From: Candidatus Harrisonbacteria bacterium
GTDB taxonomy: Bacteria; Patescibacteriota; Minisyncoccia; UBA6257; 02-FULL-45-10c
DNA length: 64,000 bases
Assembly (NCBI GenBank): GCA_016214655.1
Contig: JACROC010000005.1
Span: 131,078 to 195,077, forward strand
Reading direction: 5' to 3'
The notes under the pieces were generated by a model. That model ran no database searches and was not told the DNA's origin. It saw nothing but the letters and a program-made list of their open reading frames with translations. The number at the start of each line of letters is the position of its first letter. Position 1 is the stretch's first letter. Below, piece after piece: positions 1 to 64,000 of this stretch. Position numbers and translations under genes: made by a program.

Positions 1-1054
1 CTAAGGCGCCGTGGAGCAAAAATAAGAAACGGAACAGCTAGCTGAATGAAAAACATTACCAATACCGATGATCTTTGGAACCATTCCGGCAATTGATGAG
101 CATACCAAGCTAGAATAGTAGGCAGGGGCTGAGTTTGATAATGATAGTTCAGAGCAGTTAAATTCCGCCAACTCGGATCACCACTCAATAATTTTACCGC
201 CCCCGATAAAAATATGAATTTAAACAATAATAGACGGAAAAGCCAGGTAACCGAAACCGAATAACTGAGTAAAATCGCTAAAAATCCGACTTCCAAAAGC
301 AAAATATCCCATTGATAAGACATAAAAATTTGACCTACTGGAACCAGCGACAAATAACTTAAAAACAAAACCAGCAAGGCCAGTTTTTCCCAAAATCCGG
401 TTATCAATACTAGAGAAAAAACCGCTCCAATAATACTTACAGCGACTAACAGCCAATCACCAGCATTCAGCCAAAAAATTGTCGGAGCCAGCCAATAGCC
501 CTCCAAACCGAAACGCTGCTGTATAATTTCTAAAAAAGAATTGGCCGGTAAAATGCCGCCTGCGCCGATTAATCCCAAAATCTGCCAGCCAAAAGAAACA
601 AAAGCGATTAAATAAATTACCCCAAAAATTCTCAAGAAAAGCCAGCGAACCAAAAAATACGTTGGCGGCTTAATTTCCTTACCCCAGAACCAGCGGGTTA
701 TTCTATAAAAGAATGCGCGGCGTCTAGAAATAAAATTATAAGCCAGTTCAGAAATCCAGGAGAATCCCGGCAAATAATTGTACAACCAGAGGATCCAGCT
801 TTTTTTACGGTTAACCGCCAAGGCGCGAAAAACCGCCTCGGCTCCCGCAAAAACTTCTCCGCCAGGCATTATTAAAATAACCGATTTTTGAAATTCTTCT
901 TTGGGTATGGCCGGAAATTTATCCGCTACCTCTTGAAAGGGTACATAAACTACTTTTGAGCCAGTCAAAACTTTCCAGTGATCAATCCAAATTCGGCAGA
1001 AGGCGCAATCGCCGTCATATATCAAAAATGGCTTGTCCAATTTCTTAATCTCCA
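1..1054 (-). CDS. Partial CDS: N-terminal DCC-family thiol-disulfide oxidoreductase domain (DUF393, YDGDCAFC) fused to an HTTM / vitamin-K-carboxylase-like polytopic membrane domain. Start ATG at 1054-1052; the gene runs off the left edge of the window.
   Basis: Translated by hand from the minus strand: MEIKKLDKPFLIYDGDCAFCRIWIDHW... followed by long hydrophobic segments. I met no in-frame stop before position 1. It is absent from the ORF track because it has no stop inside the window. Confidence 0.5.
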
Positions 1055-1065
1055 TAATAACTATT

Positions 1066-1093
1066 TTAACAAAAAAAATTTATATGGTATAAT
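1066..1093 (+). promoter_or_regulatory. Sigma70-like promoter for the cupredoxin gene: -35 TTAACA (1066-1071), 16-nt spacer, extended -10 TGGTATAAT (1085-1093).
   Basis: Consensus-like hexamers read directly, about 50 nt upstream of the ATG at 1143. Confidence 0.5.
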
Positions 1094-1142
1094 AGCCGTA
1101 TAGTCGCAAATTATAAATTACATTTAATTAACCAACAAGAAT

Positions 1143-1535
1143 ATGAGTAAAAAATTGCTTTGGGGTATTTTAGCTTTAATAGTATTATTAGTTGCAGTTT
1201 TCTTAATTCGCCGCCAGCAGCCAACTGAAACCCCTGCTACAACGGCCACGACTGCCCCATCTGCCCAAAGGATAACTGTTACCTATGAAAATAATGCCTT
1301 TAATCCGCCTGAAGTAAAAATCAAGGTTGGTGATACTGTTATATTCGACAACCAGCACTCAGTTGCTATCCGGGTATCATCTGATCCGCACCCAATCCAT
1401 ACCAGTTTCCCAGAATTAGAATCCGATACTCTTGAACCGGGAAATACTTATCAGTTGACATTTACAAAGCCCGGAACCGTAAACTATCATAATCATTTAA
1501 ATCCAAAAGCTGGGGGTAAAATTATAGTGGAGTAG
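1143..1535 (+). CDS. Membrane-anchored cupredoxin-like (plastocyanin/amicyanin-fold) protein.
   Basis: N-terminal transmembrane anchor. C-terminal region has beta-sandwich-like His/Asn-rich motifs (HTSFPE...NYHNHLNPKAGGKIIV). It lies within the copper-related neighbourhood. Confidence 0.5.
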   Translation: MSKKLLWGILALIVLLVAVFLIRRQQPTETPATTATTAPSAQRITVTYENNAFNPPEVKIKVGDTVIFDNQHSVAIRVSSDPHPIHTSFPELESDTLEPGNTYQLTFTKPGTVNYHNHLNPKAGGKIIVE

Positions 1536-1538
1536 GTC

Positions 1539-1565
1539 AAAAATCCGCCTAAGGCGGATTTTTGA
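1539..1565. terminator. Bidirectional rho-independent terminator (stem ATCCGCC / GGCGGAT flanked by A and T runs).
   Basis: Sequence aaaaatccgccttaggcggattttt sits between convergent genes. Confidence 0.6.
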
Positions 1566-1569
1566 TTTA

Positions 1570-1938
1570 TTAAACTAACTCTTTTTTCTTCTCCTCAAAT
1601 TCTTTCTTATCAATTTCTCCCTTAACATAACGCTCCTTTAAAATATTTAGCGCTGACTGGCTACCCATTTCTTTCCATGGTTCTGTGCGCCACAACCATT
1701 TTGCAAACCAAACAACAGCGGCAATTACCAATACCCACCAAGCAACCATCAATATAAAACCAAAAACTCCCATCCCCCAGCCGAACCCGCTATCCCCGTA
1801 TCCGGGATAACCATATCCCCACATATAACGCATCATAGATTTAGAATTAATAATTAATAATTGACCTTTAATCATATTATAGCAGAATATGCTATAATTA
1901 ATATGGTCGAAGAAGTTTAATAAATCATATATGAACAA
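1570..1938 (-). CDS. Membrane protein with a C-terminal SHOCT domain.
   Basis: Hydrophobic core plus the C-terminal motif ILKERYVKGEIDKKEFEEKKKEL typical of SHOCT. Confidence 0.45.
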   Translation of the reverse strand: MFIYDLLNFFDHINYSIFCYNMIKGQLLIINSKSMMRYMWGYGYPGYGDSGFGWGMGVFGFILMVAWWVLVIAAVVWFAKWLWRTEPWKEMGSQSALNILKERYVKGEIDKKEFEEKKKELV

Positions 1939-2131
1939 AAGAAAAGTTTTAGGTTTAATAGTTACTTTTTTTGGTCTAATAATGGTAGGCGGAGCGGCAC
2001 AAAGCGGTTATGGATTAGTTGCGCCATTGAGCATGTCCCTGATAGTCCTTGCCGGCTTGGCAATGATGTTTTGGGATAAAGTAAGCACCTGGATGGGCAG
2101 CGACCAATCACAAAAACCACCAATGCAGTAA
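1931..2131 (+). CDS. Small two-transmembrane membrane protein (hypothetical).
   Basis: 66-aa ORF with two hydrophobic helices. Confidence 0.3.
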   Translation: MNKRKVLGLIVTFFGLIMVGGAAQSGYGLVAPLSMSLIVLAGLAMMFWDKVSTWMGSDQSQKPPMQ

Positions 2132-2170
2132 TGAATAAAAACACTCCCTAGAGGAGTGTTTTTATTTCTG

Positions 2171-3769
2171 TTATTGTCCCGAAAGAACCCACTTCTTCCA
2201 CACCGCCTCTGCAGGTTTATTACGGATACTCGCCCCCAAATCGTTATAACGCACTGGCGTATACTCTGGTCCCATAAAATCATCCCACGCAAAAAATTGG
2301 GTTACCACGCCGGCAAAAGAAGTTCGTCCGGCTAGCGCCTGGAAAAACGCTTCGTAAGCATCAGCTTGCTCTTGCCAATTACGTTTGTATCCAGCTTGTT
2401 CAACCTCGATATAGTCCGCAAATTCCATGCCAGATTTCCCACTCGTGGCACCGTCATAACTCCCTGCTCCAACCTTCAAAAATATCGGCTTTTTGTAAGA
2501 TGCTAGATTCGCCTCAACTTGATTTAAAGCCCCTATCCATGCCTGGCGCATTTCAAGTATTGAGGCGTTAGGTCGTACTCTTATCCCAATAGAATAATAG
2601 AGTCCATCTACTACATCTCTAAATTTGGGATTTCCATCAAAATAAATTTTCCCTTTGTATACCTCGCGAATTGCCGTGATAATTTCTAGCCACTTTGCAT
2701 CAGCATAATCATTCAGCGGATCAACGGTTGGCGGCCTATAATGAGGATTAAGGTCAAAAGCGTCTATGCCAGCATTTTCTGCTCTTTTGGCCCAATCTAC
2801 CAAAACATTTTTCAACTGCCCGAAATACCTATCAAGCCATTCTTTCGTTTTTGACTCATATCTACCAAAATCTGTCCCCGCTCGGTTTTCTGCCGTGTTT
2901 CCTCCAGATCCCCTCGCCGCAAATGGATTAGGAGTAATATTAATATATTTTGTATAGTCAGCCCCCATATTGTAATAAAGCGTAGTTTTAAGTCCGTATT
3001 TTCGAGCCGTTTGCGCAATCATTTCCATTTCATCCGCGGTAATTGCGCCGTCACGCCCATATTTATGCTTCAACTGACCCCAAATAAATGTAGGCATTGG
3101 CGGATCTTCCTGAACAACAAAATTATCTTTATCGCCAAGCATTTCAATAAAACTATAAACACCGATTTCTTTACCACCCAAATCACGAATTCGCGCCATC
3201 GCAGAATCTAAATTCTTTCGAGTATCTTCAAAAAATTGAAAATTATAATTAATTGACCAGGTATCGTACATTTCAACACTGGGGAATAAAGCTTTTGAAA
3301 TAAACGGTATTTTCAGATCGCTCCAAGCTGACACATAATCATATATAGTTTTTTCAAACCATTTTACTTTGAGCTGTTTTTCTTCTGAAACAGAATTTTC
3401 ATTTTTTCGTAAATAGCGATAAACAAGATCTTCGCCAGTCGTAACTGGAACTGGAACTTCAAAAGTCGTACTATTTACTCGCTTCATTTCCGCCGGTTCT
3501 CTACCTTTAATTACTAGAAAGATTTTATCGGCAAGAGGAGTATTATACGGCACCGTTGTCCAAAAACTTAGCTTTGCCGGCTTCCCGACTGGCGCCTTAT
3601 CAAGCTTAGAAAACTCACAGACTTGCCGCGCCTGGGGGATTGGTAAAACCCCGCAGCTTGGCGGCCATACGTCAAAACGGATAGCCAAATACCCGAAAAA
3701 TATAAATATCAAAACCGGGCTAAGAAGAATCAGTGCCCAGCTTAATAAATTTAATAAGATTTTTTTCAT
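2171..3769 (-). CDS. Secreted or membrane-anchored protein, putative TIM-barrel glycoside-hydrolase-like. Likely start is MKKILL at 3769, not the upstream Met at 3847.
   Basis: N-terminal signal anchor and a long soluble domain. The start codon overlaps the stop of the upstream DoxX gene as ATGA, which supports the start at 3769. Confidence 0.35.
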   Translation of the reverse strand: MKKILLNLLSWALILLSPVLIFIFFGYLAIRFDVWPPSCGVLPIPQARQVCEFSKLDKAPVGKPAKLSFWTTVPYNTPLADKIFLVIKGREPAEMKRVNSTTFEVPVPVTTGEDLVYRYLRKNENSVSEEKQLKVKWFEKTIYDYVSAWSDLKIPFISKALFPSVEMYDTWSINYNFQFFEDTRKNLDSAMARIRDLGGKEIGVYSFIEMLGDKDNFVVQEDPPMPTFIWGQLKHKYGRDGAITADEMEMIAQTARKYGLKTTLYYNMGADYTKYINITPNPFAARGSGGNTAENRAGTDFGRYESKTKEWLDRYFGQLKNVLVDWAKRAENAGIDAFDLNPHYRPPTVDPLNDYADAKWLEIITAIREVYKGKIYFDGNPKFRDVVDGLYYSIGIRVRPNASILEMRQAWIGALNQVEANLASYKKPIFLKVGAGSYDGATSGKSGMEFADYIEVEQAGYKRNWQEQADAYEAFFQALAGRTSFAGVVTQFFAWDDFMGPEYTPVRYNDLGASIRNKPAEAVWKKWVLSGQ

Positions 3770-4152
3770 TTCCAAAGCCATTCTTTCCAATCTTTCGGCC
3801 AGCCGATGAACAGAAGCAGTGCAAGCGGAGCACCCCAATTTGCCCATCGTTCAACGAAATCCCAAACAGGCATTCCCACCAACGGACGCAAAAGCGCAGT
3901 CCAAAAACCCCAAAGAGTCATCCACAGAAGTGCAAGCGGCACTGGTCTAACTAAAACTAGAATTGCCAGCAAAACATCCATGACGCCAATCCAAAATAAT
4001 AAAGTTCCGGCAGTACCAGGATCCGCAACGCCAAATTGCGCAAACCAGCCAATCCAGTCTTTTTTGCCCTGCAAAGCAAACACGCCGTGACCTAAAAATT
4101 CTCCGGCCACAGCAACGCGTAATACCCACTCTGCCTTTTTGAATGAATCCAT
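3766..4152 (-). CDS. DoxX-family membrane protein.
   Basis: About 128 aa with four TM helices and DoxX-like composition. A TGATATAAT extended -10 lies about 40 nt upstream at roughly 4188-4197 on the minus strand. Confidence 0.5.
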   Translation of the reverse strand: MDSFKKAEWVLRVAVAGEFLGHGVFALQGKKDWIGWFAQFGVADPGTAGTLLFWIGVMDVLLAILVLVRPVPLALLWMTLWGFWTALLRPLVGMPVWDFVERWANWGAPLALLLFIGWPKDWKEWLWK

Positions 4153-4349
4153 GATTAAAAAATTGATTAATAATTTGTGACCTTTTATTATATTATATCA
4201 CTTTATTAAAAAAAATTCTCATCCCCAATAAGAACAAAATAATTGAGGTAATTGCAGAAAGCAGGCAATAAAGACAAAGCGCTTTTAATATAAAAACTTG
4301 TACAAAGACAAACTACAAAGATACAAGAAAACCGGCCATGGTTACGTCT

Positions 4350-6596
4350 TTATAATCGATGCCTACGGAGAAGAATAGCGTTGACGGCTACAATAACCGT
4401 TGAAAGCGACATAAAAACTGCGGAAATCGCCGGCTGAAGCAGAATACCTTTTGATACCAAAACTCCGGCCGCCAATGGCAAAGCTATAAGATTATAACCG
4501 GTAGCCCAAAAAAGATTTTGGATCATTTTATTATAGGTCAGACGGGAAAGTTTAATAATTTTTACGATATCCCGGGGGTCATTTCTCACTAGAATAATCC
4601 CTGCCGATTCAATCGCCACATTAGTACCGGCGCCGATTGCTATTCCCAAATCCGCCTGAGTAAGAGCCGGGGCATCATTAATGCCGTCGCCAACCATAGC
4701 AACTTTTAAAGCACGCGATTGAAGCCGCTTAACTCGATCAACCTTATCTTCCGGAAGCACCCTGGCAAAATATTCGTCTATCTGCAATTCATTGGCCACC
4801 CAATGCGCAACTTCTTCGGAATCACCGGTAAGCATTGCCGTTCTTACTCCCAAATTTTTTAATTCTTTGACTGCTTCTTTGGATTCTTCCCGGATTATAT
4901 CCGCCAGCACAATAACGCCAGCCGGCTGATCTCCGATTATTACATAATTAATCGTTTTGCCTTGCCGGGCTAAATCCAAAATCTGAGATTTCAATTCCTC
5001 CGGAATTTCCGCTTTAAACTCTTTTAAAATCTTTTCTCCGCCAACCGCCACTGTAATACTCTTCACCACCCCCCTGACGCCCTTACCCGGCAATCTCTCA
5101 AAATTTTCTACCGGCAATAATTCCACCCCCAATCTCTCAGCTTCTTTGACTATCGCCTTACTGGCAAAATGCTCAGACCGATTATCCACTGAAGCGGCGA
5201 ATTGCAGCAACTGGTATCCGGCAGCCGGAATATCCGTCCTCCTGGGCATAGTAAATTGCGACAAAGCAAATTTAAATATAGGAAACTGCGGATTGGGAAT
5301 TATTTTATCTATGCCATACTCGCCCCTGGTAAGAGTTCCGGTTTTATCAAAAAGCACGACATCAATCTTACGGGCGGCTTCCAGCGCCAGTCTTTGCCGC
5401 ACCAACAATCCATTTTGCGCGGATTTTGTGGTAGATATGGAAGCCACCAGCGGAACAGCGAGGCCCAAAGCATGCGGACAGGCGATTACCAGCACGGCAA
5501 CAAAACGCTCTAAGGCGAAAATCGCTCCCGCCCCGACGAAAATCCAATACCAAAAAGAGGATAGTCCGCTGACAATCGCTATAATAGTCAGATAGAATGC
5601 GGCGCGGTCGGATAAAATTTGAATACGCGATTTAGACGCTTGCGCTTCTTCCACCAATCTCATAACTCCGGATAAAAATGTATTTTCTCCTATTTTAGTT
5701 ATCCGTACCTTGAGGCTGCCGTCGCCATTGATGGTTCCGGCAATTACTTCGTCATTTTTTTTCTTTGCAACCGGCTTGGATTCACCGGTAACCATGGCTT
5801 CATTAATGTCCGAACTTCCATCAATTATCATCCCATCCGCCGGAATTTTTCCGCCAGGCCTGACCAAAACTACATTATCAACCCTCAATTCACTAATAGG
5901 AACGATCTTGGTTTTATCGTTCTTCATTAATATCTCCGCGGTATCCGGCAATAATTTAGAAAGTTCTTTAAGAGCGCGCTGCGCTCCCTGCACTGACCGC
6001 ATTTCTATCCAATGACCCAAAAGCATTATGGTAATCAAGCTTGTCAGCTCCCAGAACAAAGTGCTTGGCTCACCGGTAATGGTACCTAGCCGAATTAAAA
6101 GAATTTGTAAAACACTGTAAATATACGCCGCCCAGATTGCAATGCCAATCAAGGTCATCATCCCGGGAAGGCGTCCCTTAACCTCCAGCCATGCCCCGCG
6201 CGTAAATATCCAGCCGCCATAAAAAAATACAATTGTACTCAGGGCAAGCTGAATATAATCAGAACCGAGAAATGCCGGAGCTTGCCAACCCAAAAATCTT
6301 GCAGGAAGTTCCGAATAAAGCACTACCGGAATAGTCAGGGCTAAGCTAATCCAGAATTTCCGCAAAAACATCTGAGTACTGTGCCCAGCATGTTTGTCCG
6401 CAATAGATTCAGCATCGACGGATTTCCCTTCTTTTCTCTCTGCGGGTACCAGCTTCATTCCGCACTCCGGGCAAAGACCCGGTTTTTGCCGCTGAATCTC
6501 CGGATGCATCGGGCAGGTATAAATTATCCCCTCAGACACCTCTTTATCTTCATTCGCCATCTGATTATTTTTATTTTCCATATTGCAACAATCCAT
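4350..6596 (-). CDS. copB: Heavy-metal (copper) translocating P1B-type ATPase, CopB-like: CPH transmembrane motif and an N-terminal heavy-metal-binding domain (YTCPMHPE...CPECGMKL).
   Basis: DKTGTLT phosphorylation motif, CPH motif in TM6, GDGINDAP hinge and the TGES actuator-like region, plus 8 TM helices. Confidence 0.9.
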   Translation of the reverse strand: MDCCNMENKNNQMANEDKEVSEGIIYTCPMHPEIQRQKPGLCPECGMKLVPAERKEGKSVDAESIADKHAGHSTQMFLRKFWISLALTIPVVLYSELPARFLGWQAPAFLGSDYIQLALSTIVFFYGGWIFTRGAWLEVKGRLPGMMTLIGIAIWAAYIYSVLQILLIRLGTITGEPSTLFWELTSLITIMLLGHWIEMRSVQGAQRALKELSKLLPDTAEILMKNDKTKIVPISELRVDNVVLVRPGGKIPADGMIIDGSSDINEAMVTGESKPVAKKKNDEVIAGTINGDGSLKVRITKIGENTFLSGVMRLVEEAQASKSRIQILSDRAAFYLTIIAIVSGLSSFWYWIFVGAGAIFALERFVAVLVIACPHALGLAVPLVASISTTKSAQNGLLVRQRLALEAARKIDVVLFDKTGTLTRGEYGIDKIIPNPQFPIFKFALSQFTMPRRTDIPAAGYQLLQFAASVDNRSEHFASKAIVKEAERLGVELLPVENFERLPGKGVRGVVKSITVAVGGEKILKEFKAEIPEELKSQILDLARQGKTINYVIIGDQPAGVIVLADIIREESKEAVKELKNLGVRTAMLTGDSEEVAHWVANELQIDEYFARVLPEDKVDRVKRLQSRALKVAMVGDGINDAPALTQADLGIAIGAGTNVAIESAGIILVRNDPRDIVKIIKLSRLTYNKMIQNLFWATGYNLIALPLAAGVLVSKGILLQPAISAVFMSLSTVIVAVNAILLRRHRL

Positions 6597-6599
6597 ATA

Positions 6600-6869
6600 T
6601 TATTTTCGCTTTGAAAGTTTATAAATATCTAAAATCTCTTTCACTGACCTTGAAATGCTGCCCGACCTCATCTGATCCGCCGTATGCGTAGCAAGATGAT
6701 GCTCTAAAATCAGGTCCTCAATACCTGAAAGCGCCTGCTTTACCGCGGAAGATTGATGCAAGATCGTAACACAATATGCATCCTCATCGATCATTTTTTG
6801 AAGGCCGCGTATTTGCCCTTCAAGTATTTTTAATCTCCTCATGGCCCTTCTCTTTACCGCTTCTTTCAT
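6600..6869 (-). CDS. csoR: CsoR/RcnR-family metal-sensing transcriptional repressor (DUF156). Probable start is the ATG at 6869; the track's TTG at 6905 lies upstream of the promoter.
   Basis: [28 protein letters not shown]...LEHHL pattern with conserved Cys and His. Located directly upstream of copB. Confidence 0.75.
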   Translation of the reverse strand: [89 protein letters not shown]

Positions 6870-6875
6870 ATTCCC

Positions 6876-6905
6876 ATGATACCCTAGGGGGGTATTACTT
6901 GTCAA
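6876..6905 (-). promoter_or_regulatory. Promoter with an embedded CsoR-type operator: -35 TTGACA (6905-6900), 18-nt spacer, -10 TATCAT (6881-6876). Operator pseudo-palindrome ATACCC-TAGGG-GGGTAT at 6879-6895.
   Basis: The operator closely resembles the Bacillus subtilis copZA CsoR box (TACCCTACGGGGGTA). It is the only GC-rich palindrome in an AT-rich spacer. csoR is possibly leaderless. Confidence 0.55.
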
Positions 6906-6908
6906 GAC

Positions 6909-8123
6909 CTATTCATATCTTAATGCCTCCGCCGGTTCCATTTGAGCAGCTTGCCGAGCCGGCAACAAACCGGAAACTATACCGGTAATAAAAGTTATAA
7001 TTAAAATAACTAAAAATCCGAAGAGGTCTAAGGCGGCAAATGAAAATAATCCCCGAATACCAAATTGAGCTGCGATTAATCCGACCAAATAAGCTGCAGT
7101 CACACCTAAAATAATACCCAAAATTCCGCCAACTAAACCTATCATCCCGGACTCGATCAAAAAGAGCGACAGAATACTGTCGGAAGATGCGCCAATTGCT
7201 TTCATAACTCCTATTTGCTTTGTCCGTTCCAAAACCGCTGTGTACATCGTATTCATAATGCCGACAGCGCCAACTAATAACGAGATAAGGGCAATAACAA
7301 ACAGAACTGTTTCCACGATAGTTAAAACATCCCCGATAATATTGCCGATTTTCTCCGGAGTCAGCACAGAAAAATCTTCCACTGCTTTTTGCTGGCTTAA
7401 CTGAAATTCAATCTGCTTGGTAACTAAATCCGGATTAACACCCGGTTCAATTTTAATAGCGGCAGAAATAATCCCCGGCCGCGCACCAGTTAATTGACGG
7501 AACATATTTAAAGACGCATATACAACGTTATCCGCCATTTGCTCCCCAATCGGCGAAAGCACGCCCACCACCTTCATTCTTTTAGATTTTAAAATTATTT
7601 CCTCGCCAACTCTCATTTTATTTTTAAAAAGATCTTCCGCAATCCTATGGCCGATTACTACTTCATTGATATCTTCATTTTCCGGCCAGCGACCATCGTG
7701 TAATTTTAATCCCTGCGACTCTTCATAGATTAATTTATATTTACTCCATGGGGCACCGTGAATCATGACGGGTTTTTTCTCGCCTCGAAATTCGCTATTA
7801 ACAACCGCTATATCCATTGGCGCCACAAATCTGACGCCTCTTATATTCGCCAAAGCCAGGATATCCTGATCTCTGAATCTGGCTCCACCCACTAACGTAG
7901 CGACAGATTCTATAGGATTAGTAACCTTACCCGGACGGATAATAATTAAATCAGATCCAAACATTTGCAGGGTCTTAGCGATACTATTTTTAATTCCGGA
8001 ACTTAGGGAAAGTATAATAACTACCAGCATTATTCCGATAATAATGCCCAAAATCGTGAGCCAACCGCGGATCGGGCGGTAACGGATACTTTTTAAGGTT
8101 AAAGATAAAAATTTCTTTAGCAT
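6909..8123 (-). CDS. ABC transporter permease, MacB/FtsX-like.
   Basis: N-terminal TM helix, periplasmic domain and a C-terminal FtsX-like three-TM bundle. Co-operonic with the ABC ATPase and HlyD-like adaptor. Confidence 0.8.
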   Translation of the reverse strand: MLKKFLSLTLKSIRYRPIRGWLTILGIIIGIMLVVIILSLSSGIKNSIAKTLQMFGSDLIIIRPGKVTNPIESVATLVGGARFRDQDILALANIRGVRFVAPMDIAVVNSEFRGEKKPVMIHGAPWSKYKLIYEESQGLKLHDGRWPENEDINEVVIGHRIAEDLFKNKMRVGEEIILKSKRMKVVGVLSPIGEQMADNVVYASLNMFRQLTGARPGIISAAIKIEPGVNPDLVTKQIEFQLSQQKAVEDFSVLTPEKIGNIIGDVLTIVETVLFVIALISLLVGAVGIMNTMYTAVLERTKQIGVMKAIGASSDSILSLFLIESGMIGLVGGILGIILGVTAAYLVGLIAAQFGIRGLFSFAALDLFGFLVILIITFITGIVSGLLPARQAAQMEPAEALRYE

Positions 8124-8126
8124 AAA

Positions 8127-8984
8127 CTATTCGGTATAAATCTTTTGATGAACTTGGTGATTTCGCACTAAACGACCATCTTTTAAAGTAATGACTTGAT
8201 CCGCCTTTCCGGCAATATCTGCATCGTGAGTTATGATAATTAAAGTTTTTTTCTGAATTTTATTCAGATTAACCAGCATTTCTAAAATTTTATTGCCAGT
8301 TGCAGAATCCAAATTTCCAGTCGGCTCATCACCTAAAATTATTTTCGGGTCATTAGCCAAGGCCCGAAGCAACGCAGTCCGCTGCTGTTCGCCGCCAGAT
8401 AATTCAAAGGGGCGATGCGTCATCCGCTCCTTCAAGCCAGCCTCCCGGAAATTCGCCTCCAATCTGCTCTCATCAATCTTTGTCCCGGCAAATACCAGCG
8501 GCAAAATCACATTTTCATAAGCGGTCAGCCAGGGTATTAAATTATATTGTTGGAAAACAAAGCCAAAAACACTGGAACGAAGCTCAGCGCGTTCTTCATC
8601 CGAGAACAAAGAAATATCTTTTCCTTTAAAAAAAATTTTACCGGAAGTCGGGCGATCCAAGAGTCCAATCATATTCAAAGCTGTGCTTTTTCCGGAACCG
8701 CTGGCGCCAATGATAGAAACAAAATCTCCTTCCCAAACATGGAGATCCAATCCCTGCAATGCCATAGTTTCCGCCTTGCCGGTATTAAATACCTTCCACA
8801 CCGCACTTAGACGGATCAATGGTTCGCCCAGGAATTTTTCCGGATTTTTTTTAAACCGGCCCCCACATCCCCCGCTGCAAAAATAAACCGATTTCCCCTT
8901 ACGAATAATAGTAATAAGATCGGAAAATTCCGCGAGATCCATTCCGCAAACAGGATCAATTTTTTGATCAGACCATCCGCTCAT
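8127..8984 (-). CDS. ABC transporter ATP-binding protein with an N-terminal YHS/TRASH metal-binding domain.
   Basis: Walker A GASGSGKST, signature LSGGEQQR, Walker B ILGDEPTGNLD. N-terminus has CGM...YFCS..C (YHS-like). Confidence 0.85.
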   Translation of the reverse strand: MSGWSDQKIDPVCGMDLAEFSDLITIIRKGKSVYFCSGGCGGRFKKNPEKFLGEPLIRLSAVWKVFNTGKAETMALQGLDLHVWEGDFVSIIGASGSGKSTALNMIGLLDRPTSGKIFFKGKDISLFSDEERAELRSSVFGFVFQQYNLIPWLTAYENVILPLVFAGTKIDESRLEANFREAGLKERMTHRPFELSGGEQQRTALLRALANDPKIILGDEPTGNLDSATGNKILEMLVNLNKIQKKTLIIITHDADIAGKADQVITLKDGRLVRNHQVHQKIYTE

Positions 8985-9002
8985 AAATGAAATTTTTGTG
9001 TA

Positions 9003-10571
9003 TTATTCAGCCGAAACAGCAACCGTCTGTCCGTCTGTAAGTCCCTTGATTACCTCAACCAATTCTCCGTCAGATATTCCGGTTTCTATTTCGCTATCCA
9101 GTAAAACGCTTCCGGTACCCGCAGCTTTCTGTCCCGACGGCAACACTTTGACGAATTTTTTTCCTCCTTTTTCATAAACCGTCAAAGCTGGAATTTTAAT
9201 AACATCATTTTTAAAAGAAGTCATTATTTTAAGATCCGCACTCATGCCATTACGAACCGCTTCATCCGACTTCTCTAAATAAATAATAATCCGGTAATAT
9301 TTATCGCCTTCCTTGATAATTTCTTTCGGTTCAATAGAAAATACCTTGCCCTTAAAATCCTGCCCGGGAAACGCGTCAAACTGAACCGCAACATTATTGC
9401 CGTTAACTTCCCGGATTTTATATATATCCAACTCGGAAACATCGGCTTGAATTTTTTGACCCAAGGCATTCAAGGAAACTGCCGGCTGGCCCGGACGGAA
9501 AATTTCCCCCTCTTCCAGCCAGATCTTATTCAACATCCCCTGGGCCGGAGCAGATAATATTGATTTCCGCACTTTATCTCTTACTGAAGCAATCTGACTT
9601 TCTGCTTCTTTAATTCCAGCCTGAGCCGCGTCAAGATCTTCTTTTCGCGTACCAGATTTCTTAAAAATCAATTCATTCTCAGCGACCGATAAACTAGATT
9701 CGGCGCTCCGTAATTTTTCCTGCGCCGAAGAAAAATTGGTCAAAGCCGTATTGATATTGGCCCGAGCCGTAGATACATCTGATCGCCAGGAATCAATTGC
9801 AGTTTGGGTAAGATTAGCTCCGGGAGTAAGAGTGTTAATCGCGATTGCCGTAATATCCAAAAATTGTTTAGTTTGATTTAAATTCTTATTAGCCGTAAAA
9901 GCATAGTCACTTAAATTACTGCTTTTGTTAAGCAGAGACAGCGAAATATTCCAAGCAACCAGCATTGATTCAATTGCTACCCGCCCAGATTCCAAACTGG
10001 TTTTAAGCTGGCCATCCGATAATGAAAGGTTAACTTGCGGGTTAGAACTTCGCGGATTACTGAACCACTGATCGGTTTTACTTTTAATGGCATCGTCGGA
10101 TTTTGTATAAGCATCCTGAATTTTATCAATCAATCCCTGTTTGGCATCTTCTAATGCGATTTTAGCGCTGGAAACCTTTGCTTCCGAGATGTTTATCTCT
10201 TCCTGAGTTGCGCCCGATAAAAGCTTATTTAAATTCGCTTTTCTTTGATCCAAAACAGCTGATAATTTTTGTATTTCTATCTCCAAGTCGGTGGTTTCCA
10301 ATTTTACCAGCGGGGCACCCTTAGAAACGCTTTGTCCTTCCTTAACATAAATCTTTTCAATAATCCCGGAAAAGGGAAGCTCTAAGTTAAATTCTTTTTG
10401 TGACACGACTTCCCCCCTTACTCTCACCACTTCCTGAATACTTCCGCGTTCAACCGGGAATAACAAAAACGCCGGTTTTTCCTGCCGGAAATATTTCTGG
10501 TATACCCAAAAAGAGACAGTAGCCAACCCCGCAACTACAATTAAAATCAAATAATAAGATAGTTTTTTCAT
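9003..10571 (-). CDS. HlyD/MacA-family periplasmic adaptor with a long coiled-coil hairpin.
   Basis: N-terminal TM anchor, biotinyl-lipoyl-like and beta-barrel regions, and about 240 aa of coiled-coil. Confidence 0.75.
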   Translation of the reverse strand: MKKLSYYLILIVVAGLATVSFWVYQKYFRQEKPAFLLFPVERGSIQEVVRVRGEVVSQKEFNLELPFSGIIEKIYVKEGQSVSKGAPLVKLETTDLEIEIQKLSAVLDQRKANLNKLLSGATQEEINISEAKVSSAKIALEDAKQGLIDKIQDAYTKSDDAIKSKTDQWFSNPRSSNPQVNLSLSDGQLKTSLESGRVAIESMLVAWNISLSLLNKSSNLSDYAFTANKNLNQTKQFLDITAIAINTLTPGANLTQTAIDSWRSDVSTARANINTALTNFSSAQEKLRSAESSLSVAENELIFKKSGTRKEDLDAAQAGIKEAESQIASVRDKVRKSILSAPAQGMLNKIWLEEGEIFRPGQPAVSLNALGQKIQADVSELDIYKIREVNGNNVAVQFDAFPGQDFKGKVFSIEPKEIIKEGDKYYRIIIYLEKSDEAVRNGMSADLKIMTSFKNDVIKIPALTVYEKGGKKFVKVLPSGQKAAGTGSVLLDSEIETGISDGELVEVIKGLTDGQTVAVSAE

Positions 10572-11275
10572 GTTACTTTAATTCTATACCATTTTAGATG
10601 TTCATACACACTCGGCCAATAAAAGCCAAAGCTTAACGCGAAAATTAATTCTTCTATTGGCACGCCGAAGATTAAAATGCCAGAAATAGCGGACAAATTC
10701 CAAACTTGCTCAACATAACCAGGATAAAGAATGGTCAAGGTTAAAAAATATATGAAATATAAACCAATAAAAATAATAGCGCTGACAAACATCTTATTTT
10801 TAAGATCGGGGCGGCAATACCGGGTAAAAAGACCGGCCCCAACTAATGCCACAGACGCGGAATAAATATGATTCCAATCAGTGAAAATTAAAAGCAAGAC
10901 AAAAATTATCGGCCCAGAAACTAATGCCCAAAAATGATATCGGTGACGGGAATGCCGGCGCTCCTCATCAGACATCGCTTCATGCAAGGTTGGGAAAAAA
11001 TTCTCATAGATAACTACTGCCAATCCGCCTATTCCGAAAGAAAATAAAAAACTTTCAATATCAAATCCTGTTCTCAACGCTAAATCAAATAAAGACGGCG
11101 GGCTCCAATATTCCGGAACAAAAAGCGGCTCAGTTGCGCCAAGAAGCGATGTCCACAAGCTAACCCTCAACATCTCTTTACGGCTTTCTTGATTCCGCAA
11201 AAAAAAGTAGACCGCGAGCCAGATGGCCAAAAGCATTAGACTCCATACCAGCCAAGCGTAGTGCTGATCAAACAT
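10568..11275 (-). CDS. Polytopic membrane protein. May be a lycopene-cyclase-domain-like family member (two P-x-E-E/Y containing repeats); this assignment is uncertain.
   Basis: 235 aa with about 7 TM helices, and motifs FVPEYW and GVPIEELIF. Confidence 0.3.
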   Translation of the reverse strand: MFDQHYAWLVWSLMLLAIWLAVYFFLRNQESRKEMLRVSLWTSLLGATEPLFVPEYWSPPSLFDLALRTGFDIESFLFSFGIGGLAVVIYENFFPTLHEAMSDEERRHSRHRYHFWALVSGPIIFVLLLIFTDWNHIYSASVALVGAGLFTRYCRPDLKNKMFVSAIIFIGLYFIYFLTLTILYPGYVEQVWNLSAISGILIFGVPIEELIFALSFGFYWPSVYEHLKWYRIKVT

Positions 11276-11280
11276 AATTT

Positions 11281-11541
11281 TTATAAACGGTTATATAACG
11301 AAGCAAAAAGCCAGCCGCCTAGGTAAGAATAAACTACCGCCTGAATAAGTCCAGCCACAAATCCCCCGAAGGTTACAGCTACATCACCGGCAAACTTATC
11401 TACATTTACCAGATGAACTAACCAACCGAACGATTGCAAAGAAAACTCTGGCCATAAATACACAAATGCGGCGCAAATTAAATAGACAATACCCATTCCT
11501 AATGCAGCGGCTTTCGCAAATTTTGAAACATCTAATTGCAT
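11281..11541 (-). CDS. Small membrane protein (hypothetical).
   Basis: 86 aa with three hydrophobic helices. Confidence 0.3.
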   Translation of the reverse strand: MQLDVSKFAKAAALGMGIVYLICAAFVYLWPEFSLQSFGWLVHLVNVDKFAGDVAVTFGGFVAGLIQAVVYSYLGGWLFASLYNRL

Positions 11542-11557
11542 AAATATTTTTTTAAAA

Positions 11558-12706
11558 TTAATTTAACGACCCTTTATTTAATACTTTTAAGACAAGTGAG
11601 GCGATATAATGGCCGTTAATAAAAGCATCCTCTGTGCCGGCCACATTGTGGTCATTAGCTAAAAATAGATTAGGTTCGGGATTTTCGTTTATATATTCAT
11701 TCCCATGGAAGAAAAGCGCCGGCCGCCACTCGCCCTTAGCAATGATCTCCCGTTCATCGAAATATTTGGCAATATTATCTTTGCTCCCGTAAAAATAGAG
11801 ATAGGTGCCATTTGGTTCACGAGAAATCGCCGCCTCTTCTTCTATCGGAAAAAAATTATACCAGGGAACATTGTATTCTTTTTTAATCCTTCCCCGTAGA
11901 TGGTAATAATTTACATTAATTCCGTCTTTAATTCTTTGCGGCTTTACTAATTGATTAGCAATATTCATCGGCGTGGCAAGGACTAAAATATCACCACCGT
12001 AGGCTTTGCCGGATTTGGTTTCGATTTTAAATTTTTGATTATCCAACCGCCTTACTTTTACAACTGAATCCAAAGTTATTTTATCCCGAAAAGGCGCCGT
12101 AAGCTTTCCAAAATTGAATTTAAAAGACCAGCTCGGGACAATAATTGTGTCCAAAACAGCGAGAAAGATAGCCGCAGAAACTTCCCGCGGATTAGTAAAA
12201 TACGCTGCCCATAAAAATTGCTCCAAATATTCCTTAGTTAGATCTTCCAATCCCTTTTCTTTTATATAATCCGCAGCTTTTTGATGATAGAATTTTTTAA
12301 GATAGGGGTCGGCTTCTATTAATTTTTGATAAGAAACATCCAGCGCTTGCTTGCGAATTTTTTGCACGTGGCTGCGGAATTTAAAAAGTTCCCGCAATAA
12401 TTTTATTCCAGCCGGAATATGCTTCAGCATCCGCAAAGAATAAGCATGATAATGCTCCTGGCCGCGATGAAAATGTGCCTTGGCAAAATGCATCAAATTC
12501 ACCTTTTCAATGTAAGGCAGAATATTATGGCAATCAGCGGTAACGTAATAAGCTCCATAATTCGTCTCGCCATCCGGAGAAGTCTTGATGCGCCCACCGA
12601 TATCTTCGGTAATTAATCTAAAATCGGCGCCATTCTCCTGAAAACGCTTGGCGCATCCGAGACCATTCAATCCGCCGCCAACAATTATGATCTTATAATG
12701 CTCCAT
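11558..12706 (-). CDS. FAD/NAD(P)-binding oxidoreductase (amine-oxidase or desaturase-like Rossmann protein).
   Basis: N-terminal IIIVGGGLNGLGCA dinucleotide-binding motif. Confidence 0.55.
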   Translation of the reverse strand: MEHYKIIIVGGGLNGLGCAKRFQENGADFRLITEDIGGRIKTSPDGETNYGAYYVTADCHNILPYIEKVNLMHFAKAHFHRGQEHYHAYSLRMLKHIPAGIKLLRELFKFRSHVQKIRKQALDVSYQKLIEADPYLKKFYHQKAADYIKEKGLEDLTKEYLEQFLWAAYFTNPREVSAAIFLAVLDTIIVPSWSFKFNFGKLTAPFRDKITLDSVVKVRRLDNQKFKIETKSGKAYGGDILVLATPMNIANQLVKPQRIKDGINVNYYHLRGRIKKEYNVPWYNFFPIEEEAAISREPNGTYLYFYGSKDNIAKYFDEREIIAKGEWRPALFFHGNEYINENPEPNLFLANDHNVAGTEDAFINGHYIASLVLKVLNKGSLN

Positions 12707-12716
12707 AGCTCATTTA

Positions 12717-12971
12717 TTATCTTAAGCCCTCAAACTTTTTCCGAAACTGGTCTTCGGTCGCTCCGCCCATCATAAAAAATTCATCATTAACCAAAATGCC
12801 AGGGCTTGAAAGAATGCCATGCTTCTGAACCAGCGCCTGTCCTTCCGGCGTAACCATATCTATTTCCTCAACAACTAAATTTGAATTTTCTTTTAACAAT
12901 TTTTCTAAGACTTTCTTGACTGCAATGCAATGGGTACACCCCTTTGGCCTGATCAACGTTACTTTAATCAT
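12717..12971 (-). CDS. Small thioredoxin-fold redox-active disulfide protein (glutaredoxin or thioredoxin_3-like).
   Basis: 84 aa with a CTHC active site and the GILSSPGILVNDE motif. Confidence 0.6.
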   Translation of the reverse strand: MIKVTLIRPKGCTHCIAVKKVLEKLLKENSNLVVEEIDMVTPEGQALVQKHGILSSPGILVNDEFFMMGGATEDQFRKKFEGLR

Positions 12972-12989
12972 AATTTTTTTATTAATTTA

Positions 12990-13181
12990 TTAGCCGACCT
13001 TATTCTCGGAAGAATCTTCTGTAATATATTTATTGGGATTTTTATCAAACTCTGCCGGACAGCTATCACAACAAAAATAATACTTTTTTCCTTTATATTC
13101 CCGAACCCACCCCATTTTTTCCGCAAACTCCTTGTCCGCAGGAATTTTCATAACCGGACAAATTATCTGGTCTTCCTTCAT
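12990..13181 (-). CDS. Standalone YHS/TRASH-domain metal-binding protein.
   Basis: ICPVMKIP...YYFCCDSCPAEFDKNP motif. Confidence 0.65.
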   Translation of the reverse strand: MKEDQIICPVMKIPADKEFAEKMGWVREYKGKKYYFCCDSCPAEFDKNPNKYITEDSSENKVG

Positions 13182-13199
13182 AAAAGTTATTTAAATCTA

Positions 13200-13397
13200 T
13201 TAATTTTTGATATTCATTGACCTTTTGTGACGCATCCGCCGCGAAATAATAATTGTAAAAACAATAATAAGCAATGCTGTAATCGGGCCTGCCAATTCAG
13301 CTTCGGCCAAATTAGTTATTTCCTCTTCCGCCTCGCCGAGTTCATGAGCAAACGCGGATATCGGCACTAAAAAAAGATAAGTAATAAAAAATTTCAT
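13200..13397 (-). CDS. Small secreted or membrane protein (signal peptide plus C-terminal TM).
   Basis: 65-aa ORF with hydrophobic N- and C-terminal segments. Confidence 0.3.
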   Translation of the reverse strand: MKFFITYLFLVPISAFAHELGEAEEEITNLAEAELAGPITALLIIVFTIIISRRMRHKRSMNIKN

Positions 13398-13404
13398 TTT
13401 TGTT

Positions 13405-14394
13405 TTATTGATCTAAATTATTATATTCCTTATTATAAGCCGCATCCCATAAAATAATTGCGCTAATGATGGCGGCAAAAACAATCCAGGGAATAATCCC
13501 GCCAATCCCCTCCGGCAAATTCAATGACGCTTCAATGATGGATGATTCGGCAATTTTCGGGAAAATAATTTCCAGCGCCCTATTCCAAGACTGATGAATG
13601 ATTGAGTTTTCGAACCAGGCCATTCCAAATGCGCCATAAGTGAAAATAAACGATCCTAATCCAACCAATGCCCAAGCAACCCAATGTTTAACTTTTATCT
13701 GGTAAGCACTCAGCCAATTCATGGCATTAACTCCCAAAACCGCCAAGACTACAAAAAATAATAGCGGCACCATTCTTCCTAAGCCATGCAACGCGCCCAG
13801 CGATGCGCCAATAACCGGATTTCCCAGCGTAGCGACATAACCAAAAATAATATAAAAAGCCGGGTTAGGACAACCCACTCCGGCGTTACCAAGGAAAAAC
13901 CCCAAAAAGAAACTGCGGATATAATCATTTTTATCCTGTAAAAAAACCGGGAGGATTGTTTGCTTAAAGGGTAATTTGAATTTAATCAGATCAAGTTCTG
14001 AAAGACCGAAAATCAACGCCGCCATCCCGCCGGCAATAAGCATATAACTGATGATCTTATATAACTCAATAAAACCGCCGAGCCAACCCAAGGCCATGCC
14101 ATAGATAGTAAAAGTTAACGTTAGTCCTGCTCCAAAAAGCAATGCCATTAGAATCCCCTTGCCATTTTTTTTAGAAAGCGCAAGTGGCACAATGATAAAT
14201 ATCAATGGGAAAGTGCATGGCAGAAAAATCATGGAAATGCCGGCAAGAAATGCCAGAGACAAGCCGGGAATAAACTGCGGCGAGGTCCAAAGGCTAAAAA
14301 GACCGATTAGAATAATCGAAAAAAGGATAAAGGCAGCAGCCACTAGCCATATTTTTATGCTATTCACTGGCATATTTATAATTATATACCACAT
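13405..14394 (-). CDS. CcdA/DsbD-like transmembrane thiol-disulfide electron transporter (paralog 1).
   Basis: Polytopic protein with Cys in TM segments (FLPCTFP, GVGCPNP). Sits in the thiol-redox gene neighbourhood. Confidence 0.5.
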   Translation of the reverse strand: MWYIIINMPVNSIKIWLVAAAFILFSIILIGLFSLWTSPQFIPGLSLAFLAGISMIFLPCTFPLIFIIVPLALSKKNGKGILMALLFGAGLTLTFTIYGMALGWLGGFIELYKIISYMLIAGGMAALIFGLSELDLIKFKLPFKQTILPVFLQDKNDYIRSFFLGFFLGNAGVGCPNPAFYIIFGYVATLGNPVIGASLGALHGLGRMVPLLFFVVLAVLGVNAMNWLSAYQIKVKHWVAWALVGLGSFIFTYGAFGMAWFENSIIHQSWNRALEIIFPKIAESSIIEASLNLPEGIGGIIPWIVFAAIISAIILWDAAYNKEYNNLDQ

Positions 14395-14564
14395 CCCCCG
14401 CCGCCTTTTATCGGCGTTGAAATTTCTTTTTGATCAGCCTGCCGAACCCCTTGCGTCTTGGCAGAAACTTGTTTACTGACCGAATAAATCCAGGAAGCAG
14501 AAACCAATAACGCGGCCATGACTATGCTTGCCGCTAAAAGATTATTCGCTGAATTATTCTTCAT
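14382..14564 (-). CDS. Small N-terminally anchored protein ending in GGGGCGI.
   Basis: 60 aa with a single TM. Its C-terminus matches the C-terminus of the gene immediately downstream. Confidence 0.4.
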   Translation of the reverse strand: MKNNSANNLLAASIVMAALLVSASWIYSVSKQVSAKTQGVRQADQKEISTPIKGGGGCGI

Positions 14565-14583
14565 AATTTTTAGTTATTGATTC

Positions 14584-15501
14584 CTATAACCCGCAACCAC
14601 CTCCGCCGCCACCTTGAACCGGCTGTACTTGGGAAAGAATTCTTTGAAAACCAAGTGCGCTGGAAAAATCAGCCCCCAAAACTTCCCGGGGGTTAACAAC
14701 ATCCCAAGCAACCCCTTTTTGTTTAAAGTATTGCGCAATCGTCAAATAAGTATCCGGAAACCAATAAGAATTTACCCGGAGCGCAACCTTATACATCTCG
14801 GCTTCAGAAATTCCCTGCGAAGCCATAAGCTCCAAAAGACCAAGCATGGCCATGCCGTGATTGCAATCGGGAAAATAAGTTGAATTTCCACAGCACGGGC
14901 GATAAACATTTTTTGAAACTCTTTCCACTAAAGCCTTCTGCTCCGTAGTCAGCCGTAAAAATTCATGCGCGGAATAATGGTCCATCGCATCACCGACGGC
15001 CGCTGTCCATCCTCCGGTAGAAGCAAACCTGCCGGCGCCGCCGTAACGCGGATCTGACATCGGCCCCTCCTCCAAAACTTCACTTTTATTGCCGAGCCCC
15101 AAACCCCACAGCAAATTCAAAAGAAAACCTGAATTTTCCGGGGTAATCTTCAATCTTCCATTATCGGCTCCGTAAAGCAGTTTTCTTTCTTCTTCATTTA
15201 TTCCGCCCCGCTGGGAATAAATTTCCTCAAATTTTTCTTGATCCATCACGCCGCTTTCCGCCAGCCGCCTGCCCAGATCTCCCCACACTACTGGCAACTC
15301 TACGCCGTTGGACGGCAAAACCCGCTCCTCAAATTCCGTTTGTGAACCGATTTGCTTTGTAATCGCTGCCGTCTGGCGGCTAACCGGAGCCCCCAAACCA
15401 TTAGTGTATATCCATGCAAAAGCCATAATCACTAATGATAAAATCAGGCTAAACGGTAAATAATTCTTTTGATTTTCTATATTTTGATTTTGTTCTTCCA
15501 T
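14584..15501 (-). CDS. N-terminally anchored, Cys-rich extracytoplasmic protein ending in GGGGGGCGL (hypothetical).
   Basis: Signal-anchor helix, PCCGNSTYFPDCNHG cysteine cluster, and a C-terminal Gly-run followed by CGL. Confidence 0.45.
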   Translation of the reverse strand: MEEQNQNIENQKNYLPFSLILSLVIMAFAWIYTNGLGAPVSRQTAAITKQIGSQTEFEERVLPSNGVELPVVWGDLGRRLAESGVMDQEKFEEIYSQRGGINEEERKLLYGADNGRLKITPENSGFLLNLLWGLGLGNKSEVLEEGPMSDPRYGGAGRFASTGGWTAAVGDAMDHYSAHEFLRLTTEQKALVERVSKNVYRPCCGNSTYFPDCNHGMAMLGLLELMASQGISEAEMYKVALRVNSYWFPDTYLTIAQYFKQKGVAWDVVNPREVLGADFSSALGFQRILSQVQPVQGGGGGGCGL

Positions 15502-15508
15502 AAATTTA

Positions 15509-15898
15509 TTAATTGTTTAATTTACACCTGCTCTCTTTAGCTAAATTCTCCAAGCCCTGTTCTCCGACTAATTTTTTGCCATCCGGAAAAATCCAAGTCG
15601 GGAAAGACTCAATTCCCGCAGCCAAACAACGCTTTGGATCTTTTGGACATTCAACATAAGGCACGAACCGGAAAGAGCGTCCGAATTGTTTTTTCTCGTT
15701 CTGGCAATGCGAACACCAATTCGCTCCATACATTACAATTTTTTCATCCGCTAAACATTGCGCAAATGAATCCATGATAGTATCGGTATTTCTATTATTC
15801 CATGAAATCCACCAAATGGAAAAGGCGGAAACTAAAACTATAATTGAAGCAATATAAGTTTTCTCAAGAAAATTATATTTATTCATCGCAGCAATCAA
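15509..15898 (-). CDS. Membrane-anchored thioredoxin-like thiol:disulfide oxidoreductase (DsbA/ResA-like).
   Basis: N-terminal TM helix and a WCSHC active site. Confidence 0.6.
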   Translation of the reverse strand: MIAAMNKYNFLEKTYIASIIVLVSAFSIWWISWNNRNTDTIMDSFAQCLADEKIVMYGANWCSHCQNEKKQFGRSFRFVPYVECPKDPKRCLAAGIESFPTWIFPDGKKLVGEQGLENLAKESRCKLNN

Positions 15899-16376
15899 CC
15901 AATTTATTTACGATATCCTGCAACGTCCATGGCTTCTCTTCCGCCGCGGCCTTTTTAAAACCGGAAACATCTATCAGCTTCAGCCGCAGACCCCAGAACA
16001 TTGAATAAATTTTATAGGCTTGCGAAAAGACTTCTTGCGCCTCGGTTTTTTTATTTTCCGAGTGAAGTTTAGTGCCGACTTCAATAAGTCTCATGGCAGT
16101 TGCAAGTAAATGCTTAGAAATACACCAGGTTTCTCCCTCGTGTTTATCAATCATCTTTCCTAGCAATACCTTTCTGATCGCGCGGGCATCATTTAGCAGA
16201 TCAAAATATTCCGGCTTACCAGTTTTAGCTCCCGTGAAAAAGAAATGTTCTTCCAAACTAATCAGGTTCATGACCGCAATACTCAAATCCTCTTCCGTTG
16301 ATAAATCGATTTGTCCAGATTTCTTCAATGCTTCAATTTTTTTAATCAATGCTTCCAAATTTTTTTGATTATCCAT
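15879..16376 (-). CDS. Hypothetical cytoplasmic helical protein.
   Basis: 165-aa ORF in the operon; no recognised motif. Confidence 0.3.
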   Translation of the reverse strand: MDNQKNLEALIKKIEALKKSGQIDLSTEEDLSIAVMNLISLEEHFFFTGAKTGKPEYFDLLNDARAIRKVLLGKMIDKHEGETWCISKHLLATAMRLIEVGTKLHSENKKTEAQEVFSQAYKIYSMFWGLRLKLIDVSGFKKAAAEEKPWTLQDIVNKLVDCCDE

Positions 16377-16382
16377 ATCAAT

Positions 16383-17210
16383 TTACAAAAAGAAAATTAA
16401 TAAACCCAAGACGACCATTGCTATGCCTCCCCAAAGACGCATATTATGGGTTTCTGCCTTTTTCCATTCCTGCACCTTAGCCAAAAGCAATTGATTGCTT
16501 GCAATCAGCAGAATGATAACTAATGGCAAAATGAAAATCGCGTTATATAGAAGGAGATAGCCAAGACCGCTGATAAATGTCGCTTTATCATGCAGCAAAC
16601 CAAGAATCATCAGATACGGTCCTCCAGTACAAGGAAACTCGCATAACCCGACTAAAACACCAAGTAAAAAGGCCGTTGGCGAAGACGCCTTTTCCATTAA
16701 TTCTGCCATTTTATGATGCGCCGCCTGCGGTATCCGCAATTTGACCGGAAAAGCCGGGAAAAACTCATTCATCAGATTAATCAATCCTAAAACCACCAGC
16801 AATCCCGCCCCTACTTTTGCCATAAAATGCGGGGTGTTAAAAAGATGAAGAACCTGCAAAATCCCGAGGCCGATCAAGATATAAACCAGAAAAATGCCGA
16901 ATATGTACATTCCGCCAATCTTAAGGATACCCGACCGCAGTTTACCGATACTAAGCAAAAAAGCGATCGTTAAAATTAGAATCGAAAAAGCGCAGGGATT
17001 AATACTATCTAGCAAGGAAGACACCAATACCAGAGGCAGCAGCCATTTCCCGCCATTGCTGAAACTCCACAAAAATGCCGTGCCGGCTCCGGTAAAACGG
17101 AAAAAGAAAAATAATCCGGCCAGCAAAATAACCGCCCCAACCAAAAATCCTAATTTTGATTTTGCATTATTGCCGCTTTGATTATTAAGCGGCTCATGAC
17201 AATTAGACAT
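16383..17210 (-). CDS. ccdA: Cytochrome-c-biogenesis CcdA-family (DsbD transmembrane domain) protein (paralog 2).
   Basis: NPC and FPC cysteine motifs in TM helices, and about 6 TM segments. Confidence 0.65.
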   Translation of the reverse strand: MSNCHEPLNNQSGNNAKSKLGFLVGAVILLAGLFFFFRFTGAGTAFLWSFSNGGKWLLPLVLVSSLLDSINPCAFSILILTIAFLLSIGKLRSGILKIGGMYIFGIFLVYILIGLGILQVLHLFNTPHFMAKVGAGLLVVLGLINLMNEFFPAFPVKLRIPQAAHHKMAELMEKASSPTAFLLGVLVGLCEFPCTGGPYLMILGLLHDKATFISGLGYLLLYNAIFILPLVIILLIASNQLLLAKVQEWKKAETHNMRLWGGIAMVVLGLLIFFL

Positions 17211-17231
17211 AGTTTTCGCAAAGATTAATTT

Positions 17232-17807
17232 CTACGGCCGGACCACTGCCGTAAATCCCAATTCAACTTCTCCGGAATCGGTTTCTACATAAACCGAGCG
17301 CTGGATCGGACCCACGCCAGCCGGACCATGCGCCGCCGGATCAAAAGTGGCTTCAATTCTTACTTCCTCGTCTCCGGAAATAACTTGGTTAATACGCGGC
17401 ACAACTCCATGCCCGGGCATGCCGAACGGCCCGCGAGCCTTCCCATCCTTCAGCATCAGCGTCGCCGTGGTGCACATGCAGGAAGTATAAATTTTATTGA
17501 TCGTCAGCGGATTCTCCGATCTATTTTTAAGAGTGAATACCTTGCTCACTTTGCCATCAGCCATAGAAATATCGCCAAAATCAAAATTAGACTCATCAGC
17601 AACTAATTTATTTTCCGAAACCGATGACACGGATGCCGTCTGAAGATTCTTGCTTGAAGAATCTGAAGATGCCAACCAAATAATTCCGCCAAAAACCAAG
17701 AAAGTAACGAGGGTGATTATAATGACTTCTTTGTAATGTTGCATAATAACTAAAAAATTAATTTTAAAAAAATAAAATGCCCCGTAAAAGGGGTTAGAGG
17801 ACGGCAA
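17232..17807 (-). CDS. Anchored extracytoplasmic beta-sandwich protein, DUF1573-like (SCMCT motif).
   Basis: N-terminal TM helix and a TSCMCTTA motif resembling the DUF1573 SCGCT signature. Confidence 0.4.
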   Translation of the reverse strand: MPSSNPFYGAFYFFKINFLVIMQHYKEVIIITLVTFLVFGGIIWLASSDSSSKNLQTASVSSVSENKLVADESNFDFGDISMADGKVSKVFTLKNRSENPLTINKIYTSCMCTTATLMLKDGKARGPFGMPGHGVVPRINQVISGDEEVRIEATFDPAAHGPAGVGPIQRSVYVETDSGEVELGFTAVVRP

Positions 17808-17836
17808 AACCGGAAGCTGTCGACAAACAACTCCGA

Positions 17837-18244
17837 TTAAGCGCCCGAAACTAACGCCGGACTATTCTCATGCAAAGCAATCCAACTGAGTAAAGGTTGA
17901 TTGATACTGCCCAGAACCACTGCCGCGCCCAATCTCCAAAAAGAATCTGAATGCGGCGAGACTAGAGATGCCGTAAAAGCTAAGCCAAGCAAAATAAAGG
18001 CCAATGCAGTTAGAAAAATCGAAGCCCAGCCCGCCACCGCTCTAGTAAAGGTGTGAAATGCCTGCATATGGAATCCAACCACCGCAAAAGGGTTGTTGCT
18101 TGTGCAAATCTTACCCTGAAGCATTTCGGCAACGCAGCCATGCCCATGAGCCATTGTAGAAAAACCAAAAATAGCAATAGCGGCAAGAACTACAATAAGA
18201 AGAATGGCCAGTATCGATTTCATATGATTAAAGTATACCACCAA
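17837..18244 (-). CDS. Membrane protein (hypothetical).
   Basis: 135 aa with 3-4 TM helices. Confidence 0.3.
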   Translation of the reverse strand: MVVYFNHMKSILAILLIVVLAAIAIFGFSTMAHGHGCVAEMLQGKICTSNNPFAVVGFHMQAFHTFTRAVAGWASIFLTALAFILLGLAFTASLVSPHSDSFWRLGAAVVLGSINQPLLSWIALHENSPALVSGA

Positions 18245-18264
18245 ATTAACTGTGACGCAAATTA

Positions 18265-19479
18265 CTATTCTTGCGCCTGATATTTTACCAAATAAACAAC
18301 TCCCGCTTTATCGTCGGAGATATAGATTTTTCCTCCGGGTTGGACTAAAATATCCACCGGCCGGCCGACTGCTGTCCCATCCGGGCGCAACCAGCCGGTA
18401 ATAAAATCTTCTTCGCCAAAATAAGCTTCCTGATTATCAAATTTATAACGCACAATCTTATAACCAGTCGGGACGCTGCGATTCCAAGATCCATGGTAAG
18501 CAACCAATAAATTGTGCCAATATTGCTGAGACCACCCCTCTTCTGGAATAAAAGCCAACCCCAATGGCGCCGAGTGCGCCGGAATATCTATATAAGATGC
18601 CGCCTCAAACGGCTCTGTACACGGGTTCCTAATATATACATTCCTATCAAACTCCGCGTCATGAACGTTTTTCCCGTAACAAATTGGCCAGCCGTAATTT
18701 TTCCCCTTTTCAATAATATTAATTTCATCCGGCGGCAAATCATCTCCCAATAGATCGCGTCCCATATCAGTTGCCCAAACCTTTCCGCTAACAGGATGCA
18801 AGGCCATAAATACCGAATTTCTGAGACCGGCCGCAAACCCCTTTAAATTGCCCCCATCCGCATCTGCAACCAAAATTTTTGCCCGCCGCCAATCACTTTC
18901 ATTGCACACATTACAGCCGGAACCGACAGAAATCAAAAGCTTATCATCGTTTGGCGGCGGTAAAAACATCAAAGTTCTGGTTACATGATTCCCGCCGCCC
19001 GGCAAATCGATAATTTTCCTTTTATTAATTGCTTTTAAGTCTTTATCATCGTAGTCATAAATTGCCACTTGGTCAGTTTCAGCGATATACAGCTTGCATT
19101 TTTCAGCGCATTTAAAAGCAAGCCCGTGCGGACGATTTAAATTTTCTATAACCGTTACAGCTTCATCCGCCAATCCATCTCTATTTTTATCAGGCAAAGC
19201 TACTACTTTCCCGGCCGAAGGAATGCTAACTAATAAATTTCCCCCTGGATCCCAAGCCATAACTCGCGGAGATTCCAAGTTTTGCGCAAAAACGGAAATA
19301 GAAAATCCGGGCGGCAATTGCAATGGCATACCGGTAGTATTAATAATTTTTGAAATATCCTCCGCCGGCTTATTAATAGCCGGGCCGATGCCGCGCAAAT
19401 TGCGCCAATAAAATATCCCAATCCAGACAACTAAAAACAATAAAATTATTCCAATTGCAATAAGAGAAAATCTTTTCAT
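18265..19479 (-). CDS. PQQ-dependent sugar (glucose/sorbosone) dehydrogenase family beta-propeller protein, membrane-anchored.
   Basis: KNYGWP motif and propeller-like repeats after an N-terminal TM helix. Confidence 0.7.
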   Translation of the reverse strand: MKRFSLIAIGIILLFLVVWIGIFYWRNLRGIGPAINKPAEDISKIINTTGMPLQLPPGFSISVFAQNLESPRVMAWDPGGNLLVSIPSAGKVVALPDKNRDGLADEAVTVIENLNRPHGLAFKCAEKCKLYIAETDQVAIYDYDDKDLKAINKRKIIDLPGGGNHVTRTLMFLPPPNDDKLLISVGSGCNVCNESDWRRAKILVADADGGNLKGFAAGLRNSVFMALHPVSGKVWATDMGRDLLGDDLPPDEINIIEKGKNYGWPICYGKNVHDAEFDRNVYIRNPCTEPFEAASYIDIPAHSAPLGLAFIPEEGWSQQYWHNLLVAYHGSWNRSVPTGYKIVRYKFDNQEAYFGEEDFITGWLRPDGTAVGRPVDILVQPGGKIYISDDKAGVVYLVKYQAQE

Positions 19480-19482
19480 GAT

Positions 19483-20082
19483 TTAACTTAGGTATTCATA
19501 AAACTCCGGCCAAGAATGAATTTTTTTATAAAAGTCTGTTTCCGGGAAAACCCGGTGGCGGTCAAATAAAAATCTATGCCTCACATCTGCCAATTTTTCC
19601 AATACCCGCCTTTCATCGTCTATATAATGAGTTACCCCGAATTCAGCGGCCTTAATATTTTTGTCTTCCGGCTCAACTACAAAAAAAGTATTTTTATCAT
19701 TGAAATATTCAGGCCATAAACCACGCTTTTCCAAAAGCTTCAGCGCTTGAACGGTGCTTTTTCTCCTGGAAATCAGCAGATAATCAATCTTATTTTTTTG
19801 GAAATTATTAAGCATGGATTTTGCGCCCCGCATTAAAGGAGACAAAAGCGATAATTTCGGATCTGAATATAACAAATGCTGCAATTCCCGCCAGCGCCCT
19901 TCAGGCAAAATCTTATTCATTACCTCGGTTGGAGTGTCTTTTGGCAACAAATTAAAACCCAATCTTTTCGCCAAACGGATTTTTAAATCAGTATGGTCAA
20001 CTAATACCCCATCCAAATCAAGCCCAATAACCATATTGATATTCCTCTTTGACATAAATGAATTTTGCCTTAATATTAACAA
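19483..20082 (-). CDS. HAD-superfamily 5'(3')-deoxyribonucleotidase-like hydrolase.
   Basis: N-terminal VIGLDLDGVLVD HAD motif I. Confidence 0.5.
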   Translation of the reverse strand: MLILRQNSFMSKRNINMVIGLDLDGVLVDHTDLKIRLAKRLGFNLLPKDTPTEVMNKILPEGRWRELQHLLYSDPKLSLLSPLMRGAKSMLNNFQKNKIDYLLISRRKSTVQALKLLEKRGLWPEYFNDKNTFFVVEPEDKNIKAAEFGVTHYIDDERRVLEKLADVRHRFLFDRHRVFPETDFYKKIHSWPEFYEYLS

Positions 20083-20110
20083 TAAATCAGCACCTTAACA
20101 AAACGGAAAT

Positions 20111-20830
20111 ATGGAGAGAGAAGCTGCCTTTGAAGAAAAGGCCAAGAGAATACTCGCATATCTGAAAACCGATCTCCGCTATGACGAAAAATTCCTGCCT
20201 CGGCCGTTTTTCCTGGAATTCACAGGGTCTCCTTCGGCCGGAAAAACCACTACCATTACCGAACTAGATAAATTTTTCCGGCGGCAAGGTTTCCGCGTGC
20301 TACGACCACAGGAAGGCGCTGAAGTTATCCGTCACATTTCCAGAACCACTCCGCTTTATAATATACGGACCGGCTTATATGCTCTGGAACTCTTAATTGA
20401 CCTGTCCAGCAGCCACCAGTATGACATTGTCATTTTCGACCGCGGAATATTCGATGTTTATTGCTGGATGATGTACTGGGAAGAAAAATTAAGGCTAGCT
20501 GGAAATCAAAAAAAATTAATCCAGTCATTTTTTCTGTCCCAGTTCTGGGTGGATAAAATCGATGTCGCCTATTTCATGATCGCCGATCCGAAAATCGCAA
20601 TGGAGCGCGAACTCCGCATTGCGCTTTCTAGCAAGCTAGGAGAAACCACCAATCCCAAAACTATTCAAACTCTGGTAGAAAGATACCGAATTGCCTATGA
20701 ACAGCTTTCGCCCCAATATCCTCAGCTCCACCTTCTGAATACCACCGAGATATCGGAACAAGAAATGATAGAACGGGTTGCTATCAATGTTTTGAATATC
20801 CTGGAACAAAAAGCAAAAAACAGCCGCTAG
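20111..20830 (+). CDS. P-loop NTPase, deoxynucleoside/nucleotide kinase-like.
   Basis: GSPSAGKTT Walker A and the DRG hydrophobic motif. Confidence 0.5.
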   Translation: MEREAAFEEKAKRILAYLKTDLRYDEKFLPRPFFLEFTGSPSAGKTTTITELDKFFRRQGFRVLRPQEGAEVIRHISRTTPLYNIRTGLYALELLIDLSSSHQYDIVIFDRGIFDVYCWMMYWEEKLRLAGNQKKLIQSFFLSQFWVDKIDVAYFMIADPKIAMERELRIALSSKLGETTNPKTIQTLVERYRIAYEQLSPQYPQLHLLNTTEISEQEMIERVAINVLNILEQKAKNSR

Positions 20831-20842
20831 GCTGTTTTTTAA
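20817..20842. terminator. Rho-independent terminator (AACAGCCGCTAGGCTGTTTTTT).
   Basis: Hairpin plus T-run immediately after the kinase gene stop. Confidence 0.5.
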
Positions 20843-20844
20843 AT

Positions 20845-21027
20845 CTATCTGGACTCTCGCCACAAGCCCCAGCCAAGAACCGCCGCCGCTAAAAAAGCGG
20901 CTGCGCTGGCCCAAAGCGGAATTTCCACGCCGCCGATTACCGCCTCCCAGCCATAAACTAAGCGCAGTCCATGTAATAAAGCGATAATTCCAAAAATAAC
21001 GGCAGTTAATTTTAAAAATGTTCTCAT
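20845..21027 (-). CDS. Small two-TM membrane protein.
   Basis: 60-aa hydrophobic ORF. Confidence 0.25.
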   Translation of the reverse strand: MRTFLKLTAVIFGIIALLHGLRLVYGWEAVIGGVEIPLWASAAAFLAAAVLGWGLWRESR

Positions 21028-21105
21028 AATATATTAATTAGAAATCAATTTTCCGGCCTTTATTTAATTTTAACACTAATTTCTCTAATCCTGTTATTAA
21101 TATAA

Positions 21106-21948
21106 TCAAGACAGAATCACAAAAAGATAAGAAAGCAGGGCAGCCAAAAAATATAATAACAAACCGGCTGACCAGCGGGATGGAATAAAATTCTTAGCCA
21201 GGATATACAATGCGACAGTACTCATGGCAAAAGGTATAAAACCTATATAGCCGTAAACCGGCATCTCAAAAATATGCGGCGCATCCGGAAGAATAATATA
21301 TTGCCATTTCCCGCCAGCCCAATAATTTAAAAATTCCCAAAGAAAACCGCCGGTTAATCCGGTAGCTACCGCCAGCCACCAAAAATCTTTGTTGATAGAT
21401 TCCCTTGGGCCGCTGACAAACGGCAACAGCATAAAAAGAGGCCCTAACCACATCAGCTGATTCAAATAAAAATTGTTGCTGAAAAGCGGCAGAACTAAAA
21501 AAATCCATCCGATGGACATAAAGACAACCGGATATCTTTTTATTAAACTCAAATTTTTCTCGGAAAACGGCAACCGTTCCACCGGACCGTTTAAAAACCA
21601 AAGAATCTCTACGATAATCGGTATCACTGTTCCAAATGATAAAATCGAAAGCGGAACCCGGATCCAAATTCCGGAAATTATCCCCGCATAACCCCATTGC
21701 GGATATACAACATTGACTAATTCATAATAAAGCCAAAAAAGCGTGGATAACGGTAAAAGAATTAAAAAGAATTTTTTTGTTTGATTATGAATAATAGATT
21801 GCTTCCACTTCCAGAAATTAAGCGCATCAATAATAAAAATAATCCCCCACCAAAGGATGGGGTACACTACCGCCGAAATCACGCCGAAAGAAAATAACAA
21901 AACTGCAACGCCAAAAGTAACTAGAATCAAACCGGCTAGAAATTCCAT
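21106..21948 (-). CDS. Polytopic integral membrane protein (hypothetical).
   Basis: 280 aa with about 8 TM helices. Confidence 0.4.
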   Translation of the reverse strand: MEFLAGLILVTFGVAVLLFSFGVISAVVYPILWWGIIFIIDALNFWKWKQSIIHNQTKKFFLILLPLSTLFWLYYELVNVVYPQWGYAGIISGIWIRVPLSILSFGTVIPIIVEILWFLNGPVERLPFSEKNLSLIKRYPVVFMSIGWIFLVLPLFSNNFYLNQLMWLGPLFMLLPFVSGPRESINKDFWWLAVATGLTGGFLWEFLNYWAGGKWQYIILPDAPHIFEMPVYGYIGFIPFAMSTVALYILAKNFIPSRWSAGLLLYFLAALLSYLFVILS

Positions 21949-21958
21949 CTTAATTTAA

Positions 21959-23347
21959 TTATACCCCAAATTTATTTTTATCTTCCCGGTTATAAAGCAA
22001 AGCCCAATCCTGCGAAGCATTTCGCAAAAAATCGCCTAATTTTAAGCTGGACGGCTTTTCAAAATCTTCTTTACTGATAGTATGTAATTCAATGTTACGG
22101 AAAGGATAAGATGAAGAAGGGCCTAAATAACTGCCAATCGCATCATGAATTAACTTTTCCTCCTGGCCATGCGGACCTTTTAAAAACCCATTTAAAGATT
22201 GCAATAAATCCCATCTAGTTTCTACCACTGCCAAAATATCAATATCCGATTGCAATTGCTTATAGCCGCGCGGGATACTCCCATAAAAATAAACTTTAAC
22301 CAGACTCCGGCCAAAAGAAGATTTTAACTTTTCCAGGATGGAATGCAAATCTTTATCCACCTCCGGATCCACCAATATTTCTGAACCTAAATTTATATCT
22401 TCTTGTCTTTGGATTTTCACTCCGCCAGCCCACCTGGTTGGCCGGCCGCTGGCCAAATCTTCCATCACCCTCCTTTCATTAAGCTTTTGCGGTAATTGTA
22501 AAACCACCTTCCCGTCCGCCAGCGATAATTCTTTCGGGACCTCTTCAGCTGGCGCCTGCTCCAAGACTTTCAGTAGCGACTCCGGATTCTCCCGTAAAAT
22601 TTCTTCAAAGATGGGGAGATTCTCCAGTAAAATTGTCCTGCTGATAATTCTTAATAAATTGCCGTCCTGATATTCACCGGCAACAAAAATCGTCTCATTA
22701 TTTCTATCGCGCGACTGGACTTTAATAAAAGAAACTAATCTGGAAGGATCTTTTTTAGAGACTACAATGCCATGCGTGACATAATCAATAGATTTTTCTC
22801 CAAACTCCGGCTGGGCATCTTCCCGGAAAACAGTCTCAATAATCGGATCTTTCTGGCCAACATTTAAATAGTTATATTGCTTATGTTCTTCTCCTTTGAG
22901 ATTAGATCCGGTTACAATCCGCGAAAGCCACACTTCCCGCTTCTCCTTAACTAAATCCGAAAACTGGGACTTCTGCCTAATCTGAAGATTTTTAACATCA
23001 AAGCCCGCATCGAATTCGGGCGGATTTCCTTCAGCCGCTCCCAGAAAAGAAAAAAATAAGTGCGGGGAATCGCCGCGATTGCTCTTAATAATCACGTATT
23101 CCCTTTGGGAAAGCGGGTTAATAAAAGACTTGCGATTAACTTTTCTGCCCACATACTGATACGGATGCCTTTCGGAACCTGTCTCCTGGGCCATTTCTGC
23201 CCTGGTAACCAATTGACGGGCTGGCAAAGCTTCATAAGGAATTTTAAAATCAGTGCCAGCTAAAACTTCCGGCATTAATTTTTTATTAAGCTTTTCCCAA
23301 AGATTCTCTTCGGGTGATTCTTTTATTAAAGTTTCTTCTTTAAACAT
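21959..23347 (-). CDS. Protein with a C-terminal Pol-beta-type nucleotidyltransferase (minimal NTase) domain.
   Basis: GSIPRGYKQLQSDIDILAVVE matches the GS...D.D NTase signature. The N-terminal 300 aa are unassigned. Confidence 0.5.
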   Translation of the reverse strand: MFKEETLIKESPEENLWEKLNKKLMPEVLAGTDFKIPYEALPARQLVTRAEMAQETGSERHPYQYVGRKVNRKSFINPLSQREYVIIKSNRGDSPHLFFSFLGAAEGNPPEFDAGFDVKNLQIRQKSQFSDLVKEKREVWLSRIVTGSNLKGEEHKQYNYLNVGQKDPIIETVFREDAQPEFGEKSIDYVTHGIVVSKKDPSRLVSFIKVQSRDRNNETIFVAGEYQDGNLLRIISRTILLENLPIFEEILRENPESLLKVLEQAPAEEVPKELSLADGKVVLQLPQKLNERRVMEDLASGRPTRWAGGVKIQRQEDINLGSEILVDPEVDKDLHSILEKLKSSFGRSLVKVYFYGSIPRGYKQLQSDIDILAVVETRWDLLQSLNGFLKGPHGQEEKLIHDAIGSYLGPSSSYPFRNIELHTISKEDFEKPSSLKLGDFLRNASQDWALLYNREDKNKFGV

Positions 23348-23350
23348 AAA

Positions 23351-26300
23351 TTAGCCGGCCGTTAATTTACGGAATATGGCTAAAATATCATCTCGCCTTT
23401 GCGATAGGGCTTTTTTTAAATAACCGGCCTCACCGCCCGCTTGTATTGCTTTAGAATAAGTATTAATAGCGGCCTCAGTTCTTATCCTGTCAGCGCCGGA
23501 CAAATCAGGCAGATCATTTTTTAAATCCCCGATTCTTTCCTGCAATGCCTTGATAGACCCTTCACCGTCCAAAAAACCCGCTTCGTCAATTACTGAATGA
23601 ATAAACGCGTCATCGATTTCCTCAAAACGCTTTAATATATTCTCTAATAACAATTTATTTTTTACAGTCACCTGGCCGTTTTTAATCTCAATTAAACTAT
23701 AGTATGCCTCGTTAACCGGTTTGCCCGCAAATTGCGGATTCGCTAAAATCTCTTCCAGCTGCTTAATGGTGAAATGCTCATCAAAGCCCTTATGTCCGCC
23801 CCGCGCCCGGGAAAAAAGACTGGCGCCATTATCAATAAAAGCTACTCCGCCATCCTTAGAAAATAGCAGGTTCCAGGGAGTCCGGTCGTATTGTCCAAGC
23901 AAGGCATCCACCAGCAGCCCCGCTTGAATTTTAGGATTGTTATGATGCTCTTCGGGCAAAGTAATCCCGCCCTCTCTCCAGCCTTCTAAAAATTCCATTT
24001 TTAATTTTAACTTTCTCTCTAAAGAAATCAATTCGGTTTTGGGAACCCTTATTCCAACTCGCTCCAAAAACCTCTGGCCGACAAAATCTGCCCGCACTGT
24101 ATGTTCCGGCCCGCCTTTTAAGAGAAATTTCCTTTTCTGGACATCCTCCCAAACTTGAATCATGTGCGTTCCGATATAATTGCCCCTCAACTCCTGAATA
24201 AAATGAAGGCCCTTAATCGGATTTTCCCGGTCATACTTAATCCGCATTTCCGGATTCAAACGCGGCGCAAAATTCCGAAAAGAAGAATGTTCCGCGGTCC
24301 AGGCTTTTAATTGCTCGTTAACTGCCCTGGGTTTTAATTCCGGCTGCAACTTCCCTTTTTCATCCAGTACTAACATTCTAGGCTTATCAATTGCTTTTGG
24401 CCGGTTCTCAAAACGTTCGATTGAATGAACTTGCTCACTGCTACCGCGTCGTTTTCTTGAGAGTTCTTTTCTCCCCATCATGGCGGAAGAAAATAATTTA
24501 ATTTTTTCATCAATAGCCTCGCGCGATAAAGATACTCCACCGGCTTCTGCCAATGATTTAATTGCGATTTCCGGCACCGATCCCCGAAAACCGGAATCCA
24601 CAAAGGTAAATTCCAAGGTCACGCCGTTTTGCTTTAAATATTCCGCGATAATTTTCATCTCTTGAATATCCTCGCGAGCCCTCTCTTTCATCGGACTGGT
24701 AATAACAACATACTTAATCTTTTTAGTTTTTAATCCCAATTCGCCGGCTTTAAGCGCGGTAAAAAAATAACGGCCGTCTCTTCCAAAAATAGCCAGCCGA
24801 TCCGCTCCAAAATTCTCCAGTTTTTCTTTGGCTTCCCAATAAAGCGGCACGTCTTCTTCTTCCAAAGTTTGGTATAAATTTAAATTTACCTGATATTGCC
24901 TGGCAATTTCCTGTAATCTTGCAAATGACGGTCCGGTAATCGGCAAAATATTTTCTCTTTCCCGCGAAAGCTGCAGATCGGTAAGATTATGAGAAAGATC
25001 ATTGGCAAGATACCAGCGGATTTTTTCTGCCAATAATTGCCGGAAGTCCGGTATTTGCCGGCTTTTTTCCAGAGATGGGTGATAAAGCATAAATGCCTTA
25101 GCGCTTTCCGGAAGCTTTGGCTCTTCCGCTATTCCCTTTTCCGAAATCTGGCCCTGCAATTCGCTTAACTGCCGGAAAAGCCCGATCATAAAACCGATTT
25201 CTTTCGGATCGGCAAGTTTTTCCGCCGAAACGCTTAAAAATTCTTTTAAGAATCCGATTTCAGCCACTGCGTCATTCGGACGATTTTCTAAATTCGCCAA
25301 ACTTAAAGCTCTGGCAAAAGCCAGCGCGGCCATACGATAGCCATCTTCAGAACTAATTTGTTCCGGAAGCTTAGTTTCCGCAAATTCTTTAGAAATGATT
25401 CCTGAAAGAAAATTTAAATAATCTTCCTGCTTCTCCTTGCCAGCGGCAGAAACCGTTGCCAAAAGCCCGGCTAAATAGGTATCACGATTTACCTCCGCCC
25501 CCTGTTCCGCCCTGGAAGTAAAACGGCCGTAAAAATTAAGAAATTTTCCTCTTTCCCATTCGCGTGACCGGGCGGCAAGGCCAAAACTAGATTCGGAAAA
25601 ACCAGTTGGCTCTTCTTTTTCCGGCATCCCTTGAATAACATCTCCGTGATAAATCTGCTCCGGTTCCAATTCCTGCCCCCAACTCCAATCGCTCTGTTCT
25701 ACAGACTTTTTCGGCTCTCCGGCCGCCACTGCTTTTTTATACTCTTCCTCTAAATTCTTTAATCTTTGCGCCTCTGCTTTTTCATTAAATTCATCAAATA
25801 CTAATTTGAGGGGGGCGTAATATGATTGTTCGCTAAATAAAGCCGCTTTTCTTTTTTCAAACCATCCGGAAAAAGTCTGATCTTCGTTAGCCAGCGTTTC
25901 TAAAATTTCTTTAGCCCCGTCTCCGAGAACTGACTTTAAGGCGCGGGCGGCTTCTCCTAAATCGCCGTCTAAAAATACTTTTCGTTTATATTCTTCCGAA
26001 GTGGCATTTTTTATAAAGCGGGTAATCGCTTCAGTGACAGCCGGATCTTTTTGGCTCGCAAAAAATTCTAAAATAACGTGCTGAGCGCTTCCATCCGCAC
26101 CAGCCCAGACAGTCTTATGATTCAATAATCCTCCAAGGGTAACCGGCGCATTTTTATATCCTAAAGATTTATAAATCCTAATATGTTCACACAGACTATA
26201 ATAACTAGCTTCACTGCCCTGGTCAGCGATTTTTTTAATTTTATCTTCAAAAAATGTTTCAAAAGCCGCTCCGCTTTTTTTCATTTCAAACCATAACCTT

Positions 26301-26536
26301 CGCGCCTCCAAAAGCTTTCCCGCGCCATATATATTGGAATGGCTCCAACTAGCCAAAAAACTATCAAAATTGCTTTGCTTCTCCAACTTTACCGATACAG
26401 GATAATGAAGAGAGTCGGCTACTAAAAATTCAAATTTTCCGATTTCTTCTGGAGACAATATCCCGGCTTCCAGTTTCTGCTTTTCAGATTTTTCTTTCTT
26501 GCCCGCTCTTTCTAAATTAAACGATCTGGTAGTCAT
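23351..26536 (-). CDS. Large (1061 aa) protein with a C-terminal protein-kinase-like (PKL/APH-type) catalytic domain.
   Basis: The C-terminal region has a catalytic-loop-like D-R-T-P-W-N-L-L (compare DLKPENLL) and a DFG-like IDNG, with an upstream KFLLKGG Lys candidate. Confidence 0.45.
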   Translation of the reverse strand: MTTRSFNLERAGKKEKSEKQKLEAGILSPEEIGKFEFLVADSLHYPVSVKLEKQSNFDSFLASWSHSNIYGAGKLLEARRLWFEMKKSGAAFETFFEDKIKKIADQGSEASYYSLCEHIRIYKSLGYKNAPVTLGGLLNHKTVWAGADGSAQHVILEFFASQKDPAVTEAITRFIKNATSEEYKRKVFLDGDLGEAARALKSVLGDGAKEILETLANEDQTFSGWFEKRKAALFSEQSYYAPLKLVFDEFNEKAEAQRLKNLEEEYKKAVAAGEPKKSVEQSDWSWGQELEPEQIYHGDVIQGMPEKEEPTGFSESSFGLAARSREWERGKFLNFYGRFTSRAEQGAEVNRDTYLAGLLATVSAAGKEKQEDYLNFLSGIISKEFAETKLPEQISSEDGYRMAALAFARALSLANLENRPNDAVAEIGFLKEFLSVSAEKLADPKEIGFMIGLFRQLSELQGQISEKGIAEEPKLPESAKAFMLYHPSLEKSRQIPDFRQLLAEKIRWYLANDLSHNLTDLQLSRERENILPITGPSFARLQEIARQYQVNLNLYQTLEEEDVPLYWEAKEKLENFGADRLAIFGRDGRYFFTALKAGELGLKTKKIKYVVITSPMKERAREDIQEMKIIAEYLKQNGVTLEFTFVDSGFRGSVPEIAIKSLAEAGGVSLSREAIDEKIKLFSSAMMGRKELSRKRRGSSEQVHSIERFENRPKAIDKPRMLVLDEKGKLQPELKPRAVNEQLKAWTAEHSSFRNFAPRLNPEMRIKYDRENPIKGLHFIQELRGNYIGTHMIQVWEDVQKRKFLLKGGPEHTVRADFVGQRFLERVGIRVPKTELISLERKLKLKMEFLEGWREGGITLPEEHHNNPKIQAGLLVDALLGQYDRTPWNLLFSKDGGVAFIDNGASLFSRARGGHKGFDEHFTIKQLEEILANPQFAGKPVNEAYYSLIEIKNGQVTVKNKLLLENILKRFEEIDDAFIHSVIDEAGFLDGEGSIKALQERIGDLKNDLPDLSGADRIRTEAAINTYSKAIQAGGEAGYLKKALSQRRDDILAIFRKLTAG

Positions 26537-26580
26537 TTTTTTATGATAATACCATAAATTTTATTAATTGGCAAATTTAT

Positions 26581-26901
26581 TTAGCTGATTTTAGTTCCGG
26601 GCAACACTTCTTTGTCCGGCATAAGTATAACCGGACCGCCTTCATCACTTGCCGCCAAAAGCATCCCCTGGCTTTCCAATCCCATCAGCATTCTTGATTC
26701 AAGATTGGCAACGATCACTATTTCCCTGCCAAGCAAAGATTCCGGTTCATAAACCCTGCCTACGCCGGCAATAATCTGCCTTTTTTCCTCGCCTAAATCA
26801 ACCTGCAATTTTAACAACTTATCCGAACCCTCAACCTGTTCTGCCCCCAATATTTTTGCCACCCTTAACTCTACTTTTTGAAAGTCTTCAAAATTAATCA
26901 T
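26581..26901 (-). CDS. csaA: tRNA-binding domain protein (CsaA/Trbp111, EMAP/Myf-like).
   Basis: KVELRVAKIL...SDKLLKLQVDLGEE...VANL pattern of the OB-fold tRNA-binding domain. Confidence 0.75.
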   Translation of the reverse strand: MINFEDFQKVELRVAKILGAEQVEGSDKLLKLQVDLGEEKRQIIAGVGRVYEPESLLGREIVIVANLESRMLMGLESQGMLLAASDEGGPVILMPDKEVLPGTKIS

Positions 26902-27262
26902 TATTAATTTTATAACAAAAAATTTGCCTTAATTCAAAAGTTAGAAAACTATATTCGCCTAACAAAAAACTTAATACGCATTAAAATTCATACCCTGTCA
27001 ATTAAACAAATTTGCTTTATAAGATAGTCAGCACTCCAAACTCAAATTAAGAGCAGGTCATGAAGCGCCTCTCCGGACTGAAAATAGCTTCATTCGGACC
27101 GACCGCAGAAGATAAACTGGAATTATAAAGCCCTTCGAGGCTTTTTATTTATGTCCTTAGATTATTAAGGCCTATTGCCAAAAATAATATACTGGCATAT
27201 AGTAATATGCTTGCTCGGGTAATACGGGCAAGCGTACGTTGACAAAACAAGGAGGCAACAAA

Positions 27263-28336
27263 ATGACGGAAAAGGAAAATATTGAGGTAGTTTTCTCATT
27301 TGATACCACCGGTTCAATGTATCCCTGCCTTAGCCAAGTAAGACAAAGAGTTGAATGGGCGGTCAGAAAACTTTTCAGCGAAGTTCCGAATATCCGTATC
27401 GGAATTATCGCCCATGGAGATTACTGCGATAAAAACAGCACATATGTCGTTAAAAAGCACAATCTTTCCAGAGATGCGGAAAGCCTTTGCAGATTTGTAA
27501 GAAACGTTGAGCCGACCGGTGGCGGCGACGCCCCCGAATGTTATGAGCTGGTGCTTCACGAAGCGCGGTCGCTTGACTGGACTCACGGTAAATCTAAAGT
27601 CGTAGTACTGATTGGCGACGATGTGCCCCATGGCCCGAATGAAGCCCAAAATTATAAAAAACTGGATTGGCGGAACGAAATCAATTTGCTCCTGGAAATG
27701 GGAGTAAATGTTTATGGCGTCCAAGCGCTTAACCGCTCTCATGCTACCCAATTCTATCGGGAAATCGCCCATAAAACTGGCGGCTATCATCTTACTCTTG
27801 ACCAATTTGCCAGCGTGACGGATATGCTTCTTGCGATCTGCTATAAGCAGGCCGGATCCGCGCAACTACAGGCATGGGAAAGCGAAGTTGAAAAAAGCGG
27901 CCGTATGAACCGCAATCTGGACAGCGTCTTTGCAACCCTCTCTGGACGAAAAGCCAAAACCCGCTATGCAAGAGCAAGAGACTTGGAAGCTGTGCCGCCT
28001 GGGCGATTTCAGGTCATGACCGTTGATGAAGACCAGGTTATTCGCGACCTCGTGGAAGATAATGGACTTCTTTTCCAAAAAGGACGAGGATTCTATGAAC
28101 TCACTAAGGCCGAAACAATCCAAGGATACAAAGAAGTTGTTCTTATGGATAACGCGACTGGCGATTTATACACCGGCGCCAAAGCGCGCCAAATGCTAAG
28201 TTTACCCGAAGGCGAGACGGCCAAAATAAGGCCAGTAGTGCCGGATGGATTCACTGCCTTTGTACAAAGCACTTCATATAATCGCCGGTTGGTCGGTGGA
28301 ACCAGATTCCTATACGAAGTTGATCTATCAAGATAG
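27263..28336 (+). CDS. Cytoplasmic von Willebrand factor type A (vWA) domain protein with an intact MIDAS motif. The ATG at 27263 is preferred over the TTG at 27239 because GGAGG lies 7 nt upstream.
   Basis: DTTGSM (DxSxS) MIDAS motif with downstream T and D residues. No signal peptide. Confidence 0.65.
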   Translation: MTEKENIEVVFSFDTTGSMYPCLSQVRQRVEWAVRKLFSEVPNIRIGIIAHGDYCDKNSTYVVKKHNLSRDAESLCRFVRNVEPTGGGDAPECYELVLHEARSLDWTHGKSKVVVLIGDDVPHGPNEAQNYKKLDWRNEINLLLEMGVNVYGVQALNRSHATQFYREIAHKTGGYHLTLDQFASVTDMLLAICYKQAGSAQLQAWESEVEKSGRMNRNLDSVFATLSGRKAKTRYARARDLEAVPPGRFQVMTVDEDQVIRDLVEDNGLLFQKGRGFYELTKAETIQGYKEVVLMDNATGDLYTGAKARQMLSLPEGETAKIRPVVPDGFTAFVQSTSYNRRLVGGTRFLYEVDLSR

Positions 28337-28364
28337 AAAAATATTAGCTCGACTCTGTGTCGGG

Positions 28365-28712
28365 CTATTTTAATTCCATCGCAATCAAGCCGGACTTTCT
28401 AATTTTTTCTTTATAGTCCGGGAAGGTGTAATACATTTTTTCTAATTCTTCCCCCGATCTTACATTCGGATTTATTTGCTTGGCTTTGTATTTTTTAAGA
28501 AGCGCAGTAATAGTCTTAAAAACTTTGACTCTCTTAATTTTCTTTTCCAGTTTATTTTTACCGCAAATTAGTATCAGCGTATCCCCCACTTTTATATTTT
28601 TGTATCTTTCGGTCGCGGCCCGGGTTTCCACAGTCTTTCGTCCGCTTTTAACCGCCTCAAAAATATCCCTATCCACTTCACGAAATTTTAATTTTATTTT
28701 TTTATATTCCAT
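28365..28712 (-). CDS. ASCH (ASC-1 homology, PUA-like) domain protein.
   Basis: KIKLKFREVDRDIFEAVKSGRKTVETR...YKNIKVGDTL, typical of ASCH. Confidence 0.5.
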   Translation of the reverse strand: MEYKKIKLKFREVDRDIFEAVKSGRKTVETRAATERYKNIKVGDTLILICGKNKLEKKIKRVKVFKTITALLKKYKAKQINPNVRSGEELEKMYYTFPDYKEKIRKSGLIAMELK

Positions 28713-28740
28713 AACATTATTGTAATTATGATCTCACACA

Positions 28741-28770
28741 TTGACAATAACCGGAAATTTTGATAATATA
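28741..28770 (+). promoter_or_regulatory. Sigma70-like promoter: TTGACA, 17-nt spacer, GATAAT/TATATA.
   Basis: Near-consensus hexamers 45 nt upstream of the AGGAGA RBS of the orphan ORF at 28815. Confidence 0.5.
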
Positions 28771-28814
28771 TAGTCACGTTCGTTAAAATCACTAACCTAA
28801 CAAAGGAGAATGAA

Positions 28815-29093
28815 ATGGAACATGAACGCTGGCCGAAAGATACAAAAGATACGCTCTACATCGAGAGTAGCTACAACAGCATTAATCTCGGAGAACTCTG
28901 GGGAAAAATCCAACTTAAATGGCCCAGCATCACTATGAAGGAATTGGAAATCACTGCGGAACACATCCATACCGACCATCTAAGTTATGACTTGTACGAC
29001 TCGAGCGATTATACTAACTTCCTCTGCATCACTGCTTCTCCGGAGTACTTCAAACGAACCGCCAAGCCGGAGGTCCTGACCGCGACAAAATGA
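28815..29093 (+). CDS. Orphan small acidic protein (hypothetical) with its own promoter and terminator.
   Basis: Strong RBS AAAGGAGAATGAAATGG. An intrinsic terminator follows at 29103-29140. Confidence 0.45.
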   Translation: MEHERWPKDTKDTLYIESSYNSINLGELWGKIQLKWPSITMKELEITAEHIHTDHLSYDLYDSSDYTNFLCITASPEYFKRTAKPEVLTATK

Positions 29094-29102
29094 TATTCAC
29101 CC

Positions 29103-29140
29103 AAGCACCCGTTGCATACGCAGCGGGTGCTTTTCATTTC
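29103..29140 (+). terminator. Rho-independent terminator (GCACCCGTTGCATACGCAGCGGGTGC plus TTTTCATTTC).
   Basis: GC-rich hairpin and T-rich tail read directly. Confidence 0.6.
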
Positions 29141-29151
29141 TAAATGAATAA

Positions 29152-29736
29152 CTAACTATCTAAAACCTCACCAAGTAATTTTTTAAGTAACGCCTTAGGT
29201 AAGCCCATAACGCTGTCTTTAGTTCCCTTAAACCCTTTAAGATATGGATCTAAAAGCGGATGTTCGGTGATAAAAGCCCCGGCGGAATTAAGAATATCTT
29301 CATCTTGAGATAATTTTTCTATAACCTCATCCGGAATCGGGTCAAAATACGCCGTGGCAATATCCGTGCCCTTAGCACTTTTACCGTTTGCGGTATTGGT
29401 AACCAGTACCGAACTGTAAGTCGAGGGCGGATACTGCGCATAACTTTTTAAAAATTCCTTCGCCTGCTCCGGATCATTCGGCTTTTCCCGGATTTCTCCG
29501 CGGCACACCACCACCTGATCGGCAGTTATTAAAATATGCGGTTCCTTTACCCGCCTCTTCAGCTCCTCTGCCTTTGCCTCGGCTAATGCCTGAGTTAATT
29601 TAGTCGGATCATCAAAACGTATCATCTTCTCATCAATTCCGGGCGAAATAGCCTCAAACTCGTAACCCATTTCTTCAAGCACTTTTTTCCGCCACTTAGA
29701 AGAAGAACCTAAAATTATTTTCATATCCATACTCAA
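29152..29736 (-). CDS. maf: Maf-like nucleoside triphosphate pyrophosphatase.
   Basis: KIILGSSSKWRKKVLEEMG N-terminal Maf signature. Confidence 0.8.
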   Translation of the reverse strand: MSMDMKIILGSSSKWRKKVLEEMGYEFEAISPGIDEKMIRFDDPTKLTQALAEAKAEELKRRVKEPHILITADQVVVCRGEIREKPNDPEQAKEFLKSYAQYPPSTYSSVLVTNTANGKSAKGTDIATAYFDPIPDEVIEKLSQDEDILNSAGAFITEHPLLDPYLKGFKGTKDSVMGLPKALLKKLLGEVLDS

Positions 29737-30515
29737 TATTTAAATTCTAAAAATAACGGTGCGTGGTCAGAAGCCATATCCGGCAAAACTTCAAATCGCT
29801 CTACGTTAATATCAGGCGAAGTCAGAACATAATCTGCGAAATTCGGTTCACTGGGATTTTCATAATGCCGATATAAAGGCGTGCGCGTAGATTTAATTTT
29901 ATAATCTTTCACCAGATTACGCATTCCTTTTTCTAATATCTTCAGCGATTCAGTATCAGGAAGCAGATTAAAATCGCCGCATAATATTTTAGGCCCATCA
30001 AAGCCGTCTAAAAATTGCTTAATCCGTTTGGATTGGCCGATCCGTTCAGGAGTATCAGTTTTTGGGCCATTATTCCAAAGACCGTGATAATTCGCAATCA
30101 GCATCTCGCGACCATTTAAGTCTAAAGTAATATATTGCAACTTGCGCGCTGAAAATACGGCGCTACCCGTTTCTTTGGGCTGTTCCGGTTTATAAACTAT
30201 AAAATCTTCGATTGTCTTAAGCGGTACATCCTGGCGCGCAAACACTGCCAAACTCATCCGATTCGGGTCGTCATCAAAATAAGCAAATGACCCCTCAAAA
30301 CCCTTCAGCTCTGCAGAAATTTTATCAAATAGCGGACCGTGTAAATGCTCATCCGGATGCCGCTGATCAGCAACCGCTTGCGGACTATTCCGAACTTCCT
30401 GCAGACAAAATATATCCGCATCCCCTGCCCGCCTGCGAAAAAATCGCATCAGCGGATGCAACGCCCGACCGCTCCAAGTATTCAAAGAAATTAGTCGTAT
30501 AGATTTATTTTTCAT
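29733..30515 (-). CDS. Endonuclease/exonuclease/phosphatase (EEP) family nuclease (ExoIII-like).
   Basis: LISLNTW..., C-terminal SDHAPL motif. Confidence 0.7.
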   Translation of the reverse strand: MKNKSIRLISLNTWSGRALHPLMRFFRRRAGDADIFCLQEVRNSPQAVADQRHPDEHLHGPLFDKISAELKGFEGSFAYFDDDPNRMSLAVFARQDVPLKTIEDFIVYKPEQPKETGSAVFSARKLQYITLDLNGREMLIANYHGLWNNGPKTDTPERIGQSKRIKQFLDGFDGPKILCGDFNLLPDTESLKILEKGMRNLVKDYKIKSTRTPLYRHYENPSEPNFADYVLTSPDINVERFEVLPDMASDHAPLFLEFKY

Positions 30516-30711
30516 TTTTCTTTCTCTTTATATATCGCGCCAATTCAATGACCAATCCGATTGGTAAACTGACTGCCATCATTATTCCAAAAAAATTAGA
30601 CGCCAGCTTAAAATGCCCTCCGGTTATAACCGCGAAAACCACAAAAACGACCCAACCCGCTGCTCCTATTATCGTTAAAATTGTCCAAAATAATAAGTTC
30701 CGCATTTCCAA
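30505..30711 (-). CDS. Small two-TM membrane protein.
   Basis: 68-aa hydrophobic ORF. Confidence 0.3.
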   Translation of the reverse strand: MEMRNLLFWTILTIIGAAGWVVFVVFAVITGGHFKLASNFFGIMMAVSLPIGLVIELARYIKRKKNEK

Positions 30712-30978
30712 CTATTCCAGCGAAATAATCTGGATTCCATTTTGTTTAATCTGCTCTTCTGGCCAAAACAACTTATCAATCTTAAATTTCCCGATATAAG
30801 TGACTTTCTTTTCCTTTTTCCTGCCGGTATATTTTCCTATCTTGGGATCCCATTCTTCTAAAACCAGAACGTCGCCTTCTCCTACTTCAAAGTCATCTAA
30901 TCTCAATTCATATTTCTTTTTCCCGGAAGCTACCGCATCAAAATACTCCGGCCAGATTTTTTTCTTTATAATAGACAT
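30712..30978 (-). CDS. Small ASCH-like / DUF3850-type PUA-fold protein.
   Basis: KKKIWPEYFDAVASGKKKYELRLDDFEVGEGDVLVLEE pattern. Confidence 0.45.
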   Translation of the reverse strand: MSIIKKKIWPEYFDAVASGKKKYELRLDDFEVGEGDVLVLEEWDPKIGKYTGRKKEKKVTYIGKFKIDKLFWPEEQIKQNGIQIISLE

Positions 30979-31069
30979 ATTATTTACACTATAATATTAC
31001 ACGATTCTTGATTGTTACGGCAAAATTTTATTATAATTAAAATTAGTTAATTGGCATTACTCGATAAAA

Positions 31070-31276
31070 ATGAAGAAGCGATGTCCGCGATGTAAGAGAG
31101 CCTTAATTGATGTCACCGCTGTCCGAGGAGTGTTATATTGCGAAGAATGTCCCTATTATCAATGTCCGAAGTGTAATAGCAAAATGACGGAGACTGGTAG
31201 AAGAGTGTGTGGTCATGCAGATTACCTAAAACTGAGGTGTACTAGGTGTGGCCACAGAACGGAGATCGAAAGTTAA
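31070..31276 (+). CDS. Zinc-ribbon protein with four CxxC pairs.
   Basis: CPRC...CEEC...CPKC...CTRC spacing. Confidence 0.45.
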   Translation: MKKRCPRCKRALIDVTAVRGVLYCEECPYYQCPKCNSKMTETGRRVCGHADYLKLRCTRCGHRTEIES

Positions 31277-31316
31277 CGTAACCCCCCACAGAAGCCCAAA
31301 CGGGCTTTTTCTTTTC

Positions 31317-31667
31317 TCAGCGGCCTATGGCCCATAACATTCTGTCCGCATTGATTATCTGTTTCCCTATAGCTCCCGCAAAAAGTCGGTAGGCCGGACG
31401 CTTTTCTTTTTGATAAATGACTCGGATCCCTATCAAAGTTTTACACTTTTTACAGACCAAATCCTTTCCGTAGAACTCCGGGTTTACAATTCGGTCAATA
31501 TATAAACGCTTTAATATTCCGGGACCGTCTTTTTGATATGTCAATAATGGCTTTTTGCATTTTTCACAAAAAATGAGCAGCCATCTAGAATAACTGCCTC
31601 TGACTCTCTTAAATCTGTCATTCTTGAATTTTAGTGCTCTATTTTTCATAACATTTTTATACCTCAC
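31317..31667 (-). CDS. Basic Zn-binding hypothetical protein (CEKC...CKKC).
   Basis: 116-aa ORF with two CxxC pairs. Confidence 0.3.
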   Translation of the reverse strand: MRYKNVMKNRALKFKNDRFKRVRGSYSRWLLIFCEKCKKPLLTYQKDGPGILKRLYIDRIVNPEFYGKDLVCKKCKTLIGIRVIYQKEKRPAYRLFAGAIGKQIINADRMLWAIGR

Positions 31668-31873
31668 AGCATTTTAAACAAAAGCTCATTTAATTCGCGC
31701 AATCGGGATTCTAAAACATAAAGCTCAGAATTAGCCTGGTCGAATGCCGAGTTCTCGTGCCAGCCGCCGCCTTCACGTATTGCCTCTCCCCTTTCCCGTA
31801 ATTTATTTTTTATCTTATCTTTTAAATCTTTTATTTGATTTTCTAAATCTATCCTATTATTTATATTTTCCAT
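31664..31873 (-). CDS. GreA/GreB N-terminal coiled-coil-domain-only protein. The start at 31873 (MENINN...) is preferred, because the track start at 31990 would overlap secA.
   Basis: AIREGGGWHENSAFDQANSELYVLESRLRELNELL aligns to GreA AREHGDLKENAEYHAA...RI..IE. No FKBP-like C-terminal domain follows. Confidence 0.45.
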   Translation of the reverse strand: MENINNRIDLENQIKDLKDKIKNKLRERGEAIREGGGWHENSAFDQANSELYVLESRLRELNELLFKML

Positions 31874-31925
31874 GGCACTTTTTATCCCGCAAAATTCGCT
31901 TCGCTTATCGCGGGATTGCGAGATA

Positions 31926-34289
31926 TCACTTGCCGTGACATCTCTTATATTTCTTTCCACTACCGCAAGGACACGGATCATTGCGCCCAACTTTGCCCGC
32001 CGTGGCCTTAACGAAAGCAGGCTTTATATTCATTTGTAAGTCTCCCGAGTGCTGTTCCTGTGTCTGGATTGGCTTTGGTGCGTGTTTATGTTCTGCTGCA
32101 GCTTGCGCAATGCGTTCTTTATTTTCTTCCATCCATTTATCAAAATCGGCTAACAATTGATCATATAACATCCGGCTTTCTCGGCGATATTCTACCAGAG
32201 GATCATGCTGGCCATAAGCTCTCAAACGTACGGATTCCCTAAGCGCCTCAATATTTTCCAGATGATTCATCCAAAGCATATCCAGCATCATCAGCACTTG
32301 AGGTTGCGTACCGTCTTCCAGCATTTTTTGTCTTTTTTCATAAATAGCCGTACGTTGTTTATTAAAAATATCATCATATTCAAGCAAGTGCTTACGCGCA
32401 TCAAAATTAAAACCCTCCACCCTACTTTGCGCCTGCGTAACAGCTTTAGACACCAATCCTGATTCAATCGGCATATCCTCCGGCACATCCAAAGTTTCCA
32501 TCAGGCTTTTAATCCGGTCCCCGCCGAAAATACGCATAAGATCATCTTCTACCGACAAAAAGAATTGAGAGGAGCCAGGATCGCCTTGGCGCCCGGAACG
32601 GCCGCGAAGCTGATTATCAATGCGCCGCGCGTCATGCCTTTCCGTACCAATCACATGAAGCCCGCCAAGCGTTTTCACTTTTTCTGATTCTAAAATATCC
32701 GGCGGATTCCCGCCTAAAATGATATCCACGCCCCGGCCGGCCATATTAGTTGCAACCGTCACTGATCCGGCTCTGCCAGCCTGCGCAATAATTGCGCCTT
32801 CACGTTCATTGTTTTTGGCATTCAACACTTCATGCCGCACCCCTTCTCGATTCAAATACTGCGACAATAATTCGTTTTTCTCTATTGAGATAGTACCGAT
32901 AAGAACCGGTTGTCCCTGTTTCTGTTTTTCTTTTACTTCCTTGGCTACGGCCTGAAATTTGGCATCGGCGGTTTTATAAATAACATCCGGCAAATTTTTA
33001 CGCTGAACGGGCTTATTAGTCGGAATCGTCACTGCCGGAAGCCCATAAACTTTATCAAACTCTTCAGCTGAAGTTTGGGCAGTGCCAGTCATGCCGGCCA
33101 ATTTTTTATACAAACGAAAATAGTTTTGAATAGTGATCTGCGCGTAAGTACGCGATTCTTGCTGAACTCGCACTCCTTCCTTAGCTTCAATCGCCTGATG
33201 CAATCCGCCGGAATAGCGCCGGCCGAGCATCAAACGGCCAGTATTTTGATCAACAATAATAATTTCGTTATCTTTAACTACGTAATCCTTATCACGCTTG
33301 AAAAGAGCATGTGATTTTAAACTTTCTTCCAGATAATGCGTCAATCTCAAATTTTCCGGCGCGTAAATATTATCTATCCGCAACGCCTTTTCAACTCTAT
33401 CAATTCCCGCTTCGGTAATATCCACCGAACGGTACTTCTCGTCCACAATATAATCTTCGTCTTTTTGCAATGAAGCGGCTAACCGTGAAAAAGTTTTATA
33501 AAGTTCGCTGGATTCTGTGTCCGGCGCGGAAATAATAAGCGGAGTGCGCGCTTCATCAATCAAAATACTGTCAATTTCATCAACGATCGCATAGTTATTT
33601 CCTCGGTATTGTACCTGCTGTTCTTTGGAATACGCTAAATTATCCCTTAAATAATCGAACCCAAATTCATGGTTAGTTCCGTAAGTAATGTCCGCAAAAT
33701 AGGCATCTCTCCGGGAGATCGGCCGAAGATATTCCTGCTGGACTAAAAAACTGCCGGTGGTATCCCGTTCTTTATCCACTAACTTTTCTGCATCTTGGGC
33801 AATGTATGCCGGATCATAGATAAAAGCTCCTTCGTGCACCAGACAGGCCACACTTAATCCCAGAAAATTATAAATCTGTCCCATCCACACCGCGTCTCTT
33901 TTAGCCAAATACTCGTTTACTGTTACTACGTGTACTCCTTTACCCTCAAGCGCATTCAAATAAACCGGCGCCGTAGAGGCCAAAGTCTTACCTTCACCAG
34001 TAGACATCTCGGCAATTTTTCCTTCATGCAAAACCATGCCGCCTATCAATTGAACGTCAAAATGCCGCTGGCCCAAAGTGCGCTTAGCGGCTTCCCGGAC
34101 TAAAGCAAAAGCCCTTGGCAAAAGACCATCTAAGTCAGAACCACCCTGCGCTGAATTCCGCAGTTTATTGCCTTCCTCCCGGATTTGAACATCAGTTAGT
34201 TTTGATATTTCCAGCTCCAGTGCATTGATTTCCCCAACTTGTTTCTCTAATTTTTTTGTCGGATTAAACAGAAAATTCAACAATCGCAT
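31926..34289 (-). CDS. secA: Preprotein translocase ATPase SecA, with a C-terminal zinc-binding tail ([14 protein letters not shown]).
   Basis: Walker A GEGKT, DEAD-like DEID motif, IRA and preprotein cross-linking regions, and the C-terminal Zn finger. Confidence 0.95.
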
Positions 34290-34388
34290 ATTAAGATACT
34301 TTAATACAAAAAACTCTTAACTTAAAGTGGTTGCGCCGATCTGTCCAGTGTAGTACCCTGTATATAGCTAATTTACAACTATGAGTCA

Positions 34389-35156
34389 GTGGTGAAACAG
34401 CTCGAAGGCGGATTTATTAATAAAGTATATCTAGAAAATGGCATAGTTATAAAAGTTTTTGGCAACGATGAGCTGGTGGGCATACCTTCCGCAGAACGGC
34501 TTAAAAGAGAAAAAACAGCGCTGGAAATTTTTGGAGGTATGGTAGCGCCTCGCCTGTTGCATTCCGAAGGACTTATTCTGCATCAAGAATATATTGAGGG
34601 AGAAACGTACGAAATCAAAGCCCGGCGCGGTGAACAAGTATTTGAAGTAGCCGGAAAAATTTTAGCAAGAATTCATCGGCACCAAATAAACCGTGATCAA
34701 ACTTCTCAATCTTACTATGAAGCACGGTTTGCCAAGGCCTTGGCAATCGCAAAACCAATACTAGACACGGAACAACTGCCGGTAAAATTTGAGGTAGATT
34801 GGAAACTGGTACGCGCCTTTGGCGCATGCTACATTCACGGAGACTTTTGGCTGGCAAACATCATCGGCAAAGAAGAGGCGCCGAAAGTGATCGATTGGGA
34901 GTTTTCCGGCCCCGGATCCCCATATGAAGATTTCGCTATTGCTGATCTCTGGATACTTCGTGAATTTCCAGGATCAGAAACCAACTTCTGGAAGGGATAC
35001 GGCAGGAAGCCAGACCCAAAAACGGTCAATGCCTTCCTAGTTTTGAGGTGCATAGAATTCTTGGCAACAACAACGCTTGATAAATATCTTCTGGAAGAAA
35101 AAGACGGATTCTATCATAATAAAGTTGCTACCCTACATGAAATTAATCAAAGATAA
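34389..35156 (+). CDS. Aminoglycoside-phosphotransferase / choline-kinase-like small-molecule kinase (APH family).
   Basis: CYIHGDFWLANII (HGD....N) catalytic motif and IDWEF (DxE-like) motif. Confidence 0.6.
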   Translation: MVKQLEGGFINKVYLENGIVIKVFGNDELVGIPSAERLKREKTALEIFGGMVAPRLLHSEGLILHQEYIEGETYEIKARRGEQVFEVAGKILARIHRHQINRDQTSQSYYEARFAKALAIAKPILDTEQLPVKFEVDWKLVRAFGACYIHGDFWLANIIGKEEAPKVIDWEFSGPGSPYEDFAIADLWILREFPGSETNFWKGYGRKPDPKTVNAFLVLRCIEFLATTTLDKYLLEEKDGFYHNKVATLHEINQR

Positions 35157-35697
35157 TCACATAGACAGCGGCCACTTTCATGCCTGGTGCCGGTATGATC
35201 CGACTTCCTGGAAGCACTACGCCTATCTTTTCGCAAGTATCATGGTTTGTAAAATCCGCAGATTTAAAAGTGTAACTACCCACTTGCCACTGGAGCTGCA
35301 GCATCACATTTATCCTCGCCGAAAAAAAGGAGAAAGGTTAATAAAATTCGGTGAGTTTTTAGCGGCGCTTATCCAAGTAAATTTATACTGGGAGAATGCG
35401 CCGCTTTTTAATTTTGGAACCTGGGATTTAAAACATGGCCAAATCGAATGGGAACTTGTGCCAAAAAACATTCCTCTATGCTTTGATACCGGTCATGCCA
35501 TGCTCGGCGCGAAATCATCCGAAAAAGCAAGGGAATCGATACTGACTATTTTCAAAAAGCGGGCGGGGCAAATTAAACACCTCCATGTTCACGAAAATGA
35601 CTTAATACATGATACGCATACTACGCCAAATAAAATAATTACCAAAGAACTACTCCTAGAAATAACAAAAGGCAAAACTTATATTTTTGAAAAATAA
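35137..35697 (+). CDS. Hypothetical protein (possibly a sugar-phosphate isomerase-like TIM-barrel fragment).
   Basis: The ORF overlaps the upstream gene, and the alternative start MKLIKDN is used. Only weak similarity cues (FDTGH). Confidence 0.25.
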   Translation: MKLIKDNHIDSGHFHAWCRYDPTSWKHYAYLFASIMVCKIRRFKSVTTHLPLELQHHIYPRRKKGERLIKFGEFLAALIQVNLYWENAPLFNFGTWDLKHGQIEWELVPKNIPLCFDTGHAMLGAKSSEKARESILTIFKKRAGQIKHLHVHENDLIHDTHTTPNKIITKELLLEITKGKTYIFEK

Positions 35698-35706
35698 AAA
35701 GAAATT

Positions 35707-36027
35707 TCAATGATCCGCCAGCTTTTCTTTATACTTGCTTAATTCTTTCTTCAATCTGTCCTTCAGCTTGTCTATGGCGGCATGCATTTCTTCATTTGTT
35801 TCTTCTATCCGCAAAACCTTCATTGGCAAATCCAGATTCGCCTCGGCATAAAATATATTTCCTTTATTGTGATGCTTAGTATTCTTGGCTAGTTCTACTC
35901 TTAAAAGAACTTCGGATTTTCTCTCCCACCGCGCCAATAACTTAGCTATTCCGCTCAGTTTCTGCTCAACTAATTGATTCAGCGACGGGGTCAAATCAAA
36001 TCCGGTTGCCTTAACTTGAATTTTCAT
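35707..36027 (-). CDS. hpf: Ribosome hibernation promoting factor (HPF/RaiA family). Start taken at MKIQVK.
   Basis: MKIQVKATGFDLTPSL...VLLRVELAKN...YAEANLDLPMKVLRIEE is a typical HPF beta-alpha-beta fold sequence. Confidence 0.8.
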   Translation of the reverse strand: MKIQVKATGFDLTPSLNQLVEQKLSGIAKLLARWERKSEVLLRVELAKNTKHHNKGNIFYAEANLDLPMKVLRIEETNEEMHAAIDKLKDRLKKELSKYKEKLADH

Positions 36028-36247
36028 AAAAATGCTATTTGCCTGTCCCGCACCAAAATTGAGCACTGAATCACTCTATGGAGTCATAATGGTGACCTCC
36101 AAAATGCTATTTGTATTTAGTGAGTGCTCTCTTATGACTCCAGAGAGCAATCCAATTTTTGGTGCGGGATATTTAGTGAGTGCTCTCCTACCACTCAAAA
36201 ATAAGTATAAAGTATAAGGTAAAAAGTGAAAAGAGGGTTAAAAACCA

Positions 36248-36272
36248 AAAGCCCCTTGCGGGGCTTTTGGCT
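36248..36272. terminator. Bidirectional intrinsic terminator (AAAAGCCCCTTGCGGGGCTTTTGG).
   Basis: Perfect GC hairpin flanked by A and T runs. Confidence 0.5.
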
Positions 36273-36459
36273 ACAAATAGCGGAGCATTCCTTAGTCGAT
36301 ATCATCGCTGAGGAACGGACTTCTGCTTTCGCCGAAGCCAAGACTTCTACTTGCGTAGAAACCTCACACTCACTATAAATAGTATAGCATATACATATTT
36401 AAAAAGCAATAGTTTTAAGAAGCAATAATTTATGTATCATATATAAAAACGCCTCTTAA

Positions 36460-36735
36460 TTAAAGGCGTTTCCGCGGCTCGCAAAGTTCTTTCGGCATCC
36501 GGTAACAAAAGCCAAGCTTATCTTCCCACATTGATACAACAACAATCAACAATCCGATTAGTCCACAAAAAACCAGTGCAAGACACGATAACTCCTCCAT
36601 CCATGTATAACCAAAATTTCTGAATCTAAGAAGATATAAATTTTTTAAATGATTCTTAACTAAACCATAAGCCAAAATACCACAGACTAGCCAAAACACA
36701 AGCAATACAAGCACGACTCCGATATCAAACATCAC
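36460..36735 (-). CDS. Small three-TM membrane protein.
   Basis: 91-aa hydrophobic ORF, followed by a terminator hairpin at 36441-36466. Confidence 0.35.
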   Translation of the reverse strand: MMFDIGVVLVLLVFWLVCGILAYGLVKNHLKNLYLLRFRNFGYTWMEELSCLALVFCGLIGLLIVVVSMWEDKLGFCYRMPKELCEPRKRL

Positions 36736-36904
36736 CCACCCCCTTCCTGCAAGTTTTAACTGCCAACGATCTGGAAATATTATATATCAAAATCACGTAT
36801 TCGTCAAACCCCCGCTCACTCATCTCAAAAAAACACCCTAACTTTAAAAGCTGGGGTTCGGTATTATAGTATATTCAAATTTTTGGCTGATTTTCCGTGT
36901 TGTC

Positions 36905-37035
36905 GTAGAGAAACTACGGAACGCCGGCGCAGCTTGGTACTCCGACTTTAGTCGGAGACCGCCGGCGTGAGGCGTAGCGGGCTCTCGCCGCTGGAGCGAG
37001 AGAACCGCGGTTCTCATAGACAATCCGGTAAAGCA
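36905..37035. other. GC-rich island with multiple hairpins, a candidate structured ncRNA or 3'UTR element of unknown class.
   Basis: Nested stems: CGCCGGCG...CTCCGAC-TTTA-GTCGGAG...CGCCGGCG; CTCTCGC-cgctgga-GCGAGAG; GAGAACCGCGGTTCTC. There is a partial AAGCAGCC match, but no convincing SRP RNA fold. Confidence 0.25.
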
Positions 37036-37056
37036 GCCATCTTCAATAATCGAACA

Positions 37057-37650
37057 CTACCTCTTAAAAACAACAAACTTCATACCGATAAAATTCCAAA
37101 AAAGCGCAGTAACAGATGCAGTTACCGCACCCACATTTGCCCAAATCGTTTCGCTGATTCCCGGCGGCGCCCCAACCAAATTAACCACTGCCGAAGCTAC
37201 GCTGACATTAATTCCAAAGCCAATTAAGTTAACAGCAATAAACTTAGTAAATTCAACTGCTTGCGGCGCGCCCTCCACGTGAAAAGTCCAATACTTATTC
37301 CAGAAATAACTGTTAATAACAGCAAGAACAAACGAAGTTGCCTTAAAAGCGGTGTAGAAGTAACCAACGCTGATACCCGACAGAAAAATCAAAAAATTCA
37401 GCACCGCAAGATCAATAGTAAAATTCAGTCCGCCGACAATCGCAAATTTGATAAATTGCAGCATTACTGGCCACCATTGGCTTAACCAATAAGCCGCCGC
37501 ATAACCAGCGGGAGTAAGTACTGTTAAACCAACAATACTAATAGCTACAGAAGATAAATTAAATTGGACACCAAGGTTGCGCAACGTCGGCAAAAGCAGA
37601 ACGCCAGCCATGAAACCAACCAGCACGCTGATCTGAAAATCTTTTTTCAT
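37057..37650 (-). CDS. GtrA-family polysaccharide-synthesis membrane protein.
   Basis: FIKFAIVGGLNFTIDLAVLNFL and C-terminal WNFIGMKFVVFKR motifs of GtrA. Confidence 0.6.
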   Translation of the reverse strand: MKKDFQISVLVGFMAGVLLLPTLRNLGVQFNLSSVAISIVGLTVLTPAGYAAAYWLSQWWPVMLQFIKFAIVGGLNFTIDLAVLNFLIFLSGISVGYFYTAFKATSFVLAVINSYFWNKYWTFHVEGAPQAVEFTKFIAVNLIGFGINVSVASAVVNLVGAPPGISETIWANVGAVTASVTALFWNFIGMKFVVFKR

Positions 37651-38426
37651 TTCATTAAAAATTCTTTAATTGCTTCAGTTAAATCTGGCTTCTCACTGAA
37701 GCCAAGTAAATCAGTTCCGTGTCCGGCGCTCTCATATAAAATCAATTGCTTATCAGAGGTCGGAGCCGAATCGTAATACTGCTGATTTTGAACCGCATTA
37801 TTTCCGGCTGCCCGATCATCTTTCTTACTGGCCACAAATAAAACTTTCTGATTTAGGCGTAATTTTCCCACCAAATGGCCGCTATCCAATCCTCGATAAT
37901 CGCCAGCCGACAATAAAACACCCCTCTGGACTTCCGGATTTTTGATCAAAAATTGGAGACTAAGATTTGCGCCTATTGATGCTCCGATAACGGTTAATTT
38001 ATCCGGAGTTGCGCCTCGCGACTTTAGAAATTCCCAAGCGGCCATTAAGTCTTGAATGCTCACTTGGTGTTCGGTGTCAGAAAATTTTTGATATCCATTC
38101 GGTCCCCCGTCTGATTCTCCGTGACCGCGAAGATCGATCGCTATACTCTCATATTTTTCTTTCTGCATTGCCGTGGCAAAATCCTTCCAAGATTCTTTAG
38201 TAGCCGGCATCATATGCACCAGAAAAAGCCATTCCTTGGGATTGCTAACCGGATACAAAGATCCAACTATTTTCACGTCATCCGAAGTGGTTAAATTAAT
38301 TTTTTCTATCATAAAATCAATTTCCCTTGCCCTTTGCCCATAATTAAGTAATAGAATCAATGCCAAAATCGCCGCAACAATCGATATAATAACGCCTGCC
38401 ACTTTACCTAATTTCATAGGTAACAC
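37647..38426 (-). CDS. Membrane-anchored alpha/beta-hydrolase (dienelactone-hydrolase or S9-like).
   Basis: GASIGA nucleophile elbow (GxSxG) and D/H catalytic candidates. Confidence 0.6.
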   Translation of the reverse strand: MLPMKLGKVAGVIISIVAAILALILLLNYGQRAREIDFMIEKINLTTSDDVKIVGSLYPVSNPKEWLFLVHMMPATKESWKDFATAMQKEKYESIAIDLRGHGESDGGPNGYQKFSDTEHQVSIQDLMAAWEFLKSRGATPDKLTVIGASIGANLSLQFLIKNPEVQRGVLLSAGDYRGLDSGHLVGKLRLNQKVLFVASKKDDRAAGNNAVQNQQYYDSAPTSDKQLILYESAGHGTDLLGFSEKPDLTEAIKEFLMK

Positions 38427-39165
38427 TCACATTCACAGTCACCTCTTGACTGCCCGATTCAATACTCGGGGCCTTGGCTGCCGCAAAAGCGCCTCCGCGG
38501 CCAAATGTCTCATAAACAGGTATTGGGGGCGGATACCCGCCGGCAGACTCGGAAAAAGTCACTACCCGGCCTATCCGGACCCGATTTTGTTTTGCCATCT
38601 CTTTAGCTTTGATAGATGCTTTTTCAAAAGCTTCTTCCCTGGCTACTTTCAGATATTTATCCGGCTCATCAATATTAAAGTTCAGCGATCCAATCTGGTT
38701 AATACCCAATTCCGGCAAGGAGCCTAAAATTTTACCAATTTTAGAAAAATTGCGTATCTTCACCAAAACGGTTTGCGTTAAAGTATAGCCGCTGATAAAA
38801 GTTTTCTTCGCCTTTTCATCATATTCATAACGCGGAAACAAATTATATCCGACAGTCTTTACATCTTTATCCGCAACGCCTTGTTCTTTTATAAATTGAA
38901 TTGTGGTATTCATTGTTTTATTATTCTCATCCGCAATTTTCTCAGGATCTGCTCCCTCGCTTACTACCGAAAATGTAAAAGTTGTTACATCCGGAGAAAC
39001 CGTGGTTTTACCTTCCGCGCTGACTATTAAAGTCCGTGACGGATATAAAGATCCCTGATATTTATAAAGCGTTTTCAAAGAAGACAGCCCTAATAAAATT
39101 AATACTAATAAAGACGCGTTGACCAACCACCAAAACCAATTTTTTAATTTCTCTGGATTAAACAT
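38404..39165 (-). CDS. SIMPL/DUF541-domain secreted protein.
   Basis: N-terminal anchor and an alternating beta pattern resembling SIMPL-family proteins. Confidence 0.4.
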   Translation of the reverse strand: MFNPEKLKNWFWWLVNASLLVLILLGLSSLKTLYKYQGSLYPSRTLIVSAEGKTTVSPDVTTFTFSVVSEGADPEKIADENNKTMNTTIQFIKEQGVADKDVKTVGYNLFPRYEYDEKAKKTFISGYTLTQTVLVKIRNFSKIGKILGSLPELGINQIGSLNFNIDEPDKYLKVAREEAFEKASIKAKEMAKQNRVRIGRVVTFSESAGGYPPPIPVYETFGRGGAFAAAKAPSIESGSQEVTVNVSVTYEIR

Positions 39166-39877
39166 AAGAAATCATTTTTTTTACTTCTTCTTTTTTCAGA
39201 CTGGCGCCGCCGACAAGGGCGCCGTCCACCTCCTTATATTTTAAGTAGTCTCTTAGATTTCGGGAATCAACTGAACCGCCGTACAATATTTTAGGGTTTA
39301 GGGTATAGGGTTTAGCGTTCAGGATCTTTCTGATATATTTTATAGTTTCTAATGCTGATTCTGGGGTTTCGGGATTGCCAGTGCCGATTGCCCAAACAGG
39401 TTCATAAGCTACGATAAAAGGGTTTAGGGTATAGGGTCTAGGGTATAGAAAGAGGCCAATTTTTAATTGGCGCTCGATTACTGCTTCTTTTTTGCCAGCA
39501 TTTTTTTCTTCAATAGTTTCGCCAACGCAAAGAACCGGGATCAGTTTATTCTCGGCGGCGGCTTTCATTTTTTTAGCTACCATTTCATCTGTTTCATCAA
39601 ACTTATGCCGGCGCTCTGAATGGCCAATGATAACGTATTTCACCCTAACGCTTTTAAGTTCTTTTGCTGAAACTTCTCCGGTAAAAGCGCCTTTTTCTTC
39701 GTAAAAAAGATCTTGGGCTCCCAGCCGAGATTTTTTTAAAACTTTTCCTACTTCTTCCAAAAAAGGAAATGGCGGCGCCACTACGACATTTTTATAATCA
39801 CTGGCTTTTGCCAAAGAAAGCGCCTCTTTGAGAGTGGCTGGATTCATTTTCCAGTTTAAAATCAGCAGCTTTGTCAT
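39158..39877 (-). CDS. tpiA: Triosephosphate isomerase.
   Basis: VIIGHSERR and AYEPVWAIGTG signatures, plus YGGSV. Confidence 0.9.
   Translation of the reverse strand: MTKLLILNWKMNPATLKEALSLAKASDYKNVVVAPPFPFLEEVGKVLKKSRLGAQDLFYEEKGAFTGEVSAKELKSVRVKYVIIGHSERRHKFDETDEMVAKKMKAAAENKLIPVLCVGETIEEKNAGKKEAVIERQLKIGLFLYPRPYTLNPFIVAYEPVWAIGTGNPETPESALETIKYIRKILNAKPYTLNPKILYGGSVDSRNLRDYLKYKEVDGALVGGASLKKEEVKKMISYV
39291..39314. repeat. G-tract repeat copy 1 (TAGGGTTTAGGGTATAGGGTTTAG) inside tpiA. It contains the 18-nt core that encodes PYTLNP on the minus strand.
   Basis: The identical 18-mer also occurs at 39426-39443. Confidence 0.6.
39422..39451. repeat. G-tract repeat copy 2 (GGGTTTAGGGTATAGGGTCTAGGGTATAG) inside tpiA, a canonical G3-N4-G3-N4-G3-N4-G3 motif on the plus (template) strand.
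   Basis: Four GGG runs with 4-nt spacers. Shares AGGGTATAGGGT with the rpsD-rpoA intergenic repeat. Confidence 0.6.
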
Positions 39878-39926
39878 TGCCTAAATTATATAATTTTATC
39901 TATAAAAAGGGAAAGTTAAAAAATAT

Positions 39927-41001
39927 TTAATTTCGTAAAGAAAACCAAACCTCATTTAAAAGTCTCTCGCGTAACTCATAAGTGTTAGCATGAGACAAAG
40001 CGCCAAGATAAGATTGTAATGATTGTTCAAGTGTTATTTTAGTAATATATCCTAGGTTATATTCTTTGATGCGTTTCCGTATTTTTGTAAATATGCGATG
40101 TTTTGTCTTGATTCGTATCAACCGATACTTTGGAAATATCACATGGCCAAGAAAATCAATGCCTTGATGTAACTTACGAATTATGATTTTCTTTGGATGT
40201 AGCTCCAAAGCAAGTTTCGTCTCAAGAAACTCATTGATCTGCGGCAAAAATTTTTCTAAATAATCCTGATTTTTCGAAACAATAACAAAATCATCGGTAT
40301 AGCGAATATAGTATTTTACTTTTAACCTATGTTTCATAAACTGATCAAATTCGTTCATATAGATATTGGCGAAAAGCTGCGAAGTCAAATTCCCTATCGG
40401 AATACCTTGCGCGGCGATTCTACTCTCTCTCTCTCTCTCTCTCTCGGGCAAACGTCACGCTTTTATAACTTTCAATAATAGATTCCAGAAGCCAAATGGT
40501 GTCACTATCTTTGATACGCTTTTTGATGATGGAAAGCAGGGTTACGTGATCAACGCTGTCAAAAAACTTCCTAATATCGCATTTCAATATAAAGCAAGGA
40601 TTGGCGCCATTCTTACTGACCTTTCTCACTGCTCTTTCCAAAGCTTCCACGCCTCTATGAGTTCCGTAACCGATGCGACAGGAAAACGAGGTAGAAATAA
40701 AGGTCGATTCAAAAATCGGATTGATAATCGAGAAAATAGCATGGTGCAGAACACGATCCCGAACTACCGCTTTATGAATGTGCCGTTGTTTCGGATCCTG
40801 TATATAAAAACCGGTATATGGACCGTGTTGGTAAGTTTTATTTTTCAATTCTCGTTGAAGCTGAAAAATATTTTCCTCCAGATTCCATTCAAACCGAAGC
40901 GCATCAGATTTTTTCCGCTTATCGATTTTAAAAGCCTCCCAGGCTGAAAAAAGATTCTCCGATGAAATAATTTTTGTAAACAGATTTTTATAAATTTTCA
41001 T
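39927..41001 (-). CDS. DGR-type reverse transcriptase in two ORFs: 40420-41001 (RT motifs 1-3) and 39927-40451 (motifs 4-7). The break is a frameshift inside an (AG)11 tract. One extra AG unit, or two fewer, restores a single frame.
   Basis: YACRIGYGTH, LKCDIRKFFDSVDH, the GIPIGNLTSQ hallmark of DGR RTs, and YTDDFV (YxDD). The N-terminal ORF ends ...FARERERERE* and the second ORF begins (M)PERERERESRIAAQGIPIGNLTSQ. Confidence 0.85.
40423..40445. repeat. Perfect dinucleotide microsatellite (CT)11C on the plus strand, which is (AG)11 in the RT sense. It is the site of the RT frameshift.
   Basis: Read directly; this is the only long dinucleotide tract seen in the window. Confidence 0.9.
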
Positions 41002-41015
41002 AAATAATTACCACT

Positions 41016-41366
41016 ATGGATGACTTCGATATACCAATCTTTAAAAAATCATATGAGCTCTATAAGACCTTTTACGGATATCGGCTCATGGTCTCCAAAC
41101 AAGATCGCTATACCCTGTGGCAGCGCTGTGAAAATACTATTTTGGATCTCTTGGAAAACATCTTATTGGCCAGCCAATTATCCAAAGAAGCTAAATTGCC
41201 GGCATTGGAAAAATCCAGCCTGAAATTGAATCTCCTTCGGATTCTCCTCAGGCTTTCCAAAGAAACCAAGGCAATCGACAATAAAAAATATCTTTACTTG
41301 GAAGAAATAATAGATGAAATAGGCAGGATGCTCGGCGGCTGGATCAAATCCACCAAAGATCGCTAA
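41016..41366 (+). CDS. avd: Accessory variability determinant (Avd), a four-helix-bundle DGR component.
   Basis: C-terminal EEIIDEIGRMLGGWIKSTKDR closely parallels Bordetella phage bAvd (...AEVGRILGSWIARVNRK). Size is 116 aa. Confidence 0.8.
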   Translation: MDDFDIPIFKKSYELYKTFYGYRLMVSKQDRYTLWQRCENTILDLLENILLASQLSKEAKLPALEKSSLKLNLLRILLRLSKETKAIDNKKYLYLEEIIDEIGRMLGGWIKSTKDR

Positions 41367-41416
41367 ACAAAACGCTCTCCAATTATTGGAGAGCGTTTTT
41401 AGCGATGGGAGAAATG

Positions 41417-41535
41417 ACTTCCGAGAGGCACCGAGACCAATGTTGTTCCACCTGTTGTCATCCCAGTTGTTGTTGACGTTCAGGCCATTGCCGTCGAAGT
41501 TGCCCACATTGACGCGGTTGCCGTCCGACGTGACA
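41417..41535 (-). other. DGR template repeat (TR).
   Basis: 118-bp match to the 3' end of the target gene (41952-42070) with 22 mismatches, 21 of them at adenines of the TR sense strand. The TR sense translation is Asn-rich (NRVNVGNFDGNGLNVNNNWDDNRWNN). Confidence 0.85.
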
Positions 41536-41820
41536 AATTTGCTCGCCCCCGTCTTTGGCACTGAAAGTCGAGGTTTGCTGTCGCCTAAGGCGACTTATAT
41601 CCTCTTCTTTCTGAATTTTATTTAGGAGCACTCCGATGTTCATCGGAGACCTCCGCTAGAAGCAAGCAAGAAGTTCTGTTCTCCATCTTTATTCACACGC
41701 TATCGCACTCCGTAGAGATGCGACACTCTGGTGACGTCTCAAAGATGAGACATCTTGCGGGATTAAACCGTGGCCTAATCTACATTAGCAAGATATTTAT
41801 ATTGTAATAAATTTGTAGAA

Positions 41821-41860
41821 ATAAAAAAAGAAGCCCCCGGCGCAAAAATCGCGCCGGAGG
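41821..41860 (-). terminator. Rho-independent terminator downstream of the DGR target gene (CCGGCGC-GATTTTTG-GCGCCGG, then a T-run).
   Basis: Hairpin and U-tract on the minus strand. Confidence 0.5.
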
Positions 41861-41946
41861 CTCAAGAGTTCAAGAGAGACAATCCCTCCAGAACTCAAAC
41901 TTCATCCTTCGACTTCGCTCAAGATGACCCTGAGCTTGTCGAAGGG

Positions 41947-42774
41947 TCAGAACTTCCGAGAGGCACCGAGACCAAGGGAGCCCCCCCTGCCGTCATCCCA
42001 GCCGCGGAAGACGAACAGGCCATCGCCGTCGAAGAAGCCCACAACGACGCGGTAGCCGTCCGACGTGACATCCGTGGTTCGCGCATACCTCGTCGGGTTC
42101 AGATAGATGCCGTTTTTCCGGTAATAGAGAATGTCCTTGAGGACTTCCTCTACTGCGGTCGGCACCTCGTACCCTTGAGGCAGCATAGCCACTTGGTCCT
42201 GGTAGGTCTTAGACTCGGAGTTCGGAACGATCTCCAGAGGCATCAGATACCACCGGAACTTCGCGGTCAGCTTGGTTGCCCAGGTTTGCTGAGAATACCA
42301 CGAACTGGGCGCGTAGCTTGCGAACTTTGGCTGGCCGTTTTGCGGATGCAGCTCCTGCAAGTGGAGGATGGTGAGCGGTTTCCCGTTCACGTTCTCGAGC
42401 CCCAGAAACGCGAAGTGCGTTTCTTTGACTGTCTTGCCTTTGACGAGCGGGCAAGGGGCGTTGAGAACATCCTCTCCCCACGGGAACTCAGCCACTTCTC
42501 GGAGCTGCTTCTTGGTGAACTTCACGCTGTACAGCGCGGTCCACTCTTCCACTCCGAAGAAGTTCTTGCCCTGAATGGCGCGAACCACCTGGTGATTCGC
42601 CGAACCCGACGCTTTGCCGCGAAGCATGAACTCGGCTACGCGTTTCGCGTAATCCGGCTCAGCCCGCAAGCGAGCGAGGTGCTCGGTTGAGACTCCGTGA
42701 TCCTGGAGCGCTTTCAAGGTCGCTCCGACTTCTCCGTAACTGGCTTTCCAGAGACCGCCTGGGTTTGTGCTCAT
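41947..42774 (-). CDS. DGR target (variable) protein with a C-terminal variable region (...YRVVVGFFDGDGLFVFRGWDDGRGGSLGLGASRKF).
   Basis: The C-terminal 40 codons correspond to TR-encoded Asn positions. RBS AGGAGGTAA. The GC-rich 3' end (GGTCTCGGTGCCTCTCGGAAG) is IMH-like, and an 8-bp inverted repeat (41906-13 / 41938-45) abuts the stop. Confidence 0.8.
   Translation of the reverse strand: MSTNPGGLWKASYGEVGATLKALQDHGVSTEHLARLRAEPDYAKRVAEFMLRGKASGSANHQVVRAIQGKNFFGVEEWTALYSVKFTKKQLREVAEFPWGEDVLNAPCPLVKGKTVKETHFAFLGLENVNGKPLTILHLQELHPQNGQPKFASYAPSSWYSQQTWATKLTAKFRWYLMPLEIVPNSESKTYQDQVAMLPQGYEVPTAVEEVLKDILYYRKNGIYLNPTRYARTTDVTSDGYRVVVGFFDGDGLFVFRGWDDGRGGSLGLGASRKF
41952..42070 (-). other. DGR variable repeat (VR) at the 3' end of the target CDS.
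   Basis: See TR above. All but one difference map to TR adenines. Confidence 0.85.
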
Positions 42775-42854
42775 GACACTTACCTCCTTTGTTTTCCGTC
42801 TTTCTCTCTTTGTCTTTTGGAGACTTTAGAGAGTTTGCCCTGTCCGGGGCACGG

Positions 42855-42990
42855 CCTCATCTCGGTAATGAGACGAGTATTTTAAAAACCAATTTTTGAT
42901 TTCCAAAATACTCGTCTCATATGTTTCAGTTTCAAGGTACATCAATCCCGCACTTTGCGAGAATTAAAACAAAGATAGCATATTTAGTGC
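42855..42990 (-). promoter_or_regulatory. Promoter (TTGACA-N18-TATCTT) and structured 5' leader of the DGR target gene. Holds a 16-bp perfect inverted repeat (42868-83 / 42905-20) with an alternative 8-bp pairing.
   Basis: About 60 nt of the leader is shared with the upstream region of the gene at 55158-55759. Confidence 0.4.
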
Positions 42991-43634
42991 TATTTTGTCA
43001 ACCTCTCAGTCAAAAATTTCTTCTTCACTAAACCCCAAATCCTCTGTCGTTCATCCTTCTCCCGCCAGATATGTACCAAACTCGGCAAAATAGACAAGAA
43101 AATTATAAGCAGTATTATCGGCAATAAATATTGGTCAATGCCGGGAATCGTACTGCCAAGATAATATCCGAGTAACGGCAAACCCGCCCCCCAGAGTAAT
43201 CCGCCAATCAAGTTATATACAAAAAAAGTCGGGTAATGCATTTCCCCTACTCCGGCAAGAATCGGCGCAAAAGTCCTAATGCCAGGCATAAAACGCGCAA
43301 GAACAATTGCTTTTTTACCGTATTTTTCATAAAAAATCCGCGCCTTTTCTAAATGATCTTTATGAAACAAAATTGATTCTTCCCGGCTAAAAATCATCGG
43401 ACCGACTTTTTGACCGAAAGCGTAGCCGACGTTATCTCCCAAAACCGCACCAATAAAAACTAAAAGCGAAAGTGCCCAGATATTCAAGAATCCTTGCGAG
43501 GCTAAAAATCCGGCGGTAAAAAGCAAACTGTCTCCGGGCAAAAAAAATCCGATAAAAAAACCGGATTCGGCAAAGACAATGCCGAATACTCCAAGATAAC
43601 CGGCGGTTTTAATTAGAGATATTAAATCAAACAT
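42990..43634 (-). CDS. dedA: DedA/TVP38-family membrane protein.
   Basis: FFLPGDSLLFTAGFLASQG DedA signature. Confidence 0.75.
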   Translation of the reverse strand: MFDLISLIKTAGYLGVFGIVFAESGFFIGFFLPGDSLLFTAGFLASQGFLNIWALSLLVFIGAVLGDNVGYAFGQKVGPMIFSREESILFHKDHLEKARIFYEKYGKKAIVLARFMPGIRTFAPILAGVGEMHYPTFFVYNLIGGLLWGAGLPLLGYYLGSTIPGIDQYLLPIILLIIFLSILPSLVHIWREKDERQRIWGLVKKKFLTERLTK

Positions 43635-43638
43635 TCAA

Positions 43639-44634
43639 TTATTTCCTTAATAAATCGGCTGCTTCATCCGGATCCACGACATTAATAGTCACTCCGGTGC
43701 CAAGCTCAAATCCCGCTCGAATGGTCACCTTAGGAATCACTTCCAAATGCCAATGGTAATGGTTATATTTTTCTTTATCCCTGATTGGCGCAGTATGAAT
43801 AAAAAAATTATAATCTGGATCTTTCAAATTCTTTTTCATCTTTTTTAGAGACTTTTGCAATGCCTCAACCACATAATCCAAATCAACATCCAGGGTATTT
43901 TCAAAATACGGCAAATGTTTCTTGGGAAAGACCCGGAACTCAAACGGCTCCTTAGAAACAAACGGCACGAAAACCGCCGCTCCCTCATTTTGATAGATAA
44001 CCCGCTTACGATGCCTTAATTCCCAATCCATCATCACGCAATGAACGCATTGTTTATTTTCCCCAAAATACCTGCCGGAACCGTTTAAAGAGTGTTGGAC
44101 ATCCGGAGGCACTACCGGGATAGCGACAATCTGATAATGAGGGTGATAAACCGATGCGCCTGCCTTTAATCCCCAATTAAAGAAAATGGAAATATAAGCC
44201 ACGCAAGGATCATTAAGAAGCATCAAATAGCGGTCCCGAAAAGATTCAAACACCTGCTGGGCTTCATTTAAAGTCAAATCTGCCAAAGTTTTATCATGGG
44301 CTCTGGTTATCACCAGATCATGATGGCCGTCGGCTCCGCTAACCGAAAACGGGCCGTTTTTGGAAATAACCGAACAAACGTCCTGGTGCACAAAAGCCGG
44401 ATATTTATTCTCTATCACTTGGAGCTGCCAATCATTATTATTGCCGTAACTTAAAATCGGCCGCCCTTGGCCGGTCTTTTGTAAATCTTCAAACGGACAG
44501 TTTCTCTTAGGCGTCCCAATCCGAGGCTCAGTTTTTTTAATAATCGCATATGGACGCTTAGCCCGGCCAGGCGCAATTACAATCCAATCGCCGGAAACCA
44601 AATCCTGACGAAGTTGAGATTTCGATTTAGACAT
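43639..44634 (-). CDS. GalT-like HIT-superfamily nucleotidyltransferase (galactose-1-phosphate uridylyltransferase / ADP-glucose phosphorylase family).
   Basis: HPHYQ (HxHxQ) active-site motif and an N-terminal Cys/His cluster. Confidence 0.5.
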   Translation of the reverse strand: MSKSKSQLRQDLVSGDWIVIAPGRAKRPYAIIKKTEPRIGTPKRNCPFEDLQKTGQGRPILSYGNNNDWQLQVIENKYPAFVHQDVCSVISKNGPFSVSGADGHHDLVITRAHDKTLADLTLNEAQQVFESFRDRYLMLLNDPCVAYISIFFNWGLKAGASVYHPHYQIVAIPVVPPDVQHSLNGSGRYFGENKQCVHCVMMDWELRHRKRVIYQNEGAAVFVPFVSKEPFEFRVFPKKHLPYFENTLDVDLDYVVEALQKSLKKMKKNLKDPDYNFFIHTAPIRDKEKYNHYHWHLEVIPKVTIRAGFELGTGVTINVVDPDEAADLLRK

Positions 44635-44650
44635 AATATCCTCAAAAATC

Positions 44651-44896
44651 TTATTTGAGTCCCAATTTCGCTTCTACTCTTTTAAGTCTTCGCTCCAGCC
44701 CCTGAACCTCAAAACGAAAGGCGGCTTGGCTAACACGTAACTTGAGATCTTCTAATTCCATTTTGATAGCCGAAACTTCTTCGCGTAATAAAGCAATATC
44801 ATTTTCTACCTTATCAAATCTCCCAGACATTTCATCAAATCCTTTTTGTACCATTCTAGCCAATTTTTCAATTGTCATATCTTTTTTCTTAGCCAT
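44651..44896 (-). CDS. Small coiled-coil protein (hypothetical).
   Basis: 81-aa heptad-rich ORF. Confidence 0.3.
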   Translation of the reverse strand: MAKKKDMTIEKLARMVQKGFDEMSGRFDKVENDIALLREEVSAIKMELEDLKLRVSQAAFRFEVQGLERRLKRVEAKLGLK

Positions 44897-44986
44897 GCTG
44901 AAATTATATCATGACTAAACTTTAAAAACAAAAACCCGATCTATAAAAGCATCGGGCACCCAGTGAAACGCTGGGATTTTACATAT

Positions 44987-45208
44987 TTATCGAGCAATCT
45001 TCTGCTTAATACTTGAAACATCCAAATCAATACTGCTTATCTTTCGCTCAACATTGCTAAGCTTTTGTTCCGCACTGCAACTGGCCATCATAGTTATGAA
45101 AAGCCAAAATATGATCAGGCCATGACCCTTGTCAGACGCCTCCTTCTTAACCTGGCCAATATCATCGCGAATATTCTTTAATTCCCTCCGCAGTTCACTG
45201 TCGTCCAT
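44987..45208 (-). CDS. Small hypothetical protein with one TM helix.
   Basis: 73-aa ORF. Confidence 0.25.
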   Translation of the reverse strand: MDDSELRRELKNIRDDIGQVKKEASDKGHGLIIFWLFITMMASCSAEQKLSNVERKISSIDLDVSSIKQKIAR

Positions 45209-45257
45209 TGCTCCCCCTGGTTAAATTCAACCTAGGATGATAATAACATATGAATCC

Positions 45258-47132
45258 TTATTTTGTCAAGCGATTCCAGTAATACCAATTCAGAACATCT
45301 TTACCCACCGGAACTGCGTTCAAGCTCCCCTCTTTGGCATTTTCAATAAGAACTAAAATCGCGATCTGCGGATTATCTGCCGGCGCATAAGCAACAAAAA
45401 AAGCGTTTGTCCTGGTATTGTTGGCAACCTGGGAGCTGCCGGTCTTACCGGCAACGCTAATTGGAAGATCAGCAAGCAGGTGCGCGGTGCCGTATGGTTT
45501 ACGCACTGTATCTTTCATGCCCTCCCGCACCTCCTTCAGATAATTCCCTAAGTAAGAAAAATCCCTTGATAATTCCGGCTGAACTTCTCGCAAAACCATA
45601 TCTTCTTTTCCCTTTTCGCTTTTTACTATCTTCTTAATGATGTGCGGCTTAAAATACTTTCCCCCGTCTGCGAACGACGCAATATAAGCGATAAGCTGAA
45701 TCGGGGTCACCTGAAAATCTCCCTGGCCGATTGAAACGTTATAAGTATCGCCAAGCCGCCAAATATCTTTGGTGCGAATTTCTTTTTCTTCCGGATCAGG
45801 CAGAAAACCAACGCTCTCTGCGTCAAGATCAATGCCGGTTTTCTCTCCAAAACCGAACTTCTGCCAATATTCTTTTAATTTGTCAATGCCCAGACCTTTT
45901 ATACTTTCAGATCCCTGACCAGGCAGACCGCCGCCGACTTCATAAAAATACACATTACTGGAACGGGCGATCGCCGACCGTAAATCAACCCAGCCATGCG
46001 CCTTCCAATCAAGGAAACGGCCTGGCTGATCGGGAAAATAAGGATTGGGGATTTCTATAAAACCAGCAGAGTAAATTTGTTTTTGGGGAGTAATCACCTG
46101 CTCATTCAGCGCCGCCAGCGCCACCATCGGCTTTACAGTTGACCCAGGAGTGTACACGCCGGAAACCGCCCGGTTAAAAAGCGGCTCAAAAGATGCATTC
46201 AATAATGCGGCCCGCTTTTTACTTTCCTCAGTTCTAGTAAATACGTTATTATCAAAACTGGGCGCGTTTACCATAGCCAGAACTTCTCCGTTTTGCGGAT
46301 TAAGCGCAATTCCGACTCCCGCATTTCGGCCCAAAGAGCGCAAGGCTTCGCTCAAGCGATTATAAAAATATTCCTGCAAACCAGCGTCAATCGTCGTATA
46401 AACATGCGCGCCGTTTTTCGGCTCATCTAATAATTTTTCATCTAAAATATTTCCCCTCGCATCGCGATACATCAGCCGTACTCCATCTGACCCGGACAAA
46501 ACTTCATCGTAATATTTTTCCAGCCCTGCTTTGCCGCGCAGATCGTTAAATTTTGCGAGCCCGGTGTAGCCAAGCACATGCGAAAATGCCGGACCTTTAA
46601 TATAATTCCTCCGGTAATCATCCTGTATTTCCAGAGCTTTAACTTTAATCTTTTTAATTGCCTCCACTTGTTCACTGGATAAATTGCGTCCCAAAGTTAT
46701 CAAACCGCTTTTTTCCAAATCAGCTTTAGTAACGGCAGATAAAAGCTCGGCTTTATCTATTTCTAAAACCTCAGACAGATCTTCAAGAACCGTATCTAAA
46801 TCAAAGCTATCCCTTTTTGCCAAGCCCACATTTAACACGACCCGATAAGAAGATTCGTTCCCAGCTAACAATTCACCAAACCGATCATGAATAGATCCGC
46901 GAATTGCAGGGATGGTAATCGGATCTTCTACGTTCATATCTGCACGAGTTTTATAAAAATCCCCTCTTTCTCCTGCTAAATAGAAAACCCGCAACAAAAC
47001 AATACCGCTAAGAACAACTGCAGTAACACCCAAAAGCTGAAAAGTTTGCCTGGAAAGAGGCAACTCCAAAACTTCATAATGTTTCGTATTGCTTTCTATT
47101 ATGGCATGCTCTAAATCAAATTCGTCTCGCAT
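45258..47132 (-). CDS. mrdA: Penicillin-binding protein 2 / FtsI-type transpeptidase.
   Basis: STVKP (SxxK), SSN-like SNVY and AGKTGSS (KTG) motifs, plus an N-terminal TM helix. Confidence 0.85.
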   Translation of the reverse strand: MRDEFDLEHAIIESNTKHYEVLELPLSRQTFQLLGVTAVVLSGIVLLRVFYLAGERGDFYKTRADMNVEDPITIPAIRGSIHDRFGELLAGNESSYRVVLNVGLAKRDSFDLDTVLEDLSEVLEIDKAELLSAVTKADLEKSGLITLGRNLSSEQVEAIKKIKVKALEIQDDYRRNYIKGPAFSHVLGYTGLAKFNDLRGKAGLEKYYDEVLSGSDGVRLMYRDARGNILDEKLLDEPKNGAHVYTTIDAGLQEYFYNRLSEALRSLGRNAGVGIALNPQNGEVLAMVNAPSFDNNVFTRTEESKKRAALLNASFEPLFNRAVSGVYTPGSTVKPMVALAALNEQVITPQKQIYSAGFIEIPNPYFPDQPGRFLDWKAHGWVDLRSAIARSSNVYFYEVGGGLPGQGSESIKGLGIDKLKEYWQKFGFGEKTGIDLDAESVGFLPDPEEKEIRTKDIWRLGDTYNVSIGQGDFQVTPIQLIAYIASFADGGKYFKPHIIKKIVKSEKGKEDMVLREVQPELSRDFSYLGNYLKEVREGMKDTVRKPYGTAHLLADLPISVAGKTGSSQVANNTRTNAFFVAYAPADNPQIAILVLIENAKEGSLNAVPVGKDVLNWYYWNRLTK

Positions 47133-47139
47133 AATGTCG

Positions 47140-47466
47140 TTGTTAGTTTAAAACAAAAAAGCCCCTCTTTAAAGGGGCTCTCGGGTATTTTAATAAACCG
47201 CATTAAAACCCTACCTATTTATCTGCCGGCACCGGCGTTCGTCCCGTCCAGCGCGGGACGCCGCCCATGTCTCGGCGCCAAAAACCTGGTTTTGCTAAAG
47301 CAAAAACTCCGCTTCGCGGAGTACGGTTCCTAGCTTTTGGCGCCTCCGAAATTGCCGTACAACAAACAGATAGGGTTTCTAAAGAATTTCTATTTCGGTT
47401 TAATAAAATAACCTCACTTAACTATATAAAAAGCCCTCACAAAGAAGGCTTTCAGACAATTACCGC
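47140..47466 (-). other. GC-rich hairpin-dense region ending in an intrinsic terminator (AGCCCCTTTAAAGAGGGGCTTTTTT on the minus strand). Candidate sRNA or structured 3'UTR.
   Basis: Stems GGCGCCAAAA...TTTTTGGCGCC enclosing CTCCGC-GAA-GCGGAG and TTTGCTTTAGCAAA, plus GTCCCG-cgctgga-CGGGAC. Class not recognised. Confidence 0.25.
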
Positions 47467-48210
47467 TTACCTAAGGACGCTTTCTAGATTTCTAAGCAAT
47501 CGCAGACCCTGACCAGCGCGAACGGGATTGGCATTTTTAAAATTATTTATTAGAGTTCCAAAAAGTTTGGAAATACGAACCCGTTCTCTCTTATCTACGC
47601 CACGCCAACGCTTACGAAAAGATTTTGATTGAGCTAAAATCTTTAAGGCATTAGTCCTTTTTGCTAGTCCCCACAATAACTCAAAAATTTTCTTATCAAT
47701 CTTATCAATAAATGCATGGTCAAGTTTCTCATCCAATGTTTCATCTCCTTCCACCTTTACACAATTAGGACAAACATAAATTGTTTGACCGACAGATTCC
47801 CCGAAATCCGGCATCACCAACCCTCCATAATGATAAGGATAATGACTTTGCCTCAACTCTGTTTCTACAAATTGAACGGGCGGTTGCGGGTTTAATTTTT
47901 CGCCAGAATAAGTGGGGTTTGCCACCTCCATCGGTCTAATTTCAAACAATCTGGCGTTTGACAATTTTTCAGCCAATTTTGCATCTAGCGGTGGCCAATG
48001 CGGTTCAATACATGCACGGGCATCCAGAGATTGACCACCGTGGCCGTAGTCTGGCCTATAAACGCGAAATTTTAACGGGTCGCCATTACAAATAAAACAC
48101 GGAATCTCGCGCCTATCACCAAAGCCTGTCGAATCTAGCGCCATATGATATATCCTCATATTCTTTAAATGTTCTGAACAGAGCTTAACAACGATTATAG
48201 ATTTTGTCAA
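47467..48210 (-). CDS. Hypothetical Cys-rich (CFIC...CPNC) protein.
   Basis: 247-aa ORF; no confident family assignment. Confidence 0.3.
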   Translation of the reverse strand: MTKSIIVVKLCSEHLKNMRIYHMALDSTGFGDRREIPCFICNGDPLKFRVYRPDYGHGGQSLDARACIEPHWPPLDAKLAEKLSNARLFEIRPMEVANPTYSGEKLNPQPPVQFVETELRQSHYPYHYGGLVMPDFGESVGQTIYVCPNCVKVEGDETLDEKLDHAFIDKIDKKIFELLWGLAKRTNALKILAQSKSFRKRWRGVDKRERVRISKLFGTLINNFKNANPVRAGQGLRLLRNLESVLR

Positions 48211-48395
48211 TAATCAAAAAACGAAAACCCCTCGGTTAAAGGGGTGTTAATCTCCAAAAATCAGCCAATAGAGAAAAGTAGATGCGACTGAGATCAAAAC
48301 CGCGACAGAACTAAAGACAATCAGTTCTTTCCACATTCAATCTTCCCCTTTCATGAACCAAATATATAATACAATATTTTAACTAAAAAAGCAAC

Positions 48396-49445
48396 TTAGA
48401 TCTTTATATCGCGAGGCCGTAAAGGATTGTTGACTACTTGGTAGTACTTATCAAATTGCTCAACTGCAATGCCGCAGCCGCGAACTACGGCGGTAAGCGG
48501 GTCGTCAATAATTCTCACCGGAACCATCAATTCTTTTTCTAATAATTTATCTAGTCCCCTCAACAGCGATCCGCCGCCGCACATATGAATTCCATTTTTC
48601 AAAATATCGCCGACCAATTCCGGCGGAGTTGCCTCAATAACTTCCCGGATAGATTCCAACATTATTCTTAACGAGCGGGCTAACGCAGTCCGAACGTGTG
48701 TTTCTTTTAGTAAAACTTCTTTAGGAAGACCAGTAGCCATATCCCGTCCCCGGATAGCCATTTCCAATTTCTGATCAACCGGCAAAGCACTGCCAATCGT
48801 AATTTTCACCTCTTCCGCAGTCGGCTCGCCAATAGCTAATTTAAATTCGTCACGGACAAACCTGATAATATCATCATTTAACTTGTCACCTGCTAACTTT
48901 AGGCTCTTAGAAGTAACAATGCCACCCATGGAAATAATGGCAATTTCCGTAGTGCCGCCGCCAATATCAATAACCGCGTTAGCAGTTGGAGCGTCGATCG
49001 GCAATCTGGCTCCAATCGCTGCCGCTAACGGTTCTTCTAATACATAGGCTTTATTCGCACCAGCGCCAATAACCGCGTCTTCCACAGATTTTCTTTCTAC
49101 TTCGGTTAAATTGCTAGGCGCGCCAATCACAGCGCGATGATAATGAAAAAGACTATTAGTAGCTCCAATTTTCCTAAAAAAATACTTCAACATTTCCTGA
49201 GTCATTTCAAAATCAGAAATAACCCCGTTAATCAGCGGGCGGATAACAGTAATATGCGCCGGGGTCCGTCCAACCATTTTTTTTGCTTCATCGCCAATTG
49301 CCAGCACTTGGCCGGTCTTATTGTTTACTGCGGCAACTGACGGCTCGCTGATGACAATTCCGCGACCGGCTACATAAACCAGCGAATTGGCGGTTCCCAA
49401 ATCAACTCCGATACTTTTTGAAAAATAATTGGATAAATTTGCCAT
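48396..49445 (-). CDS. mreB: Rod-shape-determining actin homolog MreB.
   Basis: DLGTANSLVYV phosphate-1, and DIGGGTTEIA phosphate-2 / adenosine motifs. Confidence 0.9.
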   Translation of the reverse strand: MANLSNYFSKSIGVDLGTANSLVYVAGRGIVISEPSVAAVNNKTGQVLAIGDEAKKMVGRTPAHITVIRPLINGVISDFEMTQEMLKYFFRKIGATNSLFHYHRAVIGAPSNLTEVERKSVEDAVIGAGANKAYVLEEPLAAAIGARLPIDAPTANAVIDIGGGTTEIAIISMGGIVTSKSLKLAGDKLNDDIIRFVRDEFKLAIGEPTAEEVKITIGSALPVDQKLEMAIRGRDMATGLPKEVLLKETHVRTALARSLRIMLESIREVIEATPPELVGDILKNGIHMCGGGSLLRGLDKLLEKELMVPVRIIDDPLTAVVRGCGIAVEQFDKYYQVVNNPLRPRDIKI

Positions 49446-49449
49446 GAAA

Positions 49450-49659
49450 TTATTCTCCGCTTTCTTCTTCAGATCCCTTAAATCCGGCTGCTGGCTGACG
49501 CCCTTCTATTGGCAAACCGGTTCCAAAATGTTTCCGTCCCCGGAGACGCGGGTTATTTTTCTGCAGCTTCTTCTCCGCAAGCGTCCTTATCTCCTCTAAA
49601 GTTTTTTCGTAGTCCAATTTTTTTGGATTTTTTTCTTTTTTAAATTTAGGATTTTCCAT
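49450..49659 (-). CDS. Small basic hypothetical protein.
   Basis: 69-aa Lys-rich ORF. Confidence 0.25.
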   Translation of the reverse strand: MENPKFKKEKNPKKLDYEKTLEEIRTLAEKKLQKNNPRLRGRKHFGTGLPIEGRQPAAGFKGSEEESGE

Positions 49660-49660
49660 T

Positions 49661-50914
49661 TTATGCCGCTAGTTTAAAAAACTCCTTAATACTCACCAAT
49701 TTAGCAGTTTTTTCCGATCGCCTTTTTACTTCAACCCTTTTTTCCGCCATAGTCTTCTCGCTAACTACTATCCTCCACGGCGCGCCTAAAAGATCGGCGT
49801 CATTAAGTTTCTCTCCCGCCGATGCATTTCTTTCGTCATATAATACCTCCAGTTCCCCGAAATGTCTAACCAAGTTTTCATAAGTCTTATCGGCTTCTTT
49901 TTGTGCCTTGGCTGAATCTCCAAGAACGATTAAATGAACCTTGAAAGAAGCAACTGAATCCGGCCAAATAATGCCTTTTTCATCATTGTATTCTTCAACT
50001 AATGTTCCCATTAATCTGGTCGGGCCAATGCCGTAAGAACCCATAACTACCATTTTTTTCTCCCCATTCTGATCAAGATAATTCAAGTTAAAGTCTTTGG
50101 AAAATTTCGTGCCTAAACGAAAAACATTGGCGACTTCAATCCCCCGATCTGATTTAACAACGCCCCCGCACTTCGGACATTTTCCGCCTTCCGCAACTTG
50201 CGTAATTTCTTTATTTTGAGCCCAGTCACATTTCTCGCAATGCATAACCGTATCCTCGCCGGCAGAATTTAAAACTTGAAATTCGTGAGTAAACTCTTTA
50301 GTAAATGCGCCGCCGCTGGCTTCGGTAACCAATGCCTTAAGGCATAACCGGTCCATTATTTTTTTATAAGCGTCAATTACCTTCCGGTAAAAATCGTTTA
50401 AATCTTTTTCATCCAGATGAAAACTATATAAATCTTTCATCAGAAACTCTCTGCCGCGCAAAAGTCCCGCCTGAGCTCTTGGTTCTGCCCGGAATTTTGT
50501 CTGAATCTGATAAACTGCCTTTGGCAAGTCCTTATAAGAATTAATAAAATGTTTTGCAATGGCGGAAATTACTTCTTCATGAGTCCATCCGAGTCCATAC
50601 TGCAAATCCTTCTCTGACTTTATCGTCTCACCGGTTTTATAAATTACATCAACGCCCCACCTTACAGACTGCTCCCAATATTTTTTCTGAACAAGCGATG
50701 GCATCAATAATTCCTCTCCGCCGATAGCATTCATTTCTTCCCGGATAATCTGATTAATCTTATTTAAAACCTTCAGCCCCAATGGCAGCATTGAATATAC
50801 GCCGGCAGAAGATTTATTAACAAAACCGCCCTTAGTTAAAAGCTGGGCATTTTTAGACTCCTCCCCCTCCGGGAGATTTTTAGTAGTCCGGCTGAATAAC
50901 TTGGATTGTAACAT
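49661..50914 (-). CDS. proS: Prolyl-tRNA synthetase (class II), compact form without the large INS editing domain.
   Basis: The N-terminus parallels bacterial ProRS (SKLF..T.K..P...LL.K.GFV...GVYSMLPLG.KV). It also has class II motifs and a C-terminal anticodon-binding region with a Zn-binding CxxC...CxxC. Confidence 0.75.
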   Translation of the reverse strand: MLQSKLFSRTTKNLPEGEESKNAQLLTKGGFVNKSSAGVYSMLPLGLKVLNKINQIIREEMNAIGGEELLMPSLVQKKYWEQSVRWGVDVIYKTGETIKSEKDLQYGLGWTHEEVISAIAKHFINSYKDLPKAVYQIQTKFRAEPRAQAGLLRGREFLMKDLYSFHLDEKDLNDFYRKVIDAYKKIMDRLCLKALVTEASGGAFTKEFTHEFQVLNSAGEDTVMHCEKCDWAQNKEITQVAEGGKCPKCGGVVKSDRGIEVANVFRLGTKFSKDFNLNYLDQNGEKKMVVMGSYGIGPTRLMGTLVEEYNDEKGIIWPDSVASFKVHLIVLGDSAKAQKEADKTYENLVRHFGELEVLYDERNASAGEKLNDADLLGAPWRIVVSEKTMAEKRVEVKRRSEKTAKLVSIKEFFKLAA

Positions 50915-51948
50915 TACAGTAATGTTAATATATCTTTCACGGTTATCGCAAGAATAAGCAAAAGCAAAAATGCAAAGCCGGCGGCATTTACAATCATTTC
51001 TGTCCTTTGATTAATCGCCTTGCCTTTAATTTTTTCTATCAGCAAAAAAAACAATCTTCCGCCATCTAAGGCTGGTATCGGAATCACATTAAAAACGGCG
51101 AGATTCAAAGAAATCAAAGCTAGCAGCTGCAAAAAATGCGCCACTCCCAGTCTGGTACTCTGGATAGCGACATTCACTATACCAACCGGGCCTATAAAAC
51201 GCTCTAAAATACTGATGTCTGTAAAAATGCCGACAACCAGATCGATAATACCAACAAAAATGGCTCCCGTCATTTTAAGCGAAGTTTTCAAGCCGTCCCA
51301 AAAACTCCGGAAAAATCCGGTCTTCGGCAAACCGGATTCCACAATAAAGATCCCCAAATTACCCTCGCCTTCTGGGACATCAGCGCGAGGAATTACATTA
51401 ATGGTTAACTTTTCCTTACCTCGTTCGACATTCAAAATCATTTCTCCGCCCTTATTCTGTTCGACTGCCCCTAATAACTCCGGGATAAGCTTGAAATCAA
51501 CCAATCTATCGCCTTTTTGAATCCCAGCCAGCGCCGCAATACTGCCCTCCTTGATATCAGTAACCAAAACTGCCTGCGGAATACCAACCATAAAAACAAT
51601 GGTTATCAAAAGCCATCCCAGCAAAAAGTTCATCAAGACGCCGGCGACAATGATCAATGCTCGCTTAAAAATACTTTGATGGCTGAAGCTTCTCTGGACA
51701 TCCGCATAAGAAGTTTCATCCGCATGCCGCTCGCCGTAAATTTTTACGAAACCGCCAAACGGCAGCCAATTAAAACTGTAAATCGTCTCGCCGATTTTCT
51801 TGCCCCAAAAACGGGGCGGCAATCCAAAACCGAATTCTTCCACCAAAAGCCCGAACCACTTGGAGGCAAAAAAATGTCCGGCTTCATGAATAACTACTAA
51901 TACAGAAAGGCCGACAACTATTAAAATAACGGAAAGCACTTCAAACAT
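50914..51948 (-). CDS. rseP: RIP metalloprotease RseP (site-2 protease, M50) with a PDZ domain.
   Basis: HEAGHF (HExxH) in TM1, a PDZ segment and a C-terminal LDGG motif. Confidence 0.85.
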   Translation of the reverse strand: MFEVLSVILIVVGLSVLVVIHEAGHFFASKWFGLLVEEFGFGLPPRFWGKKIGETIYSFNWLPFGGFVKIYGERHADETSYADVQRSFSHQSIFKRALIIVAGVLMNFLLGWLLITIVFMVGIPQAVLVTDIKEGSIAALAGIQKGDRLVDFKLIPELLGAVEQNKGGEMILNVERGKEKLTINVIPRADVPEGEGNLGIFIVESGLPKTGFFRSFWDGLKTSLKMTGAIFVGIIDLVVGIFTDISILERFIGPVGIVNVAIQSTRLGVAHFLQLLALISLNLAVFNVIPIPALDGGRLFFLLIEKIKGKAINQRTEMIVNAAGFAFLLLLILAITVKDILTLL

Positions 51949-52029
51949 TGCTTCTAATTATAACCTTGCCGCATTGATCTGGCTACATCAAAAACAAAAT
52001 CCTCCTGGCACACAGGAGGAATAATCCTA

Positions 52030-53247
52030 TTAAGACAAGAGGAAGAGATATGTCTTAAAAACTTCGGGGCTACTCTTCACGTACATACAAAACCAATAAG
52101 TCAGTCCGGACATCACCAATCCCAACATCGCATAACCCCTCATACTTTCTACTGGTATCTCGGAAAGCTTCGTTAAAATGTAGAGAACAAAGAAAGTCCC
52201 TCCGATCTTCTGCAACTCGCCAATTCCATAAACTGAACCGAAGAACAGCGCCGCTACGCCCGCAGCAATAGTTATCATCTGAAACAGGATGTAATTGTAC
52301 CTCCGGTGGTCATACCACCGGGTAGAAGCAATCAAAAGACCCAGATAACCAACAAAACTGCCTAGAAAAAGAGAACCTCTTTCAAATATCTGAAACAATT
52401 GCGGATCTGCACCCGTCACTTTCACTGCCACGAAAAAAGTCAAAATAGCAAAAGCCACGGTTGTTGCCCGCCCCATAGCATCCTTATCATCAAATCCCAT
52501 TATTACTACAAACGGAAGAACAATCACCGCAAAACCAAGTAAGCCCATTAAGGCGCCGACAGAGATGAAACCGATAATCGCACTTTTATAAAGAAGTGCT
52601 ACGGCTGTCCATACCGCGAACAATATAGAAAAAACACCGGTAGGACTTCCTTTCCATTTACGGACACTGCGGGTAAAGAGCACTGCTCCGCCAAAACCAA
52701 GGCAACCAGTCAGTCCAACATATTGACCCACATCCGCTCCTAAGCTAGTGCCGTACCAAACCAGACCCAAACTCAACGCATAGAAAACTGATTCGTAAAG
52801 AATGGCAGGAATCTCCATTAACAACATCATTAAATCTTTAACAATCAATCCGAATAAATAAGAAAAACAAGCTACTCCGATGACAATTGCCAAGACCCAA
52901 AGGATATTTACAAAAGTGATCAGGCCAGCAAATCTCTGCAGCGGAGTAAGTTTTTGAACCGGCGCTAAAGTCGCATCTTCTAAAGAAAGTAAGTCTTCCA
53001 AAGATACCCGCTTCTTAACGAGTTTGGATGCTTGATCTAAATATTTCGCCGTGGCCAGAACTGACTCTTTCTGCGTGATTACTCCCGCGTCCGAAATTTC
53101 CTTAAGCACCAAAACAGACTGCTTCAGCGGAAGAAGCTGGCTGACTTCATATTCGCTAAATTGTGTTTTTTCCTGACCGGCAAAGCTATTACCGGTTATC
53201 AACAATAAAGCAATAAGCCACCCGCTCACTATCTGGATCGCCTTCAT
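52030..53247 (-). CDS. Signal-peptide-bearing polytopic membrane protein (hypothetical).
   Basis: 405 aa with an N-terminal soluble segment and then about 9 TM helices. Confidence 0.35.
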   Translation of the reverse strand: MKAIQIVSGWLIALLLITGNSFAGQEKTQFSEYEVSQLLPLKQSVLVLKEISDAGVITQKESVLATAKYLDQASKLVKKRVSLEDLLSLEDATLAPVQKLTPLQRFAGLITFVNILWVLAIVIGVACFSYLFGLIVKDLMMLLMEIPAILYESVFYALSLGLVWYGTSLGADVGQYVGLTGCLGFGGAVLFTRSVRKWKGSPTGVFSILFAVWTAVALLYKSAIIGFISVGALMGLLGFAVIVLPFVVIMGFDDKDAMGRATTVAFAILTFFVAVKVTGADPQLFQIFERGSLFLGSFVGYLGLLIASTRWYDHRRYNYILFQMITIAAGVAALFFGSVYGIGELQKIGGTFFVLYILTKLSEIPVESMRGYAMLGLVMSGLTYWFCMYVKSSPEVFKTYLFLLS

Positions 53248-53388
53248 CGACTACCTCCTCTCAGTTTTCAACCGAGCTATCAACTCTGTTCTGGCTAGAT
53301 ATTATCATATAATTCTTCAGTTGTCAAAAATAAAAAACTGTGGTAATATACAAAACATTCACTTTAACAACCCGCGGAAAGGAGAAAT

Positions 53389-53712
53389 ATGATCCCAATC
53401 GAACCAAAATGGCTTTCTGCCCTGCCAGTTGTTGGTAACGATGTCAAAGTCCTTTTAAAAACCGGCGGCTATCTCCGCTCACCCCAAGCTCGAATCCGTC
53501 ATGACACCGTAAAACTTCATGTCGAGACTATTTCGACACCCCATACAACCAATAAATATCCCTATATTAGGCACACCGCCGAACTGCCAATTTCACTTTT
53601 ATTACTAATTCGGTTCACGGATCAAAATAACGAAATACAAACTCTAAGAAGTCCTTGTGTTGATTCAATTATCGATCTCGAATCACAAAATTTACAACTT
53701 ATAACATTATAA
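53389..53712 (+). CDS. Orphan hypothetical protein with a strong promoter and RBS.
   Basis: TTGTCA-N17-TAATAT upstream; RBS GGAAAGGAGAAAT. Confidence 0.4.
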   Translation: MIPIEPKWLSALPVVGNDVKVLLKTGGYLRSPQARIRHDTVKLHVETISTPHTTNKYPYIRHTAELPISLLLLIRFTDQNNEIQTLRSPCVDSIIDLESQNLQLITL

Positions 53713-54247
53713 TTTCTTTAATCTTATTTAGTAAAAGTATTTCGATTTCACTATTTATCTCATCTACTAATTTTTGAACCTCTTCTTTTTGCTTAAAAGC
53801 CGCGTCCTCGGATAAATTTTTACCCTCCTCCATCTTTTTTATTTCTTTATTAGCCTCGTCCCGCGCGCCCCTTATCCTGATTCTAATTTCTTCCGTCATT
53901 TTGCGGACTACTTTTTCAAACTCCTTCTTACGCTCATCGGTTAAAGATGGGAGGTTAATTCTTATCAGATTGCCGTCAGTATTTGCCGGGACATTAAGAG
54001 ATGAGGTTTCAATGGCTTTTGCAACCGCAGCCACGACCGACTTATCCCAGACGCTTATCTGAATTTCCCGCGGCGGCACCACTGAAATAGAACCAAGCGC
54101 TTTCACCGGCATCTGCTGGCCATATACTTCAACTTTAATATCCTCCACCATCCGCGGAGACGGCCTCCCGCTCCGGATAGTCTGGAATTCGGTTCTAAGA
54201 GACTCCACTGCAGATTTTAATTTTTGTTCTAATGGTTTTAAGTCCAT
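53699..54247 (-). CDS. frr: Ribosome recycling factor.
   Basis: Typical RRF length (182 aa) and sequence (LRTEFQTIRSGRPSP...VEVYG...). Confidence 0.9.
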   Translation of the reverse strand: MDLKPLEQKLKSAVESLRTEFQTIRSGRPSPRMVEDIKVEVYGQQMPVKALGSISVVPPREIQISVWDKSVVAAVAKAIETSSLNVPANTDGNLIRINLPSLTDERKKEFEKVVRKMTEEIRIRIRGARDEANKEIKKMEEGKNLSEDAAFKQKEEVQKLVDEINSEIEILLLNKIKEIIML

Positions 54248-54410
54248 TTTCTTATTTTAATTGATAAAAATTTTATTGTCATCAATACTTATCGCTTTAC
54301 CTGTTTATCTATCAACCACAAACTTTATTCAAATTCTGCCCAATAAACCAGCTAACCCTACTATCCTATCAGATAGCGATTCAAATATAATATAATTTTA
54401 AATTTTCTTT

Positions 54411-54869
54411 TTATAAAACTCGTCTTTTATTTAAAAATTTCCACCGCGGCCCATTTTTCTGTGGCATATTGTCAAACATAAATGCAATGTGATTAAACCA
54501 ATCATCCAAGAAAGAGCTAGCTTCAATTTTAAAATGGCCGGACTTTGGTTTTCTTATATTTTCTTTTTTACTGCGATGATAGCTTTTATATTTACCGTTA
54601 CCAAGTATAGATTTTTTAATGGCGCTAATGGTAAGAGGAGAAACCCACAATTTTCTGCTAATTTCTTTATAACTGACGTCTTTTCTTATAAGTGAGATAG
54701 TAGCCATGCGCCTTGCCATGGTTTCCCTTTCTTGATCCGTTGTAAATAAATTAAATAATCGTTCAATTTCTTTTGACGATTTCGCCTTAAAAAACTCCTC
54801 TATCAGCTTTTGCCAAATCAAATTTTCTATATCTTTAGCCGTTCTAATTATTCTTCTATCCACCTTCAT
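54411..54869 (-). CDS. TrpR/YerC-YecD-like helix-turn-helix protein with a basic C-terminal extension.
   Basis: LFTTDQERETMARRMATISLIRKDVSYKEISRKLWVSPLTISAIKKS parallels YerC/TrpR (LLTPDEREAL..R..IV.ELL.G..SQREI...LGVSIATITRGS). Confidence 0.5.
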   Translation of the reverse strand: MKVDRRIIRTAKDIENLIWQKLIEEFFKAKSSKEIERLFNLFTTDQERETMARRMATISLIRKDVSYKEISRKLWVSPLTISAIKKSILGNGKYKSYHRSKKENIRKPKSGHFKIEASSFLDDWFNHIAFMFDNMPQKNGPRWKFLNKRRVL

Positions 54870-55099
54870 AATATTTTTACTACCCCACTATCTTATAAGA
54901 TAGTATTTATAAAATACAAATAAAATTTATAGTAAAAGTAATTTTTACTCTCGGAGTTGAATCTTATTTGGGATATTTAATCCTCCAGTTTTGCGCACCA
55001 ACTCTTATTTTTTAATCTGAAATCATGACACAAAAGCCGTAGCCGTTGCGTGATGCATAACTTCCTAATCAAGATATCAAATTAATGTAAAATAGAAAA

Positions 55100-55127
55100 C
55101 CCCTGCATACGCAAGCGTATGCAGGGG
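55100..55127 (-). terminator. Rho-independent terminator (CCCCTGCATACGC...GCGTATGCAGGGG, then a U-run on the minus strand).
   Basis: 12-13 bp GC-rich stem followed by TTTTCTATTTT in the minus sense. Confidence 0.55.
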
Positions 55128-55157
55128 TCTGTCCTAGGAACCAAAGTCCCAAGGTTC

Positions 55158-55759
55158 CTAAGAGTTGCGGGAGAAGACCTGGAAGCCGTCGTACCACACG
55201 TACGGATTCTCAACCGAGATGGCATCGACGCTCCAGCCAGCGCTGCGCCAGCGGACGCTCACCGCCCAGAGAACTCCTTTGGCATCGCGGACATAGAAGA
55301 TGTTCGCGTAGCCATTGGTAAGGAGTTTTCCGGACTCGCCTTTGGGCTGCTTTTTGAGAAGCTCCCAGATGCTGGCTAGGGTGGTCTCCGCCTTATCTCC
55401 CAGTTCTGCCAGGATCGGCGCCTCCGGAGAGGCCTTCTTGAGCTTACTGATGCGGAGCTCGGTTTCGGCTTGCGGCTCCTCCACTTTAGCGAGGAAGTGC
55501 TGCCGGAAGTTGTCTCCGAGGTAGGCGATCTTTACCTTTTTGTTGGTCGTAGTGAGGTGGTCGCTGGCGACGAACCTGCCAGCAGACATAAGCCTAAACG
55601 CGCTAACGAATTCCAAGAACAGCGAGTCCCAAGTCTTCTCCTTGCGGAGAAACTTCTTGAACTCTCTCAGCCACTGCGCGCCTTCTTCGCTCACCAGCTT
55701 CGTTAAGAAGTCTGTGAACGGTCAACTACGTCTTGGAGCGTCAACCGAGTGTCTTCCAT
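55158..55759 (-). pseudogene. Hypothetical gene with a disrupted N-terminus. An ATG at 55759 with RBS AAGGAG opens an 18-codon frame that stops, and the main 178-aa ORF (55158-55694) is in another frame. It shares a promoter/leader module with the DGR target gene.
   Basis: Shared blocks: TTGACAAAATAGC, and GATTGATGTACCTT(A/G)AAACTGAA before the RBS. An inverted repeat TAGGAACC...GGTTCCTA abuts the stop. Confidence 0.35.
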
Positions 55760-56024
55760 GACAGTCAGTCTCCTTGCTTCAGTTTTAAGGTACATCAATC
55801 AAGCCTAAGCCTGATCAAAATAATAATAGCACGTTTTTAGCTATTTTGTCAAATCTGAAACTAGCCCTAAACCCTACAAACGTACGGCAAAAAATAGAGT
55901 AAGATACCCAAGAAAATTACCATTACTATGAGAAAAAAAGCCTTATCCATTGCGGAGGACGCAGTACGTAGAACGTAGCCCGTAGAATAAATAAACCTAT
56001 GAACTACTGCCTATGACCCGCGGA

Positions 56025-56870
56025 CTAAATAGCTTCCAACTGAAGCCGTTTATTTACATTATAACTCTTTATCAAAAATAATCTATGCAGAACCGACTTT
56101 AACGCATCTAAATTTTTAACCGGATCCTGGCGCAGTTTTAAGATTAACGATTCAAAAAATTTATCCAATAATTCCGGCTTTTCTTTCTGTTCTTCCACCA
56201 GTTCCTTAATAAGATCAGATTTTGCTTTACCGTTCATTCTTAAAAAATTATTTACATAACCTTCGGCTTGTTTCATAAGATCATCGCTTAATAAGCGCAC
56301 TGCTCTCCCTGGCCTCCCCAGAGATAATTTCACAATTTTTTGGTCATCCGATGACCCAAAATTATCACTCTCAATATTAAGGTCATCCGATGACCTTATA
56401 TTTAGACATTTATATATCTCTTCATCGCTAAGGCGCCCAAAATAGATCTTCTGCATACGAGACAATAATGGCAGTAATAAATTATCCAATTGATTTACTA
56501 TTAAAATAATCAGAGAATGCTCCGGCGGCTCTTCGGTAATTTTCAAAATAGCATTCTGCGCCTGCGGAGTCAGATTTTCCGCGTCATTGATTACCACTAA
56601 ACGCTTTGAAGAAATATTTGGTTTCTGCCATAAAAAATTTTTAATCTCCCGCATGGCATCTATCCCACTTGAATCCGCCAAAATTAAAGCGTCGCTTAAC
56701 GGTCTAGCCGACAAATTTAATTCCCCGCTTTCCAATAAATTAGCCAAATGTTTTGCAAAATAGAACTTCCCCACCTCCGGCTCGCCAAAAAAAATATAGC
56801 CATGAGCTAACTTTCCGGATTTAACCAGCGTCTTAAAATCTTTAACTAAGTGTTCGTGGCCAACAAACAT
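56025..56870 (-). CDS. holB: DNA polymerase III delta-prime subunit-like AAA+ protein.
   Basis: HGYIFFGEPEVGKFYFAKHLANLL (degenerate Walker A, typical of delta-prime) and overall clamp-loader layout. Confidence 0.55.
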   Translation of the reverse strand: MFVGHEHLVKDFKTLVKSGKLAHGYIFFGEPEVGKFYFAKHLANLLESGELNLSARPLSDALILADSSGIDAMREIKNFLWQKPNISSKRLVVINDAENLTPQAQNAILKITEEPPEHSLIILIVNQLDNLLLPLLSRMQKIYFGRLSDEEIYKCLNIRSSDDLNIESDNFGSSDDQKIVKLSLGRPGRAVRLLSDDLMKQAEGYVNNFLRMNGKAKSDLIKELVEEQKEKPELLDKFFESLILKLRQDPVKNLDALKSVLHRLFLIKSYNVNKRLQLEAI

Positions 56871-57880
56871 TATCGTTTATTAAGCAAAGTCCTTTTATAT
56901 ACATCTAAATGATTCAAGATAATGCCGGCGCCTTTGGCTACGCAGAAGATCGGTTCTTCGGCTATATAAGTTTCTACGCCGGTCATGCGCTTAAAAAATT
57001 CATCAATATAGCGGAGCTGAGCGCCGCCGCCGGATACGATAATCCCCTTTTCCATAATATCCGCCACCAATTCCGGAGGAGTTTCGTTAAACACATTTTT
57101 AACCGATCCGGCAATATCAATAAGATGCTGATTCAAGGCATCGGCGACCTCGTTGGAATTGACAATAATATCCTTCGGCAATCCGGAAACCATGTCCCGG
57201 CCCCGTATCTGCAATTCCAGCTTGTCTTTAGAGGGAAGCGCGGCGCCAACTTCAATTTTAATCAGCTCGGCAGTTTGTTCACCTATGTGAAGCGCGTATT
57301 TCTTTTTAATATAATCTGTAATAGCTTGGTCAAATTTATTACCGGCCACCCGCAAACTGGACCAAGATACAATACCACCAAGAGAAATAACCGCAACTTC
57401 CGATGTGCCCCCGCCGATGTTAATAATCATATTTCCGGAAGAATTATTAATAGGAATACCAGCTCCAAGCGCAGCCAGCAGCGGTTCTTTAACGATATAA
57501 GCCTCTTTAGCGCCTGCTTCTTTAGCGGCATTCATAATTGCCCGCCGTTCAGTCGGCGTAATGCCCGCCGGAGCGGAAATAACCACATCCGGCCTGACTA
57601 AATTAAATCGCCCGGTGGCTTTAGCAATGAAATATTTAAGCATTGCTTTGGTAATGTAATAATCAGCAATCACGCCGTCCTTAAGCGGCCGATAAGCGGC
57701 AATGTCGCCTGGAGTTTTACCAACCATATCTTTGGCTTCTCGGCCGACAGCTAAAACACCGTTATCAGGCAAACTAAGCGCAACAATAGTCGGCTCATTG
57801 ATAATAAATCCTTTCCCCGGAACAAATACGATTGTATTTGCCGTACCAAGGTCTATGCCTATTTTTCTAGTAAACATCAA
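56870..57880 (-). CDS. mreB: Second MreB/Mbl-like actin homolog.
   Basis: IGIDLGTANTIVFV, NIGGGTSEVAV motifs. Confidence 0.85.
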   Translation of the reverse strand: MMFTRKIGIDLGTANTIVFVPGKGFIINEPTIVALSLPDNGVLAVGREAKDMVGKTPGDIAAYRPLKDGVIADYYITKAMLKYFIAKATGRFNLVRPDVVISAPAGITPTERRAIMNAAKEAGAKEAYIVKEPLLAALGAGIPINNSSGNMIINIGGGTSEVAVISLGGIVSWSSLRVAGNKFDQAITDYIKKKYALHIGEQTAELIKIEVGAALPSKDKLELQIRGRDMVSGLPKDIIVNSNEVADALNQHLIDIAGSVKNVFNETPPELVADIMEKGIIVSGGGAQLRYIDEFFKRMTGVETYIAEEPIFCVAKGAGIILNHLDVYKRTLLNKR

Positions 57881-57942
57881 TTTAGTGGACTAGCCACTAG
57901 CGATTAGCCACTAGTATTTTTCTAGTCGCTAATCACTAAACA

Positions 57943-59202
57943 CTAGTCGCTTCTTATAATGTCCGCTCCTAACTCTCTTAATCGTTCATCAAATTTTTCA
58001 TACCCCCTGTCGATCTGTTCAATGCTGCCAATCGCGCTCTGTCCTTTGGCAACTAAAGCGGCTATTACCAAAGTAGCGCCTGCCCTTAGATCTAAACTTT
58101 GAATTTCCGCGCCATGAAGCACTGTCGGGCCGTTAATTATCGCGCGATGCGGATCTAAAATTACCGCGTCTGCTCCCATTTTTCGGAGCTCATCAATGTA
58201 TTTTAATCTACCCTCATACATTATGTCAAAAATTAATGATGATCCCTTAGCCTGAGTAGCTAAAACCCCAAAAGGCGCTTGCAAATCCGTCGGCAAACCA
58301 GGATAAGGCAAGGTCTGAATTTTAGCCGCATGCAATCCAGATCTCATGCCATCAATCCCCAATACACTGCCCCTCAAATTAAAAACAACCCCGAATTCTT
58401 TGAGTTTGCGCAACGGCAATTCCAGATGACTTTCCTCAACGCCAACAATATTAATATTACTTCTGGTTGCCGAAGCCAGAACCGCAAGCGTCCCAGCTTC
58501 AATGGGATCATTAATAATGGTGTGTTCTATTGCGCCGCTTAATCCCTTACCGCTGTTAACTTTAAAAGTGTGGCTTTTGTCGCCGGCAACCGTAACTCCT
58601 AATTTAGCCAAAAAATCAATCAAATCCAGAACATGGGGCTCAATTGCCGCCAAAGCAATAGCGAAGGGGTGCGCTTTTGCCAGCATTAATAAATTTTCCG
58701 TAGCCGTAACGCTAAACTCTTTTAAACAAACCCGGTCATTTTTAAAATTTTTCAAAAAGATAGTATGTATTCCGGATCCATCATCAAATTCCACTATCGC
58801 ACCCAAATCCCGGAAAGCTTCCAAGTGTGTATCTATAGGACGACTCCCAATCTTACATCCTCCAGGAGTTACAAAACTCACCTTTCCAAACCTGGCTAAC
58901 AATGGACCCACTAATAAAATGGATGACCTTATTTGGCACATTAGGTTTTGATCCAGTTTTTCGGGATTAATATCGCTATTATCGATTTCTATACTGTGTC
59001 CCGAAAGCCATTTTTGTCTTGAACCGATGCTCTTTAATATTTCCAGAATAACCAGGACGTCACCTATCCGTGGAATATTGTGAAGGATGCAAGTTTGATC
59101 AGTTAATAAAGTAGCGGCGATAATCGGGGTAGCGGAATTCTTACAGCCGCCGACCCGAATATCCCCATCCAAAGCTTTCCCGCCATTGATAATAAACTTC
59201 AT
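57943..59202 (-). CDS. murA: UDP-N-acetylglucosamine 1-carboxyvinyltransferase.
   Basis: N-terminal KFIINGGKALDGDIRVGGCKNSA, including the catalytic Cys (C-K-N) loop. Confidence 0.9.
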   Translation of the reverse strand: MKFIINGGKALDGDIRVGGCKNSATPIIAATLLTDQTCILHNIPRIGDVLVILEILKSIGSRQKWLSGHSIEIDNSDINPEKLDQNLMCQIRSSILLVGPLLARFGKVSFVTPGGCKIGSRPIDTHLEAFRDLGAIVEFDDGSGIHTIFLKNFKNDRVCLKEFSVTATENLLMLAKAHPFAIALAAIEPHVLDLIDFLAKLGVTVAGDKSHTFKVNSGKGLSGAIEHTIINDPIEAGTLAVLASATRSNINIVGVEESHLELPLRKLKEFGVVFNLRGSVLGIDGMRSGLHAAKIQTLPYPGLPTDLQAPFGVLATQAKGSSLIFDIMYEGRLKYIDELRKMGADAVILDPHRAIINGPTVLHGAEIQSLDLRAGATLVIAALVAKGQSAIGSIEQIDRGYEKFDERLRELGADIIRSD

Positions 59203-59243
59203 GGAAACTAAGATGATGCTAAGTTATAATTCAATTATATATC

Positions 59244-60578
59244 ATGACCCTTCGAACTAGAAGAATCTTATTCTACGGATTAACGCTGGTTTTCATATTT
59301 ATCGGTACAATCGTTATTTTCTACTCCAGCGGCTGGAGGTTTGATCTGGAAACCATGCAAATCAATAAATTGGGGGCACTATTTTTTGAAACCATAACCC
59401 CCACCGACGCAACTATCACTATCGACAAAAACAAATTCGAATTCCACCAAGGGTTTCTGCAATCCGGAATTTTAATCGCCAATCTCTTTCCCAAAACCTA
59501 CACAGTCAGAATCACCAAGGAAGGCTATCAAAATTGGATCAAAGAGCTGGAAGTTTTTCCTTCATTAGTGACCACGGCCCCGCCAATCGTCCTTCTTCCG
59601 GAAAAACCGGATTTAAATAAACCGCTGGTGAACAAAATCGCTGATTTTTGGGTTACTCCTGAACATTTAATTACTCTTGCCAGTGACGGAACACTTGAAT
59701 TCGGAGGGCAAAAAATTATCGGCAACCAAATTTATAAATGGTCAAAAACCGAAAATTTAATTATCACCACCCAAAAAAAAGGTTCTTATTTTCTAATAGA
59801 TCTAGACCATCCAAGCAGCGCCACCAATCTCAGTTTAATATTCGCTAATCTTAAACCGGCAAAAATGCGGCGCGCGCAAATTCAAAGCATTGATTTTCAT
59901 CCGCTTAACGAAAATCAATTTATAATTTCTACCACCGAAGGACTTTTTATTTTAAATATTGACAAATTAGCCCTTGCATCTATTCACGAAAATCCGGTCA
60001 GCTCTTTAGATATAAATAATGCCGAGATTATTTTTACCGACAAAAATAAAATCTTTTTATACAATCTAACCATAGACACCAAAGAATTCCTGACTGATAA
60101 AGAATTTCAGGACATAAGAGACATTCAAATCTCTCCCTCGAAATATTTGGTGTCCTTACTGGAAAAGAACGGCCAGCTTTATATTTTCGACCGTAAATCT
60201 CTGAATTTAACAGAAATCGCGGAAAATATTTCTAAAGCGATCTTTGCTCCGGACAGTAAAAAAATCGCGGCGATCGGTAATAATAAAGAATTATCCATTT
60301 ATTATCTTGCGGACCCAAATCAAGAAAGTGAAAAAAATGAAAAACCGGCTCATTTCAACATCGGCTCCATCCAGGAAGAAGCCCTGAGCTGGCATAAAAA
60401 TTCTAATTATCTTTTTATTAAATATCCGTCCAATCTTTATCTCCTAGAGGCTAATAACTTATTGCCGATAAATTTTCAAATGATTGACCTGGAAAATAAG
60501 AAATATCAGTATGGCGCCGGAGAAAATTCCGTCTACCTATTAAAAAATGGCAGTTTATACAAACTGCCGTTAAATTGA
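59244..60578 (+). CDS. Anchored protein with a PEGA-like domain followed by a beta-propeller-like repeat region (hypothetical).
   Basis: TM helix, then ITPTDATITIDKNKF...TYTVRITKEGYQNW (PEGA-like), then repeated beta-strand-rich segments. Confidence 0.35.
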   Translation: MTLRTRRILFYGLTLVFIFIGTIVIFYSSGWRFDLETMQINKLGALFFETITPTDATITIDKNKFEFHQGFLQSGILIANLFPKTYTVRITKEGYQNWIKELEVFPSLVTTAPPIVLLPEKPDLNKPLVNKIADFWVTPEHLITLASDGTLEFGGQKIIGNQIYKWSKTENLIITTQKKGSYFLIDLDHPSSATNLSLIFANLKPAKMRRAQIQSIDFHPLNENQFIISTTEGLFILNIDKLALASIHENPVSSLDINNAEIIFTDKNKIFLYNLTIDTKEFLTDKEFQDIRDIQISPSKYLVSLLEKNGQLYIFDRKSLNLTEIAENISKAIFAPDSKKIAAIGNNKELSIYYLADPNQESEKNEKPAHFNIGSIQEEALSWHKNSNYLFIKYPSNLYLLEANNLLPINFQMIDLENKKYQYGAGENSVYLLKNGSLYKLPLN

Positions 60579-60968
60579 TCGTTGAGAAAAAAGATAAGTG
60601 ACGCCACCCAATATTCCCCCGACTAGATCAAAAAATAAATCAGATAATGTGTCAGTCAGGCTAAGTTCCAAGGTTTGTAAAAAATAATTAGTTGAATATT
60701 CATAAAATTCCCACAGCACTCCGATAAGCATCACAAAAGATACAATAAAAAGAAAGTTGGCATACCTGTTTCCGTTTGGCAGTAAGTTAAAATATTCAGC
60801 GGAAAAATTTAAAAACAGAGATGCAGTCAATAGTCCGCCAAGAAAATGCATAACCATATCCAGCCACCAAATTGCCTCAAGATCCGCAATTGAACTATTA
60901 GAATAGATCTGCCCGGCAATTAATAATAGAGCCGAAGCTAAAATAAATTTTTTATCAGCGAGAAACAT
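60570..60968 (-). CDS. Small four-TM membrane protein (VanZ-like?).
   Basis: 132-aa hydrophobic ORF. Confidence 0.3.
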   Translation of the reverse strand: MFLADKKFILASALLLIAGQIYSNSSIADLEAIWWLDMVMHFLGGLLTASLFLNFSAEYFNLLPNGNRYANFLFIVSFVMLIGVLWEFYEYSTNYFLQTLELSLTDTLSDLFFDLVGGILGGVTYLFSQRSI

Positions 60969-61418
60969 TTACCTCTTTGCCCATTGCGGAGCTCTTCTGG
61001 CCTTTTTAAGTCCGTACTTCTTACGTTCTACCATCCTGGCATCGCGAGTTAAAAATCCATGCCGCCTTAATCGCTTCCTGAAATCTGCATTAAAAAGCAC
61101 TAAAGCTCTAGAGATACCGTGGCGCACGGCCTCTGCCTGGCTGCTTAGTCCCCCGCCACTTACCTTAACCGTACCGCCAAGTTTATCTATAATATTCATA
61201 GTCTCCAAAGGTTTTAAAACCTCCTTCTGGAGATAGCTATCCTTAAAATATTCTTTATAATCCTTACCATTAATAGTCACGCCTTGATATTTGGTAGATA
61301 ATCTTACCCGCGCTACAGCAGTCTTTCTCCCGCCCCTGGCTTCGAAATACCTGGTCGGCTTAACCTCCGCCGGCCTCGCTGTTATTTTTTTTGTGGTTGT
61401 AGTTGATTTTTTCACCAT
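60969..61418 (-). CDS. rpsI: 30S ribosomal protein S9.
   Basis: GGGLSSQAEAVRHGISRAL...RRHGFLTRDARMVERKKYGLKKARRAPQWAKR C-terminal signature. Confidence 0.9.
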   Translation of the reverse strand: MVKKSTTTTKKITARPAEVKPTRYFEARGGRKTAVARVRLSTKYQGVTINGKDYKEYFKDSYLQKEVLKPLETMNIIDKLGGTVKVSGGGLSSQAEAVRHGISRALVLFNADFRKRLRRHGFLTRDARMVERKKYGLKKARRAPQWAKR

Positions 61419-61423
61419 ATAAC

Positions 61424-61762
61424 TTATTTTATTGTTAATCTTTTCATCCTTTTCGGCTTTAATGAATTCTTCGGCAGCATATGCCCTACCGCATCCCGCA
61501 AAACTTTGCCGGGATTCTTTTCAAATAATTCTTTAAGAGTCGCAGACTTAAGATGGCCCATATAACCGGTATGCCAATGATATTGCCTCGTTATGGGCTT
61601 ATTTCCGGAAAACGCCAATTCTTTGACATTCTCCACTACGACTTTATCCGCGCCAGCAAGACGAGGTTCGTAGTACGCGCTTTTCTTACCCTGCAAAATA
61701 CAAGCTATCTCTGAAGCCAACCGTCCTAGTCTTTTATTTTTAGCATCTAATCGATATTCCAT
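61424..61762 (-). CDS. rplM: 50S ribosomal protein L13. It is short at the N-terminus: the in-frame rplQ stop 8 codons upstream limits any extension.
   Basis: RLGRLASEIA..LQGK...HWHTGYMGHLK...LPKN L13 pattern. Confidence 0.85.
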   Translation of the reverse strand: MEYRLDAKNKRLGRLASEIACILQGKKSAYYEPRLAGADKVVVENVKELAFSGNKPITRQYHWHTGYMGHLKSATLKELFEKNPGKVLRDAVGHMLPKNSLKPKRMKRLTIK

Positions 61763-61786
61763 AAACCAGATAAGTCCGATAGGACC

Positions 61787-62122
61787 TTATTGAACAAACT
61801 CAATTACTGCTTGTTGCGCCGCATCTCGTTTACGGCGAAGCGCTGTTTTTAAAATCCGCAAATATCCACCGGCGCGATTCTGATATTTCGGAGCGATATC
61901 ATAATAAAGTTTGGTAGCCGATTTTTTAGGAAGCTTGGACAACAAACGCCGCAGACTGGCTAAATTCTGCTCTTTAGCAATAGTTACCAGCTTTTCCACT
62001 AATGGCCTAACCTCTTTAGCGCGAGCCTCGGTTGTCTGCATTTTTTCTTTCATTATTAAATTATGTACAAGGGTTTGAACAAATAATTTTCTTCGCCCCC
62101 GAATTCTGTGGAATTTTCTCAT
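61787..62122 (-). CDS. rplQ: 50S ribosomal protein L17.
   Basis: RAGGYLRILK...DAAQQAVIEFV C-terminal L17 signature. Confidence 0.8.
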   Translation of the reverse strand: MRKFHRIRGRRKLFVQTLVHNLIMKEKMQTTEARAKEVRPLVEKLVTIAKEQNLASLRRLLSKLPKKSATKLYYDIAPKYQNRAGGYLRILKTALRRKRDAAQQAVIEFVQ

Positions 62123-62896
62123 CTATTTTTTCTTTTTTGAAGTCTTCTTTTTCGCGATTTTCTTTTCTTTTTCTGCTTCAACTGGTTTCACTTCTAATTC
62201 CTTGACTTCGATATTGGAAATTTTTTCAAAATGATCCTTCAGGATATTACTGGCTTTATGCAGGGCCGCCGAAGGAGTGATACTGCCATCCGTGGTAATG
62301 GAAACAATCAAACGATTATAATCGGTCCGGTCTCCAACGCGCATGTTTCCTACCGAAAAATTAGCCTTTACTACCGGAGAAAAAGAGGCGTCCAAAGCGA
62401 TTGCGCCAATTGGCAACTTTTCAGATTTAGCCGATTCAACTGGAACAAAACCCAATCCCCGTTCAACTCGTAATTCCATTTCCAATTCAGATGACTTACT
62501 GGTTAAAGTAGCAACTTTGACATCCGGAGTGATCAAGTCTACTTCAGAATTTAATTCGATATCAGAAGCCGTAACAGCTTTCCCGCCTTTTACTTTAAGA
62601 GTCAAAGTCTGCGGCTCGTCAGTATGCAGGCGGAAACGGATCTTTTTCAAATTCAATCCCATTTCTACCATGTCCTCCATAACGCCACTCAAACTGGAAA
62701 ATTGATGCTGTACATTTTTAACTTTAAATTGAGTTATGGCTGCGCCGGGCAAAGACGAAAAAAGAACCCGCCTCAGAGCGTTTCCGACAGTCAAACCATA
62801 ACCAGTATAGAGACCCTCAATTTCAAAAACTCCCTCGGTATCCGTCTCCGAAACCTTTTTAATAGTTACCGACTCACTTAAATAAGCAAATTGCAT
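62123..62896 (-). CDS. rpoA: DNA-directed RNA polymerase alpha subunit with the N-terminal domain only. It has a Lys-rich tail and no alpha-CTD.
   Basis: GYGLTVGNALRRVLFSSLPGAAIT (alpha-NTD dimerisation motif). The protein ends at about 257 aa with KKIAKKKTSKKKK, compared with roughly 330 aa for typical bacterial alpha. Confidence 0.85.
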   Translation of the reverse strand: MQFAYLSESVTIKKVSETDTEGVFEIEGLYTGYGLTVGNALRRVLFSSLPGAAITQFKVKNVQHQFSSLSGVMEDMVEMGLNLKKIRFRLHTDEPQTLTLKVKGGKAVTASDIELNSEVDLITPDVKVATLTSKSSELEMELRVERGLGFVPVESAKSEKLPIGAIALDASFSPVVKANFSVGNMRVGDRTDYNRLIVSITTDGSITPSAALHKASNILKDHFEKISNIEVKELEVKPVEAEKEKKIAKKKTSKKKK

Positions 62897-62968
62897 TTTA
62901 GTTAGGGGTTAGGGGTTAGGGGTTAGGGGTTAGAAATTTACTAAACCCTCAACCCTATACCCTCGACC
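62891..62968. repeat. Telomere-like G-tract repeat with an inverted copy. (TTAGGGG)x4 sits at 62891-62920, and the C-rich counterpart (AAACCCTCAACCCTATACCCTCGACCCTCA) at 62937-62968. G-quadruplex motifs occur on both strands and the two halves can form a long imperfect hairpin.
   Basis: Read directly. It lies between the rpsD stop and the rpoA ATG; the G-run starts 2 nt after the ATG on the plus strand. Confidence 0.7.
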
Positions 62969-62982
62969 CTCAATTTATTAAT

Positions 62983-63594
62983 TTATTTAGAATAATAATC
63001 GACGACCATATTTACATCAAACAAAACCTCCATATCTTTAGGCAAGGAAACCACTTCGCCTTCAAATTTTTCCTTGTCCAATTTTAGCCAAATTGGCGCT
63101 TCGTATTTTTTTAATCGTTCTCCCAAATCTTTTAATTGCGCGATATCTTTAGATTGCGGTCGGATACCAATTTTATCTCTAACCCGCACCAAATAAGAAG
63201 GGATACCGACTTTTTTTCCGTTAACAACAATATGCCCGTGGCTGACCAATTGGCGCGCCAGAGATCTCGACGGAGCAAGGCCTAACCGAAAAACCGCATT
63301 ATCCAGTCTGCGCTCCAATAATTGAATGATCATCTGTCCGGTTACACCCGGATTCTTAACGGCAGTGACAAAAATCTTTTTCATCTGTGCTTCCCGGATG
63401 CCATAACTGTATTTAATTTTTTGCTTTTCCTGCAGCTGTTGGCCAAATTCCGAATAAGCATGCCGGTCTTTACCATGCAATCCAGGCCGATATGCTTTTT
63501 TGATCATTACACATTTTGGTGAATTACAACGATGCGCTTTCAAGAAAAGCTTAGTTCCCAATGACCGTTCTTTTTTTTCTCTGGTATCAAACAT
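62983..63594 (-). CDS. rpsD: 30S ribosomal protein S4.
   Basis: N-terminal Zn-ribbon-like CNSPKC and an S4 RNA-binding domain (GHIVVNGKKVGIPSYLV). Confidence 0.9.
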   Translation of the reverse strand: MFDTREKKERSLGTKLFLKAHRCNSPKCVMIKKAYRPGLHGKDRHAYSEFGQQLQEKQKIKYSYGIREAQMKKIFVTAVKNPGVTGQMIIQLLERRLDNAVFRLGLAPSRSLARQLVSHGHIVVNGKKVGIPSYLVRVRDKIGIRPQSKDIAQLKDLGERLKKYEAPIWLKLDKEKFEGEVVSLPKDMEVLFDVNMVVDYYSK

Positions 63595-63612
63595 GTTGAA
63601 AAAATTAATTTA

Positions 63613-64000
63613 CTAAACGCGCCGAACCTTTGGCGGCCTAGGTCCATTATGCGGGATAGGGGTCATGTCTTTGATTGATAATATGTTAAAACCTTGATTC
63701 GCGAAAGAGCGGATTGCAGAATCCCGTCCACTGCCAACGCCATTCACAAAAACGTCTAAATCCGCTAAACCGGTTTTCTTCAATTTTTCGGCAATTGCCG
63801 AAACCACCCTAGAAGCGGCAAAAGGAGTCGCCTTTTTCGGTCCGGAAAAACCAAGTGATCCGGCAGATGCCCAAGCCAAAGTATTACCCTGCTGATCGGT
63901 AACAGTAATGATAGTATTATTGTACGAAGCGCCGATATAAACATTACCGCGCATCAATTTCTTTGCACCGGAAACAACCCTGGCTGATGTCTTGGCGATA
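63613..64000 (-). CDS. rpsK: 30S ribosomal protein S11, partial. The 5' end lies beyond the right edge of the window; the track's TTG at 63957 is internal.
   Basis: In-frame upstream translation continues ...IAKTSARVVSGAKKLMRGNVYIGASYNNTIITVTD, matching the S11 N-terminus. C-terminal TPIPHNGPRPPKVRRV. Confidence 0.85.
   Translation of the reverse strand, partial: IAKTSARVVSGAKKLMRGNVYIGASYNNTIITVTDQQGNTLAWASAGSLGFSGPKKATPFAASRVVSAIAEKLKKTGLADLDVFVNGVGSGRDSAIRSFANQGFNILSIKDMTPIPHNGPRPPKVRRV

Follow-up and report, generated by a model that had tools for sequence, protein, structure and literature searches.

A convergent pair of G-rich heptanucleotide arrays in the rpsD-rpoA spacer of a Candidatus Harrisonbacteria genome

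Introduction

Of the tandem repeats in the intergenic DNA of prokaryotes, those with heptamer units are the most numerous (Mori et al. 2019, PMC6344855); what they do is, as the literature concedes, not understood (PMC6344855, PMC4692102). The G-rich heptameric SSRs described by Rehm et al. (2015, PLoS One, PMC4692102) have the unit GGGAATC in Xanthomonas and GGGGA(C/T)T in Nostoc and Anabaena. They favour four units and are sited between aligned ORFs, where the coding strand is G-rich within 50 bp after a stop codon and the non-coding strand is G-rich within 50 bp before a start codon, and inside ORFs they preferentially have their C-rich strand on the sense strand (PMC4692102). Each Xanthomonas genome contains 70-75 convergent inverted pairs, and 83% of the Xanthomonas repeats are common to two species (PMC4692102). 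Repeats of this type form G4s in vitro as judged by CD, and the genomic regions around them are raised, not lowered, in stability; they adjoin genes of all functional classes, are not associated with IS elements or transposons, and no regulatory effect of them could be found (PMC4692102). We found no later work on this class that resolves its function. The same paper also cites the heptanucleotides of Calothrix PCC 7601 (PMC4692102).

Heptamers of another kind are the TAACTGA direct repeats of Beggiatoaceae, Cyanobacteria and Bacteroidetes (MacGregor 2015, PMC4679880), which lie a few nucleotides upstream of starts without a Shine-Dalgarno (SD) sequence in ribosomal-protein operons, including upstream of rpsD. 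They are patchily distributed over phyla, their mechanism is not known, and a protein-binding site for translational control has been proposed; one indirect repeat was counted against 169 direct sets (PMC4679880). Literature searches by literal heptamer sequences (GGGAATC, TTAGGGG and others) returned noise only.

The cyanobacterial STRRs are short tandemly repeated heptanucleotides reportedly described by Mazel et al. in 1990. They are defined by specific sequences, STRR1 being CCCCAGT, and serve as fingerprinting targets; a rule of convergent pairs has, to our knowledge, not been reported for them. The REP, BIME and REPIN elements of Enterobacteria and Pseudomonas, finally, are unique sequences of 20-40 nt with a conserved GTAG head that are mobilised by RAYT transposases. 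They are transcribed, their hairpins can stabilise upstream mRNA, and in E. coli operons REP hairpins shield such mRNA from 3' exonucleases.

Organisation of the rpsD-rpoA spacer

The window, i.e. the whole stretch of 64,000 nucleotides from this uncultured CPR bacterium that was analysed, contains on its minus strand the genes for ribosomal protein S4 and the RNA polymerase alpha subunit, as the first-pass annotation had proposed and Pfam confirmed. They are separated by a spacer of 86 nt (62897-62982), split into 11 + 71 + 4 nt (Table 1). The RpoA protein of 257 aa consists of the N-terminal domain only and is 100% identical to the protein of a Candidatus Harrisonbacteria MAG. The four perfect TTAGGGG units noted earlier are real, occupying 62902-62929 with TTAG following up to 62933; this is about 11 nt to the right of 62891-62920, where they had been placed. 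TRF delimits the array at 62901-62933 (period 7, 4.7 copies, 100% matches, score 66) and likewise recovers the imperfect, inverted C-rich copy at 62941-62973 (period 7, 4.3 copies, 78-87% matches), the 16-nt gap between the two, as given in the first-pass annotation, being that from the last GGGG to the first CCC (62930-62945).

In the mRNA the spacer reads AUUAAUAAAUU-GAGGGUCGAGGGUAUAGGGUUGAGGGUUUAG-UAAAUUU-CUAACCCCUAACCCCUAACCCCUAACCCCUAAC-UAAA-AUG, in agreement with the earlier reading. The arm with G3 tracts begins on the coding strand 11 nt past the rpsD stop codon and is a G3-N4 x4 motif, and the TTAGGGG array appears as (CCCCUAA)4, ending 4-5 nt short of the rpoA AUG; both G4 motifs pointed out before, with four tetrads on the template (plus) strand and three in the mRNA, are found. 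At the borders of the insert the rpsD stop and the rpoA start are intact and remnants of the ancestral A/T spacer remain on both sides, and no target-site duplication was found there. It is true that rpoA has no SD sequence, but this is not special, as only about 7 of the 62 ORFs of the window have an SD-like motif and an SD at rpoA was found in none of 24 relatives. The genome, described at first as AT-rich, is only moderately so at about 41% GC, since its GC content is 39-47%.

Table 1. Coordinates, strands and basis of the features at the rpsD-rpoA and tpiA loci
Feature	Position	Strand	Basis and remarks
rpoA (alpha subunit), downstream cistron	62123..62896	-	Pfam RNA_pol_A_bac + RNA_pol_L
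Spacer remnant UAAA between insert and rpoA AUG, read as ancestral	62897..62900	-	
Whole insert, 71 nt	62901..62971	-	Forms intercistronic hairpin; mRNA sense GAGGGUC...CCCCUAAC
Perfect (TTAGGGG)4 + TTAG array	62902..62933	+	TRF and G4Hunter; template strand G-rich
Hairpin loop AAATTTA	62934..62940	.	MFE structures; closed by TTAG/CTAA pairing
Imperfect array, mRNA GAGGGUC GAGGGUA UAGGGUU GAGGGUU UAG	62941..62971	-	TRF
A/U-only spacer remnant upstream of insert, AUUAAUAAAUU, read as ancestral	62972..62982	-	Comparison with relatives
rpsD (ribosomal protein S4), upstream cistron	62983..63594	-	Pfam Ribosomal_S4 + S4; ORF list
Heptamer array within tpiA	39290..39323	+	TRF; C-rich on sense strand, encodes KPYTLNP before beta-strand 7
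Second heptamer array within tpiA	39419..39448	+	TRF; encodes RPYTLNP before beta-strand 6

With a G4Hunter score of 2.56, the TTAGGGG array is the top site of the 64-kb window and the only one on its plus strand that reaches 1.5. When up to 2 mismatches were allowed, TTAGGGGTTAGGGG gave 4 matches against a shuffle mean of 0.55 (0 of 100 shuffles reached 4), and 9 GGG/CCC triplets with period 7 were seen for 0.34 expected. The window contains 4 heptamer arrays at three loci, namely one hairpin copy and two further copies that are single arrays within tpiA.

An Rfam search of the whole window at the gathering threshold gave no match, and over 61500-64000, at an E cut-off of 10, the sole overlapping match was noise (E = 9.8); a structured RNA known to Rfam was rejected for the element, which no covariance model matched. 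The S4 autoregulatory site of E. coli lies at rpsM; there was no Rfam Alpha_RBS match at the present element and its position is unlike that of the E. coli site, and this candidate was discarded as well. An intrinsic terminator was equally dismissed, as there is no U-tract, the 3' flank that follows the hairpin in the mRNA being CUAACUAAAAUG, and a promoter and terminator scan of 62897-62982 on both strands revealed neither a terminator-like site nor a promoter at the element.

Predicted folding of the insert

The minus-strand RNA of 62885-62995 folds at -30.7 kcal/mol (z = -2.9, with 0 of 200 shuffles as low), which bears out the earlier proposal of a G/C inverted pair that can form a hairpin immediately before the rpoA AUG. 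In the predicted fold this AUG and the downstream codons are unpaired. The first-pass annotation had also considered a competing RNA quadruplex in the mRNA; this was rejected because the hairpin, at -29.7 kcal/mol, is strongly favoured over an RNA G4 of the G3 arm alone, at -8.4 kcal/mol, these and all other folding figures being model energies whose ViennaRNA G4 terms are approximations that take no account of K+ concentration or co-transcriptional kinetics. For the isolated (TTAGGGG)4 strand a four-tetrad G4 of -30.6 kcal/mol is predicted with RNA parameters, but on the full G-rich strand the hairpin (-36.5 kcal/mol) still beats it. The corresponding DNA hairpins are predicted at -12.6 and -15.9 kcal/mol (z = -1.2 and -2.5), so a cruciform or DNA hairpin is weak and not favoured.

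The predicted cost of opening the region from -20 to +20 of the rpoA start is 14.9 kcal/mol in the native spacer, compared with 7.4 after in silico deletion of the insert and 5.4-9.1 in six relatives, i.e. the insert adds about 7.5 kcal/mol, whereas opening of -4 to +20 is unaffected by it (5.3 versus 5.9). The linkers of the two arms are not complementary at this locus (0 match), and across the class they match in 32% of cases against 23% for random pairings.

The spacer in relatives and the heptamer class in other phyla

The spacer was compared with that of 24 relatives whose RpoA is 60-90% identical. Its median length there is 21.5 nt and the short spacers are A/T-only; heptamer arrays were found in the spacer of none of the 24, including those with 86-90% identical RpoA. 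Excision of 62901-62971 in silico leaves a 15-nt A/T spacer resembling those of relatives L244 and L260. It is clear that the 71 nt were inserted, or arose by expansion, specifically in this lineage, in a spacer that is otherwise 15-35 nt long, A/U-only and without an SD. Four relatives bear other, unrelated inserts of 71-127 nt at this place, and a structured element there could accordingly be useful, not merely tolerated. The available DNA of the relatives (442,739 bp) contains 1 weak array, against the 4 arrays of the 64-kb window.

In a survey, AGGGTNNAGGGTATAGGGTNNAG matched at least 119 stretches from more than 15 phyla, 18 CPR loci among them. The class with the TAGGGTA-type unit extends to the CPR/Patescibacteria and many other phyla, and it is also present in cultured isolates (Tychonema, Oscillochloris); some of the matches lie at contig ends. 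The units GGGTATA, GGGTAGA and GGGTTTA are patchily distributed across phyla, more than 15 of them, with a GC content of 40-60%. Arrays most often consist of four units. Among close opposite-strand pairs, 38 have the G-array followed by the C-array and 0 the reverse (p = 7e-12), and viral contigs with other units give 17:2 in the same sense. The G-then-C order, kept in 55 of 57 close pairs regardless of the direction of the flanking genes, sharpens the polarity rule for a class in which arm complementarity is only weak. Co-oriented ORFs flank 18 of 24 pairs and directly adjoin the arrays. Where a single genome has several pairs (Chloroflexi JACPQF; Planctomycetota L153, L189 and L200), the heptamer arms alone are common and the central sequences are unrelated; Elusimicrobia loci of different genomes have the loop core in common. 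The strict polarity, together with the preference for four units, hints at selection or a directed mechanism beyond pure neutral slippage.

Comparison with described repeats

The arrays share with the SSRs of Rehm et al. the period of 7 and the G3-G4 tract, found by TRF in both, and the number of about four units (4.7 and 4.3 copies) with a G4 motif on each strand. They lie in a spacer flanked by co-oriented ORFs, neither of them more than 50 bp away, with the G3 arm on the coding strand after the rpsD stop and (TTAGGGG)4 on the non-coding strand before the rpoA start, and they form a convergent inverted pair able to fold into a stem-loop or G4. Length and sequence vary among close relatives in both cases, and inside an ORF the C-rich strand is again the sense strand. 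The differences concern the units, which are here TTAGGGG and (G/T)AGGGT(N), also given as AGGGTNN, and depart from the published consensus; the host, a CPR bacterium whose genome is small (about 41% GC), where Xanthomonas and cyanobacteria have large ones; and conservation, as none of the 24 relatives has the spacer copy whereas the Xanthomonas repeats are 83% shared.

The STRRs are likewise tandem heptanucleotide arrays in intergenic DNA, where they are dispersed, some of them being rich in C/G tracts, but differ in units and phylum. With the TAACTGA repeats the locus shares a heptamer array a few nucleotides 5' of an SD-less start in a ribosomal-protein operon and a patchy distribution; TAACTGA, however, is not G-rich, has no G4 potential and is almost never inverted. 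Like REP, BIME and REPIN elements, the insert is an imperfect palindrome in a short operon spacer that is present or absent between relatives, but its arms are tandem heptamers, there is no conserved core outside the repeats, and it has no known RAYT.

The term telomere-like used in the first-pass annotation describes a mere resemblance. Eukaryotic telomeres also consist of short G-rich units in tandem that can form G4s, and the G-then-C order is that of a head-to-head telomere fusion, (TTAGGG)n-(CCCTAA)n. The unit here is, however, a non-canonical one of 7 nt in about 4 copies, and the array of 33 nt is internal, flanked by the essential, syntenic rpsD and rpoA, with neither a linear end nor telomerase; a telomere was rejected on these grounds. 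The element is not a telomere, nor is it a proven regulatory switch.

Origin and role of the insert

The insert is a real member of an already described, widespread and still unexplained class of bacterial repeats, with the same unit family elsewhere in its genome and the same architecture in many phyla. It is probable that the feature as a whole is to be read as a convergent (head-to-head) pair of G-rich heptanucleotide SSR arrays of the Rehm type, forming a slippage-prone hairpin and behaving as a near-neutral passenger. The perfect (TTAGGGG)4.7 array of the plus strand would then be young and the degenerate (NNAGGGT)4.3 array of the minus strand older, both having presumably grown and changed by replication slippage. 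Co-transcribed in the alpha-operon mRNA, the insert is predicted to fold into an imperfect hairpin of GGG:CCC blocks of about -30 kcal/mol and not into an RNA quadruplex. With the hairpin formed, its base would lie 11 nt after the rpsD stop and 4 nt before the rpoA AUG, which would place the two codons as near to each other as they are in the relatives, and the insert may be tolerated in an essential operon because this closeness is restored and the AUG with its downstream codons is left unpaired. The additional 7.5 kcal/mol or so needed to open the full 30S footprint might mildly damp independent initiation at rpoA, and the hairpin might act as a barrier to 3' exonucleases. On these model energies the insert is most likely a near-neutral passenger and not a dedicated, conserved regulator, possibly one that mildly modulates rpoA translation or mRNA stability.

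A hairpin, or a hairpin/G4 switch, selected as a dedicated post-transcriptional regulator of alpha versus S4, which would uncouple or throttle rpoA translation or, like REP, shield the rpsM-rpsK-rpsD mRNA from 3' exonucleases, is suggested by the stable predicted hairpin ending 4 nt from the AUG, by the doubled predicted opening cost of -20 to +20, and by a genome largely without SD sequences, in which local structure should therefore matter for initiation. The other structured inserts at the same place in four relatives and the preference of the class for sites between co-oriented genes, tight against the ORFs (survey; PMC4692102), point in the same direction. Such a role, which had been put forward in the first-pass annotation, is nevertheless unlikely, in particular as an ancestral or conserved one, since none of the 24 relatives, even at 86-90% RpoA identity, has the element in this spacer; nor is the complementarity of the arms kept, no Rfam family is matched, and in the published class a link to gene function is lacking and a regulatory effect could not be found (PMC4692102). 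As the arms are weakly complementary, each array may matter on its own, and the template-strand (TTAGGGG)4, which by GC skew lies on the leading-strand template too, might as a DNA G4 form a roadblock to transcription or replication or a hotspot of recombination or mutation. The highest G4Hunter score of the window, the energy of the isolated array, G4 formation in vitro by similar repeats as judged by CD (PMC4692102) and the preference of the class for exactly four G-tracts are consistent with action at the DNA level, which we regard as distinctly unlikely all the same: the full strand still favours the hairpin, DNA hairpins are weak and a cruciform is not favoured, a strong block would be deleterious in an operon that is both essential and highly expressed, and higher, not lower, regional stability was reported by Rehm et al. 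(PMC4692102).

Transposition of a small non-autonomous element (MITE, REP or REPIN-like) into the spacer would account for presence here and absence in relatives and for the palindromic architecture, and the matches at contig ends, as expected of dispersed repeats, and the loop core shared by Elusimicrobia loci would agree with it. The small mobile repeat suggested earlier is weakened, though, by pairs within JACPQF, L153, L189 and L200 that share heptamer arms and not central sequences, and a MITE was rejected because loops are not conserved within single genomes; with no target-site duplication at the borders, a single hairpin copy in 64 kb next to two lone arrays in a gene, and a published class not tied to IS elements or transposons (PMC4692102), a mobile element is very unlikely. 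Practically negligible is the chance of an artefact, be it a chimeric assembly, contamination by a eukaryotic telomere or an over-read intrinsic terminator, which the array's outward resemblance to the TTAGGG and TTTAGGG units of telomeres might suggest. The spacer copy is absent from the relatives, a finding that had been linked to chimerism if the repeat were also missing from the rest of the genome, but AGGGTATAGGGT occurs twice in tpiA, and the insert is not a chimeric assembly since the heptamer repeat recurs there. Syntenic neighbours of the right kind, with their stop and start codons intact, and ancestral A/T remnants on both sides, arrays of at most 33 nt, under read length, the same family in tpiA of independently assembled relatives, its class in cultured isolates and the lack of a U-tract or terminator-like site all argue against an artefact. 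It is also highly improbable that the convergent arrays were left behind by a strand-polar DNA process not recognised so far, as opposed to slippage and selection. In one candidate mechanism, both 3' ends of a break would receive G-rich heptamers by templated addition and then be rejoined; in another, fold-back synthesis would start from a nascent G-strand. Such a process would explain the G-then-C order of 55 of 57 pairs, the differing unit variants of the arms, the abutment of arrays on ORF ends and the patchy occurrence in more than 15 phyla, and would make the rpsD-rpoA insert a recent and datable instance of it in a minimal CPR genome.

Taken alone the locus is a modest curiosity, and the findings leave the kind of element unchanged. 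As a Rehm-type pair it offers a clean natural comparison with and without the repeat, i.e. a 71-nt convergent pair in a spacer, otherwise 15-35 nt long, of an operon that is essential and conserved universally, with 24 relatives that lack it.

Heptamer arrays in tpiA

The two arrays within tpiA (Table 1) have counterparts among the relatives. The array at 39290-39323 lies at the same site in L296, L297 and L298 with differing unit numbers, and that at 39419-39448 is present or decayed in P0122, P0123, P0125 and P0143. Alignment to TIM structures of the PDB and to the relatives placed the encoded PYTLNP segments in existing loops common to the relatives, and their interpretation as length insertions in TIM was rejected. 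The variation in unit number among relatives is as would be expected from slippage.

The rpsD-rpoA spacer

The element lies in a run of minus-strand genes (rpsK, rpsD, rpoA, rplQ, rplM and rpsI) of a bacterium that belongs to the CPR/Patescibacteria (GC about 41%), its RpoA being 100% identical to one from a 'Candidatus Harrisonbacteria bacterium' MAG. The first-pass annotation had placed the (TTAGGGG)4 array at 62891-62920, about 11 nt too far left; its description of the sequence is otherwise right, both in the mRNA-sense reading and in the 16-nt gap between the last GGGG and first CCC. Tandem Repeats Finder (TRF) assigned the G array a period of 7, 4.7 copies, 100% matches and a score of 66, and the C array 4.3 copies with 78–87% matches. 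Stop codons are present in all three frames of the spacer, and the G4Hunter score at the element (2.56) is the window maximum. The 14-mer TTAGGGGTTAGGGG, with up to two mismatches, matches four times in the window (0.55 expected; 0 of 100 shuffles reached four), and nine period-7 G/C triplets were observed against 0.34 expected.

Comparison with the rpsD-rpoA junctions of 24 relatives (RpoA 60–90% identical) demonstrated that the spacer has a median length of 21.5 nt; in 20 of them it measures -1 to 40 nt, consists of A and T only and lacks a Shine-Dalgarno (SD) sequence, and in none of the 24 does it contain a heptamer array. Deletion of 62901-62971 in silico leaves ATTAATAAATT followed by TAAA, a 15-nt A/T spacer like that of the relatives L244 or L260. 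Arrays of at least three G3 heptamers number four in the 64-kb window versus one, weak, in 55 relative loci (442,739 bp). The element is thus a lineage-specific 71-nt insert; it is built of two opposed heptamer arrays from a dispersed family. Unrelated inserts of 71–127 nt, some palindromic, occupy the spacer in four of the 24 relatives (L250, L251, L257 and L266), that of L266 having two GC hairpins and that of L251 a long A/T palindrome; structured inserts seem to have landed, or been tolerated, at this position repeatedly.

Features of the window (+ strand reading for the spacer) and array positions in other loci
Feature	Position	Remark
rpoA	62123-62896	minus strand
rpoA start codon, reversed (CAT)	62894-62896	
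TTTA	62897-62900	
Single G	62901	
(TTAGGGG)4	62902-62929	
TTAG	62930-62933	
AAATTTA	62934-62940	
CTAAACCCTCAACCCTATACCCTCGACCCTC	62941-62971	C-rich array
AATTTATTAAT	62972-62982	
rpsD stop, reversed (TTA)	62983-62985	
rpsD	62983-63594	minus strand
tpiA	39158-39877	
tpiA array, unit family AGGGTTTAGGGTATAGGGT	39290-39323	antisense strand of tpiA
tpiA array, unit family AGGGTTTAGGGTATAGGGT	39419-39448	antisense strand of tpiA
DGR-like cassette	39927-41366	adjoins tpiA
Reverse transcriptase ORFs	40420-41001; 39927-40451	
(CT)11.5 microsatellite	40423-40445	
bAvd-like gene	41016-41366	Pfam PF22296, 1.6e-15
Asn-rich ORF	41178-41561	
tpiA arrays of relatives	L296 10088-10104; L297 10434-10464; L298 829-859	
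Elusimicrobia loci sharing the inter-arm core GCAGAAATAAGGAACTCCTTA	L182 1644-1713; L187 351-433	

Heptamer arrays inside tpiA

The G-rich units of the two tpiA arrays are antisense to the gene; its sense strand therefore reads CCCTATACCCTAAACCC at both and encodes PYTLNP in loops before β-strands 6 and 7; comparison with solved TIMs ruled out that these segments are length insertions. The arrays are common to relatives at both sites, although patchily, individual relatives having one or both, and their unit numbers differ or their units are decayed (L295, L296, L297, with five units, and L298). This sharing of varied or decayed units at the DNA level shows that the family is older than the window genome, evolves through unit gain and loss, and did not arise from misassembly. 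A 7-nt simple sequence repeat (SSR) is thus maintained within an essential enzyme gene.

In the neighbouring DGR-like cassette, a frameshift within a (CT)11.5 microsatellite divides the reverse transcriptase gene between two ORFs; the gene is therefore possibly phase-variable or a pseudogene. A bAvd-like gene lies adjacent in divergent orientation; the nearby Asn-rich ORF, without a match in a Pfam search, might be related to a DGR template or variable repeat.

Relation to published heptamer repeats

Rehm et al. (2015; PMC4692102) described heptameric repeats of Xanthomonas (unit GGGAATC) and Nostoc (unit GGGGA(C/T)T), which are intergenic, prefer four units, lie between aligned ORFs no more than 50 bp downstream of a stop (coding strand) or upstream of a start (non-coding strand), and include 70–75 'convergent' inverted pairs per Xanthomonas genome. 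They form G-quadruplexes (G4) as judged by CD, are mostly transcribed and are unconnected to gene function or mobile elements (PMC4692102). The rpsD-rpoA element agrees with this class in every positional and architectural respect but differs by unit sequence and host. Its architecture is that of an SSR class already described and widespread, of which it is a unit-sequence and host variant, extending the class to CPR. No other intergenic tandem repeat is as abundant across prokaryotes as tandem heptamers (Mori et al. 2019, PMC6344855). In Beggiatoaceae, TAACTGA heptamers lie directly upstream of SD-less starts, including that of rpsD (MacGregor 2015, PMC4679880).

Species-representative genomes were scanned with AGGGTNNAGGGTATAGGGTNNAG, which biases the survey to one unit type, yielding at least 119 stretches; genes were called by ORF heuristics. 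The matches listed include at least 18 CPR loci, two cultured isolates (Tychonema and Oscillochloris), and hosts from Bacteroidota, Chloroflexota, Elusimicrobiota, Methylomirabilota, Planctomycetota, Omnitrophota, Gemmatimonadota, Syntrophales/Desulfobacterales, Cyanobacteria, Nitrospirae, Hydrogenedentota, Proteobacteria and others. All 38 listed opposite-strand pairs at most 150 nt apart run G array then C array, an order invariant under reverse complement, and none the other way (binomial p = 7e-12). Among the matches listed, 18 of 24 classifiable pairs are flanked by co-oriented ORFs, mostly abutting, and four units is the modal array length (82/217). For single intergenic arrays listed, the 5' end of the G strand is nearer an ORF (43:17; median 15 vs 75 nt), and about equally at ORF ends and at ORF starts (31 vs 29). 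Listed intra-ORF arrays have a C-rich sense strand (40:8), because units of this type that are G-rich on the sense strand place a TAG in every reading frame.

Complementarity between paired arms only slightly exceeds that of random pairings: among the matches listed, linkers match in 32% vs 23% (permutation p = 0.0035) and duplex energies are -1.54 vs -1.45 kcal/nt. No linkers match between the two arms of the rpsD-rpoA element. Among the viral contigs of IMG/VR (L005-L124), tandem G-rich heptamers are common (at least 120 stretches), with AGGGTTT, AGGGGTC, AGGGTGA, AGGGTTC, AGGGGCG and other units among the matches listed, some at contig ends; opposite-strand pairs listed in this independent set with other units run G-then-C by 17:2. 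Different Elusimicrobia genomes share the inter-arm core GCAGAAATAAGGAACTCCTTA (L182 and L187; also L186, L230 and L238), itself palindromic (AAGGAAyTCCTT), whereas the loops seen in other phyla are unrelated to one another; arms and core may form a lineage-specific composite element.

Predicted structure and origin of the insert

All structural results are energies from thermodynamic models. The mRNA (minus strand) is predicted to fold into an imperfect hairpin with a 7-nt loop and a stem of UUAG:CUAA plus four GGG:CCC blocks (-29.7 kcal/mol), unchanged when quadruplexes are allowed, while the RNA G4 predicted for the isolated G3 arm reaches only -8.4 kcal/mol; the 111-nt mRNA context folds at -30.7 kcal/mol (z = -2.9). 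Of the hairpin or quadruplex proposed earlier for the rpoA start, the G/C hairpin is thus retained and the RNA quadruplex is not. Opening the region from -20 to +20 is predicted to cost 14.9 kcal/mol natively, 7.4 with the insert deleted in silico and 5.4–9.1 in six relatives, and from -4 to +20, 5.3, 5.9 and 5.0–7.8, respectively. No Rfam family matched the element, and no tRNA or other Rfam family reached the gathering threshold across the 64-kb window.

One perfect arm, presumably young, one degenerate arm and the varying unit numbers of tpiA among relatives suggest that the insert arose and still changes by slippage. Transcribed within the alpha operon, it would fold as a hairpin whose stem stands 11 nt from the rpsD stop and 4 nt from the rpoA AUG, so that the through-space distance from stop to start would stay like the ancestral 15–35 nt; the AUG region would be left open, and these two features would explain how an essential operon tolerates the insert. 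Judged by the predicted rise in opening cost, independent initiation at rpoA would be lowered no more than moderately, and 3' exonucleases would perhaps be hindered as well. The locus offers a neat natural experiment.

A dedicated regulatory element, one of the candidate roles named in the first-pass annotation, is unlikely and was rated below a tolerated passenger with side effects, since none of the 24 relatives has the insert, its arms are not kept complementary and the class has no functional association. DNA-level G4 effects are less likely still; on the + strand the hairpin (-36.5 kcal/mol) is predicted to be narrowly ahead of the isolated (TTAGGGG)4 G4 (-30.6), and the DNA hairpins are predicted to be weak (-15.9 and -12.6). 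Lower again stands a mobile element, against which loops of the listed pairs are unrelated within single genomes. The near-absolute G-then-C polarity, whatever the gene orientation, and the recurrence of identical units in very distant phyla both exceed what simple slippage explains; a directed DNA process behind the arrays is nevertheless very improbable. The chance of an artefact or a terminator is close to negligible: no terminator-like or promoter-like sites were found at the element, and although the repeat is absent from the relatives' spacers, as a chimeric assembly had been expected to show, the family also occurs in tpiA, in the window and at corresponding sites in relatives. A tolerated passenger with side effects thus remains the preferred reading; earlier publications already cover elements of this kind and the puzzles they pose, and no special rpoA function is demonstrated at the locus.

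Genome setting

The earlier remark that rpoA lacks an SD sequence holds, but not as a special trait: an SD-like motif lies within 20 nt of the start in only about 7 of 62 heuristic window ORFs, so the lack is a trait of the genome and not an effect of the repeat. Together with the short, A/T-only spacers of the ribosomal operon in the window, this makes the genome appear largely SD-independent. RpoA has 257 aa, with Pfam domains of the N-terminal/dimerisation part only and then a Lys-rich tail, and its best 120 homologues are all 241–289 aa long; the alpha C-terminal domain thus appears to be missing across the Harrisonbacteria/Parcubacteria lineage. On the + strand, GC skew stays below zero in all 2-kb bins (-0.06 to -0.23), and the minus strand holds about 55 of the 62 window ORFs, which places the window on a single replichore whose genes point the way replication runs.
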